Assembly: GCA_947626735.1 (NCBI GenBank)
Contig: CANQTK010000005.1
Coordinates: 178-64,177 of the forward strand
Length of the DNA stretch: 64,000 nt
Source of the DNA: an uncultured Clostridia bacterium
GTDB taxonomy: Bacteria; Bacillota; Clostridia; TANB77; CAG-508
Reading direction: 5' to 3'
Shown: positions 1 to 64,000 of the stretch, piece after piece
How the letters are laid out: each line of letters starts with the position of its first letter
How positions within the stretch are numbered: the first letter of the stretch is position 1
Notes under the pieces: model-generated
What the model was told of the DNA's origin: nothing
Databases searched by the model: none
Seen by the model: only the letters and a program-made list of their open reading frames with translations
Made by a program: the position numbers and the translations under genes

Positions 1-98
1 CGTTCTACCATTGATTGTACTTGTTCTTCCGTTACGAAACCCAATCTATCAGTACATTTTCTTACAGTTTGCTCTATTTTTTGTCTATCTTCTTCCAT
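1..98 (-). CDS. hypothetical protein, N-terminal fragment (gene runs off the left edge)
   Basis: ATG at 98-96 preceded by an AAGGTG-like RBS that overlaps the stop of the upstream ORF. Reads MEEDRQKIEQTVRKCTDRLGFVTEEQVQSMVE. No family recognised. Confidence 0.3.
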   Translation of the reverse strand, partial: MEEDRQKIEQTVRKCTDRLGFVTEEQVQSMVE

Positions 99-111
99 TC
101 ACACTCACACC

Positions 112-573
112 TTATCTTAAATGTAAAAAGTTCAATATTTTATCTACTATCCTTTTAAATATTGGCTCTTTATATTCTATCATTTGCATATTTTCTTTTG
201 CCTTAATATTTTCATCTATTAGAGCTTTCTCTTTCTTTTTGAATATATCATTTGGGTTATACTTTTCATATAATGCTTCTTGATATTTTTCTTCGTTTTT
301 ATCATAAATCATTTGTAATCTCTTTTTTTCTTCTTCATCTTTACACCAATATTGTAAATTAAGTAGTGCAATTATAGCTAAAGTTTCCTCTTTTAAATGT
401 TGGTCTTTTATCGGAATATATTTATCTATATTTTTAAAATACTCTTGATCTTTTTCTTCTTTAAAAAACTCTCTTAATTTTGGTGGAATTTCATTTCTTT
501 GTTCTTCACTTAATAATCCTAAAAACTCATCTATTTCCGAATATGCTTGTCTTGTTTTTATTGATATGCCCAT
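112..573 (-). CDS. hypothetical K/E-rich helical protein; paralog of 37474..37923
   Basis: 153-aa ORF. Shares an IPxxLxxFFK...Y...I....Q.L.EET..I..L....YW..EEEK pattern with the 149-aa ORF at 37474. Confidence 0.6.
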   Translation of the reverse strand: MGISIKTRQAYSEIDEFLGLLSEEQRNEIPPKLREFFKEEKDQEYFKNIDKYIPIKDQHLKEETLAIIALLNLQYWCKDEEEKKRLQMIYDKNEEKYQEALYEKYNPNDIFKKKEKALIDENIKAKENMQMIEYKEPIFKRIVDKILNFLHLR

Positions 574-929
574 AGTTTTTGCACCTCTTTAAACATTTGT
601 ATCTTACGCTATTTTCTTCTTGAAATATCATATTAATACACCAACTTCTTTTGCTTTTACATTTTATATTATAATGTTTATACTTATTTGATAGCGTATA
701 TATTAATAATTGATTATATCATATCATATTTGAATTTTTTTTACAATGTTTTTGCACCATTGCAAAATATTATACTTGTTGGAAAAAATAATGTATTTTA
801 ATTTACAATTTTATTTCATTACTTTCTGGAACAACTTGTCCTCTTTGTTTGCCACTCTTAAATTAAGTAACCTCTCATAAAGGAAAAGTAGGTAACACCT
901 ACTTTTTCCTTGTTTACTTAAAACATTAT

Positions 930-1274
930 TTACCAATAAATTTGTGTTTCACAGCCATATACATCAAAATCAAAAATCTCAATCATAAATCCATTGTTTT
1001 TTAATTTATTTATCGTTTCTTCTGCAAAACGATAATACTTTGTATAAGCTGTGTATCCGTTTAGGTGGAAGATTTTTGCTCTGCAATTTATAATTGCTAA
1101 AAGATATAAATATTCAATCCAAATAAAGAATTTGTTTCTTTCTTTACTTTTTAAAATTGCTTTATTGAGCTTTTCTTCTTTCCGATTTTCTTCTTTTGAC
1201 CATTGGTTCCTAATGTCTTTTGCTAAAACCATCATGTTTTTACCTCCTTTTGCTTTTTCAAAGTAAACATTCAA
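930..1274 (-). CDS. hypothetical protein
   Basis: 114-aa ORF with no recognisable domain. Contains one of the five non-shifting in-frame CGG codons (1182-1184). Confidence 0.4.
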   Translation of the reverse strand: MNVYFEKAKGGKNMMVLAKDIRNQWSKEENRKEEKLNKAILKSKERNKFFIWIEYLYLLAIINCRAKIFHLNGYTAYTKYYRFAEETINKLKNNGFMIEIFDFDVYGCETQIYW

Positions 1275-1339
1275 CTAATTGATACATTCTACATTATATA
1301 TCATTTACATAATTTTTTTCAAGTCTTTTTTTTAAATAT

Positions 1340-1620
1340 TTTTTAACTTAACATCCGACCATCTATATGCCACATATGGAGTCAGTAGTTACATTTACAT
1401 TTGGCTTCTTACGCATTTATATTCTCACTTTTCTTTATGAAAATATGGGATCTACTTATTAGACCCCATATTTACTATTATTAACATTTGTCCACCTACG
1501 CATTTATTTGTCGGAGGTAGGGCTCCGAGTTACATTTGTGCACTTGTGCATTTGTATCCCGCAAAACAAGGTTGCGGCTAACATTTGATTTGGACAAGAT
1601 ACATTTAAAGTATCTATATT
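1340..1620. other. noncoding block with about nine (A/G)CATTT motifs interleaved with GC-rich mini-hairpins
   Basis: ACATTT/GCATTT at about 1391, 1397, 1413, 1484, 1500, 1532, 1547, 1581 and 1601. Hairpins TCGGAGgtagggCTCCGA, CCGCAAaacaaggTTGCGG and ATATGGG..CCCATAT. Locally GC-rich in an AT-rich genome. Confidence 0.3.
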
Positions 1621-1676
1621 ATTATATTCACTATACTCTTTTTTATTAACAAAAGTCAAGACATTTTTTGTTTTCC

Positions 1677-1946
1677 TTAATACTTGCAGTATTGGGTTAC
1701 TTGTAGTTCATTTCTTGTTTCATTTAAACAATGTTGTCCAAAATCTAAATATCGTAAATCTAGCTCAGATTGAACATTAGGAAAGTCAAATGATGGAGTA
1801 GAGTAAAATCTCATATCAATATTACTTTCCTTAATTTTTACTCTTGTAGTAGATTTGCTTTTTTTTCTTTGCAAAATATACCCAACTCGATAAATAGCAA
1901 ATGCTACTCCCATAGAAAGAATAATACTGGCTAATGTGCTACTCAT
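1677..1946 (-). CDS. hypothetical small membrane protein
   Basis: 89-aa ORF with an N-terminal hydrophobic helix (STLASIILSMGVAFAIY). GGAGG RBS upstream. Confidence 0.4.
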   Translation of the reverse strand: MSSTLASIILSMGVAFAIYRVGYILQRKKSKSTTRVKIKESNIDMRFYSTPSFDFPNVQSELDLRYLDFGQHCLNETRNELQVTQYCKY

Positions 1947-2208
1947 AGTAAGTTCCTCCCTTCCAATATTTATTGGGTTGTTTGCTTGTTCTATATGTCA
2001 ACTCCATAAGAGATTATATGATAAGAATTGTTTATATTATATCATACCATATTGTTAAAATAAAGTACTTCATGAACATTTGCACACAAAATATTTAACC
2101 TTAATTAACCACCAATCCTAACTTTACAACTAGATTTTTCTTGTTCAAAAGAACCTTTTTAATTTCAATATTTTTTGGAACAACTTGTCTTTTTTTTACG
2201 ATTCTTTA

Positions 2209-3102
2209 CTAAACATTTAATGCTCCTGACATAATTCTATATTTAGTTTCATGATTCCATATACTTTGTAACTCATCAAAATGATTATCAGGGTTTACTA
2301 ATAATATAGCTAATTCATCTAATTCTTTATACTCTTCTTCTGTTAATTCAAATTTTTTATCTTGTATATATTTTGGTAAATGTAAAAATATAATTTCATC
2401 ATTCATTAAAACATGAAAATCATAGAATAATCCTCTTAAAGATGCTTTTAATCCTAATGTAGGGGGATTAGAAGAGTAATATATTTCTTCTGCTTTATAC
2501 TTATTATTTCTCATACCTAAATAAGCTTCTGCCCCAAAAATAAATTTATCCCTTGGTATATCATTTAAGTCAAATCCCATTCTATGATTTGGACAATGTT
2601 CATCTGCATCAACTAATATCCATCTGTTTTTTATTTCATCAAAGTATTCTGTAATCCAATGATCATAATTTACTCCATCATATTCAATATACGGTGCAAA
2701 TCCACTCCTTACTCTTGCTGAATATCCTTTTGCTTTTAAAGTAGCAGCCAATAAAATTGCTTCTCCCCTACAAGTAATATGGATTTTATCTTCTGCCTTT
2801 CTATTTTTGTAATATTTGTTATCTTTTCTTAATAATTCACTAATCATACTAATAGCCGTTGGAAATAAATCGTCTTCATAGTCTAGTCTTGTAATTGGCA
2901 CTTTTGTCATATCTCCCCAAAAACAGTTTTCTTGTTTCCTAATATTTACATTATCAAATGCAAAAGGATGAATAATTTGCTTTCTTTGTAATAAACATAG
3001 TTCATTAATATCATCCGTTAAATTTTTCATAAAGTCTTTATATAAGCCTAAATCTGTATATAAACTAGTTTGTTTATAAAAATCTAATATTTTCTTTTCC
3101 AT
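2209..3102 (-). CDS. transglutaminase-like domain protein
   Basis: 297 aa. Cys...His...Asp arrangement (HITCRGEAILLA ... DHWITEYF ... WILVDAD) typical of the transglutaminase-like cysteine protease core. Confidence 0.6.
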   Translation of the reverse strand: MEKKILDFYKQTSLYTDLGLYKDFMKNLTDDINELCLLQRKQIIHPFAFDNVNIRKQENCFWGDMTKVPITRLDYEDDLFPTAISMISELLRKDNKYYKNRKAEDKIHITCRGEAILLAATLKAKGYSARVRSGFAPYIEYDGVNYDHWITEYFDEIKNRWILVDADEHCPNHRMGFDLNDIPRDKFIFGAEAYLGMRNNKYKAEEIYYSSNPPTLGLKASLRGLFYDFHVLMNDEIIFLHLPKYIQDKKFELTEEEYKELDELAILLVNPDNHFDELQSIWNHETKYRIMSGALNV

Positions 3103-3103
3103 A

Positions 3104-3664
3104 TTAATACCACTCCATAATATCTTTTAATTTTTTTCTTAATCTTTGTCTCGGACTTTCATCTGAATATCCTATTGAAATTGCACAAATCAACTCCATT
3201 TCATCTTTCTTTACTAAATGTGCAATTTTATCTTGTGTGTATACAATGTCTCTTATCCATAAAGAACCTAATCCAAGGTCTGTAGCTTTTAAGCAAATAT
3301 GTTCTATTGCCGCACCTATTGATAATGAATCTCCTATTATCCAATTCCTATCTTTTGGTCTAAAAACTAGAATTAAAATTGGTGCTTGTTTGATAATAAG
3401 TGCTGTTTCTTTAACACTACTTTTTGTATTATCTAGTTGTTTTTCCATATCTATTTTGAATTGTTTCTCTTGTTCTAGCATAATATCTGCAATTTCATTT
3501 TTAACCTTGTTTTTGACAATTACAAATTTCCAAGGTTGTCTATTTTTCGCAGATGGTGCAAACCTTGCACAATTTATCAATTCTTCTATTGTTTCATTTG
3601 TTATATCAATATTTTTATATTTTCTAATACTTTTTCTATTTTTTATAACGGTATCTAATTCCAT
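3104..3664 (-). CDS. nitroreductase family protein
   Basis: 186 aa. RKSIRKY ... ARFAPSAKNRQPWKFVIV signature of FMN nitroreductases. Confidence 0.85.
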   Translation of the reverse strand: MELDTVIKNRKSIRKYKNIDITNETIEELINCARFAPSAKNRQPWKFVIVKNKVKNEIADIMLEQEKQFKIDMEKQLDNTKSSVKETALIIKQAPILILVFRPKDRNWIIGDSLSIGAAIEHICLKATDLGLGSLWIRDIVYTQDKIAHLVKKDEMELICAISIGYSDESPRQRLRKKLKDIMEWY

Positions 3665-3787
3665 ATTTTTTATCCTCCAATATTATTCTCTTACTTCTCT
3701 TCTACTCTATCCATTATAATTCTCCTAAACTTATTTGCTATTAAAATCATATCTAAAATGTAACAAAAAAGATAAGCAAAATAGAAA

Positions 3788-4594
3788 TCAATTTTGCTTA
3801 TCTTTTATAGGAATATATATATAGCAGTTATTATTTTCATAAAGTTCAATTTCAGGTTTATCTAATATTTCATAATTTGTTGACTTTATCCATTGATTGT
3901 ATACAAAATTATAAACATTTACAATATCTTTTTGTTTTTCATTTCCAACTTCAAAAATTGCATATTTACCTTTATCTATTGTGATTGTTTCCGTATTATC
4001 AATTTTCAATTCACTACCCACATAATATTTATATCCATTATCTTCGCAAATAGATATACCATACATTCCAACTTTAATAAATTTATCACGGATACCATTA
4101 CTTTCTATCTTGTTATATAATTCTCTTATTTTAAATAATAAATCTTCATGTATTGTGGCACTTATTCCAAAACAATATAATTTTTTTTCTTGTATTTCTT
4201 TTACTTCATAATTGAATTCTTCATACATATCATTCTCATTATGAAATTCAATAATAGGAAATACCTTATAGGTTTTTAAACTATTTCTACATTCAGTTGG
4301 TGTCATATTAAAATATTTTTTAAAAGCTCTTGAAAATGACATAGATGAATCATAGTTATATTTGATTGCCAAATCAATTATTTTAATATCTGTTGTCTTT
4401 AATTCTTCAAAAGCTCTACTTAATCTTCTTTTTCTGATATATTCTGATAGAGACATATTAGTTAAAAAAGTAAAAATTCGTTGCAAATTATATTCCGATA
4501 TGCCAACTATTTTTGCTAGTTCTTTATATTCAATATTTTCAGTTAAATGTTCTTCTATATATTTTATCATCTGATTTAAATGTTCAAAGTTCAT
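3788..4594 (-). CDS. AraC family transcriptional regulator with GyrI-like effector domain
   Basis: 268 aa. N-terminal AraC HTH (SEYIRKRRLSRAFEEL ... YDSSMSFSRAFKKYFNMTPTE) and a C-terminal small-molecule-binding-like domain. Confidence 0.85.
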   Translation of the reverse strand: MNFEHLNQMIKYIEEHLTENIEYKELAKIVGISEYNLQRIFTFLTNMSLSEYIRKRRLSRAFEELKTTDIKIIDLAIKYNYDSSMSFSRAFKKYFNMTPTECRNSLKTYKVFPIIEFHNENDMYEEFNYEVKEIQEKKLYCFGISATIHEDLLFKIRELYNKIESNGIRDKFIKVGMYGISICEDNGYKYYVGSELKIDNTETITIDKGKYAIFEVGNEKQKDIVNVYNFVYNQWIKSTNYEILDKPEIELYENNNCYIYIPIKDKQN

Positions 4595-4666
4595 AATAAT
4601 TACTCCCTATTTTTGGCATACCTTTATTTGTTCTATTATGTTTTCCCACAATTCCAATTTATTGAT

Positions 4667-5060
4667 TTACTCATTTATCTTTAACTCCCTTAATGCATAA
4701 CTATAACGCTCATTTAAACCATATCGTATTAGTTTAAAGTTATGTTTTTCATATATGTTATTTAATTTTTCATTTGATTTTAGACAATCTAATCTCAAAT
4801 ATTTCTTACCATTTAATTTTGCCATTCTTTTGCAGTTTTCAAAAATAATTTTTCCTATATTTTTATAACCAACCTTTGTCACTACTTTGTATATATATAT
4901 AATAAGCTGGAGTAATATCATCTTTCCAGTCTTTACTATTAGTAGATAATTCAAAACCTGCTATGATTTCATTTTCTTTAAACCATTGCGTTCTTTCAGA
5001 ATATAAATTTAGTATTGTATCTAAATCTTCTATATTAGCTAATTCACATGTATAATTCAT
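4667..5060 (-). pseudogene. GNAT family N-acetyltransferase, frame broken inside a (TA)n run
   Basis: Two overlapping ORFs (4863..5060 and 4667..4954) join into one GNAT-like protein (..GYKNIGKIIFENCKRMAK..LRLDC). The frame switch lies in gtatatatatataat at about 4890-4903. Confidence 0.65.
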
Positions 5061-5153
5061 AGTTTCTCCTATGATAAAAGATTGAGGTTATTAGCATTAT
5101 AGCATATCCTTTTTGATATAACAAACTTTTTAGTCAATTTCATGTAAAAGTTT

Positions 5154-5720
5154 CTAATATCGACTTAAATTTCTCCTTACTTCCATTAGTTCTTTTACCC
5201 CTTGGCTTTGTTCTTGTATAATGGTTTCTGCCACACTTCTTAACCTGCTATCTATTCGGTATTGCAATAGATTTTCACACATAGAAATAGCTCCCTCGTG
5301 GTGTGGAATCATCTCGCCGACAAAACTTAAATTAATATTACAATATCTAGGACTATGCTCCATTTTTTCAATCATATTGTGCGTAATTTTTAAGTATTTT
5401 TCCATATAGCTTCTAACATCTGCCATTGAATTATAAACCCTAGGGGTAGTTCTTGCAATTTCCTCCATTTGTTCAATTCCTCTTGTTTGCATTGCAATAA
5501 TACCTTTGGCTATTTTTTGAAGTGGTGGATAAGTAGTATATTGTAATAAGTTTTCACTCATATAGATTGCTGCCTGATGATGTGGAATCATACAATGAAT
5601 AAAATCTAATGTAATATTATTGGTAATATTGGCATTTAGCATTTTCTCTGCCATTTGGCATAAAATCCTATCAAACTCGTTTAAATATTGATTTGCTCTT
5701 CTTATTTTTTGATATTGCAT
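5154..5720 (-). CDS. DUF305 family protein
   Basis: Duplicated MIPHHQAAI / MIPHHEGAISM motifs. Start taken at MQYQKIRR rather than the ORF-track start. Confidence 0.8.
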   Translation of the reverse strand: MQYQKIRRANQYLNEFDRILCQMAEKMLNANITNNITLDFIHCMIPHHQAAIYMSENLLQYTTYPPLQKIAKGIIAMQTRGIEQMEEIARTTPRVYNSMADVRSYMEKYLKITHNMIEKMEHSPRYCNINLSFVGEMIPHHEGAISMCENLLQYRIDSRLRSVAETIIQEQSQGVKELMEVRRNLSRY

Positions 5721-5832
5721 TTTAAAACACTCTCCTTTGTATATGGTATGAAGCAAAAGAGAAATATGTTATTTTCAAAATTTGGTATATCTTTCTTGCT
5801 TTTGGAAATAATTTATTTAGGTGGTGATAGAG

Positions 5833-6006
5833 ATGACAAGTAAAGAGCTTTTATACATTGAAGATGCATTAGGACATGAAAATTTTATGAAATCATGTGC
5901 AAAGAAAACATCTGGAAAATTAACAGACCCTACTCTTTCTACTTATATGGCAGAGTTAGAGCAAAAACATGCTGCATTAGCTAGCAAATTTTTAAATCTA
6001 TTATAG
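5833..6006 (+). CDS. small spore-coat-associated protein (partner of the CotF-like gene)
   Basis: ATG at 5833 after an AGGTGGTGA RBS. MTSKELLYIEDALGHE... Immediately precedes the CotF-like ORF. Confidence 0.45.
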   Translation: MTSKELLYIEDALGHENFMKSCAKKTSGKLTDPTLSTYMAELEQKHAALASKFLNLL

Positions 6007-6015
6007 GAGGTACTT

Positions 6016-6264
6016 ATGGAAGATAAGGATTTAATGGAAAGTGAACTTTTAGTAATAAAAGGTGTTTGTGATTTATACCTTCATGGAACAATTGAATCTA
6101 CTACAGCAGAAGTTCACATGGCATTTAAAGATGCGTTAAATGAATCATTAGATATTCAAAACAAAATTTATAATTTAATGAAAGAAAAAGGTTGGTATCA
6201 AACCGATAACGCAGAACAAACTAAAATTGATACTGTTAAGCAAAAATTTGCTTCTCAAAACTAA
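6016..6264 (+). CDS. spore coat protein, CotF family
   Basis: 82 aa. Pattern SELLVIKGVCDLYLHGTIESTTAEVHMAFKDALNESLDIQNKIY typical of the Coat F domain. GGAGG RBS. Confidence 0.7.
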   Translation: MEDKDLMESELLVIKGVCDLYLHGTIESTTAEVHMAFKDALNESLDIQNKIYNLMKEKGWYQTDNAEQTKIDTVKQKFASQN

Positions 6265-6271
6265 AAATTAA

Positions 6272-6305
6272 GAGGATGGATTTTTTTCCTTCCTCATTTT
6301 TTTAT
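6272..6305 (+). terminator. intrinsic terminator of the cotF-like operon
   Basis: GAGGAtGGA-ttttttt-TCCtTCCTC hairpin followed by a T-run. Confidence 0.6.
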
Positions 6306-6342
6306 TTTATTATAAACTTTAATTTTTAATTCAAAAAATAAG

Positions 6343-6396
6343 AAGGGGTGTCCCCAGCGTTCCAAAATGGAACGAAAAGGGGCGTCCCTTCTGTTC
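6343..6396. repeat. 54-nt GC-rich palindromic element, copy 1
   Basis: aaggggtgtccccagcgttccaaaatggaacgaaaaggggcgtcccttctgttc. About 49/54 identical to 45503..45556. Lies 5 nt 3' of the minus-strand stop at 6401. Nested hairpin (CGTTCCA/TGGAACG inside AAGGGGTGTCCC/GGGGCGTCCCTT). Confidence 0.8.
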
Positions 6397-6400
6397 TATT

Positions 6401-8404
6401 CTATTCTTGTTCTTCTTTCTTTTCACTATCTGGTAAAATTACTTGTTCTTTTGCTATATCTTCTTTTTTCAAACTATCTATCATCATAATGAATTTTACA
6501 TTGCCTTCTGCATTTTCTTCTGCCATAGTGAATGTTTTATATTCATTTGCTAATTGTTGCATTTTTTCTACTCTTACTTGTAAGTCTTTTACCTGTCCGT
6601 TGATAGTATTGTAAAGTACTTGAATTCCATCTTTATTGAATTGTGTAATTCCGTCTGTTAATGTTTCAGTTCCATCGTTAATTGTTCCTGCACCTTCTGT
6701 TAAACTTTTGCTTGCATCTTTTAACTCACTGCTTCCACTATTTAAAGTATTGATACCAGCTTTGATTTGTGCAGAACCACTGCTTAATTGATTTGTTCCT
6801 TCTTTTAATGTTTGTGTTCCTGCATATAAGTCTTTACTTCCTGTTGCTAAATCTTTTGATGCATCAGCTAATTGGCTAGTTCCAACTTGTAATTTTCCTA
6901 AACCGGCATTTAAGTCTGTTGTTCCAGCTTGTAAAGTACCTAATCCATCTTTTAAAGAAGTAAGACCATCTTCTAATTCTTTCATTTGTGTTAAATCTGT
7001 TGCTTCTAATGTTGCAATCGTTTGCTCAATTGCTCCATTATTTGTTTCTAATAAAGTAATGATAGAAGAATTGGCTGTAATTTGTGTTTGAATATTTGCT
7101 TTTTGTGTTTTAATTTCATCTGTTTCTGGAAGTAGTTTTAATTGATCTAATGTTGCTTGTAAGCTTGTGTTTCCGTTATTTAAGTTTTTTATTGTTCCAT
7201 TATTAGTTGTTAATAATTGTTGTAATTCTGTTATTTTAGCCTTATTATCTACTGCTGTAACTTGTGATACACTACCAATAATTTTGTCTAATCCTGCGGT
7301 TAAATCTTTCTCTCCTGTTGCTAAATCTACTCCACCTTGAGCCAATTTTTTTACACTTTCATTTACTGTTTGTAAAGAGTCACTAATTGCTGTTGCTCCT
7401 GCATTTAAGTCTTTAGCTCCACTATTTAATTTTCCAGAGCTTTTATCTAAATTATTAATTCCATCATCTAAGTCTTTATAACTTTTATTTAATGTACTAG
7501 CACCACCTGCAATTTGTCCTACAGCATTGTTGAATTCTTGTGATTTTTCGTAATAAGTATTCGTTCCTTCTTTTAAGGTATTTGCTCCTTCTTCTATTTG
7601 ATTCATAGAAGAAGAAAGTGTGTTCATTTTAGCATATAAGCCATCTAATTTATCAAATATATCTAAGTCCTTTTCTTCAAATACCTTTGGAGTAGCAAAG
7701 ATGTAAATTGCATTGCTTTCAAAGTCTTTTGCTTCCATTGAAATTTCTACTGATTCTGGAATTTCAAATTGGCTTTCTGATATAGCTAAATTTTCTTGCA
7801 TTCCTGGCATAGCAATTCCTGCTACCATTGTTTTGGTTCCATCATCCATTGTTTTTCCATTTGTAACTGTGATGTTTTTATTGTTTTCATTATCGATAAT
7901 AGTTCCTATTGCTACTACAAAAGGTACATACATGGTTTGTCTTCTTCCATTGATAGTAACTTCTCTTTCTTCATGATTGGTAAAATGAAGTGTTATTTTT
8001 ACATTTCCACTTTTTCCTACGATTTCTTCTTTTGAAACTTCTTCTCCGTCTAATTCATAAATAACTTGACATTCAATTGGTAATTGTTTTTCTGTTTTTC
8101 CTTCATAATAGATGTCTTCTCCTTCTGCTTTCCAAGTTAATGTATTATTTTCTTGTTTTAATTCTTGATCTCCACTTACATTTTCAATATTCATTAAATC
8201 TGATAAGTCTTGTAAAACACTTTCTTTTTCAGTATTTTTTAAGTGGTCACTTACTATTGTTTGATATGCCTTTCCATTTGCATCTAATTTAGAATATACA
8301 CTTTCCTCTTTTGTATAAGCTAAAACTGGTAAAGTATAGGTAAACATTGTTCCTAATAATATGGTTGAAACTACTTTTTTAAATTTTGTATCCATAATAT
8401 TCAT
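6401..8404 (-). CDS. YhgE/Pip domain protein (large extracellular coiled repeat region)
   Basis: 667 aa. N-terminal TM helix, then many L..G...L..G heptad-like repeats (LNAGATAISDSL, LTAGLDKIIG, LNAGLGKLQVG) as in YhgE/Pip phage-infection-protein-like proteins. Operonic with the MMPL gene. Confidence 0.75.
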   Translation of the reverse strand: MNIMDTKFKKVVSTILLGTMFTYTLPVLAYTKEESVYSKLDANGKAYQTIVSDHLKNTEKESVLQDLSDLMNIENVSGDQELKQENNTLTWKAEGEDIYYEGKTEKQLPIECQVIYELDGEEVSKEEIVGKSGNVKITLHFTNHEEREVTINGRRQTMYVPFVVAIGTIIDNENNKNITVTNGKTMDDGTKTMVAGIAMPGMQENLAISESQFEIPESVEISMEAKDFESNAIYIFATPKVFEEKDLDIFDKLDGLYAKMNTLSSSMNQIEEGANTLKEGTNTYYEKSQEFNNAVGQIAGGASTLNKSYKDLDDGINNLDKSSGKLNSGAKDLNAGATAISDSLQTVNESVKKLAQGGVDLATGEKDLTAGLDKIIGSVSQVTAVDNKAKITELQQLLTTNNGTIKNLNNGNTSLQATLDQLKLLPETDEIKTQKANIQTQITANSSIITLLETNNGAIEQTIATLEATDLTQMKELEDGLTSLKDGLGTLQAGTTDLNAGLGKLQVGTSQLADASKDLATGSKDLYAGTQTLKEGTNQLSSGSAQIKAGINTLNSGSSELKDASKSLTEGAGTINDGTETLTDGITQFNKDGIQVLYNTINGQVKDLQVRVEKMQQLANEYKTFTMAEENAEGNVKFIMMIDSLKKEDIAKEQVILPDSEKKEEQE

Positions 8405-8416
8405 ATCCTTTCTCTT

Positions 8417-10478
8417 TTAATTTTTTATCTTCTTTGTTGTTTTTGTAATTAATCCATCGAAAATCATTAAGAATGCTGGTAATACGCAAATAACGGTAAT
8501 CATACTAATGATAGCTCCTCTTGCCATTAAGTTGCATAATGCACCAATCATTTCAATTTTTGAGTAAACGCCTACACCAAAGGTTGCTCCAAAGAAGCAT
8601 AGTCCACTTACTACAATGGAACCAATGGATGTTTCTAGTGCTTCTGATACCGCTTCTTTTTTGTCTTTTCCTTCGCTTTTTGCTACCAAATATTTATTGG
8701 TAATTAAAATAGCATAGTCGATGGTTGCTCCGAAGTTGAATGGTTCCAATTACAATGGATGCAATGAATGGTAAGATTGTTCCTGTATAATAAGGAATAC
8801 CCATATTAATAAAGATAGCAAATTCAATGACGCACATTAATATAATAGGAAGACTTGCTGATTTTAATACGAATATCATAATAACGAATATAACGGCAAT
8901 AGAAACGGTATTAACACTATTAAAGTCATGATTACTAATTTCCACTAAGTCTTTCATTAAAGGTCCTTCCCCTGCTAGAATTGCATTTTCATCATATTGT
9001 TTTACCACTTCATTTATTTTTTCTACTTGTGCATTCAATTCATTAGTTGCCATTTCATATTTTGAGTTGATTAAAATCATTTGATATGTGTCATTTTGTA
9101 ACATACTGCTTATTTCTTCTGGTAAAATTTCTTTTGGAATTCCCATGCTTCCTAGTTTTGAGTAGCTAAGTACCCATTCTATTCCGTCCATATCTTCAAT
9201 TTTTTCTGTCATTTCATTTACTTTATATTCTGGAATATCTTTATCTACTAATAACATTTCCATGGATACCATGTTGAAGTCTTCTTTTAGTGCCGTGTTT
9301 GCTTGCACACTGTCTAAGTTACTTGGTAAAGATTTGTCTAGGTTGTAGTAAATTTCTGTGTGGGAATATCCATAGTAAGCAATTGGTAGTATGATAACAA
9401 ATAAAATAGCAATGGCAATGTAATGTTTCATAATGAAGTTTTTTACTATTGTAAATTTTGGTAATATTTCTTTATGTTTTGTTTTTTCTATTAGGTTATC
9501 AAAAGTTAATATCATAGTTGGTAAAACGGTTACTACACTAATTACTCCTAGTAGTACACCTTTTGCCATAACAATACCAATATCTTTTCCTAGGGTTAGG
9601 TTCATACTACATAATGCTAAGAAACCTGCAATGGTTGTTAAGGAACTTCCAAGAACGGAACTAAATGTTTTAGTAATGGCATTTGCCATCGCTTCTTCTT
9701 TATTATCAGTTAATTCTTTTTCTGCTTTATAACTATGATATAAGAAAATAGCAAAGTCCATGGTAACACCTAATTGTAAAACAGCGCTAATGGCTTTTGT
9801 AATATATGAAATTTCTCCTAAGAAGATATTCGTTCCCATGTTATATAAAATGGCAATTCCTATGTTGAGTAATAATAAAATAGGAGCAAAATAAGAGTCT
9901 AACGCTAGTTGTAAGATGATTAAGCAAAGTATTACAGCAATTACAACATAAATGACAATTTCTGAATTAGACAAATTTCTAGTGTCTAAAACAGTAGCTG
10001 TCATACCACTAATTTTGCATCTTTCATCTGTTATTTTTCTTAGTTCTTCTACAGATTTTATCGTAGCATCTGCAGAAATTTGCTCTTTAAAGGTAACTAA
10101 CATGATAGTTTTATCATCTTCATAAGCAAGGTCTTGGATTTCTTCTGGTAACATTTCTTTTGGAATTTCTGTTCCTACTACATCTGCTATACTAACTACT
10201 TTTTCGACATTGTCAATCTGTTTGATTTTGTCTTCTAATTTTAAAATTTCTTTTGGTTTCATATTGTCAAGTATAACAACAGAAAATCCGCCCATATCGA
10301 AATCTTCTGATAGAATTTTTTCTCCTTGTATAGTTTCTATGTCTTCTGGTAAATAAACTAAAATGTCATAATTGATTCTCGTTGCTTTTATTCCTAAAAT
10401 AGATGGAATGAGTAGCAACAAACTGATGATTAAAATGATTTTTCTGTGCTTACAAATTGCTTCTGCTATGTGTTTCAT
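8417..10478 (-). pseudogene. MMPL/RND-superfamily membrane transporter, frame interrupted at CGG 8732-8730
   Basis: ORFs 8694..10511 and 8417..8749 are the N- and C-parts of one MMPL protein. Minus strand reads att caa ctt CGG agc. Skipping the C gives ..GTIQL GATIDYAILITNKY.. Start taken at ATG 10478 (AGGAGA RBS 6 nt upstream). Confidence 0.8.
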
Positions 10479-10497
10479 TTTCATTCTCCTTTCTTTA

Positions 10498-10544
10498 TGA
10501 CCAACGGTCATTTTTTATTATAATATTAAACTGACCATTAGTCA
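10498..10544. promoter_or_regulatory. candidate TetR operators (TGAC-N5-GTCA palindromes)
   Basis: TGACCAACGGTCA (10498-10510) and TGACCATTAGTCA (10532-10544), with a third related site TGACTAATCGTC at 10674-10685. All lie in the divergent tetR/MMPL intergenic region. Confidence 0.45.
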
Positions 10545-10773
10545 ATACATTATTTGAAATTTTTTCATTTTTTTTAATTTATTCCCAAAAATGCATAAAA
10601 TTTCCTATTTATTTTATATTGTATAAAAGATTTTAAATACTTATTTGCTAATAAAAATTTCTAATTTTCTTATTGACTAATCGTCTAGTTTGTGTAATAA
10701 TGAAAGCATAAAGAATATTCTTTCATTATGATGTATGCTTTCTAATTGGAATAAGAAAGGAATGAATTTTTAT

Positions 10774-11376
10774 ATGAAAGAGGAAATAGAAAAAGATAAA
10801 AAATCGCGTTTGCTAGATACTGCTTTTGAACTTTTTACAGAGAAAGGAATAAAGAATACTTCTATTCAAGAAATTGTAGATCGTGCAAATGTTGCTAAAG
10901 GTACTTTTTATCTTTATTTTAAAGATAAATATGAAATTCAAAATATTTTGATTACTAAAAAATCAGAAAAATTATTTAGTGATGCTTTGAAAGAACTTCA
11001 TAAAAATTATATTGAAAATTTTTCTGACCAGATTATTTTTATTATTAACTATATTATTGATCAGTTTAAAAAAGAGCCTACTCTTTTAAAATTTATTTCT
11101 AAGAATTTGTCTTGGGGTATTTATAATAAGTCTATTTTAAAGTTATATGATAATACTGATAAAAAAGAAGATAGTATTTATTCTTTATTTTTAAAGGGAA
11201 TTGAAAAAAATAAGATTGCTTTGAAGAATCCAGAAGTTACTTTATTTATGATTATTGAGCTTGTTAGTTCTACTTCTTTTACTTCTATTTTGGAAAATGA
11301 GCCACTTCCTATTGAAGAATACAAACCTTACCTTTACCATGCCATTAGGCAGTTGCTTTATAGTGAATCATGTTAA
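10774..11376 (+). CDS. TetR/AcrR family transcriptional regulator
   Basis: LLDTAFELFTEKGIKNTSIQEIVDRANVAKGTFYLYFKDKYE is the TetR HTH signature. The start (10735/10762/10774) is uncertain. Confidence 0.85.
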   Translation: MKEEIEKDKKSRLLDTAFELFTEKGIKNTSIQEIVDRANVAKGTFYLYFKDKYEIQNILITKKSEKLFSDALKELHKNYIENFSDQIIFIINYIIDQFKKEPTLLKFISKNLSWGIYNKSILKLYDNTDKKEDSIYSLFLKGIEKNKIALKNPEVTLFMIIELVSSTSFTSILENEPLPIEEYKPYLYHAIRQLLYSESC

Positions 11377-11501
11377 TAAAAATAAATTTTTCTATGCAAA
11401 AATACTTGATGTAAATATAAAAACAGAGCAGAATGTAAAGATACATTTTACTCTGTTTTTTACTTGTAAAAAATATACTATAAACTGATAAGATAGAAAA
11501 T

Positions 11502-13871
11502 TCACTTTGTCTTATGAATTAATTTTAATAATCTACTTATGATAAATTGAAATATCATAAAATAAACAAAACACATTCCTATTACTTGCACAATTTCCAT
11601 TTGCATGATAGCAAATGGAGCAATAGAAAACCACCAATCAAAAATAGTTAAGCCTACTACAAATAAAACAAGCATTGCGATTGCTAAGCTAAGACGAAAA
11701 CGAGAGAATGGATATTTTTTGTGTTCTGACTTTCTTGCTTTTGCTAGTGTAAATAATAGTAAAATGGCAGAAAAGCCTGCTGCTATAACGCATAAACTAG
11801 AATAGATTTCTTCTGATATTTTACTATGCTGATATGCCATTGTAATGGTAAAAATACTACCTATCACTGTAAGTGCTGTTGGAAGAGCTTTTCTTAAAAT
11901 ATTTTTCAAAAAGTTTCCGCAAATGCGGTCTTTATTAGGTTCTAAGGCAAGTAAAAACGAAGGAATCCCAATGGTTACCATACTAATTAAACTAAGTTGA
12001 ATTGGCATAAAAGGATATTCTTTGTGCCATAGTAAAAATAAAACAGCTAAAATAGTAGAATAAATGGTTTTTACTAAAAATAGAGACGCACTTCTTTCTA
12101 AATTGTTAATACTTCTTCTTCCTTCTAGTACCACTTGTGGCATAGAAGCAAAGTTGGAATCTAATAAGATCAGTTGTGCCACATTTTTTGTAGCATCACT
12201 ACCATTTGCCATAGCAATACTACAATCTGCCTCTTTTAAAGCAAGCACATCATTTACGCCATCGCCTGTCATCGCAACGGTTCTTCCCTGTTCTTTTAAG
12301 GCTAAAATAATGCTTTTTTTCTGCGAAGGTGTTACTCTTCCAAAAATGCTATAATTGGAAACTGCTTTTTTCAGTTCTTCTTCTGTTTTTAACGTACTAC
12401 AATCAATATAATTTTCAAAATTTTCCATACCTACTTGTTTTGCAATTTGAGACACTGTAATAGGGTTATCTCCGGAAATAATTTTAATATCTACTCCCTG
12501 CTCTTTAAAATATTGTAATGTATCTTTTGCTTCCTTTCGAATTTTATCGTTTAAATAGAGAAAACCAACTACTTCTAATTCTCTTGGTAATTCTATTTTC
12601 TCTTTCTTTAATTTTTCTTTCGTATGGACAAGTGTTAATACACGAAATTCTTTTGCTTTTTCGATTGTTTCCTTTGCATAGTTTGCTATCTCTTTTCCTA
12701 AAATGATTTCTGGTGCTCCTAAAATATAAGTTCCTTGTTCTACAAAAGTAATGGCAGAAAATTTATTTTGAGAAGAAAAAGCAAAAACTTCTTCCTCTTT
12801 CCATTCTGTGTTTACTTTGGAAAACTTTTCTTTGATGGCTAACATCGTAGGATTGGTATCTGTTACTGCCAAAGCAAAATTAGCTACTATATTTTCAAAT
12901 TCTGTTTTATCTTTTACGGGAAGATATTCTTTTACTTCCATTTTCCCTTCAGTTAGAGTTCCTGTTTTATCTAAGCATAAAGTATCAACTCTTGCCAAAG
13001 TTTCTATACAATATAATTCTTGTACTAAGACTTTTCTTTTCGATAAACGAATTACACTAACTGCTAAAACAGTGCTAGTTAAGAGTACAAAACCCTCTGG
13101 TATCATTCCAATCATAGCCGCTACGGTTTTCACAACTGCTTCTTGTAAAGTAGAACCTAAGGAAAAGTATTGGTTGCTAAATAATAAACATCCAATTGGA
13201 ACAATTGCAAAGGTCAAAACTTTGATTATTTTCTTTAACGATTGCATGATTTCGGAATTTACTTTTTTGACATATTTAGCACCACTTGAAATTTGTGCTG
13301 TTAAGTTTTCTTCTCCTACATGTATTACTTTTGCTTGGCACTTTCCAGATAAAATAATACTACCAGAAAACAGCATGTCTCCCTTTTGTTTGTAAAGAGA
13401 ATCTGCTTCTCCTGTTAGATAGGATTCATCAACTTCTACAAAACCTTCTTCTAGGATGCTATCGGTTGCTACTTGGTTTCCTGTTTCTAGTTCTATGATA
13501 TCATCTGTTACTAATTCGTAAATAGAAATTTCTTCTTTTTTACCATTACGAATGACTTTTGCTTTGGCACTAGCAAGAATTGCTAATTTATCTACCATTC
13601 TTTTTGAATGGATTTCTTGCACAGTACTAATGGTAGTATTGATAATAACTACCATTAAAAATAGCATATTTTTGTAGGAACCTACGGCAAAAATGCTAAG
13701 AGCTAGTAAGATATTAATAATATTAAATAAAGTAACAAAATTTTCTTTGATAATTTGTTTGATACTTTTCGTAGGAAGTGTAATATTTTGATTGACTAAA
13801 TTTTTTTCTTTTCTTTCTTCTACTTGCTTGGAAGTTAGTCCTACTTGCACCTTTTGTTTTTCTTCTACCAC
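11502..13871 (-). CDS. cation-translocating P-type ATPase
   Basis: 789 aa. DKTGTLT phosphorylation motif, TGES-like region, MTGDGVNDVLALKEADCSIAM hinge, IPEGF TM4 motif. Confidence 0.9.
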   Translation of the reverse strand: MVEEKQKVQVGLTSKQVEERKEKNLVNQNITLPTKSIKQIIKENFVTLFNIINILLALSIFAVGSYKNMLFLMVVIINTTISTVQEIHSKRMVDKLAILASAKAKVIRNGKKEEISIYELVTDDIIELETGNQVATDSILEEGFVEVDESYLTGEADSLYKQKGDMLFSGSIILSGKCQAKVIHVGEENLTAQISSGAKYVKKVNSEIMQSLKKIIKVLTFAIVPIGCLLFSNQYFSLGSTLQEAVVKTVAAMIGMIPEGFVLLTSTVLAVSVIRLSKRKVLVQELYCIETLARVDTLCLDKTGTLTEGKMEVKEYLPVKDKTEFENIVANFALAVTDTNPTMLAIKEKFSKVNTEWKEEEVFAFSSQNKFSAITFVEQGTYILGAPEIILGKEIANYAKETIEKAKEFRVLTLVHTKEKLKKEKIELPRELEVVGFLYLNDKIRKEAKDTLQYFKEQGVDIKIISGDNPITVSQIAKQVGMENFENYIDCSTLKTEEELKKAVSNYSIFGRVTPSQKKSIILALKEQGRTVAMTGDGVNDVLALKEADCSIAMANGSDATKNVAQLILLDSNFASMPQVVLEGRRSINNLERSASLFLVKTIYSTILAVLFLLWHKEYPFMPIQLSLISMVTIGIPSFLLALEPNKDRICGNFLKNILRKALPTALTVIGSIFTITMAYQHSKISEEIYSSLCVIAAGFSAILLLFTLAKARKSEHKKYPFSRFRLSLAIAMLVLFVVGLTIFDWWFSIAPFAIMQMEIVQVIGMCFVYFMIFQFIISRLLKLIHKTK

Positions 13872-13943
13872 TGGTTTCTCCTTTTGCTTTTCTAATTTTT
13901 TAGTTTTAATACAAAGATTCTATCACAAACAAATAAGAAAAGC

Positions 13944-13972
13944 AAAAAGTTCGGAAATTTTCCGAACTTTTT
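13944..13972 (-). terminator. intrinsic terminator after the SSB-like gene
   Basis: AAAAAGTTCGGAAA-t-TTTCCGAACTTTTT perfect hairpin, T-rich on the minus strand. Confidence 0.6.
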
Positions 13973-13988
13973 ACTCTTGATTACAATT

Positions 13989-14609
13989 TTATTGGCTGCA
14001 CTCTAAACTTTGAATGGAAACTTCATAGGCGACTCTTTTTTCTTGCGTTCCGTCAGAAAGCTTTTTTCCATACTCTCTGCTTTGGATTCTGCCAGTGATA
14101 TTGATTTTATCACCAACCTCAAGATTAGCAGCTAAATATGCATCCTCTCCCCATGCAATACATGGAATGTAATCTGCTTTGCCATAAGGGCGATTTACCG
14201 CTAGCAGAATATCTGCAATCTCTCTTCCAAGTGGCGTTTTCCGATAAATAACATTTTTACAGATAAAACCTTCAAAAATAACTTCATTGTCATCTTGTTC
14301 CCCTTCCGATAGAAAACAAATATCTTTTGCATAAACTGTTAAAATAAGTTTTGTCTTTTCTTCCGTGTATTTATTGTATGAGCGATATTGCCCCATCACA
14401 CAGATTCTGTTTCCTATGTTGATTTTTGAAAAAAATGTGCATTTTTCTGATATCATAATTGGTAACAAATCTGCCACCTCACTTAGCCGCTTTGTTTGCA
14501 ACTGAAAAACGTAAAATTTTTCACCATATGTTTCATGGTCCAATATCGGCTCTGTTGCTACTGTTCCCTTAAGAGTTACCTGATTGTTTTTCTTTACACT
14601 TTCTTTCAT
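13989..14609 (-). CDS. SSB-like protein with two OB-fold halves
   Basis: 206 aa. Two OB-like halves (NQVTLKGTVATEP ... and NEVIFEGFICKNVIYRKTPLGREIADILLAVNR...YIPCIAWG...INITGRIQSREY). Carries two in-frame CGG codons (14241-14243, 14487-14489) that must be read in frame. Confidence 0.55.
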   Translation of the reverse strand: MKESVKKNNQVTLKGTVATEPILDHETYGEKFYVFQLQTKRLSEVADLLPIMISEKCTFFSKINIGNRICVMGQYRSYNKYTEEKTKLILTVYAKDICFLSEGEQDDNEVIFEGFICKNVIYRKTPLGREIADILLAVNRPYGKADYIPCIAWGEDAYLAANLEVGDKINITGRIQSREYGKKLSDGTQEKRVAYEVSIQSLECSQ

Positions 14610-14727
14610 TGTCTTTTGTCCTCCTGCTTGTAAAATTGTAATGACATTTTTTTAGAGAAGCTACCGCTTCTCTTTATAACAAGTTACATTTCTATTTTAC
14701 TACTATTTAATGTAATTTGTCAATTAT

Positions 14728-15225
14728 TTACATAAAATATTTGCTAGTTTCTTCCAAATTTTCAAATTTTTTTTGCCTTAATACTTCATAAACTACAATT
14801 GCTACGGAATTTGATAAATTTAAAGAACGGAGGGTTTCTCTCATAGGAATACGAATGGTTTTATTTAAATATTTTTGAAGTAAGTCTTCTGGCAAGCCTT
14901 TTGTTTCCTTTCCAAATAATAAAAATACTTCTTCCATGTTAGCATAATTTACTTCTGAATAGCAAGTTTGCCCTTTTGTGGTTACAAAATACATATTGTT
15001 TTCTTCTGGTTTGTATTTTTCTAAAAATGCTTTTAAAGAGGTATGTCTTTCTATATCTAGTTTGTCCCAATAATCTAGCCCTGCTCTTTTTAGAGTTTTA
15101 TCTGTTATTTCAAAGCCTAAAGGCTCTACTAAATGCAATTTTCCACCTGTTGCCGCACAAGTTCTTGCAATATTTCCTGTATTTTGTGGAATTTCTGGCT
15201 CTACCATGACAATATTGATTTTCAT
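14728..15225 (-). CDS. trmL: tRNA (cytidine/uridine-2'-O-)-methyltransferase TrmL
   Basis: 165 aa. MKINIVMVEPEIPQNTGNIARTCAATGGKLHLVEPLGF and a C-terminal SpoU knot (SLNLSNSVAIVVYEVLRQ). Confidence 0.85.
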   Translation of the reverse strand: MKINIVMVEPEIPQNTGNIARTCAATGGKLHLVEPLGFEITDKTLKRAGLDYWDKLDIERHTSLKAFLEKYKPEENNMYFVTTKGQTCYSEVNYANMEEVFLLFGKETKGLPEDLLQKYLNKTIRIPMRETLRSLNLSNSVAIVVYEVLRQKKFENLEETSKYFM

Positions 15226-15267
15226 TGTTTCTATTGCTCCTTTTTCCTATATAAAATGAAATTATTT

Positions 15268-15651
15268 TTATTCTTGGTTTCTTTTCCAAACCCTATGAAT
15301 GTTTTCCTTTTCCTTTTCTTTTAAGCTACTAAATAAATCGATATTGAGTTTATTACAAATACTAGATAACACATAAAAACAATCTGCTACTTCACTTTCT
15401 ATGGTATCATAATGATATTGTTTATTGATATCGATGCACATATTACTTGCCGATTTTCGAATTGCTTTGGCAAGTTCTCCTATTTCCTCTGTTAAAAGAA
15501 GCATGGTATCTTGCACAGGTTGTGTCTCAAACCCACGAACTGTATTAATTTCTTTGATATAGGCTTGCACTTCTCTTAATGTATTATTTTCTTGCAAGGC
15601 ATCCCATAATGCTTGTTGCTTATTTGTTTTTTCTTCATTGTTCTGTATCAT
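15268..15651 (-). CDS. MazG-like nucleotide pyrophosphohydrolase
   Basis: 127 aa. LTEEIGELAKAIRK and ESEVADCFYVLSSICNKLNIDL helices typical of the MazG/all-alpha NTP-PPase fold. Confidence 0.7.
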   Translation of the reverse strand: MIQNNEEKTNKQQALWDALQENNTLREVQAYIKEINTVRGFETQPVQDTMLLLTEEIGELAKAIRKSASNMCIDINKQYHYDTIESEVADCFYVLSSICNKLNIDLFSSLKEKEKENIHRVWKRNQE

Positions 15652-15973
15652 TTTTTTCCTTCTCCTCTACATCAATTAGATATACTTTATCTTCAAAGCC
15701 ACCTTTTTTTGCTCTTTTTTCTAAACGCACTCTTTCTATTTCTTCTTTTTCTAAATGATATACTTTTTGAAGTGTTTCTACTACTTCTAATAAATCTGCC
15801 ATTTCTTCTATGCTATGGTCTGCTAAAAATTCATTTGCCTCTTCTAATAATTTTTTATCTAGCTCTTTTTGATACTCTTCTTCTCCTAATATAGAATAAC
15901 GGCATTTATTTCCTTTTGATTCTATAGTTTGTGGTATTTTATCTCTTACTAATTTATGATATTGAAAAATCAT
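15635..15973 (-). CDS. house-cleaning NTP pyrophosphohydrolase-like protein (MazG/HisE superfamily)
   Basis: 112 aa. KLVRDKIPQTIESKG ... LLEEANEFL ... EEMADLLEVVETL. Overlaps the downstream MazG-like gene by 17 nt. Confidence 0.6.
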   Translation of the reverse strand: MIFQYHKLVRDKIPQTIESKGNKCRYSILGEEEYQKELDKKLLEEANEFLADHSIEEMADLLEVVETLQKVYHLEKEEIERVRLEKRAKKGGFEDKVYLIDVEEKEKNDTEQ

Positions 15974-16085
15974 AAATATTCCTCCTTTTAAGTATTTCTT
16001 TTTTATCTCAACTGTCTACATTTTGTAGTCAGTTCATTACTATATATCACTATACTATATTAAAAAGAAAAAGTCAATGATTTTA

Positions 16086-16125
16086 CGAATTTTTGTTTGA
16101 CTTTTATTTTTCTATATGTTATGAT
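16086..16125 (+). promoter_or_regulatory. sigma-A-type promoter with an overlapping LexA (Cheo) box-like site
   Basis: TTGACT (16097-16102), 17 nt, TATGAT (16120-16125). CGAATttttGTTTG (16086-16099) resembles GAAC-N4-GTTC and overlaps the -35. Confidence 0.35.
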
Positions 16126-16159
16126 GTATACAAACATTTATTTGTAGGAAGTGAAGTGT

Positions 16160-17563
16160 ATGGAATTAGAAGAAAAATTAAAAATATTAGCCGATTCTGC
16201 CAAATATGATGCTTCTTGTAGTTCTTCTGGAAGCAGACGTTCTAATACCAAGAATGGTATTGGAAATGGTGATGTTTCTGGTATTTGTCATAGTTGGCGG
16301 AGCAGACGGCAGGTGTATTTCCCTTCTTAAAATTTTAATGAGTAATGCTTGTATTTACGATTGCAAATATTGCATTAATCGCTGTTCCAATTCTGTGAAA
16401 AGAGCTACTTTTACGCCAAGAGAAATTGCCGATTTAACCATTCAATTTTATAAAAGAAATTATATTGAAGGTTTATTTTTAAGCTCCGCTGTTATTAAAA
16501 ATCCTAACTTTACAATGGAACGTTTATATGAAACTATTTTTATTTTAAGGAAAGAATACCATTTTCATGGTTATATTCATGTGAAAACCATTCCACGGAG
16601 CAAGTAAAGAATTAATTGATAAAGTAGGTTTTTTAGTAGATCGTACTAGTATTAATATTGAACTACCTTCTCAAAATAGCTTAAAGTTATTAGCACCACA
16701 AAAAGAAAAAGCAGGCATTGTAACTCCTATGAAATATATTTCTCAGGAAATCCAAATTTCCAAGCAAGAAAAATCGAAATATAAAGAAAAGTTTGTTCCT
16801 GCTGGGCAAACTACACAATTAATTGTAGGCGCTACCCCAGAAAGTGATTTGCAAATTATGAAGTTATCGGAAAGTTTATATCAAAACTTTCATTTAAAAC
16901 GCGTTTACTATTCTGCTTATGTTTCTGTGAATAAGGATTCGAATCTTCCTACTCTTTCTAGTCCTCCCCTTCTTCGTGAAAATAGGTTATATCAAGCAGA
17001 CTGGCTTTTACGTTTTTATGGTTTTAAAATGAATGATTTATTAGATGAAACTCACCCTAATTTTCATTCTTTGCTAGACCCTAAGTGTGATTGGGCTCTT
17101 CGTAATTTGCATCTATTTCCTGTTGAAATTAATAAAGCAGACTACCAAACGCTTTTAAAAGTGCCACGGCATCGGTGTTGTTTCTGCTAAACGTATTATC
17201 AAAGCAAGAAGAGAATTTCACTTAACCTTTGAAAATTTAAAGAAACTTGGTATTGTATTAAAACGTGCTCGTTATTTTATTACTTGTGATGGAAAATATT
17301 TTGATGCTATCAAGAGTTTTCATTCGAATTTTATTTCTGAAAATTTACTCTTTTTAGAACGTGCTTCGTCTGGTTCTTCTAACTATGTACAAACTTCACT
17401 TTTTGACACATTGAATGCACCTTTGCCAATGTCCTCTTTGAATCGTTCTTTTGAATGGAATCAAACTCTTTCCAAGAAAAAATTCGATAGCAGTGCATCA
17501 CCTTTTGAAACTTTCATGCCAACGAAGGAGGATAAACAAAAATGTTTAACGGGAATGTTATAG
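16160..17563 (+). pseudogene. putative DNA modification/repair radical SAM protein, three frame breaks, each at CGG
   Basis: MELEEKLKILADSAKYDASCSSSGS... then CISLLKILMSNACIYDCKYCINR (CxxxCxxC), IHVKTIP|GASKELI and a C-terminal HhH LLKVP|GIGVVSAKRIIKARR. Breaks at C16298, C16596 and C17167. Confidence 0.85.
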
Positions 17564-18303
17564 AAAAAACTTATGTATATGATGGTAGTTTTGCAGGCTT
17601 ACTTACCATGGTATTTGATTGTTACACTGAAAAAGTAATCCCTTTTAAAATTGTTTCGCAAGATGAATTTGAAGCCAATTTTTTAGAAAATTTTGAAAGA
17701 AAACAAACAGAGGAAGAAAAAGCCAGTAGAATTTTTCATGGTATTGTCAAAAATATTTCTTATGATGCCTTATATAACAGTTACTATGCGTTTCTTTCAA
17801 ATACCACAGAAAAAGAAATACAAATTTTAAAATACTTATTAAATGGTTTTGTATTAGGCCCTAAAATAGATACTATGCTTTCCATTGATTTTGTATTTTC
17901 TGTTCATGCTATGAGAAAGAAAACCTTAAATGAAGCTCACAAACTAAAAGGGCTTCTTCGTTTCATGGAAATAGGAAACAATGTATTTTATGCTTCTATT
18001 CATCCTAGTCATAATGTTCTTGAAAATGTAGGTCATCATTTTGTAAAAAGGCTTCCTTTACAAAATTTTATCATCCATGACAAAAATCGAAATCTTGCCT
18101 TTATTTATGATACTAAAGAATATCAAATTGTAGATGCTTCTACTTTTGTGCTTCCTACTCTTTCCGAAGAAGAGAAACAATATGAACAGCTTTGGAAAAC
18201 TTTTTTTACTACTATTGCCATTCAAGAAAGAACAAATCCAAAATTGCAAATGCAATTTATGCCCAAAAAATATTGGCAAGATTTAATTGAACTTAAATCA
18301 TAA
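17542..18303 (+). CDS. DUF4130 / probable DNA metabolism protein (usual partner of the repair radical SAM protein)
   Basis: 253 aa. Overlaps the end of the radical SAM gene. YDGSFAGLLTMVFDCY ... KLKGLLRF ... IHPSHNVL pattern of the uracil-DNA-glycosylase-like partner family. Confidence 0.75.
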   Translation: MFNGNVIEKTYVYDGSFAGLLTMVFDCYTEKVIPFKIVSQDEFEANFLENFERKQTEEEKASRIFHGIVKNISYDALYNSYYAFLSNTTEKEIQILKYLLNGFVLGPKIDTMLSIDFVFSVHAMRKKTLNEAHKLKGLLRFMEIGNNVFYASIHPSHNVLENVGHHFVKRLPLQNFIIHDKNRNLAFIYDTKEYQIVDASTFVLPTLSEEEKQYEQLWKTFFTTIAIQERTNPKLQMQFMPKKYWQDLIELKS

Positions 18304-18542
18304 CATTTATTTCTTTTCATTATTAAATAAGAATTCTAATAAAAAATTTATTTTTATATTAGAATTCTTATTTTTCTTTATAGGCAGGTATATTTTTCCC
18401 CTTTTTTTGAAAAAATAAAACTAAATGTATAATTCTATAATTTATGTTTACTATTTAGTTTCTGTTAACTTAAACTAATGCATGCTATATTCCTTATAAA
18501 TCAATCTTTACGATTGAATTTATGATTTGGAGGTGAATTAGT

Positions 18543-18869
18543 ATGGCCATTGACTATAGTGTAATCGGAGAAAGATTAAAATTAGCAAGAAAAGAAAAAC
18601 ATTTAACGCAAGAACAATTAGCAGAAAAAATTGATGTTTCTATTGCTTTCTTAAGTAGAATTGAAAGAGGTAGTTCACAAATTAATTTAAAAAGATTAAG
18701 TCAAATTTGTGAAATTTTAGACGTTACAGAAGGTGATATATTAAATGGCGTTTCCAATAAATCTACGAAATATTTAGATTTCGAATTTGCTAATTTGTTA
18801 AAAAGTTGTTCTTCTGAAAAACAAAAATTAATTTATGATGTTGCTAAAGTAATTGCAAATAAAAATTAA
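18543..18869 (+). CDS. XRE family HTH transcriptional regulator (paralog 1)
   Basis: 108 aa. IGERLKLARKEKHLTQEQLAEKIDVSIAFLSRIERG. GGAGG RBS. Confidence 0.85.
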   Translation: MAIDYSVIGERLKLARKEKHLTQEQLAEKIDVSIAFLSRIERGSSQINLKRLSQICEILDVTEGDILNGVSNKSTKYLDFEFANLLKSCSSEKQKLIYDVAKVIANKN

Positions 18870-19036
18870 AAAAGGAAAAAGTGAAAACTTTTTGAAAATT
18901 AAAAATAAGTCTTCCAAAAATTTTATAATCAATGGAATGACTTATTTTTTTGCATCATAGCTCTATTTTAACCTATTATTATCTGTAAAATTAACCTTAT
19001 TCGTGCTATATTTACTACAAAAGAAGGAGTGGTTTT

Positions 19037-19363
19037 ATGGCAGTAGATTTTAGTATTATTGGAAAACGTATTAAAGAAGCCAGAAAGAAAAAAGGATTAA
19101 CACAAGAACAGTTGGTAGAAAAAATGGGAGTTTCTATTGCCTATTTAAGTAAAGTAGAAACTGGTAAAATTCATCTTAATTTAGAAAGATTATCTCAAAT
19201 TTGCCATTTTTTAGATGTTTCAGAAGGAGAAATTTTAAATGGAGTTTCTAATCATTCCGAAAAATATTTACATTACGAATTTTATGAACTATTAAAACAA
19301 TGTTCTCCAAAGAAACAAAAACTAATTTATCAAATTGTAAAAGTGATTGCAACAGAAATATAA
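19037..19363 (+). CDS. XRE family HTH transcriptional regulator (paralog 2)
   Basis: 108 aa. Collinear with 18543..18869 over its full length (IGKRIKEARKKKGLTQEQLVEKMGVSIAYLSKVETG ... ILNGVSN.S.KYL..EF..LLK.CS..KQKLIY). Confidence 0.85.
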   Translation: MAVDFSIIGKRIKEARKKKGLTQEQLVEKMGVSIAYLSKVETGKIHLNLERLSQICHFLDVSEGEILNGVSNHSEKYLHYEFYELLKQCSPKKQKLIYQIVKVIATEI

Positions 19364-19493
19364 TCGTTATTGGAAAGATTTGGACTCATCCCAAATCTTT
19401 CCTCATTTTTTCTGTTTGAAATCCTTGAAAAATAAAGAGCAATATGCTAAGATAAAAAGTGAGAAATAAAAAAATATAAAGGAGGATTTTTTT

Positions 19494-21728
19494 ATGGATT
19501 TTAAACAATGGGAAGGTTTTAACAAACTTGGAGAATGGACAAAAGAAATTGATGTTAGAGGCTTTATTCAAGCAAATTATACACCTTATGAGGGAGATGA
19601 TTCTTTCTTACAAGGACCAACCGAAAAGACAAAAAAATTATGGGATGAAGTATTAAAGCTTTATAAAAAAGAAAGAGAAAAAGGTGTACTTGATGTGGAC
19701 ACTAAAACCCCTTCTGGCGTAAACCGCTATGAAGCAGGTTATATTGACAAAGATTTGGAGCAAATTGTAGGGCTTCAAACAGATGCCCCTTTAAAGAGAG
19801 CAATTATGCCAAATGGTGGTATTAAAATTGTAGAAAAATCTTGTGAATCTTATGGTTATAAAGTAGACGAAGAAACAGATTACATTTATAACAATTTAAG
19901 AAGAACACACAATGATGGTGTTTTTGCAGTATACACCCCAGATATTAGAGCTGCTAGAAGTTCTCACTTAATTACAGGTCTTCCTGATGGTTATGGACGT
20001 GGAAGAATTATTGGTGATTATAGACGTGTTGCTTTATATGGTGTAGATGCTTTAATTGCTGAGAAGAAACAAGAATTAGAAATATTAGATGTCGATGAAT
20101 TCACGGAAAGTGTGATTCGTGAGCGTGAAGAAATTCATGACCAAATTGCTGCTTTAGAGGACTTAAAGAAAATGGCTGCAAAATATGGTTTTGATATTTC
20201 TGTTCCTGCTGCTAATGCAAAAGAAGCTATTCAATGGTTATACTTTGGTTATTTAGCTGCAACCAAGGACCAAAATGGTGCTGCTATGAGTATTGGTAGA
20301 ACTTCTACTTTCTTAGATATTTATATGGAAAGAGATTTCAAAAACGGTACTTTAACCGAAGAAGAAGCACAAGAATTAATGGATCATTTTGTTATGAAAT
20401 TACGTATGATTCGTTTCCTTCGTGCACCAGAATATAATGAATTATTTAGTGGAGACCCTGTTTGGGTAACCGAAAGTATTGGTGGTATGGGCGTTGATGG
20501 TAGAACCTTAGTGACGAAAAACTCTTACCGAGTTCTTCATACTTTAATGAACTTAGGACCTGCTCCAGAACCAAACTTAACAGTTCTATGGTCAAATAAT
20601 TTACCAGAAGGTTTCAAAAAATATACGGCAAAAATTTCCGTAAAAACATCTTCTATTCAATATGAAAATGATGATTTAATGAGAATTACTTTAGGAGATG
20701 ATTATGGTATTGCTTGCTGTGTTTCTGCTATGAAGATTGGTAAACAAATGCAATTCTTTGGAGCAAGAGCAAATCTTGCAAAAACTTTACTTTATGCAAT
20801 TAATGGTGGTAGAGACGAAAATAGTGGTAAACAAATTACACCAAAATTTGAAGCAATTACTTCTGAATATTTAGACTATGATGAAGTTATGGCTAAATTT
20901 GATAACATGATGGACTATGTTGCAAAAATTTATATTAAAGCCTTAAATGCGATTCATTATATGCATGATAAATATTCTTATGAAGCCTTAGAAATGGCCC
21001 TTCATGATAAAGAAATTTTAAGAACTATGGCATGTGGAATTGCAGGACTTTCTGTTGTTGCTGATTCTTTATCTGCAATTAAATATGCAAAAGTAAAAGT
21101 CATTCGTGATGAAACTGGTTTAGCAGTAGACTATGAAATTGAAGGAGATTTCCCAAAATACGGAAATGATGATGATAGAGTTGACCAAATTGCAGTTGAT
21201 GTTGTAAAAACTTTCTTAAGAAAATTACAAAAACATCAAACTTACAGAAATTCAAAACATACCCTTTCTGTTCTTACTATTACTTCTAATGTTGTGTATG
21301 GAAAAGCAACAGGAAATACACCAGACGGAAGACGTGCAGGCGTTCCATTTGGACCAGGTGCAAACCCATTACATGGTAGAGATACCAATGGTGCTGTAGC
21401 TGTTATGAACACCATTGCGAAACTTCCTTATGAATATTCAGAAGATGGTATTTCTTATACTTTCTCTATTACACCAGGAACGTTAGGAAAAGAATTAGAT
21501 ACACAAGTTACAAACTTAGTTAGTCTTCTTGATGGATATTTCAAACAAACAGGACATCATATTAATGTCAATGTATTTGATAGAGCATTACTAGAAGATG
21601 CTATGGAACATCCTGAAAAATACCCACAATTAACCATTCGTGTATCTGGCTATGCTGTAAACTTCATTAAATTAACAAGAGAACAACAATTAGATGTAAT
21701 TAACAGAACCATTCACGAGAAATTCTAA
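19494..21728 (+). CDS. pflB: formate C-acetyltransferase (pyruvate formate-lyase)
   Basis: 744 aa. Active-site ACCVSAM and C-terminal glycyl-radical motif [11 protein letters not shown]. Confidence 0.97.
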
Positions 21729-21741
21729 TGAAAATGAAAAA

Positions 21742-21785
21742 CTGCCTTAACTTGTTTTAAACACAATAGGTTAAGGTAGTTTTTA
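21742..21785 (+). terminator. pflB intrinsic terminator
   Basis: CTGCCTTAAC...GTTAAGGTAG stem followed by TTTTT. Confidence 0.6.
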
Positions 21786-21797
21786 ATTGTTAAAAAA

Positions 21798-21850
21798 GCG
21801 AGCCTAAGATTTTCTAGCAAATAGAAATTTTAAGAAAATCTAAGGCTCGC
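21798..21850. repeat. long inverted repeat (18-bp arms, one mismatch)
   Basis: GCGAGCCTAAGATTTTCT ... AGAAAATCTAAGGCTCGC with a 17-nt loop. Followed by a third hairpin GGAAAGTCCTCCTT/AAGGAGAACTTTCC at 21867-21895. Confidence 0.7.
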
Positions 21851-21910
21851 CATATTTATCTAGTACGGAAAGTCCTCCTTCAAGGAGAACTTTCCCACTA
21901 TATAAAAAAA

Positions 21911-21941
21911 GACAAGATGTGTTTTACATCTTGCCTTTTTT
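21911..21941. terminator. bidirectional terminator (serves the minus-strand 204-aa ORF)
   Basis: GACAAGATGT-gtttt-ACATCTTGCC flanked by an A-run and a T-run. Confidence 0.55.
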
Positions 21942-21979
21942 GATGTTTTTAAATAATGAACTTTATGAAGTAATGGTTT

Positions 21980-22594
21980 CTACCAACTTCTCATTTCCAT
22001 CACTTTTCCTTCTTTTCTTTCTTCGTATATTTTCTTTTGTATCTCTTCGTCAGCATTTGCAAATAAGTCATGTGTTAGCCTATAATCGTGAACTACAAAC
22101 ATCTTTTGTAAAGTTGCTAATCTTTCAGATACTTCTTCCGCTTGGCGAATGCTCTTTTGTTTATCAAAATCAATTCTTGATAATGTTTCGTTAGAAACCC
22201 ATTGTTTCAGTGTTCGCTTCGCCCGAGAAATATTTTGTTTTACTTCTTTTTTTGAATGTTCTTTCACTTTATATAGTGTTAAATTTTCAAATACTTCAAA
22301 TATTTGACGGCGGTAAGTTTTCATTCTTTCATCGTCTGGAAGTAAGAAGCATTCAAAGTCAAAAGTAAAACTAATGTCTACTAATCTTTTTATCGTTTCA
22401 CAGCCATAGCATAAACGATAACCTTCATAGGATTTATACCCAATTCCTTGGATTTGCATCACTAACATTGATAAGGTTGACCAGCCTTGATAGCAACTAT
22501 ACTCGCTCATTTCCCGTATTTCTTCTTCCGTATATTCTTTTTTTAGAACAGGTACATAACCTACTAAATTCTGATTTTCTTTTAACCAAATCAT
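21980..22594 (-). CDS. hypothetical protein (inserted between pflB and pflA)
   Basis: 204-aa ORF with a GGAGG RBS and no recognisable domain. Contains two in-frame CGG codons (22223-22225, 22514-22516). Confidence 0.5.
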   Translation of the reverse strand: MIWLKENQNLVGYVPVLKKEYTEEEIREMSEYSCYQGWSTLSMLVMQIQGIGYKSYEGYRLCYGCETIKRLVDISFTFDFECFLLPDDERMKTYRRQIFEVFENLTLYKVKEHSKKEVKQNISRAKRTLKQWVSNETLSRIDFDKQKSIRQAEEVSERLATLQKMFVVHDYRLTHDLFANADEEIQKKIYEERKEGKVMEMRSW

Positions 22595-22782
22595 ATTCTT
22601 CCTCCTTTAATAACAAATTATTGTTTTTAAGTTTTTATATAGACTTGTACTTGACAAGATAATAAAATTAGTAACCAAATTTTAGCATATTTCTATTAAA
22701 AAGTCAATTGTTGTGGATAAATAATAGTGTTACGAAATTTTATAACTTCTTAAAAAAATTACAAAATTTTGTTCTGTTTATA

Positions 22783-22811
22783 TTGATTTTTATAGTTTAA
22801 CATGTTATACT
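22783..22811 (+). promoter_or_regulatory. candidate promoter of the small hydrophobic-peptide mRNA
   Basis: TTGATT (22783-22788), 17 nt, TGtTATACT extended -10 (22803-22811). Confidence 0.45.
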
Positions 22812-22894
22812 AACTAACATAGGAAATGAGAATAAGCAGATGTGGTTTGCCACTTTTAGTTCACAACCTTGGTTGTGAGAATGGAGGTGGTGCT

Positions 22895-23005
22895 ATGATA
22901 GAAGTTGTTTTATTAGAAATAATATACTTACTTTTATTTGGCTTAATTGTCGAAACTATTATAGTATTTGCCTTAATTATACAGATTATAATTTTAAGCA
23001 AATAG
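22895..23005 (+). CDS. 36-aa hydrophobic peptide, candidate type I toxin
   Basis: GGAGG at 22883-22887, 7 nt before the ATG. MIEVVLLEIIYLLLFGLIVETIIVFALIIQIIILSK. Not in the ORF track because it is shorter than 60 aa. An 8-bp hairpin TCACAACC/GGTTGTGA lies just 5' of the RBS. Confidence 0.45.
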   Translation: MIEVVLLEIIYLLLFGLIVETIIVFALIIQIIILSK

Positions 23006-23009
23006 ACAA

Positions 23010-23097
23010 TAAAAAAACACATCTGTAACTTGACCGGTTCAATGTGTTTTTTTACATAACTAACTGGCAAACCACGTTTGTGGTTTCTCCATTTCCT
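23010..23097 (-). ncRNA. candidate antisense sRNA (putative type I antitoxin)
   Basis: Bounded by a consensus minus-strand promoter and the bidirectional terminator. Its 5' end (ATAGGAAATGGAGAAACCAC..GTGGTTTGCCAG) mirrors the 5' leader of the peptide mRNA. Confidence 0.3.
23011..23053. terminator. bidirectional terminator shared by the convergent peptide mRNA and candidate sRNA
   Basis: AAAAAAACACAT ... ATGTGTTTTTTT with an inner TTGACCGGTTCAA palindrome. Confidence 0.6.
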
Positions 23098-23103
23098 ATC
23101 TTT

Positions 23104-23132
23104 ATTATATACAACTATTTAAAAAATGTCAA
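23104..23132 (-). promoter_or_regulatory. consensus sigma-A promoter on the minus strand
   Basis: Minus strand reads TTGACA (23132-23127), 17 nt, TATAAT (23109-23104). It points away from pflA toward the peptide gene. Confidence 0.55.
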
Positions 23133-23155
23133 ATTATTTTATAAAGGAGACAGCA

Positions 23156-23864
23156 ATGAACGGAAAAATTCATTCTTTTGAAAGTTTAGGTGCAGTAGAT
23201 GGTCCAGGTATTCGCTTTGTTATTTTTATGCAAGGTTGTGCTTTGCAATGTCAATACTGCCAAAATAGAGATACTTGGGATTTACATGGCGGAACAGAAT
23301 ATTCTGCAGATGAAGTCTTAGAAAGAATTTTAAAATATAAAAATTATATTATGCCTCACCGGAGGCGTTACCATTAGTGGTGGCGAACCTCTTTTACAAG
23401 TTCCATTTTTAATAGAATTATTTGCGAAATTAAAAGAGCATGGTATTCATACTTGCATTGATACTTCTGGAAGTGTCAATATTACTGAAGATATGAAAAA
23501 ATTAATTGATTTAACAGATTTATTTTTACTTGATATTAAATGTATCAATGATGAAAAATGTATTCAATTAACGGGAGTTTCAAACAAAAAAGAGCTTGCT
23601 TTTGCCAGATATTTAAGTGAAATTCATAAACCTATGTGGATTAGGCAAGTGTTAGTTCCTACCATTACAGACGATGAGAAGGATTTATTACAATTAAAAG
23701 ATTTTATATCTAGTTTAAATAGTGTAGAAAAGGTAGAAATTCTTCCTTACCATGATTTAGGTAAATTCAAATGGGAAAATTTGGGATGTTCCTATCCTTT
23801 AGATGGGCTTAGAACCGCCTCACAAGAAGATGTAAAAAGAGCAAAAGAACTATTAGGAATTTAA
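23156..23864 (+). pseudogene. pflA: pyruvate formate-lyase activating enzyme, frame broken at CGG 23360-23362
   Basis: MNGKIHSFESLGAVDGPGIRFVIFMQGCALQCQYCQNRDTW (CxxxCxxC) then ..IMPH|GGVTISGGEPLLQ..., continuing into ORF 23493..23864. AAGGAG RBS before ATG 23156. Confidence 0.9.
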
Positions 23865-23893
23865 CGATTTAGCATTACTAAATAAATTAATTT

Positions 23894-23935
23894 AAAAAGA
23901 AGATTTAAAATGAAATAATTTTAAATCTTCTTTTT
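23894..23935. terminator. bidirectional terminator between pflA and the convergent membrane-protein gene
   Basis: AAAAAGAAGATTTAAAA-loop-TTTTAAATCTTCTTTTT. Confidence 0.6.
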
Positions 23936-23999
23936 ATTTTTCTAATCATATCTAAAATGTAAAACGAAATAGACAATTTTTCATAAATTTATCTTTCTT

Positions 24000-24860
24000 C
24001 TAAACTTGCATGATGAAATCAATGATAATTCCACTAACTACTCCAATGCCATATAGCAAAGCTAATATTTTAAAATTCTCTTTTCTATTTTTATTTACTC
24101 TAAATAAAATCAAAATTCCAATACCAGAGCCTACTAGTAATCCACCTATCATAGCACCAAATGAAATAACTTGTCCTAAATATAACTGTGTTAGTATCAC
24201 AGAACCTGCACAATTTGGAATAAGTCCTACAAGACCTGCTATTACTGGTCCTATAATTGGCATATTTAAAATTAGGTTTGCTAAATTTTCTTCTCCTATC
24301 CAATAAATAATACTATTAATGAAAAAAGAAATAAGAAGAATAAAGAAGAATATGTGTAATGTATGTTGAATTGCAGATTTGAAAATGCCTCCTTCTTCAC
24401 AATGGCAATGTTCATGCTCACAAATATGTCCTATTTCATCTTCTACACTTTCTTGCTTTTTCTTTTTGCTTACTTGTCCTATGGCATCAATGATAAATCC
24501 TGCTATCATACCAATTGCTAATTTGATAGCTAATATTTGTAAAATGGTAGTAATTGGCGCTGCCTCTGAAATAAGAACAGGTAACATTTCATCTGATGTG
24601 GATAAGAAAATCGCAATTAAAGTTCCTAAAGTAATGATTTTTCCTGTATATAGATTAGCTGCTGCGGCAGAAAAACCACATTGTGGAAAAATTCCTAAAA
24701 TACTTCCAAAAAGTGGTCCAAATTTTCCTGATTTTTGAATCACATTTTTTGCTTTTTCTCCTGTTTTATGCTCAATATATTCCATAATGAGATACGTAAC
24801 TAATAAGAATGGTAATAATTTAATACTATCTACTAGCGTATCTAATATAACATTTATCAT
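24000..24860 (-). CDS. ArsP_2 / putative metal (Mn or arsenic-type) efflux permease family protein
   Basis: Polytopic membrane protein. FPQCGFSAAAANLY and IPNCAGSVILTQLY twin motifs and a His/Cys-rich loop HICEHEHCHCEEGG. Start taken at MINVILDTL. Confidence 0.6.
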   Translation of the reverse strand: MINVILDTLVDSIKLLPFLLVTYLIMEYIEHKTGEKAKNVIQKSGKFGPLFGSILGIFPQCGFSAAAANLYTGKIITLGTLIAIFLSTSDEMLPVLISEAAPITTILQILAIKLAIGMIAGFIIDAIGQVSKKKKQESVEDEIGHICEHEHCHCEEGGIFKSAIQHTLHIFFFILLISFFINSIIYWIGEENLANLILNMPIIGPVIAGLVGLIPNCAGSVILTQLYLGQVISFGAMIGGLLVGSGIGILILFRVNKNRKENFKILALLYGIGVVSGIIIDFIMQV

Positions 24861-24934
24861 GGTATTTTCTCCCATTTTTCTTTTTCATTGGTTTTATCAT
24901 ACCACAAAATTCGTACTTTTACAACTACTTCCTT

Positions 24935-25804
24935 TTATTCTTTTTTACAAACTTCTTTTATCCTATCAATATTTTTTACCACACAATCATAGCCATATTG
25001 GTAACAATGGTCTAGTTTTTCTACATCCAATAAACCGACTTTGTCGGTATAAACATTGAGTACAATATCACTCATTTCTAAGCTTTCTTCTGATATTTTA
25101 CTACCCATAATATCAATAGTTTTCATCACAATATCCATTAAATTACTATTTTCATCAATTGGATCTGCATCAAATTTCACGGCAATTACTTTTTTAGCCC
25201 CTTGCTTTTTTACTTCATATACTGGTACATTATCTAACATACCTCCATCCATAAAGGCATGATTTTCCATTAAACAGGGATTGAATACGGCAGGAAAACT
25301 ACTACTTGCCCTTACTGCTTTTCCTACACTAATATTGGTAATATATTGGGAGGAATCCTCTGTTTTTGGTGGAATTTGGTTTGTAAAAATATATTCTTTG
25401 GACTGCGCAATATCTACACTTGGTATCACAATGGGCATTGGAATTTGCTCTATGGTCTTAATCCCTTTTCTTGCGGCTAATTGATTATAAACCTTTTCTA
25501 TCACTTCTCCATCTTTTAGTCCTGTTAGTGTTTTTTTCTTAGGAAAAAAATAGCTTTGTATACCAGATAAAATTGGTTTTGTATTTAAAGCTGCTATATC
25601 TTTTGAATAACGTTTAAATAATAGATAAATATAATGTGGTGCATACCCCATAGCATACAAGCTTGCTATCATACTTCCTGCACTAGTTCCACCTATGACA
25701 TCAATTTTAATTTTATAATCTTCTAAAGCTTTTAAAACGCCAGCATGAGCGATACCTCGAATGCCACCTCCAGATAAAGCAACTCCTATTTTCAATAAAA
25801 ACAC
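24935..25804 (-). CDS. patatin-like phospholipase
   Basis: GVALSGGGIRGIAHAGVLKAL oxyanion motif, GTSAGS nucleophile elbow, DGG near the C-terminal part. Confidence 0.85.
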   Translation of the reverse strand: MFLLKIGVALSGGGIRGIAHAGVLKALEDYKIKIDVIGGTSAGSMIASLYAMGYAPHYIYLLFKRYSKDIAALNTKPILSGIQSYFFPKKKTLTGLKDGEVIEKVYNQLAARKGIKTIEQIPMPIVIPSVDIAQSKEYIFTNQIPPKTEDSSQYITNISVGKAVRASSSFPAVFNPCLMENHAFMDGGMLDNVPVYEVKKQGAKKVIAVKFDADPIDENSNLMDIVMKTIDIMGSKISEESLEMSDIVLNVYTDKVGLLDVEKLDHCYQYGYDCVVKNIDRIKEVCKKE

Positions 25805-25872
25805 CTCCTATACGCTTTACCTATATTATTTACTAATATTATATGTTTAAACGTATAAGAGGTTATTTTAAT

Positions 25873-28275
25873 TTAAAATCCGGTTCTTGGTAACTTTGGC
25901 TTTTCTGGTTCTTTGGAAAGATTGGTAATTATAATTTCTTCTATTTTTTCATGCTCTTTTATTTCAATAGTAAATTCTTCTTCAGTTAATAGATAATCTT
26001 CGTCTGTTTTTATTTCTTTTATCGTATAAATTCCTTTTGGCAATTTACTACTAAGTGCTATTCCTTCTTCATTAGTTGTAAGTGTTTCTACTACTTCTCC
26101 TTCTTCGGTTCTTATTTCAAATACTACATTGGAAATAGGAGTTCCTTTTGGCTTTCCATTTCTTAGATTATCGTCTTTACTTACTTTTACTATTTTAATT
26201 TGACCTTTTATTTTTTCATTTTCTAATTGCAATACTGCTACTTTTCCATATTGTATTTCTACTTTTACTGTTTCTTCGTTTAATACATATTCATCTTTTG
26301 TTTTGACTTCTTTTATAAAATAGTTTCCTATTGGTAAATCTTTTGTTATAGCATGTCCGTTTTTATCGGTTACTAATTTATCTACTACATTATTGTTAAC
26401 ATCTAATACTTCAAATTCTACATTTTCTAATTTTATTTCATGATTTTCTTGATCTACTTTATAAACTTCAATTTTGCCTTTTTTCTTTTCATTTTCTACT
26501 TTTATGGTTGATGTCTTTTGATTTTTTACTTCTACTTTTATGATGTTTTGATTTAATAAATAGCTACGTTTTGTTCTGATTTCTCTTAAATAATAGGTTC
26601 CCACTGGAAGCCTTCCTGTAATGGCATACCCATCTTGATTGGTAACTAGTGTTTGCACTAGCTTTTTATTGCTATCTAATACTTCAAATACCACTCCTTC
26701 TAGTGCATACTTTTGATTATCTTTATCTATTTTATAAACTGCAATTTGTCCTTTTTGCTTTTTATTTTCTACGGTTTCTATGGTAGTTTCTTTCCATTTT
26801 ATTTCTATTTTTCTATCTTGTGCTAATTCATATCCTGCTTGTGTTTTTGTTTCTTTTAAAATATAAGTTCCTATTTCTAAATTTTCTAAATAGGCTTCTC
26901 CTTTTTTATTTGTGATAAGCTTTTTTACAAAATTTCCTTTGTTATCATATAGCTCAAATTCTACATTTTCTAAAGCTATTTCATGGTTTTCTGCATCTAC
27001 TTTTATAATTTTGAAATTTCCTTTTTTACGTTCGTTTTCAAAAGTAATACTAGAGACTTTTCCCCATTCTAATTTTACTTCTTTTTCTTGACTTGCTAAA
27101 ATATAAGGTTCTGGTACTTTAATTTCCTTTATAGTAACCGTTTGAGGTTCTAAGTTTTCTAAAGTGGCAATCCCTTTTTGATTGGTTGTTACTTCTGCTA
27201 TTTTATTTTTGGTTTTGTCTTTTATTTCAAAAGTAACATTAGGAATTGGCTTTTTCGTTTCTTGATCTATTTTTTGAATTTGTAAAGAACTCGTATTGGC
27301 TTTTACTTCTAAAGTAGTTTGCGTATTTGCTTTTTCGTATCCACTCATATAGGTAACATAGCTTTGTGCTTCAGGAATACTACTATTACAATAAAAAATT
27401 GGGTTTGTTTTCACCTCTGCATTTTGAATGTAAATAGTTCCTTTTATATTTTGTATAATTTGATTCGTTGGAATTGCTATTTTAAAAGAATTTTGTGTAA
27501 AACTTGTTTGCTCTTGGTTATTGGAATTTAATATTTTGGTTCCGTTTGGAAAATTTTGAATTAAAACTTCATAAGACTTTAAATTTTTATTTGCGCTTAC
27601 CTTATAATTTTGAACATAGTAAGATGTATTTTGAAGATTTTCTACAGTTTTTTCTCCTTGTGCAATTACATTTACGTTTGCAGCTGCATAAGTTTCTGTT
27701 CCGTGAATTCCATATTCGTATAAAGTTTGGGCTACTTCTAAAGCTTTTTTTCCTCTTCTTTGTATTTCTTCTACCGTGTTTCCATCGACACTTCGATTTC
27801 CTAAAATATATTTTGTCTTTGGTGTACTACCATCTTTTAGGCAGTGTAAAGCTATTTTTGTTGCTGTATACAAGTCATCATCACATTCTAAGTTCCAGTC
27901 TAAATAAGAAGAACCCATATACCCTTTATTTAGAATACGCCAAATCGCATTATCTTTTTCTTTTTGAAGAGTTGTATTGTAAGAAGTATAACCTGTGCCT
28001 ACCCCTTCTTTTGCTGGTTCTACACAAAAAGCAGGATACTTTTTATTTTCTGCTTGGTCATAATAGTATACATACCACACTACTTTATAACTCCATTTTT
28101 GTTCTTTTTCCATCCAATATTCTACTAAAGAGTCACATTCATGATCTCCTTGCAAAAGAATGGTATCTCCTTCTTTAATACTTGCCTTTACAGGGACAAG
28201 ATTTCCCGCTAATTGTATGAATTGTAAAATTAATAATACCACTATCAATATTTTTGTTTTAATTTGTTTTTTCAT
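25873..28275 (-). CDS. large surface adhesin: thioester-domain-like head plus about six Cna-B/SpaA (prealbumin-fold) repeats; ends at LPRTGF
   Basis: Signal peptide MKKQIKTKILIVVLLIL. YPAFCVEP...YTATKIALH head. Repeats of KG.I.I.KVD.EN.E..LENVEFEL.D....V..L.T...G.A....L.IG.Y..KE.KT...Y.L. The C-terminus is ..KLPRTGF followed directly by the stop. Confidence 0.75.
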   Translation of the reverse strand: MKKQIKTKILIVVLLILQFIQLAGNLVPVKASIKEGDTILLQGDHECDSLVEYWMEKEQKWSYKVVWYVYYYDQAENKKYPAFCVEPAKEGVGTGYTSYNTTLQKEKDNAIWRILNKGYMGSSYLDWNLECDDDLYTATKIALHCLKDGSTPKTKYILGNRSVDGNTVEEIQRRGKKALEVAQTLYEYGIHGTETYAAANVNVIAQGEKTVENLQNTSYYVQNYKVSANKNLKSYEVLIQNFPNGTKILNSNNQEQTSFTQNSFKIAIPTNQIIQNIKGTIYIQNAEVKTNPIFYCNSSIPEAQSYVTYMSGYEKANTQTTLEVKANTSSLQIQKIDQETKKPIPNVTFEIKDKTKNKIAEVTTNQKGIATLENLEPQTVTIKEIKVPEPYILASQEKEVKLEWGKVSSITFENERKKGNFKIIKVDAENHEIALENVEFELYDNKGNFVKKLITNKKGEAYLENLEIGTYILKETKTQAGYELAQDRKIEIKWKETTIETVENKKQKGQIAVYKIDKDNQKYALEGVVFEVLDSNKKLVQTLVTNQDGYAITGRLPVGTYYLREIRTKRSYLLNQNIIKVEVKNQKTSTIKVENEKKKGKIEVYKVDQENHEIKLENVEFEVLDVNNNVVDKLVTDKNGHAITKDLPIGNYFIKEVKTKDEYVLNEETVKVEIQYGKVAVLQLENEKIKGQIKIVKVSKDDNLRNGKPKGTPISNVVFEIRTEEGEVVETLTTNEEGIALSSKLPKGIYTIKEIKTDEDYLLTEEEFTIEIKEHEKIEEIIITNLSKEPEKPKLPRTGF

Positions 28276-28415
28276 TATTTCATCCTTTCTTGTTTTTATG
28301 ATAATTAGGAGAAAAAGATAAATTGAAATGAAAAACAAAAAAGAAAAAGACCAAATAAAAACGTTTTTACGTTTTTATTTAGCCCCTATTTAACATTCCT
28401 TATGTATTTTATTTA

Positions 28416-28697
28416 TTACTCTTGCGTAAATGGTAATATTGCAATTTGTCTTGCTCTCTTTACTGCTAAAGTAATATCTCTTTGATGTTTTGCACATGCT
28501 CCTGTTGCTCTTCTTGGTAATATTTTACCTTTATCGTTAATGAACTTTTTCAATTGATCTGCATTTTTATAATCTAAAACAAGATTTTTGTCTGCACATA
28601 AAGGACAAACTTTTTTTCTTATTTTTCTAAATCTTGGATTGAAATCATCATCAACATTATTATTTCTATTATTTCTTTTTTGTTTTTTATCTGCCAT
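28416..28697 (-). CDS. rpsR: 30S ribosomal protein S18
   Basis: [60 protein letters not shown]. Confidence 0.97.
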
Positions 28698-28728
28698 TGT
28701 CTTTTCCCCCTATCTTAATTTGTATCTG

Positions 28729-29154
28729 CTAGAATGGTAAATCGTCTCCGGAAGAAACTTCAAAATCGGAATTGCCTGCTGTTTCTGGCATTGTTCCAAA
28801 AGTAGCATCAAAATTTGTACTTGTTTCTCCTTCTCGTTTACTATCTGCAAAATAGGCTTCTTCTGCTACTACCTCTGTAACATAGTGTTTTTGTCCTTGG
28901 TCATCGTCCCAAGTTCTAGTTTGAATTCTGCCAATAATACCTACTTGTTGTCCTTTTTTAAAGTATTTGCTACAAAATTCTCCTAGTTTACTCCATGCTA
29001 CAATATTAATAAAATCTGCTTGTCTTTCTTCCCCTTGTCTTACAAATCTTCTATTAACAGCTAAGCTAAAAGAAGCAACTAATGTGTTGTTAGATTGTGT
29101 ATATCTAACTTCTGGGTCTCTTGTTAATCTTCCCATTAAAATTACTTTGTTCAT
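28729..29154 (-). CDS. ssb: single-stranded DNA-binding protein
   Basis: MNKVILMGRLTRDPEVRYT... OB fold and the acidic tail DDLPF. rpsF-ssb-rpsR synteny. Confidence 0.97.
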   Translation of the reverse strand: MNKVILMGRLTRDPEVRYTQSNNTLVASFSLAVNRRFVRQGEERQADFINIVAWSKLGEFCSKYFKKGQQVGIIGRIQTRTWDDDQGQKHYVTEVVAEEAYFADSKREGETSTNFDATFGTMPETAGNSDFEVSSGDDLPF

Positions 29155-29186
29155 ATTTTTTACCTTACCTTTCTCTTTAAAGGCTC

Positions 29187-29471
29187 TTATTTTTCTACTT
29201 TAATTGTCATGAATTTAATAATTTCATCTGTAATTCTATAAATTCTTTCAAGTTCAGCAATTAGGTGTGGATTTGCTTCAAAGTAAAATACAACATAGTA
29301 TCCTTCTTTATTTTTTTGTACTTCATAAGCTAATCTTTTTTTGCCTAATTCTTCTACTTTTTCTAGTTTTCCATCAGTATTAATCAAATCTGTAAATTTT
29401 TGAGTAAGTGCTTTTATTCCTTCTTCATCTACATTTGGATTAATAATGATCACACTTTCGTATGGATTCAT
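29187..29471 (-). CDS. rpsF: 30S ribosomal protein S6
   Basis: MNPYESVIIINPNVDEEGIKAL...GKKRLAYEVQKNKEGYYV. Confidence 0.95.
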   Translation of the reverse strand: MNPYESVIIINPNVDEEGIKALTQKFTDLINTDGKLEKVEELGKKRLAYEVQKNKEGYYVVFYFEANPHLIAELERIYRITDEIIKFMTIKVEK

Positions 29472-29607
29472 TATTGTTCACCTCCTTTTGGACTATTAAC
29501 CTACAAAATGATTGTAAGTAAGGATGTAAAAATGTTCTATTTTTACAACAGTAATATTTTATCATATTTTTTTGTCTATCGCAAGTAGTTTATAGAAATT
29601 TTCTTTC

Positions 29608-31389
29608 TTACCATGCCTTACTATAATATACCATTCCATACCCAAAGTTTAACTTACAATAAGGACCGATAAATTCTGGTTCTTGCCATTCTATTTCATA
29701 GGTAGGTTCTACTATTATTTCTCCGTTAGAATTAATAACTCCCCACTTATCTTCCTTTTTGATTCCAGCAAATCCATAAGCATTTAATTCTGTTACCATA
29801 TCATAAATTGGCTCTATAATTACTTGATCTTTTTGATTTTTAAAGCCCCATTTTCCATTTTGTTCAAAAGCAAATAACGATAAATCAGGAAAAATTTCTT
29901 TATTTTGTATTTCATTGCCATGAGAATCGAAATATTTTCTTTCTTGAGAGGAATATAACTTAATGTTATTTTTTTCTACTACTAAATTGGCTTCCTTCAT
30001 AGAAGCTACCTTTTCAACCTGTTCATTAAAAAGTTCTATCGTATATGGATTGGAAATAATCGCTTGTAAAACATTTTTTCCTTCCACTTTTTGAATGACA
30101 TCATAATTTGAAATGACTTCTTCTTTATTTTGCATGTTAATTACACTAACAGTGGAACCTTTTGTTACAATAAAATAGTTGCCAAAAGCATACTCGATAT
30201 AAGAATACTCATTTTCTAAAATTCGTGTTTGATTTTGGTCCATGATACCAAATTGGTCTTGCTCATTAACGGTAATAAAGTAATTGCTATTTTCTGTAGA
30301 AAGAACGGTAATATTATTTTGATTTTTCTTTTCTTTCCCTTCTTGGTCAAAATAATACGTAATACCATTTTTTTCAGCATTGATATTTTGCCCTGATATC
30401 ATGATAAAATCATATTCTGTTTTTAGAATTTCTTTTCCTTCTTTTGATATAACGCCTTGCTTCTCATTTTTTTCTACAATAAATAATTCATTTTGCTTGT
30501 TATATTCAATTTCTTCATAATTATGCTTAATGACTTGTTTTTTATTTTGATAAATACCTGCCTGTCCATTTTTTAGCGCAAACAAATAAACTTCATTTTG
30601 TGTTATTTCTGTAATACGATTGACTTCATTGTAGAGAACATCTAATAATTGTTCTCCTTTAAAATTAATATAACCATAGCGATATCCTTCTTGCTTTTTT
30701 TGCCCTACAATAAATCCTGCTTTTTGATACTTGGTTTCTTCTTCATAATACCCATCAGCACTAATAGAATCGTACGCAATTTTTACTATTTCTTTTCCTT
30801 TCATGTTAATAATGCCATATTTGCCCTCTTGCTTTACTAATAAACATCCTTCTTTATATAGTAAACTTTCTATACTATCATAAATGGCCTTTGTAATCTT
30901 TTTCCCTTCGAAATTAATGATACCATATTTTCCATTTTCTTTGTAAGTAAGCACACTTTTTTCATATGGGACTTCTACAGAAGCATCTTGAAACATAAGA
31001 GGTAACACTTGCTCATATTGTGTTAATATTTTTTCTCCCTTTTCATTTCGCACCTCTGTTTGATATTCTCCTGTTTGGGAATTATAGTTAAAATAACCAA
31101 TAAATACCCCTTTTGATGGATTTGGAATAATGAGCATATCATAAATTGGTTCTACTAAGACATTGGCCTTTTGGTCAATGACTCCATATTTTTCGTTTTC
31201 GTATAAACGGAAATACGAAAAATCTGTCACTTCTTCTATTTCATAGGTAGTATTACTATTTTGCCACCACCATAGTCCTAGGAAAATAAAAATGCAAATT
31301 AGAATGACTATCACAATAGAAAGAATTCCTAATTTTCTACTTTGTTTTGTCTTTTCTTTTTCTCTTCTTTTTTCTTCCTTTTTTTCCAT
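29608..31389 (-). CDS. WG-repeat (KWG) containing membrane-anchored protein
   Basis: 593 aa. N-terminal TM helix, then many GKYG(I/V)IN / KWGF / KWGVIN repeat units. Confidence 0.75.
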   Translation of the reverse strand: MEKKEEKRREKEKTKQSRKLGILSIVIVILICIFIFLGLWWWQNSNTTYEIEEVTDFSYFRLYENEKYGVIDQKANVLVEPIYDMLIIPNPSKGVFIGYFNYNSQTGEYQTEVRNEKGEKILTQYEQVLPLMFQDASVEVPYEKSVLTYKENGKYGIINFEGKKITKAIYDSIESLLYKEGCLLVKQEGKYGIINMKGKEIVKIAYDSISADGYYEEETKYQKAGFIVGQKKQEGYRYGYINFKGEQLLDVLYNEVNRITEITQNEVYLFALKNGQAGIYQNKKQVIKHNYEEIEYNKQNELFIVEKNEKQGVISKEGKEILKTEYDFIMISGQNINAEKNGITYYFDQEGKEKKNQNNITVLSTENSNYFITVNEQDQFGIMDQNQTRILENEYSYIEYAFGNYFIVTKGSTVSVINMQNKEEVISNYDVIQKVEGKNVLQAIISNPYTIELFNEQVEKVASMKEANLVVEKNNIKLYSSQERKYFDSHGNEIQNKEIFPDLSLFAFEQNGKWGFKNQKDQVIIEPIYDMVTELNAYGFAGIKKEDKWGVINSNGEIIVEPTYEIEWQEPEFIGPYCKLNFGYGMVYYSKAW

Positions 31390-31415
31390 TTGATTCCTCC
31401 ATCTTTTCTTTGGTG

Positions 31416-32699
31416 TTATAATTTACATGCCTTGACTAATAAAATTCTTTTTTCCTCATATTTTTCTATTTTATAACTTACCTTTTCCGTTTCAATAATA
31501 GGATTTTCATTATCTTCTGGTACTCTTCCTAATAATTCTAAAAGATAACCTGATAGGGTTTCATATTCTCCTTCTGGAATATCTACTTTTAAAATTTTCT
31601 TTAAATCACTAATCGTTACACTACCACTAATTAAAAATGTGGTATCATCTATTTTGGTATAATCGTTTTCTACTTCATCGTATTCATCAAAAATATTTCC
31701 TACAATTTCTTCTAGCAAATCCTCCATAGTAACTACGCCTGCTGTTCCGCCATATTCGTCAATGACAATTGCCATTTGCATTTTATTTTTTTGTAAATCT
31801 TTAAATAATTCATTAATTGGCTTATTTTCAGAAACAAAATAAGCTTCTCTCATGATATTTTTAATTTTCACTGGTTTTTTGTGATAGAGATATTTTAATA
31901 AATCTTTCACAAATAAAATGCCTTTAATATCATCAATGGTTTCTTCATATACAGGAATTCGACTATATTTATAACTATCTAATTCTTGAATAATTTCTTC
32001 TATATGGGAACTTATTTCAATAGCATAGACATCCATTCTATGGGTCATAACTTCCGATACAGAAATGTCGTTGAATTCAAAGATATTATGAATCATTTCT
32101 TTTTCTTCTTCTTCAATGATTCCCTTCTCTTCTCCTTCGTCAATTAACATTTTAATTTCTTCTTCTGTTACGGTTTCTTCTTCGTTTTCCGAAATACCAA
32201 ATAGTTTTGAAATCATGTTCGTTACGAGCGTTAAGACTTTCACAAAAGGTGCCGTTACCATAGAAATACCATAAATAATACGAATGGTAGCAAAAGCTAT
32301 TTTTTCGGCATACTTCATGGCTAACCTTTTGGGCACTAACTCTCCTAATACTAAAGTAAAAAAAGATAAAATAATAGTAATAAGTACAATAGAAATACCT
32401 TTTACAATTTCGAAAGGTACCATAGGCAGTATTTGATGCAATACTGGAGCTAAATAGCTAGCAAAAGCATCAGAGGCAAAAGCACTGGATAAAAATCCTG
32501 CCAAAGTAATACCAATTTGAATCGTAGCTAAAAATTTACTTGGATTTTTTAACATTTTTTCAATTTGTTTCGCTTTTTTATTTCCTTCTTTTGCTTGTTT
32601 TTCTATTTTTACATCATTTAAGGAAATAAAAGCAATTTCGGAAGCTGCAAAATAGGCATTTAATAAAATTAATAGCAATAAAATAAAAAGTTGTGTCAT
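31416..32699 (-). CDS. hemolysin/CNNM family protein (DUF21-CBS-CorC)
   Basis: 427 aa. DUF21 membrane domain, CBS pair (VSEVMTHRMDV..., MAIVIDEYGGTAGVVTMEDLLEEIVG), CorC-type C-terminus. Confidence 0.85.
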   Translation of the reverse strand: MTQLFILLLLILLNAYFAASEIAFISLNDVKIEKQAKEGNKKAKQIEKMLKNPSKFLATIQIGITLAGFLSSAFASDAFASYLAPVLHQILPMVPFEIVKGISIVLITIILSFFTLVLGELVPKRLAMKYAEKIAFATIRIIYGISMVTAPFVKVLTLVTNMISKLFGISENEEETVTEEEIKMLIDEGEEKGIIEEEEKEMIHNIFEFNDISVSEVMTHRMDVYAIEISSHIEEIIQELDSYKYSRIPVYEETIDDIKGILFVKDLLKYLYHKKPVKIKNIMREAYFVSENKPINELFKDLQKNKMQMAIVIDEYGGTAGVVTMEDLLEEIVGNIFDEYDEVENDYTKIDDTTFLISGSVTISDLKKILKVDIPEGEYETLSGYLLELLGRVPEDNENPIIETEKVSYKIEKYEEKRILLVKACKL

Positions 32700-32786
32700 T
32701 TTTTTCCCTTTCTTTATTGTTATATTTATGCCCTTTTTTGCTATTTTTATTATAGCTTTCCTTTATTTACTCTGTCAATATTTTTT

Positions 32787-33002
32787 TTAAGTTTCCTCTG
32801 TTTTTCTTGTTTCTATTACTTTATTTTCTAGTTGTGTTTGCTCATATTGCATTTCTACCTTTGCATTTTCTTGGTTAATTTGAATTTTTGCTGCTACATA
32901 AGTTTGATTGATTTCATATTTTGCCCATGCGATACTATAAAAGTACCAGGCAAATAGGAAACAAAATAAAAAGCAAAATTTTATTTTTTTCATATTTGCC
33001 AC
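32787..33002 (-). CDS. small membrane-anchored protein (last gene of the SipW cluster)
   Basis: 71 aa with one N-terminal hydrophobic helix. Tightly packed after 33009..33560. Confidence 0.4.
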   Translation of the reverse strand: MANMKKIKFCFLFCFLFAWYFYSIAWAKYEINQTYVAAKIQINQENAKVEMQYEQTQLENKVIETRKTEET

Positions 33003-33008
33003 CTCCTT

Positions 33009-33560
33009 TTAAGCTTTTTGAATGGAATGTATTTTAATCTCTATATTGCCTTCTATTTTTTCATTTGTTGTTTGTTTGGTTTTATCATATGTAATTTCTA
33101 AACGATAAGAATGCACTTGCTTTTCTTCTTTGCCTAGTTTGATTTTATTGGTTTTATCATTGGTTAATGGAATTGGCGTTTCTCCTTGGTATAAGGAAAA
33201 TTGAATGGAATCCTCATGAGGGGCAACAATTTCAATATAGTATTCCATGTCTACTTGACTTACTTCTTCTTCCTTATAATTTCTTACTTCAAATACATAA
33301 GCAGCTTTAGGGGCTAGTGCTGTAATTAAGATACTTTTTTGCGTTTCTACTTCTAAAATAGGTTTTGCAATATTAGCAAAAGCTTTTATTTGCATTTGTG
33401 TTTCATATTTTGCTAAACTTACTCCCACTAATATACCAAAGAAAATAACAAAAAATAATAAAATAAAAATGGTTATTTTTCTTTTCTTACTTCTTTTTTT
33501 TAATTCATTTTTCGTTTGTATTTCTTTTTGAAATAATTTCTTTTTCACTTTTTTTGGCAT
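33009..33560 (-). CDS. putative SipW-dependent secreted protein (TasA/camelysin-like signal region)
   Basis: 183 aa. K-rich N-terminus, TM helix, then VSLAKYETQ resembling the SipW-type signal motif. Beta-rich remainder. Confidence 0.45.
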   Translation of the reverse strand: MPKKVKKKLFQKEIQTKNELKKRSKKRKITIFILLFFVIFFGILVGVSLAKYETQMQIKAFANIAKPILEVETQKSILITALAPKAAYVFEVRNYKEEEVSQVDMEYYIEIVAPHEDSIQFSLYQGETPIPLTNDKTNKIKLGKEEKQVHSYRLEITYDKTKQTTNEKIEGNIEIKIHSIQKA

Positions 33561-33572
33561 TCTTTCCTCCTT

Positions 33573-33995
33573 TTATATAAGCCATAAACACAACAAAATC
33601 ACAAGCCAATAGAAACGATAAGTATATATCAATGCTAACAGTTTGGAATGGAAGATGACTTTGCCTTGAATTTGTTCTATTGTTACTACTTCTTGGTCTT
33701 GAATAGAATTAAAATCTCCTTTGGTAAGATAACCTTCTTGCTCTTTTTTTATGATTCTATGAGTAATATAATAATTTGTCTTCGTTTGATAAGTAATAAT
33801 GTCATTTTCTTCATATTGTTTTTTTCTCCATAAAATCACTACTTCTTTTTCTTGTATTTCTGGCATCATACTGCCAGACTGTATTTGAAAGAAAGAAATT
33901 GGGAAAGAAGAGACCAAAGGAGATTTTTCTTTTTTTAGACTAATGAAAAATAGAAAAAGACATAGAATGATGAGTATGTTTTGTACGATTTTCAT
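33573..33995 (-). CDS. sipW: signal peptidase I, archaeal/SipW type
   Basis: 140 aa. SGSMMPE (Ser box), ITHRII (His box), TKGDFNSIQD and a C-terminal TM helix. Confidence 0.75.
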   Translation of the reverse strand: MKIVQNILIILCLFLFFISLKKEKSPLVSSFPISFFQIQSGSMMPEIQEKEVVILWRKKQYEENDIITYQTKTNYYITHRIIKKEQEGYLTKGDFNSIQDQEVVTIEQIQGKVIFHSKLLALIYTYRFYWLVILLCLWLI

Positions 33996-34007
33996 TTTTG
34001 TCTTTTC

Positions 34008-34601
34008 TTATATTTCTGGGGCTACTTGTTCTGCTGTGATACAAATATCGAAAGCATACTGTTCTATTGTTTTGGCATCTTGCGTATCTTTTGCATTGTT
34101 TGCCTTTTTTTCTTCTTCTGTCTTTCCTGTTTCATATGGCCAATTCCATTCTACTTCCATCGTTTTTATTTTTTCATTACTATTTTGCTCGATAACGCCT
34201 GTTAAAAATGGTTCTAAGTCTTTTATGTTACTGACAACATGTCCTTCATATTGAAATTGTAAATTTTGTGGTTTGTTTTTTTCATTCAAAAAAGCAACAT
34301 GATAATCCATTCCCACCTCAGAACCAGTAGCATCTACAACAATAGTAAAAAATCCTTTTGTGCCAGGTGCCATATGGTTTTCTTTTAAAGTAGTATTTTT
34401 ATAATTTTGGGCTAAATTAAGATTGGTTGTGCTAGCCGTTTTTCCATTTACCAAAAAAGCCCATTTAGCTACATCCATAACACCTTTTCCTTCTACTTGT
34501 GTAATATATTTCGAGTAACTTCCTCTTCCAATTAACACCATTAAAATAAGGAGCAACACCAAAAGTAAAAGTAAGATTATTCTTTTCTTTGATTTTTTCA
34601 T
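34008..34601 (-). CDS. putative SipW-dependent secreted structural protein
   Basis: 197 aa. Signal anchor followed by GRGSYSKYITQ. No LPXTG. Confidence 0.45.
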   Translation of the reverse strand: MKKSKKRIILLLLLVLLLILMVLIGRGSYSKYITQVEGKGVMDVAKWAFLVNGKTASTTNLNLAQNYKNTTLKENHMAPGTKGFFTIVVDATGSEVGMDYHVAFLNEKNKPQNLQFQYEGHVVSNIKDLEPFLTGVIEQNSNEKIKTMEVEWNWPYETGKTEEEKKANNAKDTQDAKTIEQYAFDICITAEQVAPEI

Positions 34602-34630
34602 TCATCACCTTTTCCTTTCTTTCTTAATTT

Positions 34631-35224
34631 TCATTCTAAATTTGTTTCTATCTGTTGTGCTTTCACACACATTCTATAAGCTGGCATGTTTTCTACACAA
34701 GTAATTAAGGTTAATTGATTTTCTTTCGTATTTTCTAAAGGAGAAAAATCAGTTTCTTGTATTTTTCCCTTCCAAATGACAGAATAAGTTCTCGTTCCTT
34801 GCTCCGTTTGATACACGATAGTATCTTCTACTGCAAGCCTTTTAATTTCTTGGAAATAGTTATATTTATAGCCTCTATTGTGGGCAGCAAGCACTACATT
34901 ACCATTCCATTTACTCGTAGTTTCAAAATGTCCTACTGCTCTATGTAAAATTTCCTGACCCGTTCCTTCTAAAATAGGAGCATCTAAATGAATTTTTGGA
35001 ATCAAAATTCTCCATTCATGATTTTTATATTGATTCATAATTGGTTCTTCTATTTCTATTTTTGTAATGGGGGTTGTTTGACTTGTTTTAAGAATAAAAC
35101 TAGAATTGACTTCTTTTTTTGAATTTTCTCTAAATTGAGATAGAATAAAATACAAAGACATCCATATAACAATGGAAATAATAAGAGAAATGATTATTCC
35201 TTTTCTTTTGCTAAAGTTGGACAT
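34631..35224 (-). CDS. sortase family transpeptidase
   Basis: N-terminal anchor, VLAAHNRG (His), QLTLITC (catalytic Cys), R near the C-terminus. Start taken at MSNFSKRKG. Confidence 0.75.
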   Translation of the reverse strand: MSNFSKRKGIIISLIISIVIWMSLYFILSQFRENSKKEVNSSFILKTSQTTPITKIEIEEPIMNQYKNHEWRILIPKIHLDAPILEGTGQEILHRAVGHFETTSKWNGNVVLAAHNRGYKYNYFQEIKRLAVEDTIVYQTEQGTRTYSVIWKGKIQETDFSPLENTKENQLTLITCVENMPAYRMCVKAQQIETNLE

Positions 35225-35286
35225 ACATAATTTTTCCCTCCTTATTGTTTTCATTTTTGAAATTAAATTGCAATTTTGATTTCGAC

Positions 35287-35358
35287 TTTATGTTACCATA
35301 ACTTTTTTTATTTGTAAAGAATTTTTCATCGCCTTTTTCTTGCTTTTTTCGACTTTTG
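35287..35358. repeat. 72-bp direct repeat, copy A (flanks the toxIN cassette)
   Basis: tttatgttaccataactttttttatttgtaaagaatttttcatcgcctttttcttgcttttttcgacttttg. 71/72 identical to 36166..36237. Confidence 0.9.
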
Positions 35359-35381
35359 TTAAAAATATTTTGTTATTTAAA

Positions 35382-35909
35382 CTAGTTTTTGTTTCTACTA
35401 TATTCTAAACATTTTTGTTCTAGCAATTTAAAGTCCACCACATTTTGTATATAAGATACTTGCAAATGATGTATTTTTTGATGATATAAAACGTAGGAAA
35501 ACTTTTCTATCATTTTCTCATGTTTATGTATAAATTCTAGTTCTTTCTCAATTAATATTTTGTAATTTTTATCTTTTTCTAATTTTGGTTCATATAATAT
35601 AAGTTCACTTTTTGGTACTGGTATCATATTGCTAATTCTTAATGTTCCTTTTAATGCTATTGTTTCATCTTTTTCTTCATTTGATACAATTCTAATAATG
35701 GGAATAATAGATTTTCTTATTTTATTGTTTTGATAATCCGATTTTTTAGGGGATGACATTGGAATATAATAATTAAAATGATTGATTTTTAATACAACTC
35801 CTAAATATTTTCTAGTCATTTTTCTATTTTCTTCTTTATTGTCATAAACTTTACTATCAAAAGTCTTTAGATATTTTATATATTGATCTGATACAGAATA
35901 TAATTTCAT
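35382..35909 (-). CDS. toxN: type III toxin-antitoxin system ToxN/AbiQ family toxin (endoribonuclease)
   Basis: MKLYSVSDQYIKYLKTFDSKVYDNKEENRKMTRKYLGVVLKINHFNYYIPMSSPKK... matches the ToxN/AbiQ N-terminal pattern. GGAGGAAAT RBS before ATG 35909. The ORF-track start at 36017 is an upstream extension. Confidence 0.75.
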   Translation of the reverse strand: MKLYSVSDQYIKYLKTFDSKVYDNKEENRKMTRKYLGVVLKINHFNYYIPMSSPKKSDYQNNKIRKSIIPIIRIVSNEEKDETIALKGTLRISNMIPVPKSELILYEPKLEKDKNYKILIEKELEFIHKHEKMIEKFSYVLYHQKIHHLQVSYIQNVVDFKLLEQKCLEYSRNKN

Positions 35910-35962
35910 ATTTCCTCCTATTTTAATTTTTTTACATTTTCTTTTTTCTTCTTTTTTCGTAT

Positions 35963-35999
35963 AAAAATAAAAAAATGGTAAAGATGCAATCTTTACCAT
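35963..35999 (-). terminator. terminator between the antitoxin RNA and toxN (type III TA architecture)
   Basis: ATGGTAAAGAT-tgc-ATCTTTACCAT hairpin followed by a T-run on the minus strand. Confidence 0.65.
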
Positions 36000-36076
36000 T
36001 GATTTTACAGCTCCCACTTATTGGTAGGGTTCACCTGATTTTAGACTGTAAATAGATATTAATATCTATTCTTATT
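36000..36076 (-). ncRNA. toxI: ToxI-like antitoxin RNA, about 1.3-1.5 copies of a 36-nt unit
   Basis: Minus strand: ...cagtcTAAAATCA GGTGAACCCTACCAATAAGTGGGAGCTG TAAAATCA atggtaaag... The boundary octamer recurs with a 36-nt period (36000-36007 and 36036-36043). A 20-nt palindrome AATAGATATTAATATCTATT lies 5' of it. Confidence 0.5.
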
Positions 36077-36082
36077 ATATTC

Positions 36083-36112
36083 ATTATAATGTATTTTTAT
36101 GCTGTTTGTCAA
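36083..36112 (-). promoter_or_regulatory. toxIN promoter
   Basis: Minus strand TTGACA (36112-36107), 18 nt, TATAAT (36088-36083). Confidence 0.55.
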
Positions 36113-36165
36113 TATGATAAAACTTTTCTACTATAAATATTAATATAAAAATTTTTAATTTCAAT

Positions 36166-36237
36166 TTTATGTTACCATAACTTTTTTTATTTGTAAAGAA
36201 TTTTTCATCGCCTTTTTTTTGCTTTTTTCGACTTTTG
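36166..36237. repeat. 72-bp direct repeat, copy B
   Basis: Same 72-mer as 35287..35358 with one C/T difference. Offset 879 bp. Confidence 0.9.
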
Positions 36238-36374
36238 AAAGATTTTTGATGAGCTCAAATTTCTTCTTTATATAGCTAGGAAACAAATAAAAAAGGAAAT
36301 TTTTTCTAAAGTATTGTGATTTCAAAATATCTATAGTAAAATAGAATAAAGTGAGAAAAGGAAGAGAAAATTTT

Positions 36375-37481
36375 ATGCAATATACAAAAGAATTTGCTCC
36401 ATTAGGATTACCAAAAGAGTTTAAATTTGGAATAGAATTAGAAGCAAATAATGTAAAAACAAAAGGTAAAAACGGACTATATACAGGAGAAAGTGCTAAG
36501 TATCTTCAAAGTAAACATTGGCACATGGCTAAAGCCAGCGAAGAAGCACTTGTTTCAGAAGGTGGAGCAGAACTAGTTTCCCCTATTTTACAGGATTCCG
36601 AACAAGATTGGAAAAATATTTCCGATATCTGTGAACACATGAAGAAATATCCTGGACAAAAAGGTAATGAAGTTGTTACCGATAGCAAATGTGGCTTACA
36701 TATTCATTTCGACGCGGAATGTTTAAGATGTAACCCAAACAGAATGAGAAATTTTTTAAGATTATATGCTGAAGCAGAAGAGCTATTATACAAAATGTGT
36801 AATGATAAAAATGATCCTATACGAAAAGGAGCGATAAATAAAGACTTTAAAGGAATTCATATCGTTTCTGCCTTATGGAGAAATGGAATGGCTGCCCCTA
36901 CTGGAAAAAAGATATTTAAACAGATACAAGACGGAACCTTAAAGGTATCGTATCAAAATTTTGGAAAACTAAAAACTCTTGCTGGTAAATATAAATTAGA
37001 TGAAAGAAGATATGCTGGTTTAAATTTAACCAATATAGGAAATCGTAAAAAAAATACCATAGAATTTAGAATGGCAAATGGAACTTTAAATCCAGAAGTC
37101 ATCAAGCAGAATGTATTTTTATATGCTTCTTTAATAAATACCGCTATTCAAATAACAGAAAATCCAACAATATATCAAGAACAACTAGAAACATTTTATC
37201 GAACCAATGTAAACGAAAAACAAAAAGTAGAAAATTTTTTAAATCTTATTATCGCCAATCCAGAAGATATACAAATTTATAAAGAAAGATGGGAAAGCGT
37301 CAAAGATTCTTCTGTATTTCTAAAAAACGATAGAAAAGGGTTTGCTCAAAATAGGTTTAAAAGGGAGCAATTTAAGCAAATAGCAGATAGAACACCTAGC
37401 GATAGAATTCATGCAACTTATTTACAAATAAAAGATATGTTACTAAAAACAAAGGATAAGGGAGTTGTAATATATGATTGA
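36375..37481 (+). CDS. amidoligase (Amidoligase_2, glutamine-synthetase-like fold) family protein
   Basis: FGIELEAN ... GAELVSPIL ... CGLHIHFD ... IEFRMANGTL pattern. Start taken at MQYTKEF (36375). Confidence 0.6.
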   Translation: MQYTKEFAPLGLPKEFKFGIELEANNVKTKGKNGLYTGESAKYLQSKHWHMAKASEEALVSEGGAELVSPILQDSEQDWKNISDICEHMKKYPGQKGNEVVTDSKCGLHIHFDAECLRCNPNRMRNFLRLYAEAEELLYKMCNDKNDPIRKGAINKDFKGIHIVSALWRNGMAAPTGKKIFKQIQDGTLKVSYQNFGKLKTLAGKYKLDERRYAGLNLTNIGNRKKNTIEFRMANGTLNPEVIKQNVFLYASLINTAIQITENPTIYQEQLETFYRTNVNEKQKVENFLNLIIANPEDIQIYKERWESVKDSSVFLKNDRKGFAQNRFKREQFKQIADRTPSDRIHATYLQIKDMLLKTKDKGVVIYD

Positions 37482-37923
37482 TAATACTTATCGAAATTCA
37501 TTGCAAGAAGTATATATTATTTTACAAAATACAGAAGATGAATTACTAAAAAAAATTCCTACTTCATTTATGGATTTTATTAAAACGAATAGGAATATAG
37601 ATTATAAAACTAATATTAAGCAAGAGATAGAATTAGATAAACAAAGTTTATTAAAAGAAACGGAAAATATTTTATCTTTAATTTATAGAAGTTATTGGGC
37701 AACTGATGAGGAAAAAAAAGAATTTGCCCAAAAGGATCAAACAGAAGCAATAGAAGCTGAAAAGAAAAAGAAAGAAGAATATTCTGGAAGAAATATTGAT
37801 GTGATATTTGAAGAAAGAAAAGAGAGCAATAAAACCTCTTTCGACAATAGTCTCATGGTTATTAAGAAAGAAAACTTTTTTCAGCAACTTTTTCATAAAA
37901 TTGTAAGAATATTTAAAAAATAG
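37474..37923 (+). CDS. hypothetical K/E-rich helical protein; paralog of 112..573
   Basis: 149 aa. The ATG overlaps the amidoligase stop (ATGATTGA), so the two genes are translationally coupled. Confidence 0.6.
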   Translation: MIDNTYRNSLQEVYIILQNTEDELLKKIPTSFMDFIKTNRNIDYKTNIKQEIELDKQSLLKETENILSLIYRSYWATDEEKKEFAQKDQTEAIEAEKKKKEEYSGRNIDVIFEERKESNKTSFDNSLMVIKKENFFQQLFHKIVRIFKK

Positions 37924-37975
37924 AGCCATTCATAAAAATTGGCTCTATTTTTTATTTTTCTATTGAATAGAAATG

Positions 37976-39334
37976 CTATATACCCTTATATTTCCTATTT
38001 TTTACATAGAAAACTATACTAGCACCAATCGTAGCAAATAATAATGTACTTAATCCTATTCCAACGCCAGTTTGTGGTAATTTGCCTGTTGCTATTGTTT
38101 TATCGTTTTCCTTTGATGTTCCATTATTGGTTGTAGCACCATTGTTTGAACTTCCATTATTAGTTGTTCCGTTTGTTGTACTACCACTATTGCTTGAACC
38201 TCCGTTATTGCTTCCTCCGTTTGTTGTAGTTCCATTGTTGGTATTACTATTATTTTCACTACTTGGTTTTTCATTGCTTGGTTCATTCGCTTTTTGTATT
38301 ACTGTAACAGTACAAGACGCTTTTTTATTACCATCCTGAGAAGTTACTGTAATAATAGTAGAACCTATTTTTTTAGGAGTTATTTTTCCAGCATTATCAA
38401 CTGTAGCAACAGACTCATCACTTGAACTCCATGTTACAATTTTATTAGTAGTATTTTCTGGACTAAATGTAGGCGTTAATGTTAATGTTTTTCCTAATTC
38501 TACTTCTTGTGTTTTAGGTAAGGAAATCCTATCTAAAGCAATCTCTGGTTGTAAATTATCAACCAATATGTATCCATATAAATTTCTTATATTATTACCT
38601 GCTAGGTAAATCCACATATAATACAATCCATAATCAGAAACATTTACTGATCTTTGTGTATATCCAAATCCAATGTTTGTACTGTCACCATATCCATTCC
38701 AATATCCCCAAGCAGTCCAATTAGAAGAAGGAGCTTTCGTTTTTAATAAAGATTGTAATTCATTAAAATCTCCGTTTTTTGCTTTTATTTCTTTATATTT
38801 AGATATAACTTTTTCATCTGTTATTTTTTCATATTGATAATATGCTTTACTATTACTAGCATTCCAGAAATTTATCTGAATCTGATTATCATCTAAAGCT
38901 TTTCCATTGTTTATTACCGTATAATTACTTATATTTAAGTATGGAATTGATAAATCTATTGCATGATGATTTACCACTATTGTTTCTGGTTCATTTTTAT
39001 CTCTAATCGTAATATAACCTGTAGTAACAGCTGTAATAACATTGGTAAATTCAACAGTTGCTCCTGAAATATCAACAGTTGCAGTGTTTTCTGTACGTTC
39101 TGTAATTAAATGCCATTTGTTAACTTCTTCTGCTAATGTTTTAGTAAGTCCAAATTCATAGTCATGTGATTGATTTAATGTTAAACCTGTAAATTCATAT
39201 TTTGCACTTCCATTATTAGCATAAATATTTCTTGTAACATCCACAGCTGCCCTTGAAATACTTGGTATGAAAAGAACTATCATAACAGCAAATAAAACCA
39301 TAACGAAATATTTTGCTTTTCTCATTTTTTTCAC
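37976..39334 (-). CDS. LPXTG-anchored surface protein with Big_2 (bacterial Ig-like) domain
   Basis: Signal peptide. Big_2 segment LTLTPTFSPENTTNKIVTWSSSDESVATVDNAGKITPKKIGSTIITVTS. N/G/S/T-rich linker. LPQTG plus hydrophobic helix plus KNRKYKGI. Confidence 0.85.
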   Translation of the reverse strand: MKKMRKAKYFVMVLFAVMIVLFIPSISRAAVDVTRNIYANNGSAKYEFTGLTLNQSHDYEFGLTKTLAEEVNKWHLITERTENTATVDISGATVEFTNVITAVTTGYITIRDKNEPETIVVNHHAIDLSIPYLNISNYTVINNGKALDDNQIQINFWNASNSKAYYQYEKITDEKVISKYKEIKAKNGDFNELQSLLKTKAPSSNWTAWGYWNGYGDSTNIGFGYTQRSVNVSDYGLYYMWIYLAGNNIRNLYGYILVDNLQPEIALDRISLPKTQEVELGKTLTLTPTFSPENTTNKIVTWSSSDESVATVDNAGKITPKKIGSTIITVTSQDGNKKASCTVTVIQKANEPSNEKPSSENNSNTNNGTTTNGGSNNGGSSNSGSTTNGTTNNGSSNNGATTNNGTSKENDKTIATGKLPQTGVGIGLSTLLFATIGASIVFYVKNRKYKGI

Positions 39335-39517
39335 CCCCTTTTGTCTTTTAATATAACATCGACAATTATTTTATATCACTAATTTTTACAAATGTAAAGA
39401 AAATATGCGACTTTTTCGTAAAATATTTTACATTTTTTTTACTTATAAGAAATAATACGACTTTATTCATATTTCAACACTTTTTGAGAATACTATTTTA
39501 AAAAGAATAAAAAAATT

Positions 39518-39534
39518 ATGCGAATTTATCGCAT
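39518..39534. promoter_or_regulatory. perfect palindrome ATGCGA-N5-TCGCAT, candidate XRE operator
   Basis: Lies 61 nt upstream of the XRE gene start. Degenerate copies at 39405-39420 (ATGCGACTTTTTCGTA) and 39455-39470 (ATACGACTTTATTCAT). Confidence 0.4.
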
Positions 39535-39594
39535 TATACATTGTTTCTAATATTGATAATTAAGTTTATATTGGTTATATAGGTGGTGTTAATC

Positions 39595-39924
39595 ATGAAA
39601 GATATCAAAATGAATAAACAGATAGGTGAAACTTTAAAAAATCATAGAATTAAAAATGGATATACGCAAGAACAAGTTGCTGAATTAATGGATTTAGCTC
39701 CTAAATATATTAGCCAAATAGAAAGAGGCATATCTGCTGGAACCATAGACACGCTAATTCGATTTTGCAATTTATACCATATTACAACCGATGCTGTTTT
39801 ATATCCTTTATTAGATAGTTCCATTAGAAGCTCTAATCAAAAATACAATAATGATTTTAAAAAATTGTGTAAAAGAGACCAAAAAGCAATCGAAACTTTA
39901 ATTCAATATTATTTAAATAACTAA
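39595..39924 (+). CDS. XRE family HTH transcriptional regulator
   Basis: IGETLKNHRIKNGYTQEQVAELMDLAPKYISQIERG. AGGTGGTG RBS 6 nt before ATG 39595. Confidence 0.85.
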   Translation: MKDIKMNKQIGETLKNHRIKNGYTQEQVAELMDLAPKYISQIERGISAGTIDTLIRFCNLYHITTDAVLYPLLDSSIRSSNQKYNNDFKKLCKRDQKAIETLIQYYLNN

Positions 39925-39975
39925 AACAACTAAAAAATTGAGATTTTTGAGTCCGTCCCAAAAATCTCAATTTTC

Positions 39976-41523
39976 TTATTCTTGCTTTTCTTGATTTAAT
40001 TCAAAATAGAATTCGACTCCATTTTCTTTATTTTGTACGCCAAATTCATTTTGATAATGGTTCATAATTGCCTTTACTAAGGCAAGACCAATACCAGTTC
40101 CACCTTCTTCTCTATTTCTTGCTGCATCTACTTTATAAAAACGTTTCCATATTCTTTCTAAGTCTTCTTCTTTAATATTTTCACCTGTATTAAAGATTTT
40201 TACTCTAATTTTATGATTGTCCTTTTCTTCTATTTGAATCTTAATTTTCTTTTCTTCGTTTCTTTCTTCTGCATGCTTTATGGCATTGGTAAAATAGTTA
40301 GTTACCACTTGCTCTATGTAAAATTCATCCGCTAGTACATAAATTGGTTTGCTACTATCAAATTCTACTTGAATTCCTTTTTCTTTTACCATAACATTAC
40401 ATTTACGAACCACTTCTTTGATTAGTTCTACAATGTCCATTTTGCGATTATGAAATTCGCCTTTTCCATATTCTAGTTTCATTAATTCTAATAATTGTTT
40501 TACTAAAGAATCCATTTTTTCCGCTTCATCTAAAATTACTTCTGCATAGAATTTTTTCGATTCTTCATCTGTATTGACATTTTCTATTAATCCTTCTGCA
40601 TAACCTTGAATTAAAGCAATTGGTGTTTTTAATTCATGCGATACATCGGAAATAAATTGTTTTCTCATTTCATCTATCTTAGATTTTTCCTCAATATCTT
40701 TTTCCAGTTCACCATTGGTTTCTCTCAATTGCTTAATCGTACTTTCTAACTTGTCGGACATGGTGTTAATACTTTTTCCTAGTTGGTTTATTTCATCGTC
40801 TGTATCGTTGGTTCGATATTTTTTACTAAAATCTAATTTTGACATATTTTGAGCAATATCATTTAATTCTAAAATAGGTTCTGTAAATTTTTTTGAAATA
40901 AAGGAAGCTAAAACACCTGCTATTAAAATAGAAATTCCTCCTATTAAAATAAGTAAACGGTTTGATATTTGTACACTTTCTTCAATCGAAGCTACTTGAA
41001 TACGAATGTACAAAATGTTGCCATTATCTAATGTAGCCGACAATAAAATATAATTCATACTATTTCTTTCGTCAATCATCCTTCTAATAGTTACCTTGTC
41101 GCTTTGATAAATAATACGCTGGTTACTAGTTACCTTTCCATTTACAATAAAATTTTGTGCCGTACTATTTAAAATAATTTCATTCATTTTATTAATGCTA
41201 GAGGTTAGGTTTTTGTCCGAACTAAAAATTAAAATACTTTCTTTTCCTTGAATTAAAATATCAAAATCATTTTTTAACGCAATATGGTTTAACTCTTCTT
41301 CTATATTCATCGTTGTATTTTCATTTTGCTCTAGTAAATTATAGTAATGATTAATTTTTTCGTAAGCAAGTTTTACATTTTTTACTTTGGAATACAAATA
41401 AAAACTTTCTAAAACGACATTATTAATCATAATTAAAAATAATACAATGACGGTTACCACAATACATAAACAAAGAAATAACTTAACACGTATGGATTTT
41501 AGTTTTTCTTTTAATTTCTTCAT
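39976..41523 (-). CDS. sensor histidine kinase (HAMP-HisKA-HATPase)
   Basis: Two TM helices, HAMP, FISDVSHELKTPI H-box, N/G boxes (NAIKH..., GGTGIGLALVKAI). Confidence 0.9.
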   Translation of the reverse strand: MKKLKEKLKSIRVKLFLCLCIVVTVIVLFLIMINNVVLESFYLYSKVKNVKLAYEKINHYYNLLEQNENTTMNIEEELNHIALKNDFDILIQGKESILIFSSDKNLTSSINKMNEIILNSTAQNFIVNGKVTSNQRIIYQSDKVTIRRMIDERNSMNYILLSATLDNGNILYIRIQVASIEESVQISNRLLILIGGISILIAGVLASFISKKFTEPILELNDIAQNMSKLDFSKKYRTNDTDDEINQLGKSINTMSDKLESTIKQLRETNGELEKDIEEKSKIDEMRKQFISDVSHELKTPIALIQGYAEGLIENVNTDEESKKFYAEVILDEAEKMDSLVKQLLELMKLEYGKGEFHNRKMDIVELIKEVVRKCNVMVKEKGIQVEFDSSKPIYVLADEFYIEQVVTNYFTNAIKHAEERNEEKKIKIQIEEKDNHKIRVKIFNTGENIKEEDLERIWKRFYKVDAARNREEGGTGIGLALVKAIMNHYQNEFGVQNKENGVEFYFELNQEKQE

Positions 41524-41556
41524 TTTTATGATTCCTTTCTTAAGATACGATTGTTT

Positions 41557-42234
41557 CTATTTTACTTCAAATTTATATCCTATGCCACGTATGGTTTCAA
41601 TATATTTTCCCTTTTTTCCTAGTTTATGACGAATTTTTTTGATGTGACTATCAATCGTTCTGGAATCGCCATAATAATCATAATTCCAAACGTTATTTAA
41701 TATTTTGTCTCTGGATAAAGCGATGCCATGGTTATCTACTAAATATTTTAATAATTCATATTCACGTAAACTTAATTCGATTTGTTTTCCCTCTACTTTT
41801 ACCGTTCTTCCGTCATGGTCAATGACAATTCCACCATATTCTTTTACATTACTTTCTTTTGGTTTCAAACGATTTAAAATAGCTTCTACTCTAGCGACTA
41901 GTATTTTAGGGCTAAATGGCTTGGCAATATATTCATCCACTCCAAGTTCAAAACCAAATAATTCATCTTGCTCTTCTCCTCTGGCAGTAAGCATAATAAT
42001 AGGTACATTGGAAGTTTGACGAATTTGGCGAAGTACAGACCATCCATCTAATTTTGGCATCATGACATCTAATAAAATAAGACTAATTTTATTTTTGTTT
42101 GCTTCAAATACGGTTAGTGCTTCTTCTCCATCTGAGGCTTCTAAGACACGATACTCTTTTTGCGTTAAAAAGTCTTTGACCAATTTACGCATTCTCGATT
42201 CATCATCCACTACTAAAATTGTAATATCATTCAT
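41557..42234 (-). CDS. OmpR-family response regulator
   Basis: ILVVDDE...LLDVMMPKLDGW receiver domain and a winged-helix C-terminus (RTIDSHIKKIRHKL...IETIRGIGYKF). Start at MNDITILVVDD. Confidence 0.9.
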   Translation of the reverse strand: MNDITILVVDDESRMRKLVKDFLTQKEYRVLEASDGEEALTVFEANKNKISLILLDVMMPKLDGWSVLRQIRQTSNVPIIMLTARGEEQDELFGFELGVDEYIAKPFSPKILVARVEAILNRLKPKESNVKEYGGIVIDHDGRTVKVEGKQIELSLREYELLKYLVDNHGIALSRDKILNNVWNYDYYGDSRTIDSHIKKIRHKLGKKGKYIETIRGIGYKFEVK

Positions 42235-42385
42235 CTTTTTTCTTCCTTTTCCTTTTTTATTTACCACATGAACATTCATTTGAAAAGAAGAGCAATATAA
42301 AATGTATTGCTCTACCTTGTTCTTTACTTTATTATACTTTTGAAATATGTCTAATCTGTGAATTTTTTGCTACTTTTTATGTTTT

Positions 42386-42553
42386 TTAGAAATGGTTCTT
42401 TTTGTTGTTAAACCAATCTTGCTTATTTTCGAATGGCTCTTCTTGCATCCACAAAGAATCTGCCCCATTTGGTTTCAATTGTTCTTGATAGCGTTGTTCT
42501 TGCATATAGGGATTTCCTAATTTAATACAATATTGTCTATGTTTTTCGTCCAT
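42386..42553 (-). CDS. hypothetical 55-aa protein
   Basis: Not in the ORF track. AAGAGGTG RBS 7 nt before the ATG. MDEKHRQYCIKLGNPYMQEQRYQEQLKPNGADSLWMQEEPFENKQDWFNNKKNHF. Confidence 0.35.
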   Translation of the reverse strand: MDEKHRQYCIKLGNPYMQEQRYQEQLKPNGADSLWMQEEPFENKQDWFNNKKNHF

Positions 42554-42575
42554 TTTTAGCACCTCTTACTTTCTT

Positions 42576-44231
<1,656 letters not shown>

Positions 44232-44319
44232 CTAGTATGTCCTTTTTTTCTTTTATTGTATGCATTTTATCATAGTTTTTTAAGAAATACAAGAATACTA
44301 GCAAAAAAAAGAAAGAAAG

Positions 44320-44348
44320 GCAGACCACTTAGATGATATGTGGTCTGC
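44320..44348 (-). terminator. intrinsic terminator after the small membrane-protein gene
   Basis: GCAGACCAC-loop-GTGGTCTGC followed by a T-rich run on the minus strand. Confidence 0.6.
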
Positions 44349-44441
44349 ACTTTATCTATATAAAAAACAATATATTGTTTGTACTATATCTTATGCTACT
44401 TGTTTTTATTTGTTACTTTATGCTACTTATTATTTTGTTTT

Positions 44442-44588
44442 TTATAATATTCCCATTTTTTTAGCAAATTGTTTTCCTTTTTTAATCATTTGCTTTTTAC
44501 TATTTCCGGTCATTTCTTTATACATCATCATAGCACCTGCAGAAACAATTCCGCCCATAATCATACCTTTAATAAATTTCATATCCAT
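44442..44588 (-). CDS. hypothetical 48-aa glycine/methionine-rich membrane peptide
   Basis: Not in the ORF track. AGGAGG 7 nt before the ATG. MDMKFIKGMIMGGIVSAGAMMMYKEMTGNSKKQMIKKGKQFAKKMGIL. Confidence 0.45.
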   Translation of the reverse strand: MDMKFIKGMIMGGIVSAGAMMMYKEMTGNSKKQMIKKGKQFAKKMGIL

Positions 44589-44620
44589 TACTTTCCTCCT
44601 TTTTTCATTTCTTATTCTTA

Positions 44621-44998
44621 TTATGCGTTTTTTCTTTTCGTTTTATACTCTTTATATAATTCATATACTTCATGAATAGCAATGAGCAAAATAAAAATAG
44701 CAAAATATTTTTTTAAATGCTCAGAGCTAATATTTTTTGAAATAATAGCTCCTATCATAGCACCTAATATTCCATAAAAAGAAATACTAAGTGCAAGCTT
44801 AATATCTACATTTTTTTGTTTCAAATTGGTTAAAATAGCAGCTAAAGAAGTAGGAATAAAAAATACTAAATTGGTGGCTTGCGCAATGTGCTGATCTAGT
44901 CCTAAAAATAAAGACAAAAATAAAATCAAAATGGTTCCGCCGCCCATTCCTAAACCTGTTACTATTCCTGCTATGATACCAAAGGTAATTTCTAACAT
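44621..44998 (-). CDS. TauE/SafE (TSUP) family half-size membrane protein, C-half-like
   Basis: 125 aa with 4 TM helices. GLGMGGGTILILFL motif. Own RBS. Confidence 0.7.
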   Translation of the reverse strand: MLEITFGIIAGIVTGLGMGGGTILILFLSLFLGLDQHIAQATNLVFFIPTSLAAILTNLKQKNVDIKLALSISFYGILGAMIGAIISKNISSEHLKKYFAIFILLIAIHEVYELYKEYKTKRKNA

Positions 44999-45036
44999 TT
45001 TTTCTCCTATTCTTTTCCTACCATAAATATTGATTT

Positions 45037-45387
45037 TTAAAATAACATTTTTAGTGACACATAAAATAAAAATAAACTAAATAAAATGCGTACATATATC
45101 GTTGGAATTTTTTTTAGTAATTTTGCGCCTAGAATTCCGCCTAAGATTCCTCCTATTGCACAAAGAAAACCAATCTTCCAGTTAATATAATTTTCTTGAT
45201 AATAAAAGATACTGCTAGTTACAACCATTGGCAAAATACAACATACGGCTGTTCCTCTTGCTATTTTATCTTCCTTTTTTAGTAAATAAAGAAAAGCGGG
45301 AACTAAAATAAGTCCTCCACCAGATGCAAATAAACCACAAATAATTCCTGCTACTAATCCCATCCCTACTTTTTTTATTTTTTCCAT
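45037..45387 (-). CDS. TauE/SafE (TSUP) family half-size membrane protein, N-half-like
   Basis: 116 aa with 4 TM helices. LFASGGGLILVPAFLYL motif. Confidence 0.7.
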   Translation of the reverse strand: MEKIKKVGMGLVAGIICGLFASGGGLILVPAFLYLLKKEDKIARGTAVCCILPMVVTSSIFYYQENYINWKIGFLCAIGGILGGILGAKLLKKIPTIYVRILFSLFLFYVSLKMLF

Positions 45388-45502
45388 CTTTTTTCATTCC
45401 TTTTTTCTTTAGTATGCTTTTTTTCGTATTTTTTATACTTTTCCCCTTATTCTAAAGCGAATTACCAAAATCGCTTTTTTGCTTTAACACAAAAAGCAAA
45501 AA

Positions 45503-45556
45503 AAGGGGTGTCCCCAGCGTTCCATTTTGGAATGAAAAGAGGCGTCCCTTCTGTTC
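45503..45556. repeat. 54-nt GC-rich palindromic element, copy 2
   Basis: aaggggtgtccccagcgttccattttggaatgaaaagaggcgtcccttctgttc. Abuts and overlaps the nifS stop codon (45555-45557). Confidence 0.8.
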
Positions 45557-46700
45557 ATTTTCGTAGTTTTGGAATGATTTCTACTAGTTGCTCTACTAGG
45601 AAATCGATATCTTCCTTTGTATTTTCTTCTCCTAGACTAATTCTTAAAGAACCATAAGCAAGTTCTGGCTTTAATCCAATAGCAAGAAGTACATGAGAAG
45701 GAGTAGGGCTTCCTGAACTACAGGCACTACCTGCCGAAGCACAAATTCCTTTTTCATCTAATTTTAATAAAAGTTCTTCTCCCTCAATTCCTTCAAAAGA
45801 CACATTAGCGTTGCCTGGCAATCGCTTTATGCGATCTCCATTGATTTTATAATTGGGAATTTTTTCTTCTATTTGTGAAAAGTACTCTTCTCTTAAATTT
45901 GTTAATTTTTTTTGATATTCTTCTATGTTTTTCGTTGCCAGCTCAATGGCTTTTCCAAGTCCTACAATTCCTGCTACATTTTCGGTTCCTGCTCTTTTAT
46001 TTTTTTCTTGATGTCCTCCATCTTGTATTCGATCAAATTCAACGCCTTCTCTTACATAAAGAACACCTACTCCTTTTGGTCCATAAAATTTATGAGCTGA
46101 CATGGATAAAGCATCAATTTGCATTTTTTCCACATCAATTTCTACATTTCCTACTGCTTGCACACTATCGGTATGAAATAAAATATGATGTTTTCTAGCG
46201 ATATTTCCTATTTCATAAATGGGCTGCAAAGTTCCTATTTCATTATTGGCAAACATAATGCTAATTAAAATGGTATCTTGCCTGATACTGGCTTCTAATT
46301 CTTGCAAAGAAATAAAGCCATTTTCGTCCACGTTCAAATAAGTTACTTCAAATCCTTGTTTTTCTAATGTTTTGCAAGTTTCTAGAATAGCAGGATGTTC
46401 TATTTTACTGGTAATAATATGTTTTCCCTTTTTCTGGTTGTGATACGCAATTCCTTTTAAGGCTAAGTTATCTGCTTCACTTCCGCAAGAAGTAAAATAA
46501 ATTTCTTTTGGTTTAGCTCCAATGGCTTTGGCTACTTTTTCTCTTGCTTCTTCTACTGCTTTTCTTGCTTTTCTTCCTAACGTATACAAGGAAGAAGCAT
46601 TTCCATATTCTAATGAAAAATAAGGTAACATTTCTTTTACTACTTCTTCTTTTACCATGGTGGTTGCTGCATGGTCAAAATATCGTATTTTCATGCGCAT
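45555..46700 (-). CDS. nifS: cysteine desulfurase (NifS/IscS class V aminotransferase)
   Basis: YFDHAATT, SAHKFYGPKGVGVLY (PLP lysine), SAGSACSSGS active-site loop. Confidence 0.92.
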   Translation of the reverse strand: MRMKIRYFDHAATTMVKEEVVKEMLPYFSLEYGNASSLYTLGRKARKAVEEAREKVAKAIGAKPKEIYFTSCGSEADNLALKGIAYHNQKKGKHIITSKIEHPAILETCKTLEKQGFEVTYLNVDENGFISLQELEASIRQDTILISIMFANNEIGTLQPIYEIGNIARKHHILFHTDSVQAVGNVEIDVEKMQIDALSMSAHKFYGPKGVGVLYVREGVEFDRIQDGGHQEKNKRAGTENVAGIVGLGKAIELATKNIEEYQKKLTNLREEYFSQIEEKIPNYKINGDRIKRLPGNANVSFEGIEGEELLLKLDEKGICASAGSACSSGSPTPSHVLLAIGLKPELAYGSLRISLGEENTKEDIDFLVEQLVEIIPKLRK

Positions 46701-46849
46701 AAACTCTCCTTATAAAATGCAATTTTTCTGTTATTAGTATATTATTTTTCCTTCATATTATTCTTTTTAAAACAATAAATTGCCCTAAAAACTTTTTTGT
46801 TTTTAGAGCAATTTATTTCATTTATTAGAGTTTTTTATGTTCTACTTTT

Positions 46850-47182
46850 TTAATTTGATACCCATCTTAATACTTTTATATTTTTATAAGTATCTAATAC
46901 ATCGGAATATTTATCGTATTCTTCTTCCCAAACCATTTTTGGCACTTTATCAAAGGCATTAAAGACTTTTTCGGCTTCCATTAAAAAAATCACTTGTTCT
47001 TGTACACTCATTTTTTCATACTTTTTAGAAAAAGCATATAGTTTATCTAACATTTGGTTTGCTTCAATAAAACTCCAAAAATCTTTAATTTTCATTCCTG
47101 CTAATTTTAATTGCATAATGGAAAATAAAATTAATCCAAAGATAATAAATAGTAATAAATATACAATTATCATTAGTTCCAT
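46850..47182 (-). CDS. hypothetical membrane-anchored protein
   Basis: 110 aa with an N-terminal TM helix. Confidence 0.45.
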   Translation of the reverse strand: MELMIIVYLLLFIIFGLILFSIMQLKLAGMKIKDFWSFIEANQMLDKLYAFSKKYEKMSVQEQVIFLMEAEKVFNAFDKVPKMVWEEEYDKYSDVLDTYKNIKVLRWVSN

Positions 47183-47273
47183 TTTTTCACCTTCTCTTTA
47201 GAATCTATTCCTATTATAGCATATTTGTCATAGAATTGCAACTTTTTTGTCATATTTCTGTAATATTGGGCTT

Positions 47274-47981
47274 TTATAAATTTTGTAATTCCTTTAATCG
47301 ATATTCATAGGCTTTTATAACATCCTCTTCAAAAGCAAGTTTTGGCTCTTTCATTCCCATTTTTTCCATCAATTTTTTTGTAAAATAAGGGTTTAAAATA
47401 AGGATGGGTCCTATGACATAAGTACCAATAAAATTATTTTTTTGAATACCTTCCAATTGAGATTCTTGGTGGATTCCAATTCCTTTTTCTACTGTAGCAA
47501 AATAGCCATGTGTATTGTCTCCATAACTAAATGTAAATTGACTTTTAAACCCTACTATTTCAATTTCTTCCCATTTTCCTATAAATTTACTATTATGTCT
47601 ATGAAGCATATCACGTTTGGCATAAATTGGGAAAATTCCTAGTGCTTCTATTTTACTTCCATCTTCTTTTTCAATATAGTTTGAAAAAATTTCTAAAGCA
47701 TTTCCTGTGATTAAAAAAACAACATTTTGTTCTATTCGTTCTTCTATTTTCTGTTTATAAGGAAGCAATTTTTGAATGACCTTTTCTTGTCTACTTTCCG
47801 TCATGGGTCCTAAATAAATCAAGTTTACTTTCTCTGTTACAAAAAGTGGTTCTTCATCAAATGCAGTTTCATGAAAGTTTGCTTTTGGCATACATTTTTG
47901 TAAATATTTCATATTACTAAGGTCCCCATATAAATTGCAAAACTCGGGAAATAAAATTTCTATTGTTAACTCTTCTTCCAT
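47274..47981 (-). CDS. gatD: GatD-like CobQ-type glutamine amidotransferase-domain protein (MurT partner), apparently lacking the Cys and His catalytic residues
   Basis: LFPEFCNLYGDLSNMKYL and GTYVIGPILILNP align with GatD. The position of the (I)CGG(Y)Q nucleophile reads ITGNALE, and the HGP His reads IGP. Confidence 0.6.
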   Translation of the reverse strand: MEEELTIEILFPEFCNLYGDLSNMKYLQKCMPKANFHETAFDEEPLFVTEKVNLIYLGPMTESRQEKVIQKLLPYKQKIEERIEQNVVFLITGNALEIFSNYIEKEDGSKIEALGIFPIYAKRDMLHRHNSKFIGKWEEIEIVGFKSQFTFSYGDNTHGYFATVEKGIGIHQESQLEGIQKNNFIGTYVIGPILILNPYFTKKLMEKMGMKEPKLAFEEDVIKAYEYRLKELQNL

Positions 47982-48014
47982 TTTTAATCTCCTTTTTCTG
48001 TTTGCTTTTTTTTT

Positions 48015-49406
48015 CTATTCTTTTGCTTTTTCTAGTTGTTTTTCTTGTATTTTTCTTTTCACTTGCTCTTTGATTTCATTTTTTAAATCCATTGCATACA
48101 AATCGTGTAAAATAAAGATTTTATCAATTCCTTCTAAATTTAGTTTTTCGATTAAGGATAATTCCTCTCTTTGACAAATCACTTTTTTACTTTCAATGCC
48201 TGCCATTTCTAATCTTACTTTGGTATCTAAATATCTCGCACCTGCTGTTAAAATTTGCTTAATAGACTCATCGTTTAAAAATTCAAAATCGGTATCATAA
48301 TGCCATGCTGTATTTTCCGAACCATTGGCCGCATCATGTAAGTCATCTAACAAAAGAAAGACTGCTTTATTGCCACTTTCCTTTCTTACATAGTCAAATG
48401 CTCTAGAACAAGCAATGGGATTCATTCCCTTAGCAAGTTGCGTAATTACTTCTATCTGGTTTACTGTTTCTTTGCTATACCTAGTATCTACTATTTTTTG
48501 CTTGCTTAAAACAGGATTAATTTGTGCCTGACTGAACCCTAATTCTTGCAAAAGAGTAATGGTAGCTAGCATATTATAAATATTAATAATATTGTTATTT
48601 ATCAAATCGTATTGTTCTTCTTTTTCTTGATGTTTGATGGTCATTATTTTATTTTCAAAATCAATATTCGTTACTTCATAATCGATGGTAGGAGATTTAA
48701 AATCACATTTACTGCAATGGGCTCGTCCTATATGATTATAACGTACAAAATCATATTCTAATTTGCTATCACACTTAGGACAAACAATCATATCTCTTGC
48801 TATATTTTCACAAGTATCGGTGTCCGTTTTTAGTCGAGCAATGCCAAAATAAACTCTTTCATTTTCAGGGCTTAAATTACTAACAATTAAGTCATCTCCA
48901 TTTAAAATCAGTTTGGTTTCTTTTGGAATATTATTACTTAGCATGTTAGCAATAAACTCTGTATGAGCATTTCGCATTAAAGAATCACGAAATAAATTGG
49001 TGCATATTAAATAACTTGGTTTTACATAAGGGTATACGCGAATGGAACTTCTTTCATCAATTTCAAAGACTGCTAAATCTTTCTTTGGCTTTCCTGATAA
49101 CTTTGCTCCTTTAATAAAAGTAGAAGCAATACCAGAATTCGTATTCGATCCTAGTTGATTATCCATAAAATCATAGCCATTTTCTTTCAAACAATTTTCT
49201 ATCATATTACATACTGTAGTTTTTCCATTGGTCCCTGTTACTGCAATAATGGTCTTTGGTTTTCCTATTTGATCTAAAAAATTAGGACATAAGGTAATCG
49301 CAAGTTTGCCTGGAAATTGGGTAGCATCTCTTCGAATGATTTTTAAAACGATAACAGAAATTTTGGCTAAGTAAAATGCAAAATAAAATTGAATCCTTTT
49401 TTTCAT
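48015..49406 (-). CDS. murT: MurT-like Mur ligase family protein (lipid II isoglutaminyl synthase ligase subunit family)
   Basis: GTNGKTT P-loop, NLFRDSL, Cys4 ribbon CPKCDSKLEYDFVRYNHIGRAHCSKCDF, C-terminal DUF1727-like region DDLHDAANGSENTAWHYDTDFE. Confidence 0.8.
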   Translation of the reverse strand: MKKRIQFYFAFYLAKISVIVLKIIRRDATQFPGKLAITLCPNFLDQIGKPKTIIAVTGTNGKTTVCNMIENCLKENGYDFMDNQLGSNTNSGIASTFIKGAKLSGKPKKDLAVFEIDERSSIRVYPYVKPSYLICTNLFRDSLMRNAHTEFIANMLSNNIPKETKLILNGDDLIVSNLSPENERVYFGIARLKTDTDTCENIARDMIVCPKCDSKLEYDFVRYNHIGRAHCSKCDFKSPTIDYEVTNIDFENKIMTIKHQEKEEQYDLINNNIINIYNMLATITLLQELGFSQAQINPVLSKQKIVDTRYSKETVNQIEVITQLAKGMNPIACSRAFDYVRKESGNKAVFLLLDDLHDAANGSENTAWHYDTDFEFLNDESIKQILTAGARYLDTKVRLEMAGIESKKVICQREELSLIEKLNLEGIDKIFILHDLYAMDLKNEIKEQVKRKIQEKQLEKAKE

Positions 49407-49529
49407 GATTTCTCCTCTTTTTCTCTTTCTTGTCTTTTTGTTATTTTATCGTTTCTTGTTCATTTTATCAATAGTATTTGTTATATTTTCTATAAAAAGC
49501 TACCAAAAAAATTCTTGGTAGCTTTTGCA

Positions 49530-49826
49530 TTATTTTTTTTGATTTCGTATGTAGCCTTCTAAACGAAATAAGAAATCTTCGATATTAGACAACCTCATTT
49601 CAAATACTTGGTTTGTCATGTCACTTATTTCATGATACTCTTGCATTTTCATTAGTTTTTGCATGATTACTTTAAAATTCTTTTGTGTTTGTTCTGACAA
49701 ATTACTTTGTTCTTCTTTTAGTTCGTTTAAAAGTACTTTTATTTCTCCGATTTGGTTATTTGTCAAAGGATTTTTTTCCTCCATACAATCACCTCTTCCT
49801 TGAATTTTATAAAATGATTCTAGCAT
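49530..49826 (-). CDS. hypothetical coiled-coil protein
   Basis: 98-aa ORF. The real start may be MEEKNPL (49784). Confidence 0.4.
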   Translation of the reverse strand: MLESFYKIQGRGDCMEEKNPLTNNQIGEIKVLLNELKEEQSNLSEQTQKNFKVIMQKLMKMQEYHEISDMTNQVFEMRLSNIEDFLFRLEGYIRNQKK

Positions 49827-49884
49827 TTGTTTTTTGCCTTGTCAATAGTTTTTGCAAAATTTTGTTCTACTTTTTGTTTTAAAA

Positions 49885-50042
49885 AGGACCTACAGCTATT
49901 CTGTTTTATTTTGAAAGTGAGCTTGTGTGGGGACCAGCGACATATCGTCTGTTAAGCAATTTTTGGTGTAAACAAAAATTGCTTTATAGACGATAGGAAG
50001 TTGGGACGAACGAAGCAAAATAAAATAGAATAGCTGTAGGAT
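49885..50042. ncRNA. ssrS: 6S RNA-like long interrupted hairpin (strand unresolved)
   Basis: 25-bp closing stem (49889-49913 / 50016-50040), asymmetric internal bubble, roughly 22-bp terminal stem (CATATCGTCTGTTAAGCAATTTTT / AAAAATTGCTTTATAGACGATAGG). Sits beside mnmA, aspS and nifS. Confidence 0.45.
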
Positions 50043-50045
50043 TTT

Positions 50046-51122
50046 TTATCTAAAAGATACTATTTTACCTCCACCAAGAACTACATCATCCATATAAAAT
50101 ACAACAGATTGTCCTGGTGTAATGGCTCTTTGTGGTTCTTCAAAGACAACATGAGCGATGTTCTTTTCCATCGTTAGAATTGCTTTTGCTTCTTTGGCAC
50201 GATACCTTACCTTTGCCATTACCTCTTGTGGTTTACTTAAATCTATATCTAATAAAAAGTTGCAATCTGTTGCTTGTAATTCTTTTTGATATAAGTCTTT
50301 TTCTTCTCCCACCACTACTTCATTTTTTTCTTTGTTTAAATCAATCACATAGAGTGGTGCTTTATAGCCTATTCCTAACCCTTTTCTTTGCCCTATGGTA
50401 TAATGAATTAGCCCTTCATGAGTTCCTAAAATTGTTCCGTCTTTTAATACAATGTTTCCTTTTTGGAAAGATTGTGGACTATTTTTTTTGATAAAACCTA
50501 CATAATTATTGTCTGGAATAAAGCATACCTCTTGTGAATCCTTTTTATGTGCTACTTTTAATTCATACCTTTCTGCTAATTTTCTTACTTCTTCCTTATC
50601 TTGAAAACTTTCTAATGGGTAAAGAATATGTGGCAAAACTTCCTTTGGAATACAATATAGAAAGTAAGTTTGATCTTTTTGCTTTGCTTCTGATTTTTTC
50701 ATCACATATTGGTGGTATTTTGAACTATATTCTATTTTGGCATAATGTCCTGTTGCTACGTAGTCACAGCCTAATTCTAATGCTTTTTGGTAAAAAGCAC
50801 CAAATTTTAAGTAGCGGTTACATTCAATACATGGGTTTGGTGTTTTGCAATTTTCATAGCAATGGATAAAATCATCTATGACATAATGTGTAAAATCTTC
50901 TTCACAATTTAAGGTATAATGAGGAATACCTAATTTATCGCAAACTCGTTTTGCATCATAGGTTGCAGAAAAAGAACAACAACCTCCTTCTATTTCAGGG
51001 TTGCACTTATCTTCCCAAAGTTTCATGGTAGCCCCAATCACCTCATAACCCATTTCTTTTAAGACAATGGCAGATACAGAACTATCTACTCCACCGCTCA
51101 TGCCTAATAATACTTTTTTCAT
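50046..51122 (-). CDS. mnmA: tRNA 2-thiouridine(34) synthase
   Basis: VLLGMSGGVDSSVSA PP-loop, catalytic Cys residues, 358 aa. Confidence 0.95.
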   Translation of the reverse strand: MKKVLLGMSGGVDSSVSAIVLKEMGYEVIGATMKLWEDKCNPEIEGGCCSFSATYDAKRVCDKLGIPHYTLNCEEDFTHYVIDDFIHCYENCKTPNPCIECNRYLKFGAFYQKALELGCDYVATGHYAKIEYSSKYHQYVMKKSEAKQKDQTYFLYCIPKEVLPHILYPLESFQDKEEVRKLAERYELKVAHKKDSQEVCFIPDNNYVGFIKKNSPQSFQKGNIVLKDGTILGTHEGLIHYTIGQRKGLGIGYKAPLYVIDLNKEKNEVVVGEEKDLYQKELQATDCNFLLDIDLSKPQEVMAKVRYRAKEAKAILTMEKNIAHVVFEEPQRAITPGQSVVFYMDDVVLGGGKIVSFR

Positions 51123-51228
51123 TTTTCCTTCTTTCTAAAAAGATGTGAATTGCCTCTAATACAGTCATTCACATCTTTTTATTTTCTTCTTTTCTTGTTT
51201 TACATTTCTTTGTTTTTATCCTGTCATT

Positions 51229-53007
51229 TTATTCTTCTTCGATTACTTGAATGTGTACTTCTTCTAGTTGTTCTTTGGTTACTTTGCTTGGTGCATTCAT
51301 TAACACATCTCTTGCTTTTTTATTTTTAGGGAAGGCAATAATTTCTCTTAAATTGTCTTCGTTGGTAATAAGCATAATCATTCTATCTACCCCTGGTGCT
51401 GCTCCTGCATGTGGTGGTGTTCCATATTGGAAGGCATTGTATAAGGCACCAAATCTGGTTTCTACTTCTTTTTCACTATAGCCTGCTATTTCAAAGGCTT
51501 TTACCATTAATTCTGGATCATGGTTTCTTACCGCTCCTGATGCCATTTCATAGCCATTACATACGACATCGTATTGGTAGGCTAAAATTTCTAATGGATT
51601 TTTGGTATTTAAGGCTTCCATTCCTCCTTGTGGCATAGAAAATGGATTATGGTTAAAGTCTATTTTTCCATCTTCTGCTTCTTCATACATTGGAAAGTCC
51701 ATAATAAAGCAGAATCGATAGCAGTCTTTTTCTATTAAATCTAAACGTTTTCCTAATTCAATACGTACTAAACCAGCAATTTTTTGTGCTTTTTCTAATT
51801 TTTCTTCTGCTACAAAGAATAAGCTATCGCCTGTTTTTGCACCTAAAGATGCCAAACCTTTTTGTACTTCTTCTGTTACAAATTTAGCAATACCTCCTAC
51901 TGGTCCTTCTTCTTGTAGTTTTACCCATGCTAAACCTTTTGCACCTGCTTCTTCTTTGGCAAATTCATCCATGCCATCGAAGAATTTTCTTCCTTGCTCT
52001 GCTCCATTTGGCACAACAATGGTTTTAATTACTTTTCCTTGAAAAATACTGAATTCTGTATTTTTGAAAATTTCGGTTGCATCTTGAATGATAAGTGGAT
52101 TTCTTAAATCTGGCTTATCAATTCCGTATTTTTCCATAGCTTCCTTATAGGGAATGCGAATAAATGGGGCTTCATCTACCTTCCAAGTGGTAAACTCTTT
52201 AAAAGTAGAAGTGAAAATTTCTTCTAATATAGCAAATACTTCTTCTTGCGTAGCAAAGCTCATTTCAAAATCTAATTGATAAAACTCGCCTGGTGCTCTA
52301 TCGGCACGTGGGTCTTCATCTCGAAAACATGGAGCAAGTTGAAAATATTTGTTAAAGCCAGACACCATTAGTAGTTGTTTAAATTGTTGTGGGGCTTGTG
52401 GCAAAGCATAAAATTCACCTGGATGTAATCTACTTGGTACTAAAAAGTCTCTTGCTCCTTCTGGAGAAGAATTGGCTAAAATTGGGGTTTGTATTTCTGG
52501 AAAACCTAATTCATTCATTTTATCTCGTAAAAATTTTAAAATTTTGGAACGAAGTAAAATGTTGTTATGGATTTTATCATTCCTTAAATCTAAGAAACGG
52601 TATTGCAATCTTAAATCTTCTTTTACAGAATTTCTATCTATTTTTTCTGAATTTACTTCAAATGGCAATACATTTTTACATTTTCCAAGCATCGTAATGG
52701 TGTTTGCCTCTACTTCAATTTCACCGGTTGGTATTTTCAAGTTTTTACTTACACGTTCTAATACTTTTCCTTCTACCGATATGACACATTCCGTTACCAA
52801 ATTATTTGCAATTTCGTTTAATTCTTCCTTTTCCTGCATTACAATTTGGGTAATACCTGTTTCATCTCGTAAGTCGATAAATTTCATAGCGCCTAAATTA
52901 CGAATTCTTTGTACCCAACCTGCAAGTTTAACGGTTTCTCCTATATTTTTACTAGTTAATTCTCCACACATATAAGTACGATATTGATTGTTCATATTAA
53001 CTTTCAT
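51229..53007 (-). CDS. aspS: aspartate--tRNA ligase
   Basis: 592 aa. OB anticodon domain, FRDEDPRADRAPEF-type motif 2 (FRDEDPRADRAPGEFYQLD), GAPPHAG motif 3 (GTPPHAGAAPGVDR). The start may be 52995. Confidence 0.95.
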   Translation of the reverse strand: MKVNMNNQYRTYMCGELTSKNIGETVKLAGWVQRIRNLGAMKFIDLRDETGITQIVMQEKEELNEIANNLVTECVISVEGKVLERVSKNLKIPTGEIEVEANTITMLGKCKNVLPFEVNSEKIDRNSVKEDLRLQYRFLDLRNDKIHNNILLRSKILKFLRDKMNELGFPEIQTPILANSSPEGARDFLVPSRLHPGEFYALPQAPQQFKQLLMVSGFNKYFQLAPCFRDEDPRADRAPGEFYQLDFEMSFATQEEVFAILEEIFTSTFKEFTTWKVDEAPFIRIPYKEAMEKYGIDKPDLRNPLIIQDATEIFKNTEFSIFQGKVIKTIVVPNGAEQGRKFFDGMDEFAKEEAGAKGLAWVKLQEEGPVGGIAKFVTEEVQKGLASLGAKTGDSLFFVAEEKLEKAQKIAGLVRIELGKRLDLIEKDCYRFCFIMDFPMYEEAEDGKIDFNHNPFSMPQGGMEALNTKNPLEILAYQYDVVCNGYEMASGAVRNHDPELMVKAFEIAGYSEKEVETRFGALYNAFQYGTPPHAGAAPGVDRMIMLITNEDNLREIIAFPKNKKARDVLMNAPSKVTKEQLEEVHIQVIEEE

Positions 53008-53170
53008 TCCTTCCTATGCACTATTAGTACTTTTTTAACCTTTTCTATTATATTCCTTTTGTCAAGTTATGTCTAGTATTTTTGATTATTTTCTACTTTT
53101 TTATCTACATCTTGTTTTCTTTTGCATAATATTGTATAATTGCTACATAATGATTAAAGGAGGACAAAAA

Positions 53171-54562
53171 ATGAAAAATACATTAGTAAAACAATTATAT
53201 CGAAATACTGAGGAATATATAGGAAAAGAAGTACAAGTTTCTGGTTGGGTAAGAACACTAAGAGATTCTAAAAACTTTGGCTTTATTGAATTAAATGATG
53301 GTTCTTTTTTCAAAAATGTGCAAATTGTGTTTGATACTACCTTATCTAATTTTACTGATATTTGTAAATTAAGTATTAGTTCTTCTATTATTGCAACAGG
53401 AACGGTTGTGAAAACGGAAAATGCAAAACAACCTTTTGAAATAAAAGCAAGTAATGTTGAAATTTTTGATATGGCAGATAGTGACTACCCTCTTCAAAAG
53501 AAAAGACATTCTTTTGAATATTTAAGAACTATTTCTTATTTACGTCCAAGAACCAATACGTTTAATGCCGTATTTCGCGTACGTAGTGTACTTTCTTACG
53601 CCATTCATAAATTTTTCCAAGAAAGAGGTTTTGTGTATGTGCATACTCCACTTATTACCTCTAGCGACTGTGAAGGGGCAGGAGAAATGTTTAACGTTTC
53701 CACCTTTGATTTTGCCAATGTTCCAAAATTAGAAGATGGTAGCGTGGATTATTCCAAAGACTTTTTCGGAAAAAATGCACACCTTACGGTTAGTGGACAA
53801 TTAGATGTTGAAAACTATGCTTTTGCTTTTCGTAATGTATATACCTTTGGACCAACCTTCCGTGCAGAAAATTCTAACACTGTAAAGCATGCTGCCGAGT
53901 TTTGGATGATAGAACCAGAAATGTGCTTTGCGGATTTAGAAGATGATATGAACTTAGCTGAAGATATGATTAAATATATTATTTCTTATGTTTTAGAAAA
54001 TGCACCAGAAGAAATGGAATTTTTTGACAAACTTATTGCTCCTGGTTTATTAGAAAGATTAAACCATGTCCTTCATTCTGACTTTGGAAGAATTTCTTAT
54101 ACCGATGCCATCAAAGAATTAGAAAAAAATAATGATAACTTCGAATACAAAGTTTCTTGGGGTATGGATATTCAAACAGAACATGAACGCTATTTAAGTG
54201 AAGTGGTTTTTGGAAAACCAGTTTTTGTAACAGATTACCCAAAAGACATTAAAGCCTTTTACATGAAGCAAAATGACGATGGAAAAACGGTTGCTGCCAC
54301 TGACCTTTTAGTTCCTGGCATTGGTGAGTTAATTGGTGGTAGCCAAAGAGAAGATGACATTGAAAAACTAAGAACGAGAATTAAAGAATTAGGACTAAAA
54401 GAAGAAGATTACTGGTGGTATTTAGATTTACGCCGTTTTGGAAGTAGTAAACATGCTGGTTTTGGCTTAGGTTTTGAGAGAATGATGATGTATTTAACCG
54501 GTATGCAAAATATTCGTGATGTCATTCCTTTCCCAAGAACACCAAAGAACTGTGAATTTTAA
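53171..54562 (+). CDS. asnS: asparagine--tRNA ligase
   Basis: [69 protein letters not shown] before ATG 53171. Confidence 0.95.
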
Positions 54563-54643
54563 TTTAACAGAAAAATGATAGGAAATCATTTTTCCTTGCC
54601 ATATAATCCTTCTAAGGAAGGTAAGAAAGGAATAAAATTTAAT

Positions 54644-55595
54644 ATGCAAAGAAAAAAAGTCGTTATTTTAGGAGGAGGAACACGGAACCTCAGCTGTTTT
54701 AAGAGGACTAAAATACTTTCCCATTGAAATTACAGCAGTTATTACAGTGTCAGATAATGGAAGTAGCACAGGGAGACTTCGAAAAGAATTTTCTACCCCT
54801 GCAGTAGGAGATATTCGACATGTGTTAAGCAGTTTATCCACTCTTCCAGACGAAATCAAAGATATCATGGAATATCGCTTGTCTACATATAGCGATTTAA
54901 ATGGGCATGCTCTTGGTAATTTAATCTTAACTTCTTTACTAAAAGAAACCAATAGTTTGAAAACTAGTATTGAATACTTAAGTAAATTATTAGCTGTAGA
55001 ACACACCGTTCTTCCTCTTTCGGAAGATTGTTTAACTTTAATGGGAGAAACCACAAATGGTGAAATTATAGAAGGAGAAGAAAATATTACGAAAGCAAAT
55101 AAAGAGTATTGCCGTATTTTTTACAAAGAAAACCCTCATGTTTTTCCAGAGGTATTTGAAAAAATAAAAGAGGCGGATTTAATTATTCTTAGTATGGGAA
55201 GTTTATATACGAGCGTTATGCCACATTTAATTTGTCCTGATGTTGCAAAAGCAATTAAAGAAGCAAAAGCTAATGTCATGTATATATGTAATGCGATGAC
55301 GCAACCTGGCGAAACAGATAATTTTACTGTCAATGACCATGTTCAAATGTTAGAAAAATATATAGGAAAAAATACCATTGATGCGGTAATTGTAAGTACT
55401 ACCCAAATTAATGATGAACTTTTAGATAAATATGCAACAGAAGAACAAAAAGACCCTGTTCGTATTGATTATGAAAATATTGTAAAAGAAAATTATGAAC
55501 TTTTAGAAGGAGATTTGCTAACAACAGCAGATGGAACTATTAAACATGATAGCCTAAAATTAAGCTCAATTATTTTTTCTTATTTAATGAGATAA
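54644..55595 (+). pseudogene. yvcK: YvcK/gluconeogenesis-factor family protein (CofD-like), frame broken at CGG 54683-54685
   Basis: MQRKKVVILGGGT|GTSAVLRGLKYFPIEITAVITVSDNGSSTGRLRKEF... The GGGTG P-loop-like motif is restored by skipping C54683. Continues into ORF 54747..55595. Confidence 0.88.
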
Positions 55596-55596
55596 C

Positions 55597-55637
55597 AAAA
55601 AAGTACCTTTAGGAACCGTCCCTAAAGGTACTTTTTT
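55597..55637. terminator. bidirectional terminator between yvcK and the convergent methyltransferase gene
   Basis: AAAAAAGTACCTTTAGG-aaccgtc-CCTAAAGGTACTTTTTT. The corrected methyltransferase stop lies inside the right arm. Confidence 0.65.
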
Positions 55638-56411
55638 CTTACATATTCGTATAGAATAATTCCGGTGGCAACGGCTGCATTTAAACTTTCTGTTTTTCCG
55701 AAGCATTGGAATTTTTACTTTTTTATTCGCTATTGCTAATACTTCTTTTGATACACCATTTGCTTCGTTGCCTATGACAATTGCTTTCTTTTTATAATCT
55801 ATCTCATAAATCGTTTGATCCGTTTGCAAAGAAGTTGCTACAATATCGTATTTATGCTTTTTTATATTTTTTAATGTTTCTACAATATTTTTACTTCTTA
55901 TCATATTCACTCTATAAATCGCTCCCATGGTAGAGCGCACCACTTTAGGGTTATATGGGTCAGCTGTGTTTTCGGATAAAATCACTTGTTTTAAGTTTAC
56001 ACTATCAATGGTTCTTAAAATCGTTCCTAAATTTCCTGGGTCTTGAATGCCATCTAATACAATAATGACATCTTCCTCGTAAGAAATACTATCTTCCCTA
56101 TTTTCTTTTTGCATAACGGCCAATATTCCTTGTGGATTTGTTACTTCACTAATACTTTCAAAAACTTTTTCTGAAGTATAAATGCAATCTTGTTTTGCAA
56201 TTTCATAAAGGAGCTCTTGCCCAATGGTTCCATCTTTAATACATTCCTCACAAACGATAATTTTATCTATTTTTGCTTTTTCCTTAATTGCTTCTTGCAC
56301 CATTTTGATGCCTTCTACTAAGAACTTGTTTTGCTCCTCACGATATTTTTTATCTTTTAATTTTTTGATATTTTTAATCATTTCATTTTCTTTACTCGTA
56401 ATGACTTGCAT
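55622..56411 (-). pseudogene. TrmH/SpoU family RNA 2'-O-methyltransferase (RlmB-like), frame broken at CGG 55700-55698
   Basis: LDGIQDPGNLGTILRT, IVIGNEANGVS, then KIPML|GKTESLNAAVATGIILYEYVRKKYL after skipping the C. The uncorrected frame gives an unrelated basic tail. Confidence 0.85.
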
Positions 56412-56422
56412 TTTCTTTTCTC

Positions 56423-59400
56423 CTAACACTTTTCTAAAAACTCTTCAATTTCCTTTAATTTTTCACGCTCATTTTTTCCCTCTAATATTAATGTAATATA
56501 AGGATCTTTTCCTGGTGAAAAGCGAACTTTTCTGTTATATTTTTTTACTAATTTATCTACCAAAGAAATATTAAATTGATGGTTATCATAGAAAAAGACA
56601 ATGCCATCCTTTTTTTGCGTTATTTTTATGATATTTGCTTTTCTTGCCCCATTTTTAATTCTTGCTATTTCAAGCAAATTTTCTACTTCTTGTGGCATTG
56701 CACCATAACGATCGATAATCTCGTCTGTCACATTTTGAACATCTTCTTCTGTCTTACATAGCGCAATGTCTTGGTAAATTTCAATTTTTTGACTACTATT
56801 TTCAATATAGTCTTCTGGTATATAACTAGAAAAACTTAAATCAATTTGGACATCTTGTTCTTCTTGCACTTCTATTCCTTGCATTTCTTTCATGACTTCA
56901 TCTAATAATTTGCAATACGTATCGTATCCTACTTGTTCCATATGTCCATGTTGAATTTCTCCGAAGCATACTTCCTGCTCCTCTTATTTCTAGATCACGC
57001 ATAGCAATTTTAAAGCCAGAGCCAAATTCGGTAAATTCTTTAATGGTTTTTAATCGTTTATCCGCCACTTCGGTTAGTAATTTATCACGTTTGTACATAA
57101 TGTAAGCATAAGCTTGTTTTTCTGCTCTTCCTACTCTACCACGAATTTGGTATAGTTGTGCTAGTCCTAGTCTATCGGCATTTTCCACAATAATGGTATT
57201 GGCATTTGGAATATCAATACCTGATTCTAAAATAGTGGTACATACTAAAACGTTAATTTCTCCTTTAATGAATTCCATCATGATTTCTTCTAGTTCGTTT
57301 CCACTCATTTTTCCATGCGCAAAAGCAACTTTTGCTTCTGGTACTAAATTTGCAATTTGAAGAGCTTTTGCCTCAATTCCTTCTACTTGGTTGTACAAAT
57401 AAAAAACTTGCCCATTTCTTTCTAATTCTTTGGTAATTGCCTCTTTTACTACTTCTTCATCTTGTTCTAAAACATACGTCTGTACTGGCTTTCTATTTTG
57501 TGGTGGTTCGTAAATAACCGACATATCACGAACTCCTACAATGGACATGTGTAAAGTTCTAGGAATGGGTGTAGCACTCATGGATAAGACATCAATGCTA
57601 GTTTTATATTGTTTTATTTTTTCTTTATCTTTGACTCCAAAACGGTGCTCCTCATCCACAATTAATAAACCTAAGTCTTTAAATTCTACATCTTTACTAA
57701 GAAGCCTATGAGTTCCTACTACTACATCAATTTCCCCTAATTTCAATTTACGAATTATTTCTTCTTGCTCTTTTTTGGTACGAAAACGATTAAGTAGTTC
57801 TACTTTTATGGCAAAGCTTTCCATTCTCTCTTTAAAACTTTCATATTGTTGGTTGGCAAGAACAGTGGTAGGAACCAGATAAGCTACTTGCTTTTGATCC
57901 ATTACAGCTTTAAAAGCAGCACGAATAGCCACTTCTGTTTTTCCATAACCAACATCTCCGCATAGAAGTCGATCCATAGGACGAGGCGCTTCCATATCTT
58001 TTTTCGTTTCTTCAATGCAACGAAGTTGGTCCTCTGTTTCAACATAGGGAAAACTATCTTCAAATTGCTTTTGCCATTCGGTGTCTTTCGAAAACGCATG
58101 CCCTTTTATTTTTTGTCTTTTAGCATAAAGTTCAATTAACTCTTTTGCTACCTCTTGTAGATTATTCTTTACTTTTGCTTTGGTATTTTCCCATTCCTTA
58201 CTACCTAATTTATTGATTTTAGGAGAAGCTTCTCCTCCCCCTATATATTTTCGAATGCTATCTAAGTCATTCGTTGGAATGTAGAGCATATCATCATTAC
58301 GATAACGAATTTTAAGATAGTCCTTCACAATGCCATCTGCCTTTAAGGTATTTACCCCAATAAATTGACCAATTCCATGACTTTTGTGTACAACATAATC
58401 ACCTATTTTTAAATCGGCAAAAACAATTTTTTCTCCCTCTTTAAAACTACTACTTAACTTTCTTCTTTTTTTTACATTGGAAGTAAACAAATCTTCCCCT
58501 GTTACTACTACTAAATTTAAGTCGTAACATTCAAAACCAGCACTTAACCTACCTGGTACTACCACTACCTTTGGTACCTTTGGGGACGTTGCCTTTTGGT
58601 ATATCTCTCCCTTTTGGTAGGGAATTTCTTTTTCTTCTAGCAATTGAATAAATTTTTCGGTTTCTTCCTCATTTCCTGCAAGAACGATGACTTGCTTTTT
58701 CTCTTTCAGCCATTTTAGAAAATCACCAATTAAGAGTTCTATTTCACTTTTATAATAATGCACATCACGATAAGAAAATTGAAATTTAACAGGTGCTGAC
58801 TTTGCTATACCAAAGTCTTGTTTTTCTAAATATAGTATTTGCTTATCTTCTCGAACATATTCGATTTTCTCTAAATTTTGAAGAGACTGTGGAATATATT
58901 TTCCTTTCTCTAGCAAAGCTTTCATTAAGTTTCGATTTTCCATCAAAATATTTTCTTCCCTTTGCTGTACTTTGGCTAAATCATCAATAAAAATAAGAAA
59001 ATCTTTTCCTAAATAATCGATAAAAGTTTGTTGCTTGGTATAAAAATAATTAAAATATTTATCGATTTTACTGAAATAATCATTTGCCTGTATTAGTTCT
59101 ATGTCTTGCTTTTTCATTTCCTGTATTTTTTGTTGATTGTCTTTGGCATTACTTATGCTTCGCCCTATCTCTTCTTTAGCCTCTAATTTTCCCTCTTGTA
59201 TTCTTGTGATAATGGAAGATAATTCATCTTCTAAGATTAGCTCGTGAGCTGGCATAATTTCTATTTTGTCTATCGTATCGGTAGAACGTTGAGAAGATAA
59301 ATGAAATTTACGAATGGAATCTATTTCATCACCCCAGAATTCGATACGAATACCTTCTTTTTCGGAAAGAGCAATATCTAAAATATCTCCTCTTAGGCTA

Positions 59401-59981
59401 AATTGTCCTTTTCCTTCTACTAAATCACTTCTCTCATACCCTAACTGAATAAGAGTTTGCTTTACTTCTTCCAAAGAGTATGTTTTTCCCATTTTCATTT
59501 CCAATTTGTGTTGATATAACGTAGATTTTGCTATCACCTTTTGCATTAATGCTTCTATTGTAGTGACAATGATTTTGGCTTTCTTTTGTTCTATTTTATT
59601 GAATACTTCTATTCTTTGATAGAATACATCTTTACTTTCTAATACATAGTCATAGCTAGCAATTTCTTTTTTGGGAAAATAGTAAATGGTTTCAAAATCT
59701 TTCGTAAAATAATTTAAATCTTCTATGATTTTTTTAGCCTGAATTTCATTATAAGTTACAATACAAATAGGGCGATTTGTCGCCTCTTTGGTAGCATATA
59801 AGTATTGCACTTTTCCCACGTCAGATAAGCCCGATATGGAAATAACCGGGCTATGTTTGTTAATTTCTTCAATATATTCTTGAAATTTTGGGAGCTTTTG
59901 CAACTGAGATATCATGGCATTCATTTTTTTGTCAATCTCCTCTTTTTGATTTCTATGATTTATTATATCGCATTTCTTCAT
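56423..59981 (-). pseudogene. mfd: transcription-repair coupling factor, frame broken at CGG 56963-56961
   Basis: CarD-like GDYVVHKSHGIGQF, helicase motifs DRLLCGDVGYGKTEVA / LLIVDEEHRFG / SATPIPRT, then RDLEIRGAGSML|GEIQHGHMEQVGYDTYCKLLDE joining ORF 56423..56941. Confidence 0.92.
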
Positions 59982-60044
59982 ATTTTAAAATACTTTTTTC
60001 ATAATTTTGTCCTTTCTTTCATAAAATGAAGAAAGGAGTTTTTT

Positions 60045-61130
60045 ATGCAAAATGTAACTGTAAACAGGAAATATCCGAAAGCAAAATCTAAGTTTCTTTT
60101 CCTCTCTATTCGAAGGAATCTTTTACCTGCTATTTTTTGCCTTTTTATTATTTGCCTTGTTATTTTTTCGAAAACAAATTTAGCCGCTAGTAAAGAAGGT
60201 CTTTTACTATGGGCCAACAATATTGTTCCTTCTTTACTTCCTTTTTTTATTGCAACCGAATTATTAAGTTATACTAGTGTAGTAACAAAATTAGGTAAAT
60301 TACTAAATCCTATTATGAGACCATTATTTGGTATTCCTGGTATTGGAAGTTATGCTCTTTTAATGGGAATCATTAGTGGTTATCCTACGGGTGCTAAAAT
60401 TGTTGTGAATTTAAAAGAACAAGGTCTTTGCACCAAAGAAGAAGCAGAGAAAATGCTTGCTTTTACGAATAATTCTGGTCCTCTTTTTATTTTATCTACC
60501 GTAGGAATTTCTTTATTTGGCAATAGCACTATTGGTTTATTACTTCTTATTACTCATATTCTTGCTTGCCTTAGTGTTGGGGTTCTATTTCGCTTTTGGA
60601 AAAGTAAAAATCCATCTTCTACCCAAGTTTTTCCGCAAAATAAAATAAAAAAAGAGGAAGTTAATTTTTCTAATTTAGGTGATATTTTAGGTAAAAGTAT
60701 TTTATCTGCTATCAAAACGGTTGTTATGATTGGTGGATTTGTCGTTCTTTTTAGCATTATCTTATCGATATTAAATAATAGCCATATTATTTCCATGTTA
60801 GGAAATGTCATTCATCCCTTCCTTTCCTTTTTTGGCTTTGATGACATCCGTTTTAGTACTTCTTTGATTAGTGGTATGTTAGAATTAACCAATGGAGTTA
60901 CGCAAATTTCTTTTATTGCTTGTAAAAATATTTCCATGAATATTATATTGAGTGCCTTTTTACTAGGTTTTGGCGGTTTGTCTATCTTACTACAAGTGTA
61001 TAGTATTATCGCCAAAGCAAATTTATCGATTAAATCCTATTTTATAGGAAAACTACTTCATGGTATTTTAGCTGCTTTTTATACTTTTTGTTTCATTCAT
61101 TATTTTCCTATTTTTAATTTTAATTTATAA
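60045..61130 (+). CDS. ylbJ: sporulation integral membrane protein YlbJ-like (nucleoside-recognition domain)
   Basis: 361 aa polytopic protein. LLPFFIATELL, GYPTGAK, FTNNSGPLFI motifs. Confidence 0.6.
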   Translation: MQNVTVNRKYPKAKSKFLFLSIRRNLLPAIFCLFIICLVIFSKTNLAASKEGLLLWANNIVPSLLPFFIATELLSYTSVVTKLGKLLNPIMRPLFGIPGIGSYALLMGIISGYPTGAKIVVNLKEQGLCTKEEAEKMLAFTNNSGPLFILSTVGISLFGNSTIGLLLLITHILACLSVGVLFRFWKSKNPSSTQVFPQNKIKKEEVNFSNLGDILGKSILSAIKTVVMIGGFVVLFSIILSILNNSHIISMLGNVIHPFLSFFGFDDIRFSTSLISGMLELTNGVTQISFIACKNISMNIILSAFLLGFGGLSILLQVYSIIAKANLSIKSYFIGKLLHGILAAFYTFCFIHYFPIFNFNL

Positions 61131-61171
61131 AAGAATATTTTGGTTTCTTATTCATACATATAGGAAAAGAG

Positions 61172-61417
61172 GTGATTTTTTTGGAAAAGAATACAGATTA
61201 TAATAATTTTAACGGTTTTTATGGTTACAATCCTTATGCTCCTTATGAAAATTATGATCCTTCTATGGCAGATAATCTTTTTAACCCTATGATGCAGTAT
61301 GAACAAGGTTATATGTATTATCGCTACCTGACCCAACAATTAGAATATAAAATTAAATGTAAAGAATATGAAAGGCTAACAGGAAAAGAAAACAGGACGG
61401 AAAGAAGAGTAGAATAA
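61172..61417 (+). CDS. hypothetical Y/N/P-rich small protein
   Basis: 81 aa. The start is ambiguous (GTG 61172 or TTG 61181 after GAGGTGA). The terminator overlaps its 3' end. Confidence 0.4.
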   Translation: MIFLEKNTDYNNFNGFYGYNPYAPYENYDPSMADNLFNPMMQYEQGYMYYRYLTQQLEYKIKCKEYERLTGKENRTERRVE

Positions 61418-61437
61418 TCTCTTCTTTCCGTCCTGTT
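61391..61437 (+). terminator. intrinsic terminator
   Basis: AACAGGACGGAAAGAAGAG-loop-CTCTTCTTTCCGTCCTGTT followed by tcttttt. Confidence 0.7.
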
Positions 61438-61442
61438 TCTTT

Positions 61443-61721
61443 TTAGGTGTATTGCTTTACTAAATCATGAATAATATCTTCTTCATTTGGCATAATTTTT
61501 TTGTTAATTAATATATTTAAAACATAATTAATTGCTTCTTCACTATCTGTTATATTCATTAAATTGGTTCTTTCTAATTTTTCTTTTTCTTCATTTTCTT
61601 TTACAATTTCTAATCCAAACTTTTTATGCTTTAGTTTATAATACTGAATATGTTCTTGTATACTTCTTTGTTTATCCATAATTTGTTGATGAATCATAAT
61701 GGTACCATAAAGTTTTTTCAT
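61443..61721 (-). CDS. hypothetical protein
   Basis: The ORF-track ORF is 117 aa. Start taken at MKKLYGTIMIHQQ. Confidence 0.4.
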   Translation of the reverse strand: MKKLYGTIMIHQQIMDKQRSIQEHIQYYKLKHKKFGLEIVKENEEKEKLERTNLMNITDSEEAINYVLNILINKKIMPNEEDIIHDLVKQYT

Positions 61722-61943
61722 TTGTGACTCTCTCCTTTCTTTCAAACATGTTTTATATTTTATACTAATTTCCAATATTTTACAAGTATTTTTCATCGTT
61801 CAATTTCGACATTTTTTGCGCTTTCACTTTTTTCGTTAAAAATATTGACTTTTTCTTCTATTTGTGTTAATATAATAGTATGTTGGAAAAGAATTAAAAG
61901 AAAGGAGAACTTCTTAGCACTTTGTGTTTAAGAAAAAGAGATT

Positions 61944-62336
61944 ATGAATCATAGTACCTCTCATTCATCTAACCAAAGATTTCATCAAGTGCAAGAAGAA
62001 TTAAAAAATCTTCTTTCTATTATTATGGGAACAGTTGCAGAAGAAGCCCAAAACGAGCAAAATTTTGAATATTTTGAACAAAATGCTACTTCTGAAGAAG
62101 AACTTACTACCATTAAAGAATTAAGAAAAAGCACACAAGAAATAGAGGAAAAAGCAAAAAATTATTATCATACTATAGGAATTCCTAGTGCTAAAAAACA
62201 AGCAAAACAATCGAAAAAGCAAATTACTTCAGAAAATAACGTCTCTACTATTCAGCCAATTGCTACACAAAATAAAGAAAATTCGAAAAATAGTAGAATT
62301 TCTAGAATACAAGATGATTTTGATATAGAACATTAA
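61944..62336 (+). CDS. hypothetical hydrophilic protein
   Basis: 130 aa, E/K/Q/S-rich. Followed by the hairpin AGAACAATTTTT/AAAAATTGTTCT plus a T-run. Confidence 0.4.
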   Translation: MNHSTSHSSNQRFHQVQEELKNLLSIIMGTVAEEAQNEQNFEYFEQNATSEEELTTIKELRKSTQEIEEKAKNYYHTIGIPSAKKQAKQSKKQITSENNVSTIQPIATQNKENSKNSRISRIQDDFDIEH

Positions 62337-62367
62337 AGAACAATTTTTAAAAATTGTTCTTTTTTTC

Positions 62368-62396
62368 TTGACAAAATCCAGAAATACGATTATAAT
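62368..62396 (+). promoter_or_regulatory. consensus sigma-A promoter of the tRNA gene
   Basis: TTGACA (62368-62373), 17 nt, TATAAT (62391-62396). Confidence 0.7.
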
Positions 62397-62421
62397 AATA
62401 TTTGTCTTGTTTACTATATAT

Positions 62422-62498
62422 GGCGAGATAGCTCAGTTGGCTAGAGCATTCGGTTCATACCCGACAGGTCGGTGGTTCGAATCCACTTCTCGCTACCA
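62422..62498 (+). tRNA. tRNA-Met (anticodon CAT, elongator-like)
   Basis: GGCGAGA-TA-GCTC AGTTGGCTA GAGC-A-TTCGG TTCATAC CCGAC-AGGTC-GGTGG TTCGAAT CCACT-TCTCGCT-ACCA. 77 nt, encoded CCA, cloverleaf folds by hand. An Ile2 (lysidine) identity cannot be excluded from sequence alone. Confidence 0.9.
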
Positions 62499-62629
62499 AG
62501 TAAATTTAGCCATGCTATTTTGTATGGCTATTTTTATATTTTAATGATAAAAAAATAGTTTGGAGTAAAGTCTACTTCAAACTATTTTTCTTTTTTAGCA
62601 ACTTTTTCTATTACTTTGCTCAATTGAAA

Positions 62630-64000
62630 TTATTTTCTTTTTTCTGTTTTCTTTAAAATCATAATTTCAATTCCAGCTAATAAGCATATAACCATACATG
62701 CTGTTAAAGCAATAATAATAATTCTTATAATGGTTATTTTTTCTTCTAGTCCTGTTCCTACTGATATAATGGTAGATACCTCAGAGATATCATTTTTCTC
62801 ATTATTTTCCTTGTAACCATATGGATTTGTAGCACTTACTAACTCTGCTGTATTCTTCTTTTCTCCAAAGTTTGTTTTACTATTATTCCATTTAATCGTC
62901 ATAGTTAGTTCTTTGCTTTCTCCTGGTTTTAACAATATGTTTTCTCCATAAGTTGCTACTGTATTATTTAATATCCAATTTCCGCTCTTTTCTTGCTCAT
63001 AGGTAAATCCTTCTGGAATTTTGTCTACTATTTTTTCTATTGTTGCTTCTGTTTCTCCTACATTGCTTACTATGATACTATATTCTAATTCCAATTGCTC
63101 TGTTGAAATGTTTCTCTCTTTTACCTCGACTTTCATCATATTATTATCTTGTATTTTAACGGTTTTTCCATTTACAATGATATTTTTTAATTGTTTGTTA
63201 ATTTGAATATCAAATATTAATTTTCTTGTCGTCCTGATAATTTCTTGTTCTTCTTTTGTATCTTCTATTTTTATTTTACTCTCTTCTATCGTTTTATATC
63301 CCTCTGGTGTTATTTCTAGTAAGTTGTACTCTCCTTCTGGTAATCTCTCTATTGTATAGCCTTCTTCTGTCTTTTCTATTTTTAGCATATCTCCTTCTGG
63401 TTTTGTACTTGCTACTATTTTTCCGTCTTTTTCTATTTGTATTTCTATGTTCTCATCTTCTATTTCTTCTTTTGTTTCTTCGTCCTGAATTTGAATTGTC
63501 ACTCTTACTATTTCTTGTTCTACCACTAGTTTTTGTTTCTCTATTGTTTCTTCTACGCTAAAGAATTGATCCTCCATTGTTACATAGCCTTGCTCTAATA
63601 GCTTTTCTTGTCCAGCTTTTTCTCTTAATACATACTCGCCTACTGGTAATTTTTCTATGTTGTAGTTTTCTTCTGTTGTCGTGAATTCTCCTATTTTTTT
63701 GCCCACCTGTTTGCTTCCATCCTCTGTTGTTACAGCTTCATAGATTTCAAATTCTGCTCCTTCTACTTTTTCTTTCGTTTCTTTATCTATTACTTCTATT
63801 TCTAGTTTTGTATAGTCTTGTTCTACACTTACTTTTTGTTTGTCTTTTGTTTCTTCTACACGAAAGAATTGATCTTCTGTTGTTACATAGCCTTGCTCTA
63901 ATAGTTTTTCTTGTCCGGCTTTTTCTCTTAATACATACTCGCCTACTGGCAACCTTTCTGTATAATAGTTACTCTCTGCTGTGGTAAATTCCTTTACTTT
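62630..64000 (-). CDS. surface protein with 100-aa Cna-B/SpaA-like tandem repeats, C-terminal membrane anchor; 5' end beyond the window
   Basis: The reading frame stays open to base 64000. LPVGEYVLREKAGQEKLLEQGYVT recurs every 100 aa (300-nt DNA period). C-terminus ISVGTGLEEK + hydrophobic helix + KKTEKRK. Confidence 0.75.
   Translation of the reverse strand, partial: KVKEFTTAESNYYTERLPVGEYVLREKAGQEKLLEQGYVTTEDQFFRVEETKDKQKVSVEQDYTKLEIEVIDKETKEKVEGAEFEIYEAVTTEDGSKQVGKKIGEFTTTEENYNIEKLPVGEYVLREKAGQEKLLEQGYVTMEDQFFSVEETIEKQKLVVEQEIVRVTIQIQDEETKEEIEDENIEIQIEKDGKIVASTKPEGDMLKIEKTEEGYTIERLPEGEYNLLEITPEGYKTIEESKIKIEDTKEEQEIIRTTRKLIFDIQINKQLKNIIVNGKTVKIQDNNMMKVEVKERNISTEQLELEYSIIVSNVGETEATIEKIVDKIPEGFTYEQEKSGNWILNNTVATYGENILLKPGESKELTMTIKWNNSKTNFGEKKNTAELVSATNPYGYKENNEKNDISEVSTIISVGTGLEEKITIIRIIIIALTACMVICLLAGIEIMILKKTEKRK

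Follow-up and report, generated by a model that had tools for sequence, protein, structure and literature searches.

A candidate type I toxin-antitoxin-like module of par-type architecture in uncultured gut Clostridia

The window, that is the whole 64-kb stretch of DNA analysed here, contains a small gene for a hydrophobic peptide facing a predicted gene for a small RNA on the opposite strand, the two converging on a common terminator (Table 1). A first-pass annotation had interpreted the region as a candidate type I toxin-antitoxin (TA) module, and every feature it had listed was found in place. The small ORF translates as proposed and is preceded by GGAGG at positions 22883-22887, with the ATG 7 nt further on. 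The plus-strand promoter with its TG extension is present and matches the consensus at 9 of 12 positions. On the minus strand the match is perfect (12/12), the sole one of this quality in the 2 kb scanned; by an estimate from base composition, about 0.08 perfect sites are expected by chance on both strands of the 64-kb window. The bidirectional terminator has perfectly complementary arms bordered by runs of A and T, and the inverted leader copies described earlier were detected at 22819-22852 and 23062-23099. For the hairpin placed 5' of the ribosome-binding site, the same hairpin was obtained at 22860-22879, where 8 bp close a CUUG loop, whereas the exact pairing suggested before would leave a loop of 2 nt.

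Table 1. Predicted features of the module in the window
Feature	Position	Strand	Description
Toxin-mRNA promoter	22783..22811	+	-35 TTGATT 22783-22788, 17-nt spacer, TG-extended -10 TATACT 22806-22811
Predicted toxin mRNA, ~237 nt	22819..23056	+	From conserved start ATAGGAAATG to terminator T-run; ends inferred from promoter geometry and terminator
Leader 'twin' segment	22819..22852	+	ATAGGAAATGAGAATAAGCAGATGTGGTTTGCCA; best-conserved part of the leader, largely unpaired in consensus fold
SD-sequestering stem-loop	22843..22891	+	GUGGUUUGCCACUUUU (22843-22857) pairs with GGAGGUGGU-GCUAU (22883-22897 region)
36-aa hydrophobic peptide gene, candidate toxin	22895..23005 (including stop codon)	+	Translation MIEVVLLEIIYLLLFGLIVETIIVFALIIQIIILSK
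Stem-loop within 3' end of ORF, enclosing the stop codon	22965..23004	+	UAUUUGC(C)UUA pairs with UAAGCAAAUA
Bidirectional intrinsic terminator, common to both transcripts	23010..23054	.	13-nt perfect arms 23010-23022 / 23042-23054
Predicted convergent sRNA, candidate antitoxin, ~92 nt	23008..23099	-	5' tail AUAGGAAAUGGAG, hairpin, variable linker, terminator; ends inferred
sRNA promoter	23104..23132	-	-35 TTGACA 23132-23127, 17-nt spacer, -10 TATAAT 23109-23104

Relatives were searched with the peptide and with a covariance model, and the ORF and the RNA unit recurred together. The whole unit of about 330 bp was confirmed at 125 loci in species-representative genomes, and a metagenome collection yielded another 71 exact-junction matches. 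According to their labels, the hosts of the 125 loci are all uncultured low-GC gut Firmicutes represented by MAGs, Clostridia for the most part; gut Clostridia from humans, rabbits, ruminants, and chickens carry the family, and its ORFs fall into 149 protein clusters. Alignment of 72 homologous modules taken from other genomes showed the full arrangement to be kept base for base and, therefore, the arrangement in the window exceeds what is expected by chance. The conserved span, from the start of the toxin mRNA to that of the sRNA, amounts to about 280 nt. The window contains a single copy of the module; two or three copies, or tandem arrays, are present in some genomes, and decayed copies and orphan sRNAs were also encountered among the homologous loci. 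At one locus (L049) the ORF is intact and the sRNA sequence is missing downstream, the contig stopping 89 nt past the ORF.

Among 83 copies examined, about 80 different flanking contexts were counted, the neighbours being housekeeping genes. Together with the multiple copies, tandem arrays, and decayed copies, this is the behaviour of a selfish or mobile element. Blastn searches of phage and plasmid collections gave no match to the module, and a scan of IMG/VR returned one locus, situated at a contig end. With this near-absence from sequenced phages and plasmids, a role in the stabilisation of mobile elements is not supported. A neighbouring gene for a 204-aa protein was dismissed as a component of the system, being missing from all other loci. 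In the window the module lies directly upstream of pflA, as a cis-regulatory leader or attenuator of that gene would. Elsewhere, however, it is found between some 80 unrelated gene pairs, pflA is beside none of the other loci examined, and both a terminator and a promoter that points away from the gene intervene. The diversity of flanks in itself indicates that the module is not a pflA leader; this reading is refuted by the context analysis, leaving it a negligible probability. The outcome that the first-pass annotation had named as fatal to its own interpretation, a conserved pflA leader with the ORF lost in relatives, was checked and is thereby excluded.

It is the ORF of 36 codons that is conserved as a gene. 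Its 36 codons are free of frameshifts and stops in all 72 aligned copies, the dN/dS ratio of about 0.29 (NG86) indicates purifying selection, and codon-position entropy over the same copies was 11.8/5.9/14.5. Coding selection is confined to the 36 codons. A 59-aa ORF was rejected as the true gene, because the 23-codon upstream extension is open and in frame in just 26 of the 72 loci and its frame varies between subfamilies. Gene callers overlook the gene or call this non-conserved longer ORF, which amounts to a systematic annotation error.

For the peptide of the window, designated class A, AlphaFold2 predicted one helix comprising residues 2-35 (pLDDT 97.9). Its GRAVY value is 2.36 and its net charge -2, and hydrophobicity is preserved across the 72 homologues. 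It is thus a hydrophobic protein of less than 60 aa with a predicted transmembrane helix, as looked for in a type I toxin. A charged C-terminus, which is usual but not universal among type I toxins (PMC6563280), was also looked for and is absent, class A ending in ...IILSK. The peptide is acidic (E3, E8, E20), has no positive residue at its N-terminus, and contains no proline. The missing tail counts against a TA function. Searches of Pfam and NCBIfam with 26 family members at E values up to 10 gave no match, and neither did sequence searches of Pfam, NCBIfam, PADLOC, PHROGs, and PDB with the window peptide, the 26 family members, and the class-B peptides introduced below. Peptide strings were not found in the full-text literature, and none of the papers listed by searches on type I TA systems in Clostridia seemed, from title or abstract, to deal with the family. 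The databases thus bear out the earlier statement that the peptide matches no toxin family known by name. A small, conserved, helical, and hydrophobic product could also be an exported peptide of bacteriocin-, modulin-, or pheromone-like nature under antisense control. This appears very improbable, since the peptide has no leader or cleavage motif, is uniformly hydrophobic and not amphipathic, and matches no bacteriocin or pheromone family, and since no linked genes for export, immunity, or processing were seen in the roughly 80 contexts.

Structure predictions for the toxin mRNA yielded a fold z-score of -4.3 relative to shuffled sequences. The SD sequence is located in a stem-loop with the hairpin at 22860-22879 as its apical part. 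Over 72 homologues, the mean pairing probability of the SD stem is 0.85-0.97, and the outer helix is 97.9% paired. In the apical hairpin compensatory changes were found in all six pairs, and none of 500 shuffles equalled the observed covariation. One subfamily uses an alternative anti-SD register, CCUUC:GGAGG. The first 30 nt or so of the mRNA are unpaired in the consensus fold and show weak alternative pairings, the partners being the anti-SD strand, the ORF element UUUGCCUUA, or the terminator's 5' arm. The last of these (CAGAUGUG:CACAUCUG) was considered as an antiterminator or long-range lock and discarded, the loci L041 and L056 providing no covariation support. The stem at the 3' end of the ORF reaches mean pairing probabilities of up to 0.96 and explains why the synonymous positions GCC26, AGC35, AAA36, and TAG do not vary; one compensatory change in it, from U-A to G-C, is found in the class-B sister modules. 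RNAalifold applied to raw MAFFT alignments returned structure fragments only and was replaced by averaged base-pair probabilities and explicit pair counts. Covariation of all columns against all others was swamped by the subfamily (phylogenetic) signal and was informative for the apical hairpin alone.

The predicted sRNA has a fold z-score of -3.6. Its hairpin, AAACCAC/GUGGUUU at 23069-23086, is supported in the homologues by pairing frequency and compensatory changes. With the covariance model R1 the sRNA of the window scored 107 bits, and a copy was detected beside nearly every toxin ORF in 84 loci. At the level of the sequence, a gene for a partly complementary sRNA, as looked for in type I TA systems, is therefore present at the locus, its transcript being predicted; near-consensus promoter, hairpin, and terminator are preserved together in 77 loci. 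In terms of consensus match, the sRNA promoters reach a mean of 11.43/12 (77 loci), and the toxin promoters, which lie at an equal distance from the transcript start in 76 homologous loci and comprise several different -35/-10 types, a mean of 8.95/12. The sRNA promoter was closer to the consensus in 70 of 72 paired loci and worse in none. Judged by these scores, the stronger promoter is consistently the antisense one.

Compensatory changes in the homologues were observed in 6 of the 11 stem pairs of the terminator, the loop of which carries a conserved CUUG. Since it is common to both transcripts, their final 49 nt or so are perfectly complementary; the predicted duplex of 49 bp has an energy of -75 kcal/mol, and co-folding of mRNA and sRNA is more favourable by about 47 kcal/mol than folding each RNA alone. 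Outside the terminator, duplexfold revealed one consistent site of complementarity, which was no better than obtained with shuffled sRNAs (z ~0), and a contact there is for this reason kept as a hypothesis. The top-scoring second contact, an imperfect match of 15-17 nt, covers the anti-SD strand and not the ribosome-binding site; on its own it would free the SD instead of blocking it. No covariance model in Rfam matched the module at gathering thresholds, including those of toxin and antitoxin RNAs (RatA, SR4/BsrG, OrzO-P, Sib, Sok, and others). Below threshold, all hits were driven by the terminator, the best being OrzO-P (26.7 bits, threshold 60) and BsrG (10.8, threshold 55).

From these analyses it appears probable that the locus is an autonomous type I TA-like module of the architectural type of par (fst/RNA II), representing a previously undescribed family. 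Selection on the short ORF, conservation of the unit, burial of the SD, the approximately 80 contexts, and the asymmetry of the promoters all support this interpretation, and the sequence-level predictions of the first-pass annotation that could be tested here held throughout. Confinement of the overlap to the terminator counts against it. In the scheme proposed, for which both transcripts, their interaction in vivo, its outcome, and the toxicity of the peptide are deduced from sequence, a moderately strong promoter would produce an mRNA of about 237 nt for an extremely hydrophobic, single-helix peptide of 36 residues. Its SD and start codon would be buried in the conserved 5' stem-loop, and the free mRNA should therefore be translated poorly by itself. 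The near-consensus promoter on the opposite strand would deliver the convergent sRNA of about 92 nt in excess. This RNA would dock on the mRNA via the complementary terminator stem-loops and zip into the 49-bp duplex, resulting either in cleavage of the mRNA by a double-strand-specific activity or in its retention in a complex that cannot be translated. An additional, imperfect contact may form between the 5' strand GGAAAUGGAGAAACCACA of the sRNA and the strand UGUGGUUUGCCACUUUU of the leader (leader UGUGGUUUGCCAC). Once the supply of sRNA ended, the peptide would be made, insert into the membrane, and arrest growth.

The closest architectural parallels are the par locus of Enterococcus faecalis pAD1 (fst/RNA I-RNA II) and the Fst/Ldr loci. 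The published description of par loci lists promoters that converge, a terminator acting in both directions, and a stem-loop at the 5' end that covers the SD (PMC7472228), and all three are present in the module, the terminator being common to both genes. [quoted passage not shown] The peptide, however, is dissimilar to Fst/Ldr toxins: no homology was found, and PXXXG, proline, and the charged tail are lacking. A further difference concerns the repeats. RNA II of par owes its complementarity to the translation-initiation region to the direct repeats DRa and DRb, whereas the two RNAs of the module have identical 5' ends. Direct repeats of this kind were not found; as pointed out before, the leaders are inverted copies and in this respect depart from par.

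In Staphylococcus aureus, SprA1/SprA1AS (PepA1) likewise consists of convergent RNAs with a short 3' overlap, its toxin being unrelated to the peptide described here. SprA1AS acts via its non-overlapping 5' domain, which is complementary to the ribosome-binding site and the start codon. The 5' region of the module sRNA is not complementary to these sites; by analogy, SprA1AS nevertheless sets a precedent, in that the 5' region of an sRNA can be functional where the overlap is confined to the 3' end. Convergent RNAs overlapping at their 3' ends are also typical of txpA/RatA, bsrG/SR4, bsrE/SR5, and yonT/SR6 from Bacillus subtilis and of the CD2517.1/RCd8-type systems from Clostridioides difficile. 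Their overlaps are long and extend into the coding region or the 3' UTR, those of txpA/RatA and bsrG/SR4 exceeding that of the module, which comprises the 49-nt terminator only. In agreement with what is predicted for the module, they are Firmicute systems with convergent 3'-overlapping RNAs and small membrane proteins as toxins (PMC6563280). The toxins carry charged or lysine-rich C-termini, in contrast to the tail-less class-A peptide, to which they show no sequence similarity. They reside mostly in prophages or prophage-like elements, whereas the module occupies chromosomal intergenic sites.

A second group of loci, the class-B sister modules, is composed of the same leader, SD region, terminator, and sRNA with a different peptide, MVKVILFFIISLMLSLTLNVALTAVLYKNWVDKQLHK. 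The class-B peptide consists of a canonical transmembrane segment and a charged tail (...LYKNWVDKQLHK), which is the textbook shape of a type I toxin. Homology between class-A and class-B peptides was not detectable with hhalign. The sister modules bear on the proposal that class A, instead of being toxic, is a small membrane protein which, for example, modulates a membrane complex or takes part in a stress response, its expression being tuned by a cis-encoded antisense RNA. Its acidic, tail-less sequence and the position of the loci among chromosomal housekeeping genes, with essentially none in phages or plasmids, would be in line with such a function. A partner-dependent subunit, however, should keep its neighbourhood, and about 80 contexts were found instead; tandem arrays, decayed copies, and orphan sRNAs typify selfish TA loci, and in class B the same chassis encodes a peptide of canonical toxin shape. 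In addition, SD burial and the near-consensus antisense promoter (70/72 loci) indicate strong pressure to keep translation off. A non-toxic membrane protein is therefore considered unlikely.

The leaders of mRNA and sRNA, referred to as twins, evolve in concert. Both RNAs begin with the same 10 nt or so, and both contain a GUGG(U)nGCC anti-SD element, the length of which co-varies within each locus; the 14 nt between the matching parts are consistently different. The suggestion that the right-hand unit is a truncated twin of the left one thus stands as an observation, in the form of concerted evolution. One could imagine that the sRNA, beyond being an antisense antitoxin, is also a structural mimic of the toxin mRNA leader, an idea which we regard as rather doubtful. 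The sRNA hairpin could swap strands with the SD-sequestering hairpin, much as a kissing complex turns into an extended duplex, or the sRNA could be a decoy for a factor recognising the common 5' leader, such as the 30S subunit, an RNase, or a helicase. If mimicry applied, one RNA chassis for two unrelated peptides would constitute a portable 'toxin-expression cassette'.

Type I TA families of Firmicutes are known from few cultured genera, and such systems easily escape detection, given the very small size of the toxins and the RNA nature of the antitoxins. The family defined by the locus has gone unannotated and is widespread among the uncultured, low-GC Clostridia of the gut; it is supplied here with an alignment, a covariance model, and explicit predictions for both RNAs. 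Unusual for the class are the acidic, tail-less peptide, the concerted leader twins, and the use of one RNA chassis with two unrelated peptides. Provided that toxicity and RNA control hold true, the module would offer Clostridia research a compact and portable kill switch under RNA control, and a test case for how antitoxin RNAs originate from duplicated toxin leaders.

A unit found in many contexts and bounded by inverted copies in concerted evolution is also reminiscent of a MITE-like miniature mobile repeat or an invertible segment, in which recombination would take place at the twins and the ORF and the RNA signals would be incidental. Such an origin has little to recommend it, and its probability is put as low as that of the exported peptide: the ORF is under purifying selection without indels, neither promoter falls within the repeats and both keep their position and quality across loci, the twins differ consistently in the 14 nt that separate their matching parts, no transposase is encoded by the nearest flanking ORFs, and no target-site duplication was noticed when the flanks were read by eye. 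Moreover, inverted junctions were absent (0) from the metagenome collection that contained 71 normal ones. On these counts DNA inversion was rejected as a frequent event, and a second candidate for inversion (P0196, L086) proved to carry a leader of the normal kind. As part of the doubtful reading of the sRNA as a leader mimic, the inverted twins may permit a rare DNA inversion exchanging the strong and the weak promoter. In the metagenome contig L085, the internal segment is reversed relative to the spoIIID flank it has in common with L068; this orientation, which would also fit an invertible segment, is the one expected for an inversion between the twins and is suggestive of such an exchange.

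The convergent arrangement of a small ORF and an sRNA gene described in the first-pass annotation was confirmed, and every element listed there is present (see table). The window, with a G+C content of 29.6%, contains one copy of this module, which shares the interval from pflB (19494..21728) to the frameshifted pflA (starting at 23156) with a 204-aa ORF. The 36-codon ORF is preceded by GGAGG 7 nt before its ATG, and the plus-strand promoter reads TTGATT-17-TGtTATACT. For the 204-aa ORF, searches of Pfam, NCBIfam and PADLOC gave no match and PHROG only weak ones; it is known only from contigs of the same organism. pflA (23156-23864) is broken by a frameshift near 23345-23380, which leaves an N-terminal radical-SAM fragment of 73 aa and a second fragment of 123 aa (downstream frame ...TGGVTISGGEPLLQ). 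Since the same split occurs in L002, an independent metagenome contig, it is probably real and not an error specific to the window.

Features of the module region in the window and class-B modules in homologous loci (L-numbers)
Feature	Position	Strand	Basis or remark
36-codon ORF (candidate toxin)	22895..23005	+	window sequence
Apical hairpin, 8 bp, CUUG loop, 5' of the RBS	22860-22879	+	fold
sRNA promoter TTGACA-17-TATAAT	23132-23104	-	consensus comparison
Bidirectional terminator, 13-nt perfect arms	23010-23054		A-run/T-run at flanks
Inverted leader copies	22819-22852 and 23062-23099		
204-aa ORF between pflB and module	21980-22594	-	breaks usual pflB-pflA adjacency jointly with module
Class-B modules	L012:2315-2745 and 3389-3828		
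Class-B module	L013:3851-4291	-	
Class-B module	L062:882-1316		
Class-B module	L075:2490-2929	-	

Gene callers annotate a longer ORF of 59 aa (22826..23005). Searches with its product yielded 149 protein clusters, nearly all from gut metagenomes and none with a functional name, which have the core GGGA-MIEAVLLEIIYLLLFGLVVETIIVFALIILVIILSK in common. Their N-terminal parts change reading frame (MRISRCGLPLL, MWLPLL, MKIADVVATF, MWFATF), which indicates that the upstream part is kept as nucleotides and not as protein. When one genome per species was scanned, 125 module loci were confirmed. The MAGs or scaffolds that carry them are all labelled as gut Firmicutes, uncultured and of low GC, with Clostridia predominating (among them Clostridium sp. 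CAG:567, CAG:440 and CAG:245, and bins from rabbit, goat, sheep, chicken and human gut). An exact-junction pattern detected 71 additional metagenome contigs, many with a human gut label. In an alignment of 72 complete copies, conservation covers the two promoters, the terminator and each of the transcribed regions, with a mean column identity of 80% over the start-to-start transcript span of about 280 nt.

None of the 72 copies carries a frameshift or stop within the 36 codons, and the adjoining non-coding parts are rich in indels. The 23-codon extension, which opens at an AUG at transcript nt 8 with AGGA before it (window 22826-22894), is open and in frame in just 26 of 72 loci; most others have a stop right before the SD sequence. 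The equivalent AUG of the sRNA would open a 10-codon ORF, MEKPQTWFAS. Column entropies of 11.8, 5.9 and 14.5 at codon positions 1, 2 and 3 are those of a hydrophobic helix whose I, L, V and F residues replace one another. Pairwise dN/dS (NG86) is about 0.29, a value that is probably too high because RNA structure fixes some synonymous sites. The peptide (GRAVY 2.36, net charge -2) is predicted to form one helix from residue 2 to 35 (pLDDT 97.9); E3, E20 and T21 are near-invariant and E8 is found in 62 of 72 copies. Within the ORF, a 30-nt tandem repeat (22935-22962 and 22965-22992, 75% identity, FGLIVETII and FALIIQIII) suggests that a ten-codon duplication enlarged the peptide.

Averaging base-pair probabilities across the 72 homologues gave a consistent structure for the predicted mRNA: GCCACUUUU (22849-22857) and GGAGGUGGU (22883-22891) form a helix (P 0.85-0.97) that buries the SD sequence, and GUGGU:GCUAU covers the start codon. 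In one subfamily with a different leader, the SD sequence is still sequestered in another register, CCUUC:GGAGG. All six pairs of the apical hairpin show compensatory changes; this covariation was matched by none of 500 shuffles, and slid controls collapsed. A further stem, UAUUUGC/GCAAAUA (22965-22971 with 22998-23004, P up to 0.96), surrounds the stop codon and explains the invariance of the rare codon GCC26, AGC35, AAA36 and TAG. The terminator, with compensatory changes in 6 of 11 pairs, forms the 3' end of the mRNA. The predicted sRNA consists of a 5' tail, a hairpin AAACCAC/GUGGUUU, in which three loci show a C-G to U-A double change, and the terminator. Both RNAs are predicted to form a perfect duplex of 49 bp (-75 kcal/mol), and co-folding yields -134 kcal/mol versus -87 for the separate folds. 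The leader sequence CAGAUGUGGUUU (22837-22848) is also complementary (12 nt, 92%) to AAAACACAUCUG (23014-23025) in the 5' arm of the mRNA terminator. Among homologues this arm is much better conserved than the 3' one, and in two loci whose terminator stem differs the leader is unchanged.

The two promoters are asymmetric. The sRNA promoter matches the consensus at 11.43 of 12 positions on average and is perfect in 33 loci; the toxin promoter reaches 8.95 of 12, with -35/-10 sequences of several unrelated types. In 70 of 72 loci the sRNA promoter is closer to the consensus, and in none is it the worse.

Per locus, mRNA and sRNA agree in the first ~10 nt and in an element GUGG(U)nGCC. The two U-runs are of equal length in 69 of 71 loci (3/3 in 55, 2/2 in eight, 4/4 in six). 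At position 10 both RNAs have G in 63 loci and A in six, and they differ in three; the 14 nt between the matching parts are systematically different. The twin relation of the leaders is regarded as real. The 5' strand of the sRNA (GGAAAUGGAGAAACCACA) has two potential partners, the 3' strand of the sRNA itself and the anti-SD strand of the mRNA (UGUGGUUUGCCACUUUU). Most loci are predicted to have the latter site, though at an energy no more favourable than with shuffled sRNAs, so that the terminator overlap is taken as the sole secure RNA-RNA contact. In one metagenome contig only, L085 (730-960; ENA ERZ27266617 k141_165515), an sRNA-type consensus promoter and leader (ATAGGAAATGGAGAAACCACAAACGTGGTTTGCCA) are fused to toxin hairpin, SD sequence and ORF, at the spoIIID flank where L068 (3100-3290) carries the sRNA promoter. 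This looks like the product expected of a twin-to-twin inversion; a metagenome scan gave 0 inverted versus 71 normal junctions.

The region could alternatively have been a conserved leader of pflA, a possibility raised in the first-pass annotation. About 80 distinct pairs of flanking ORFs among 83 copies, together with two copies on separate contigs in several genomes, exclude a pflA-specific leader. Many copies are located at contig ends. Recurrent neighbours, read from sequence without family searches, are presumably uvrC-, folD-, sigma factor- and spoIIID-like genes of ordinary housekeeping appearance; spoIIID was confirmed by Pfam at one site. The module was absent from phage and plasmid collections, and 2.9 million viral contigs contained one match.

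R1, a covariance model built on the sRNA, detected extra sRNA copies in the fetched loci, each facing, in convergent orientation, a leader of the toxin type with an SD region and terminator, all near-identical to their counterparts in the window. The peptide of these sister modules, designated class B, is M(FM)VKVILFFIISLMLSLTLNVALTAVLYKNWVDKQLHK or MVKVILFFIISLMLSLTLNVALTAVLYKNWVDKQLHK and is unrelated to the window's type (class A); a more distant variant is MVEFLLFLIKGFMISLTINVALLRIIYIIWTDKQI. Its form, a transmembrane helix followed by a charged tail, is the textbook one for type I toxins. Class B comprises 56 protein clusters of its own, none with a functional name; family searches gave no match, and profile comparison with class A detected no similarity (probability 2%). 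Two weak R1 matches in the window (44311-44413, plus strand, 23 bits; 11394-11467, plus strand, 22.6 bits; E about 0.05) are probably terminator-like hairpins.

As had been supposed, the peptide falls outside named toxin families: no entry in Rfam, Pfam, NCBIfam, PADLOC, PHROG or PDB matches the module or either peptide class, and the peptide strings are absent from the full text of the literature searched. Of the publications listed for type I toxin-antitoxin systems in Clostridia, none seemed to describe the family, as judged from titles and abstracts. In three respects the module agrees with the published definition of par-like loci (PMC7472228): its promoters are convergent, a bidirectional terminator would make the first RNA contact, and the SD sequence is covered by a 5' stem-loop. 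Two other defining features are missing: a toxin of the Fst/Ldr type, and direct repeats that would give the sRNA complementarity to the initiation region. Compared with the systems of Bacillus subtilis and Clostridioides difficile (PMC6563280), the predicted RNAs overlap over a much shorter stretch, the charged tail is missing from the class-A peptide and the loci lie outside prophages. [quoted passage not shown] The modules form a new family, or rather a superfamily of modest size in which two or more peptide classes occur, of predicted par-like architecture with three unusual traits: an acidic tail-less peptide, leaders evolving in concert and a chassis common to both classes.

Toxin-antitoxin loci are expected to form arrays of diverged paralogues and to leave decayed copies. 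L012 (2300-3830) has a tandem of three modules (B-A-B), and in L027 and L030 (2925-4130) a 165-aa gene on the minus strand lies between two modules. L015 (3112-3175) has lost half of the sRNA and terminator through a deletion between GATGTG-like repeats; in L047, L069 and L073 the toxin 5' part upstream of the ORF is replaced and the sRNA intact; in L049 (3109-3197) the intact ORF is followed by different sequence and the contig end. Orphan sRNA-like remnants occur in L019 (1415-1504) and L075 (2296-2385). A sequence of ~40 nt (CAAATATCAATCAATTTATTAAAGTATATCATA...) recurs in otherwise unrelated contexts, roughly 90-130 nt ahead of the toxin transcript start in L018, L020, L021, L032, L049, L061 and L066; class-B copies in L012 and L013 are also preceded by it. 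Another recurring sequence upstream of the module, TAATTCGATTTATTG...TTTAACATAAA...TCAAGTAATTT, is present in L006, L008, L019 and L060. Both may be additional conserved elements or remnants.
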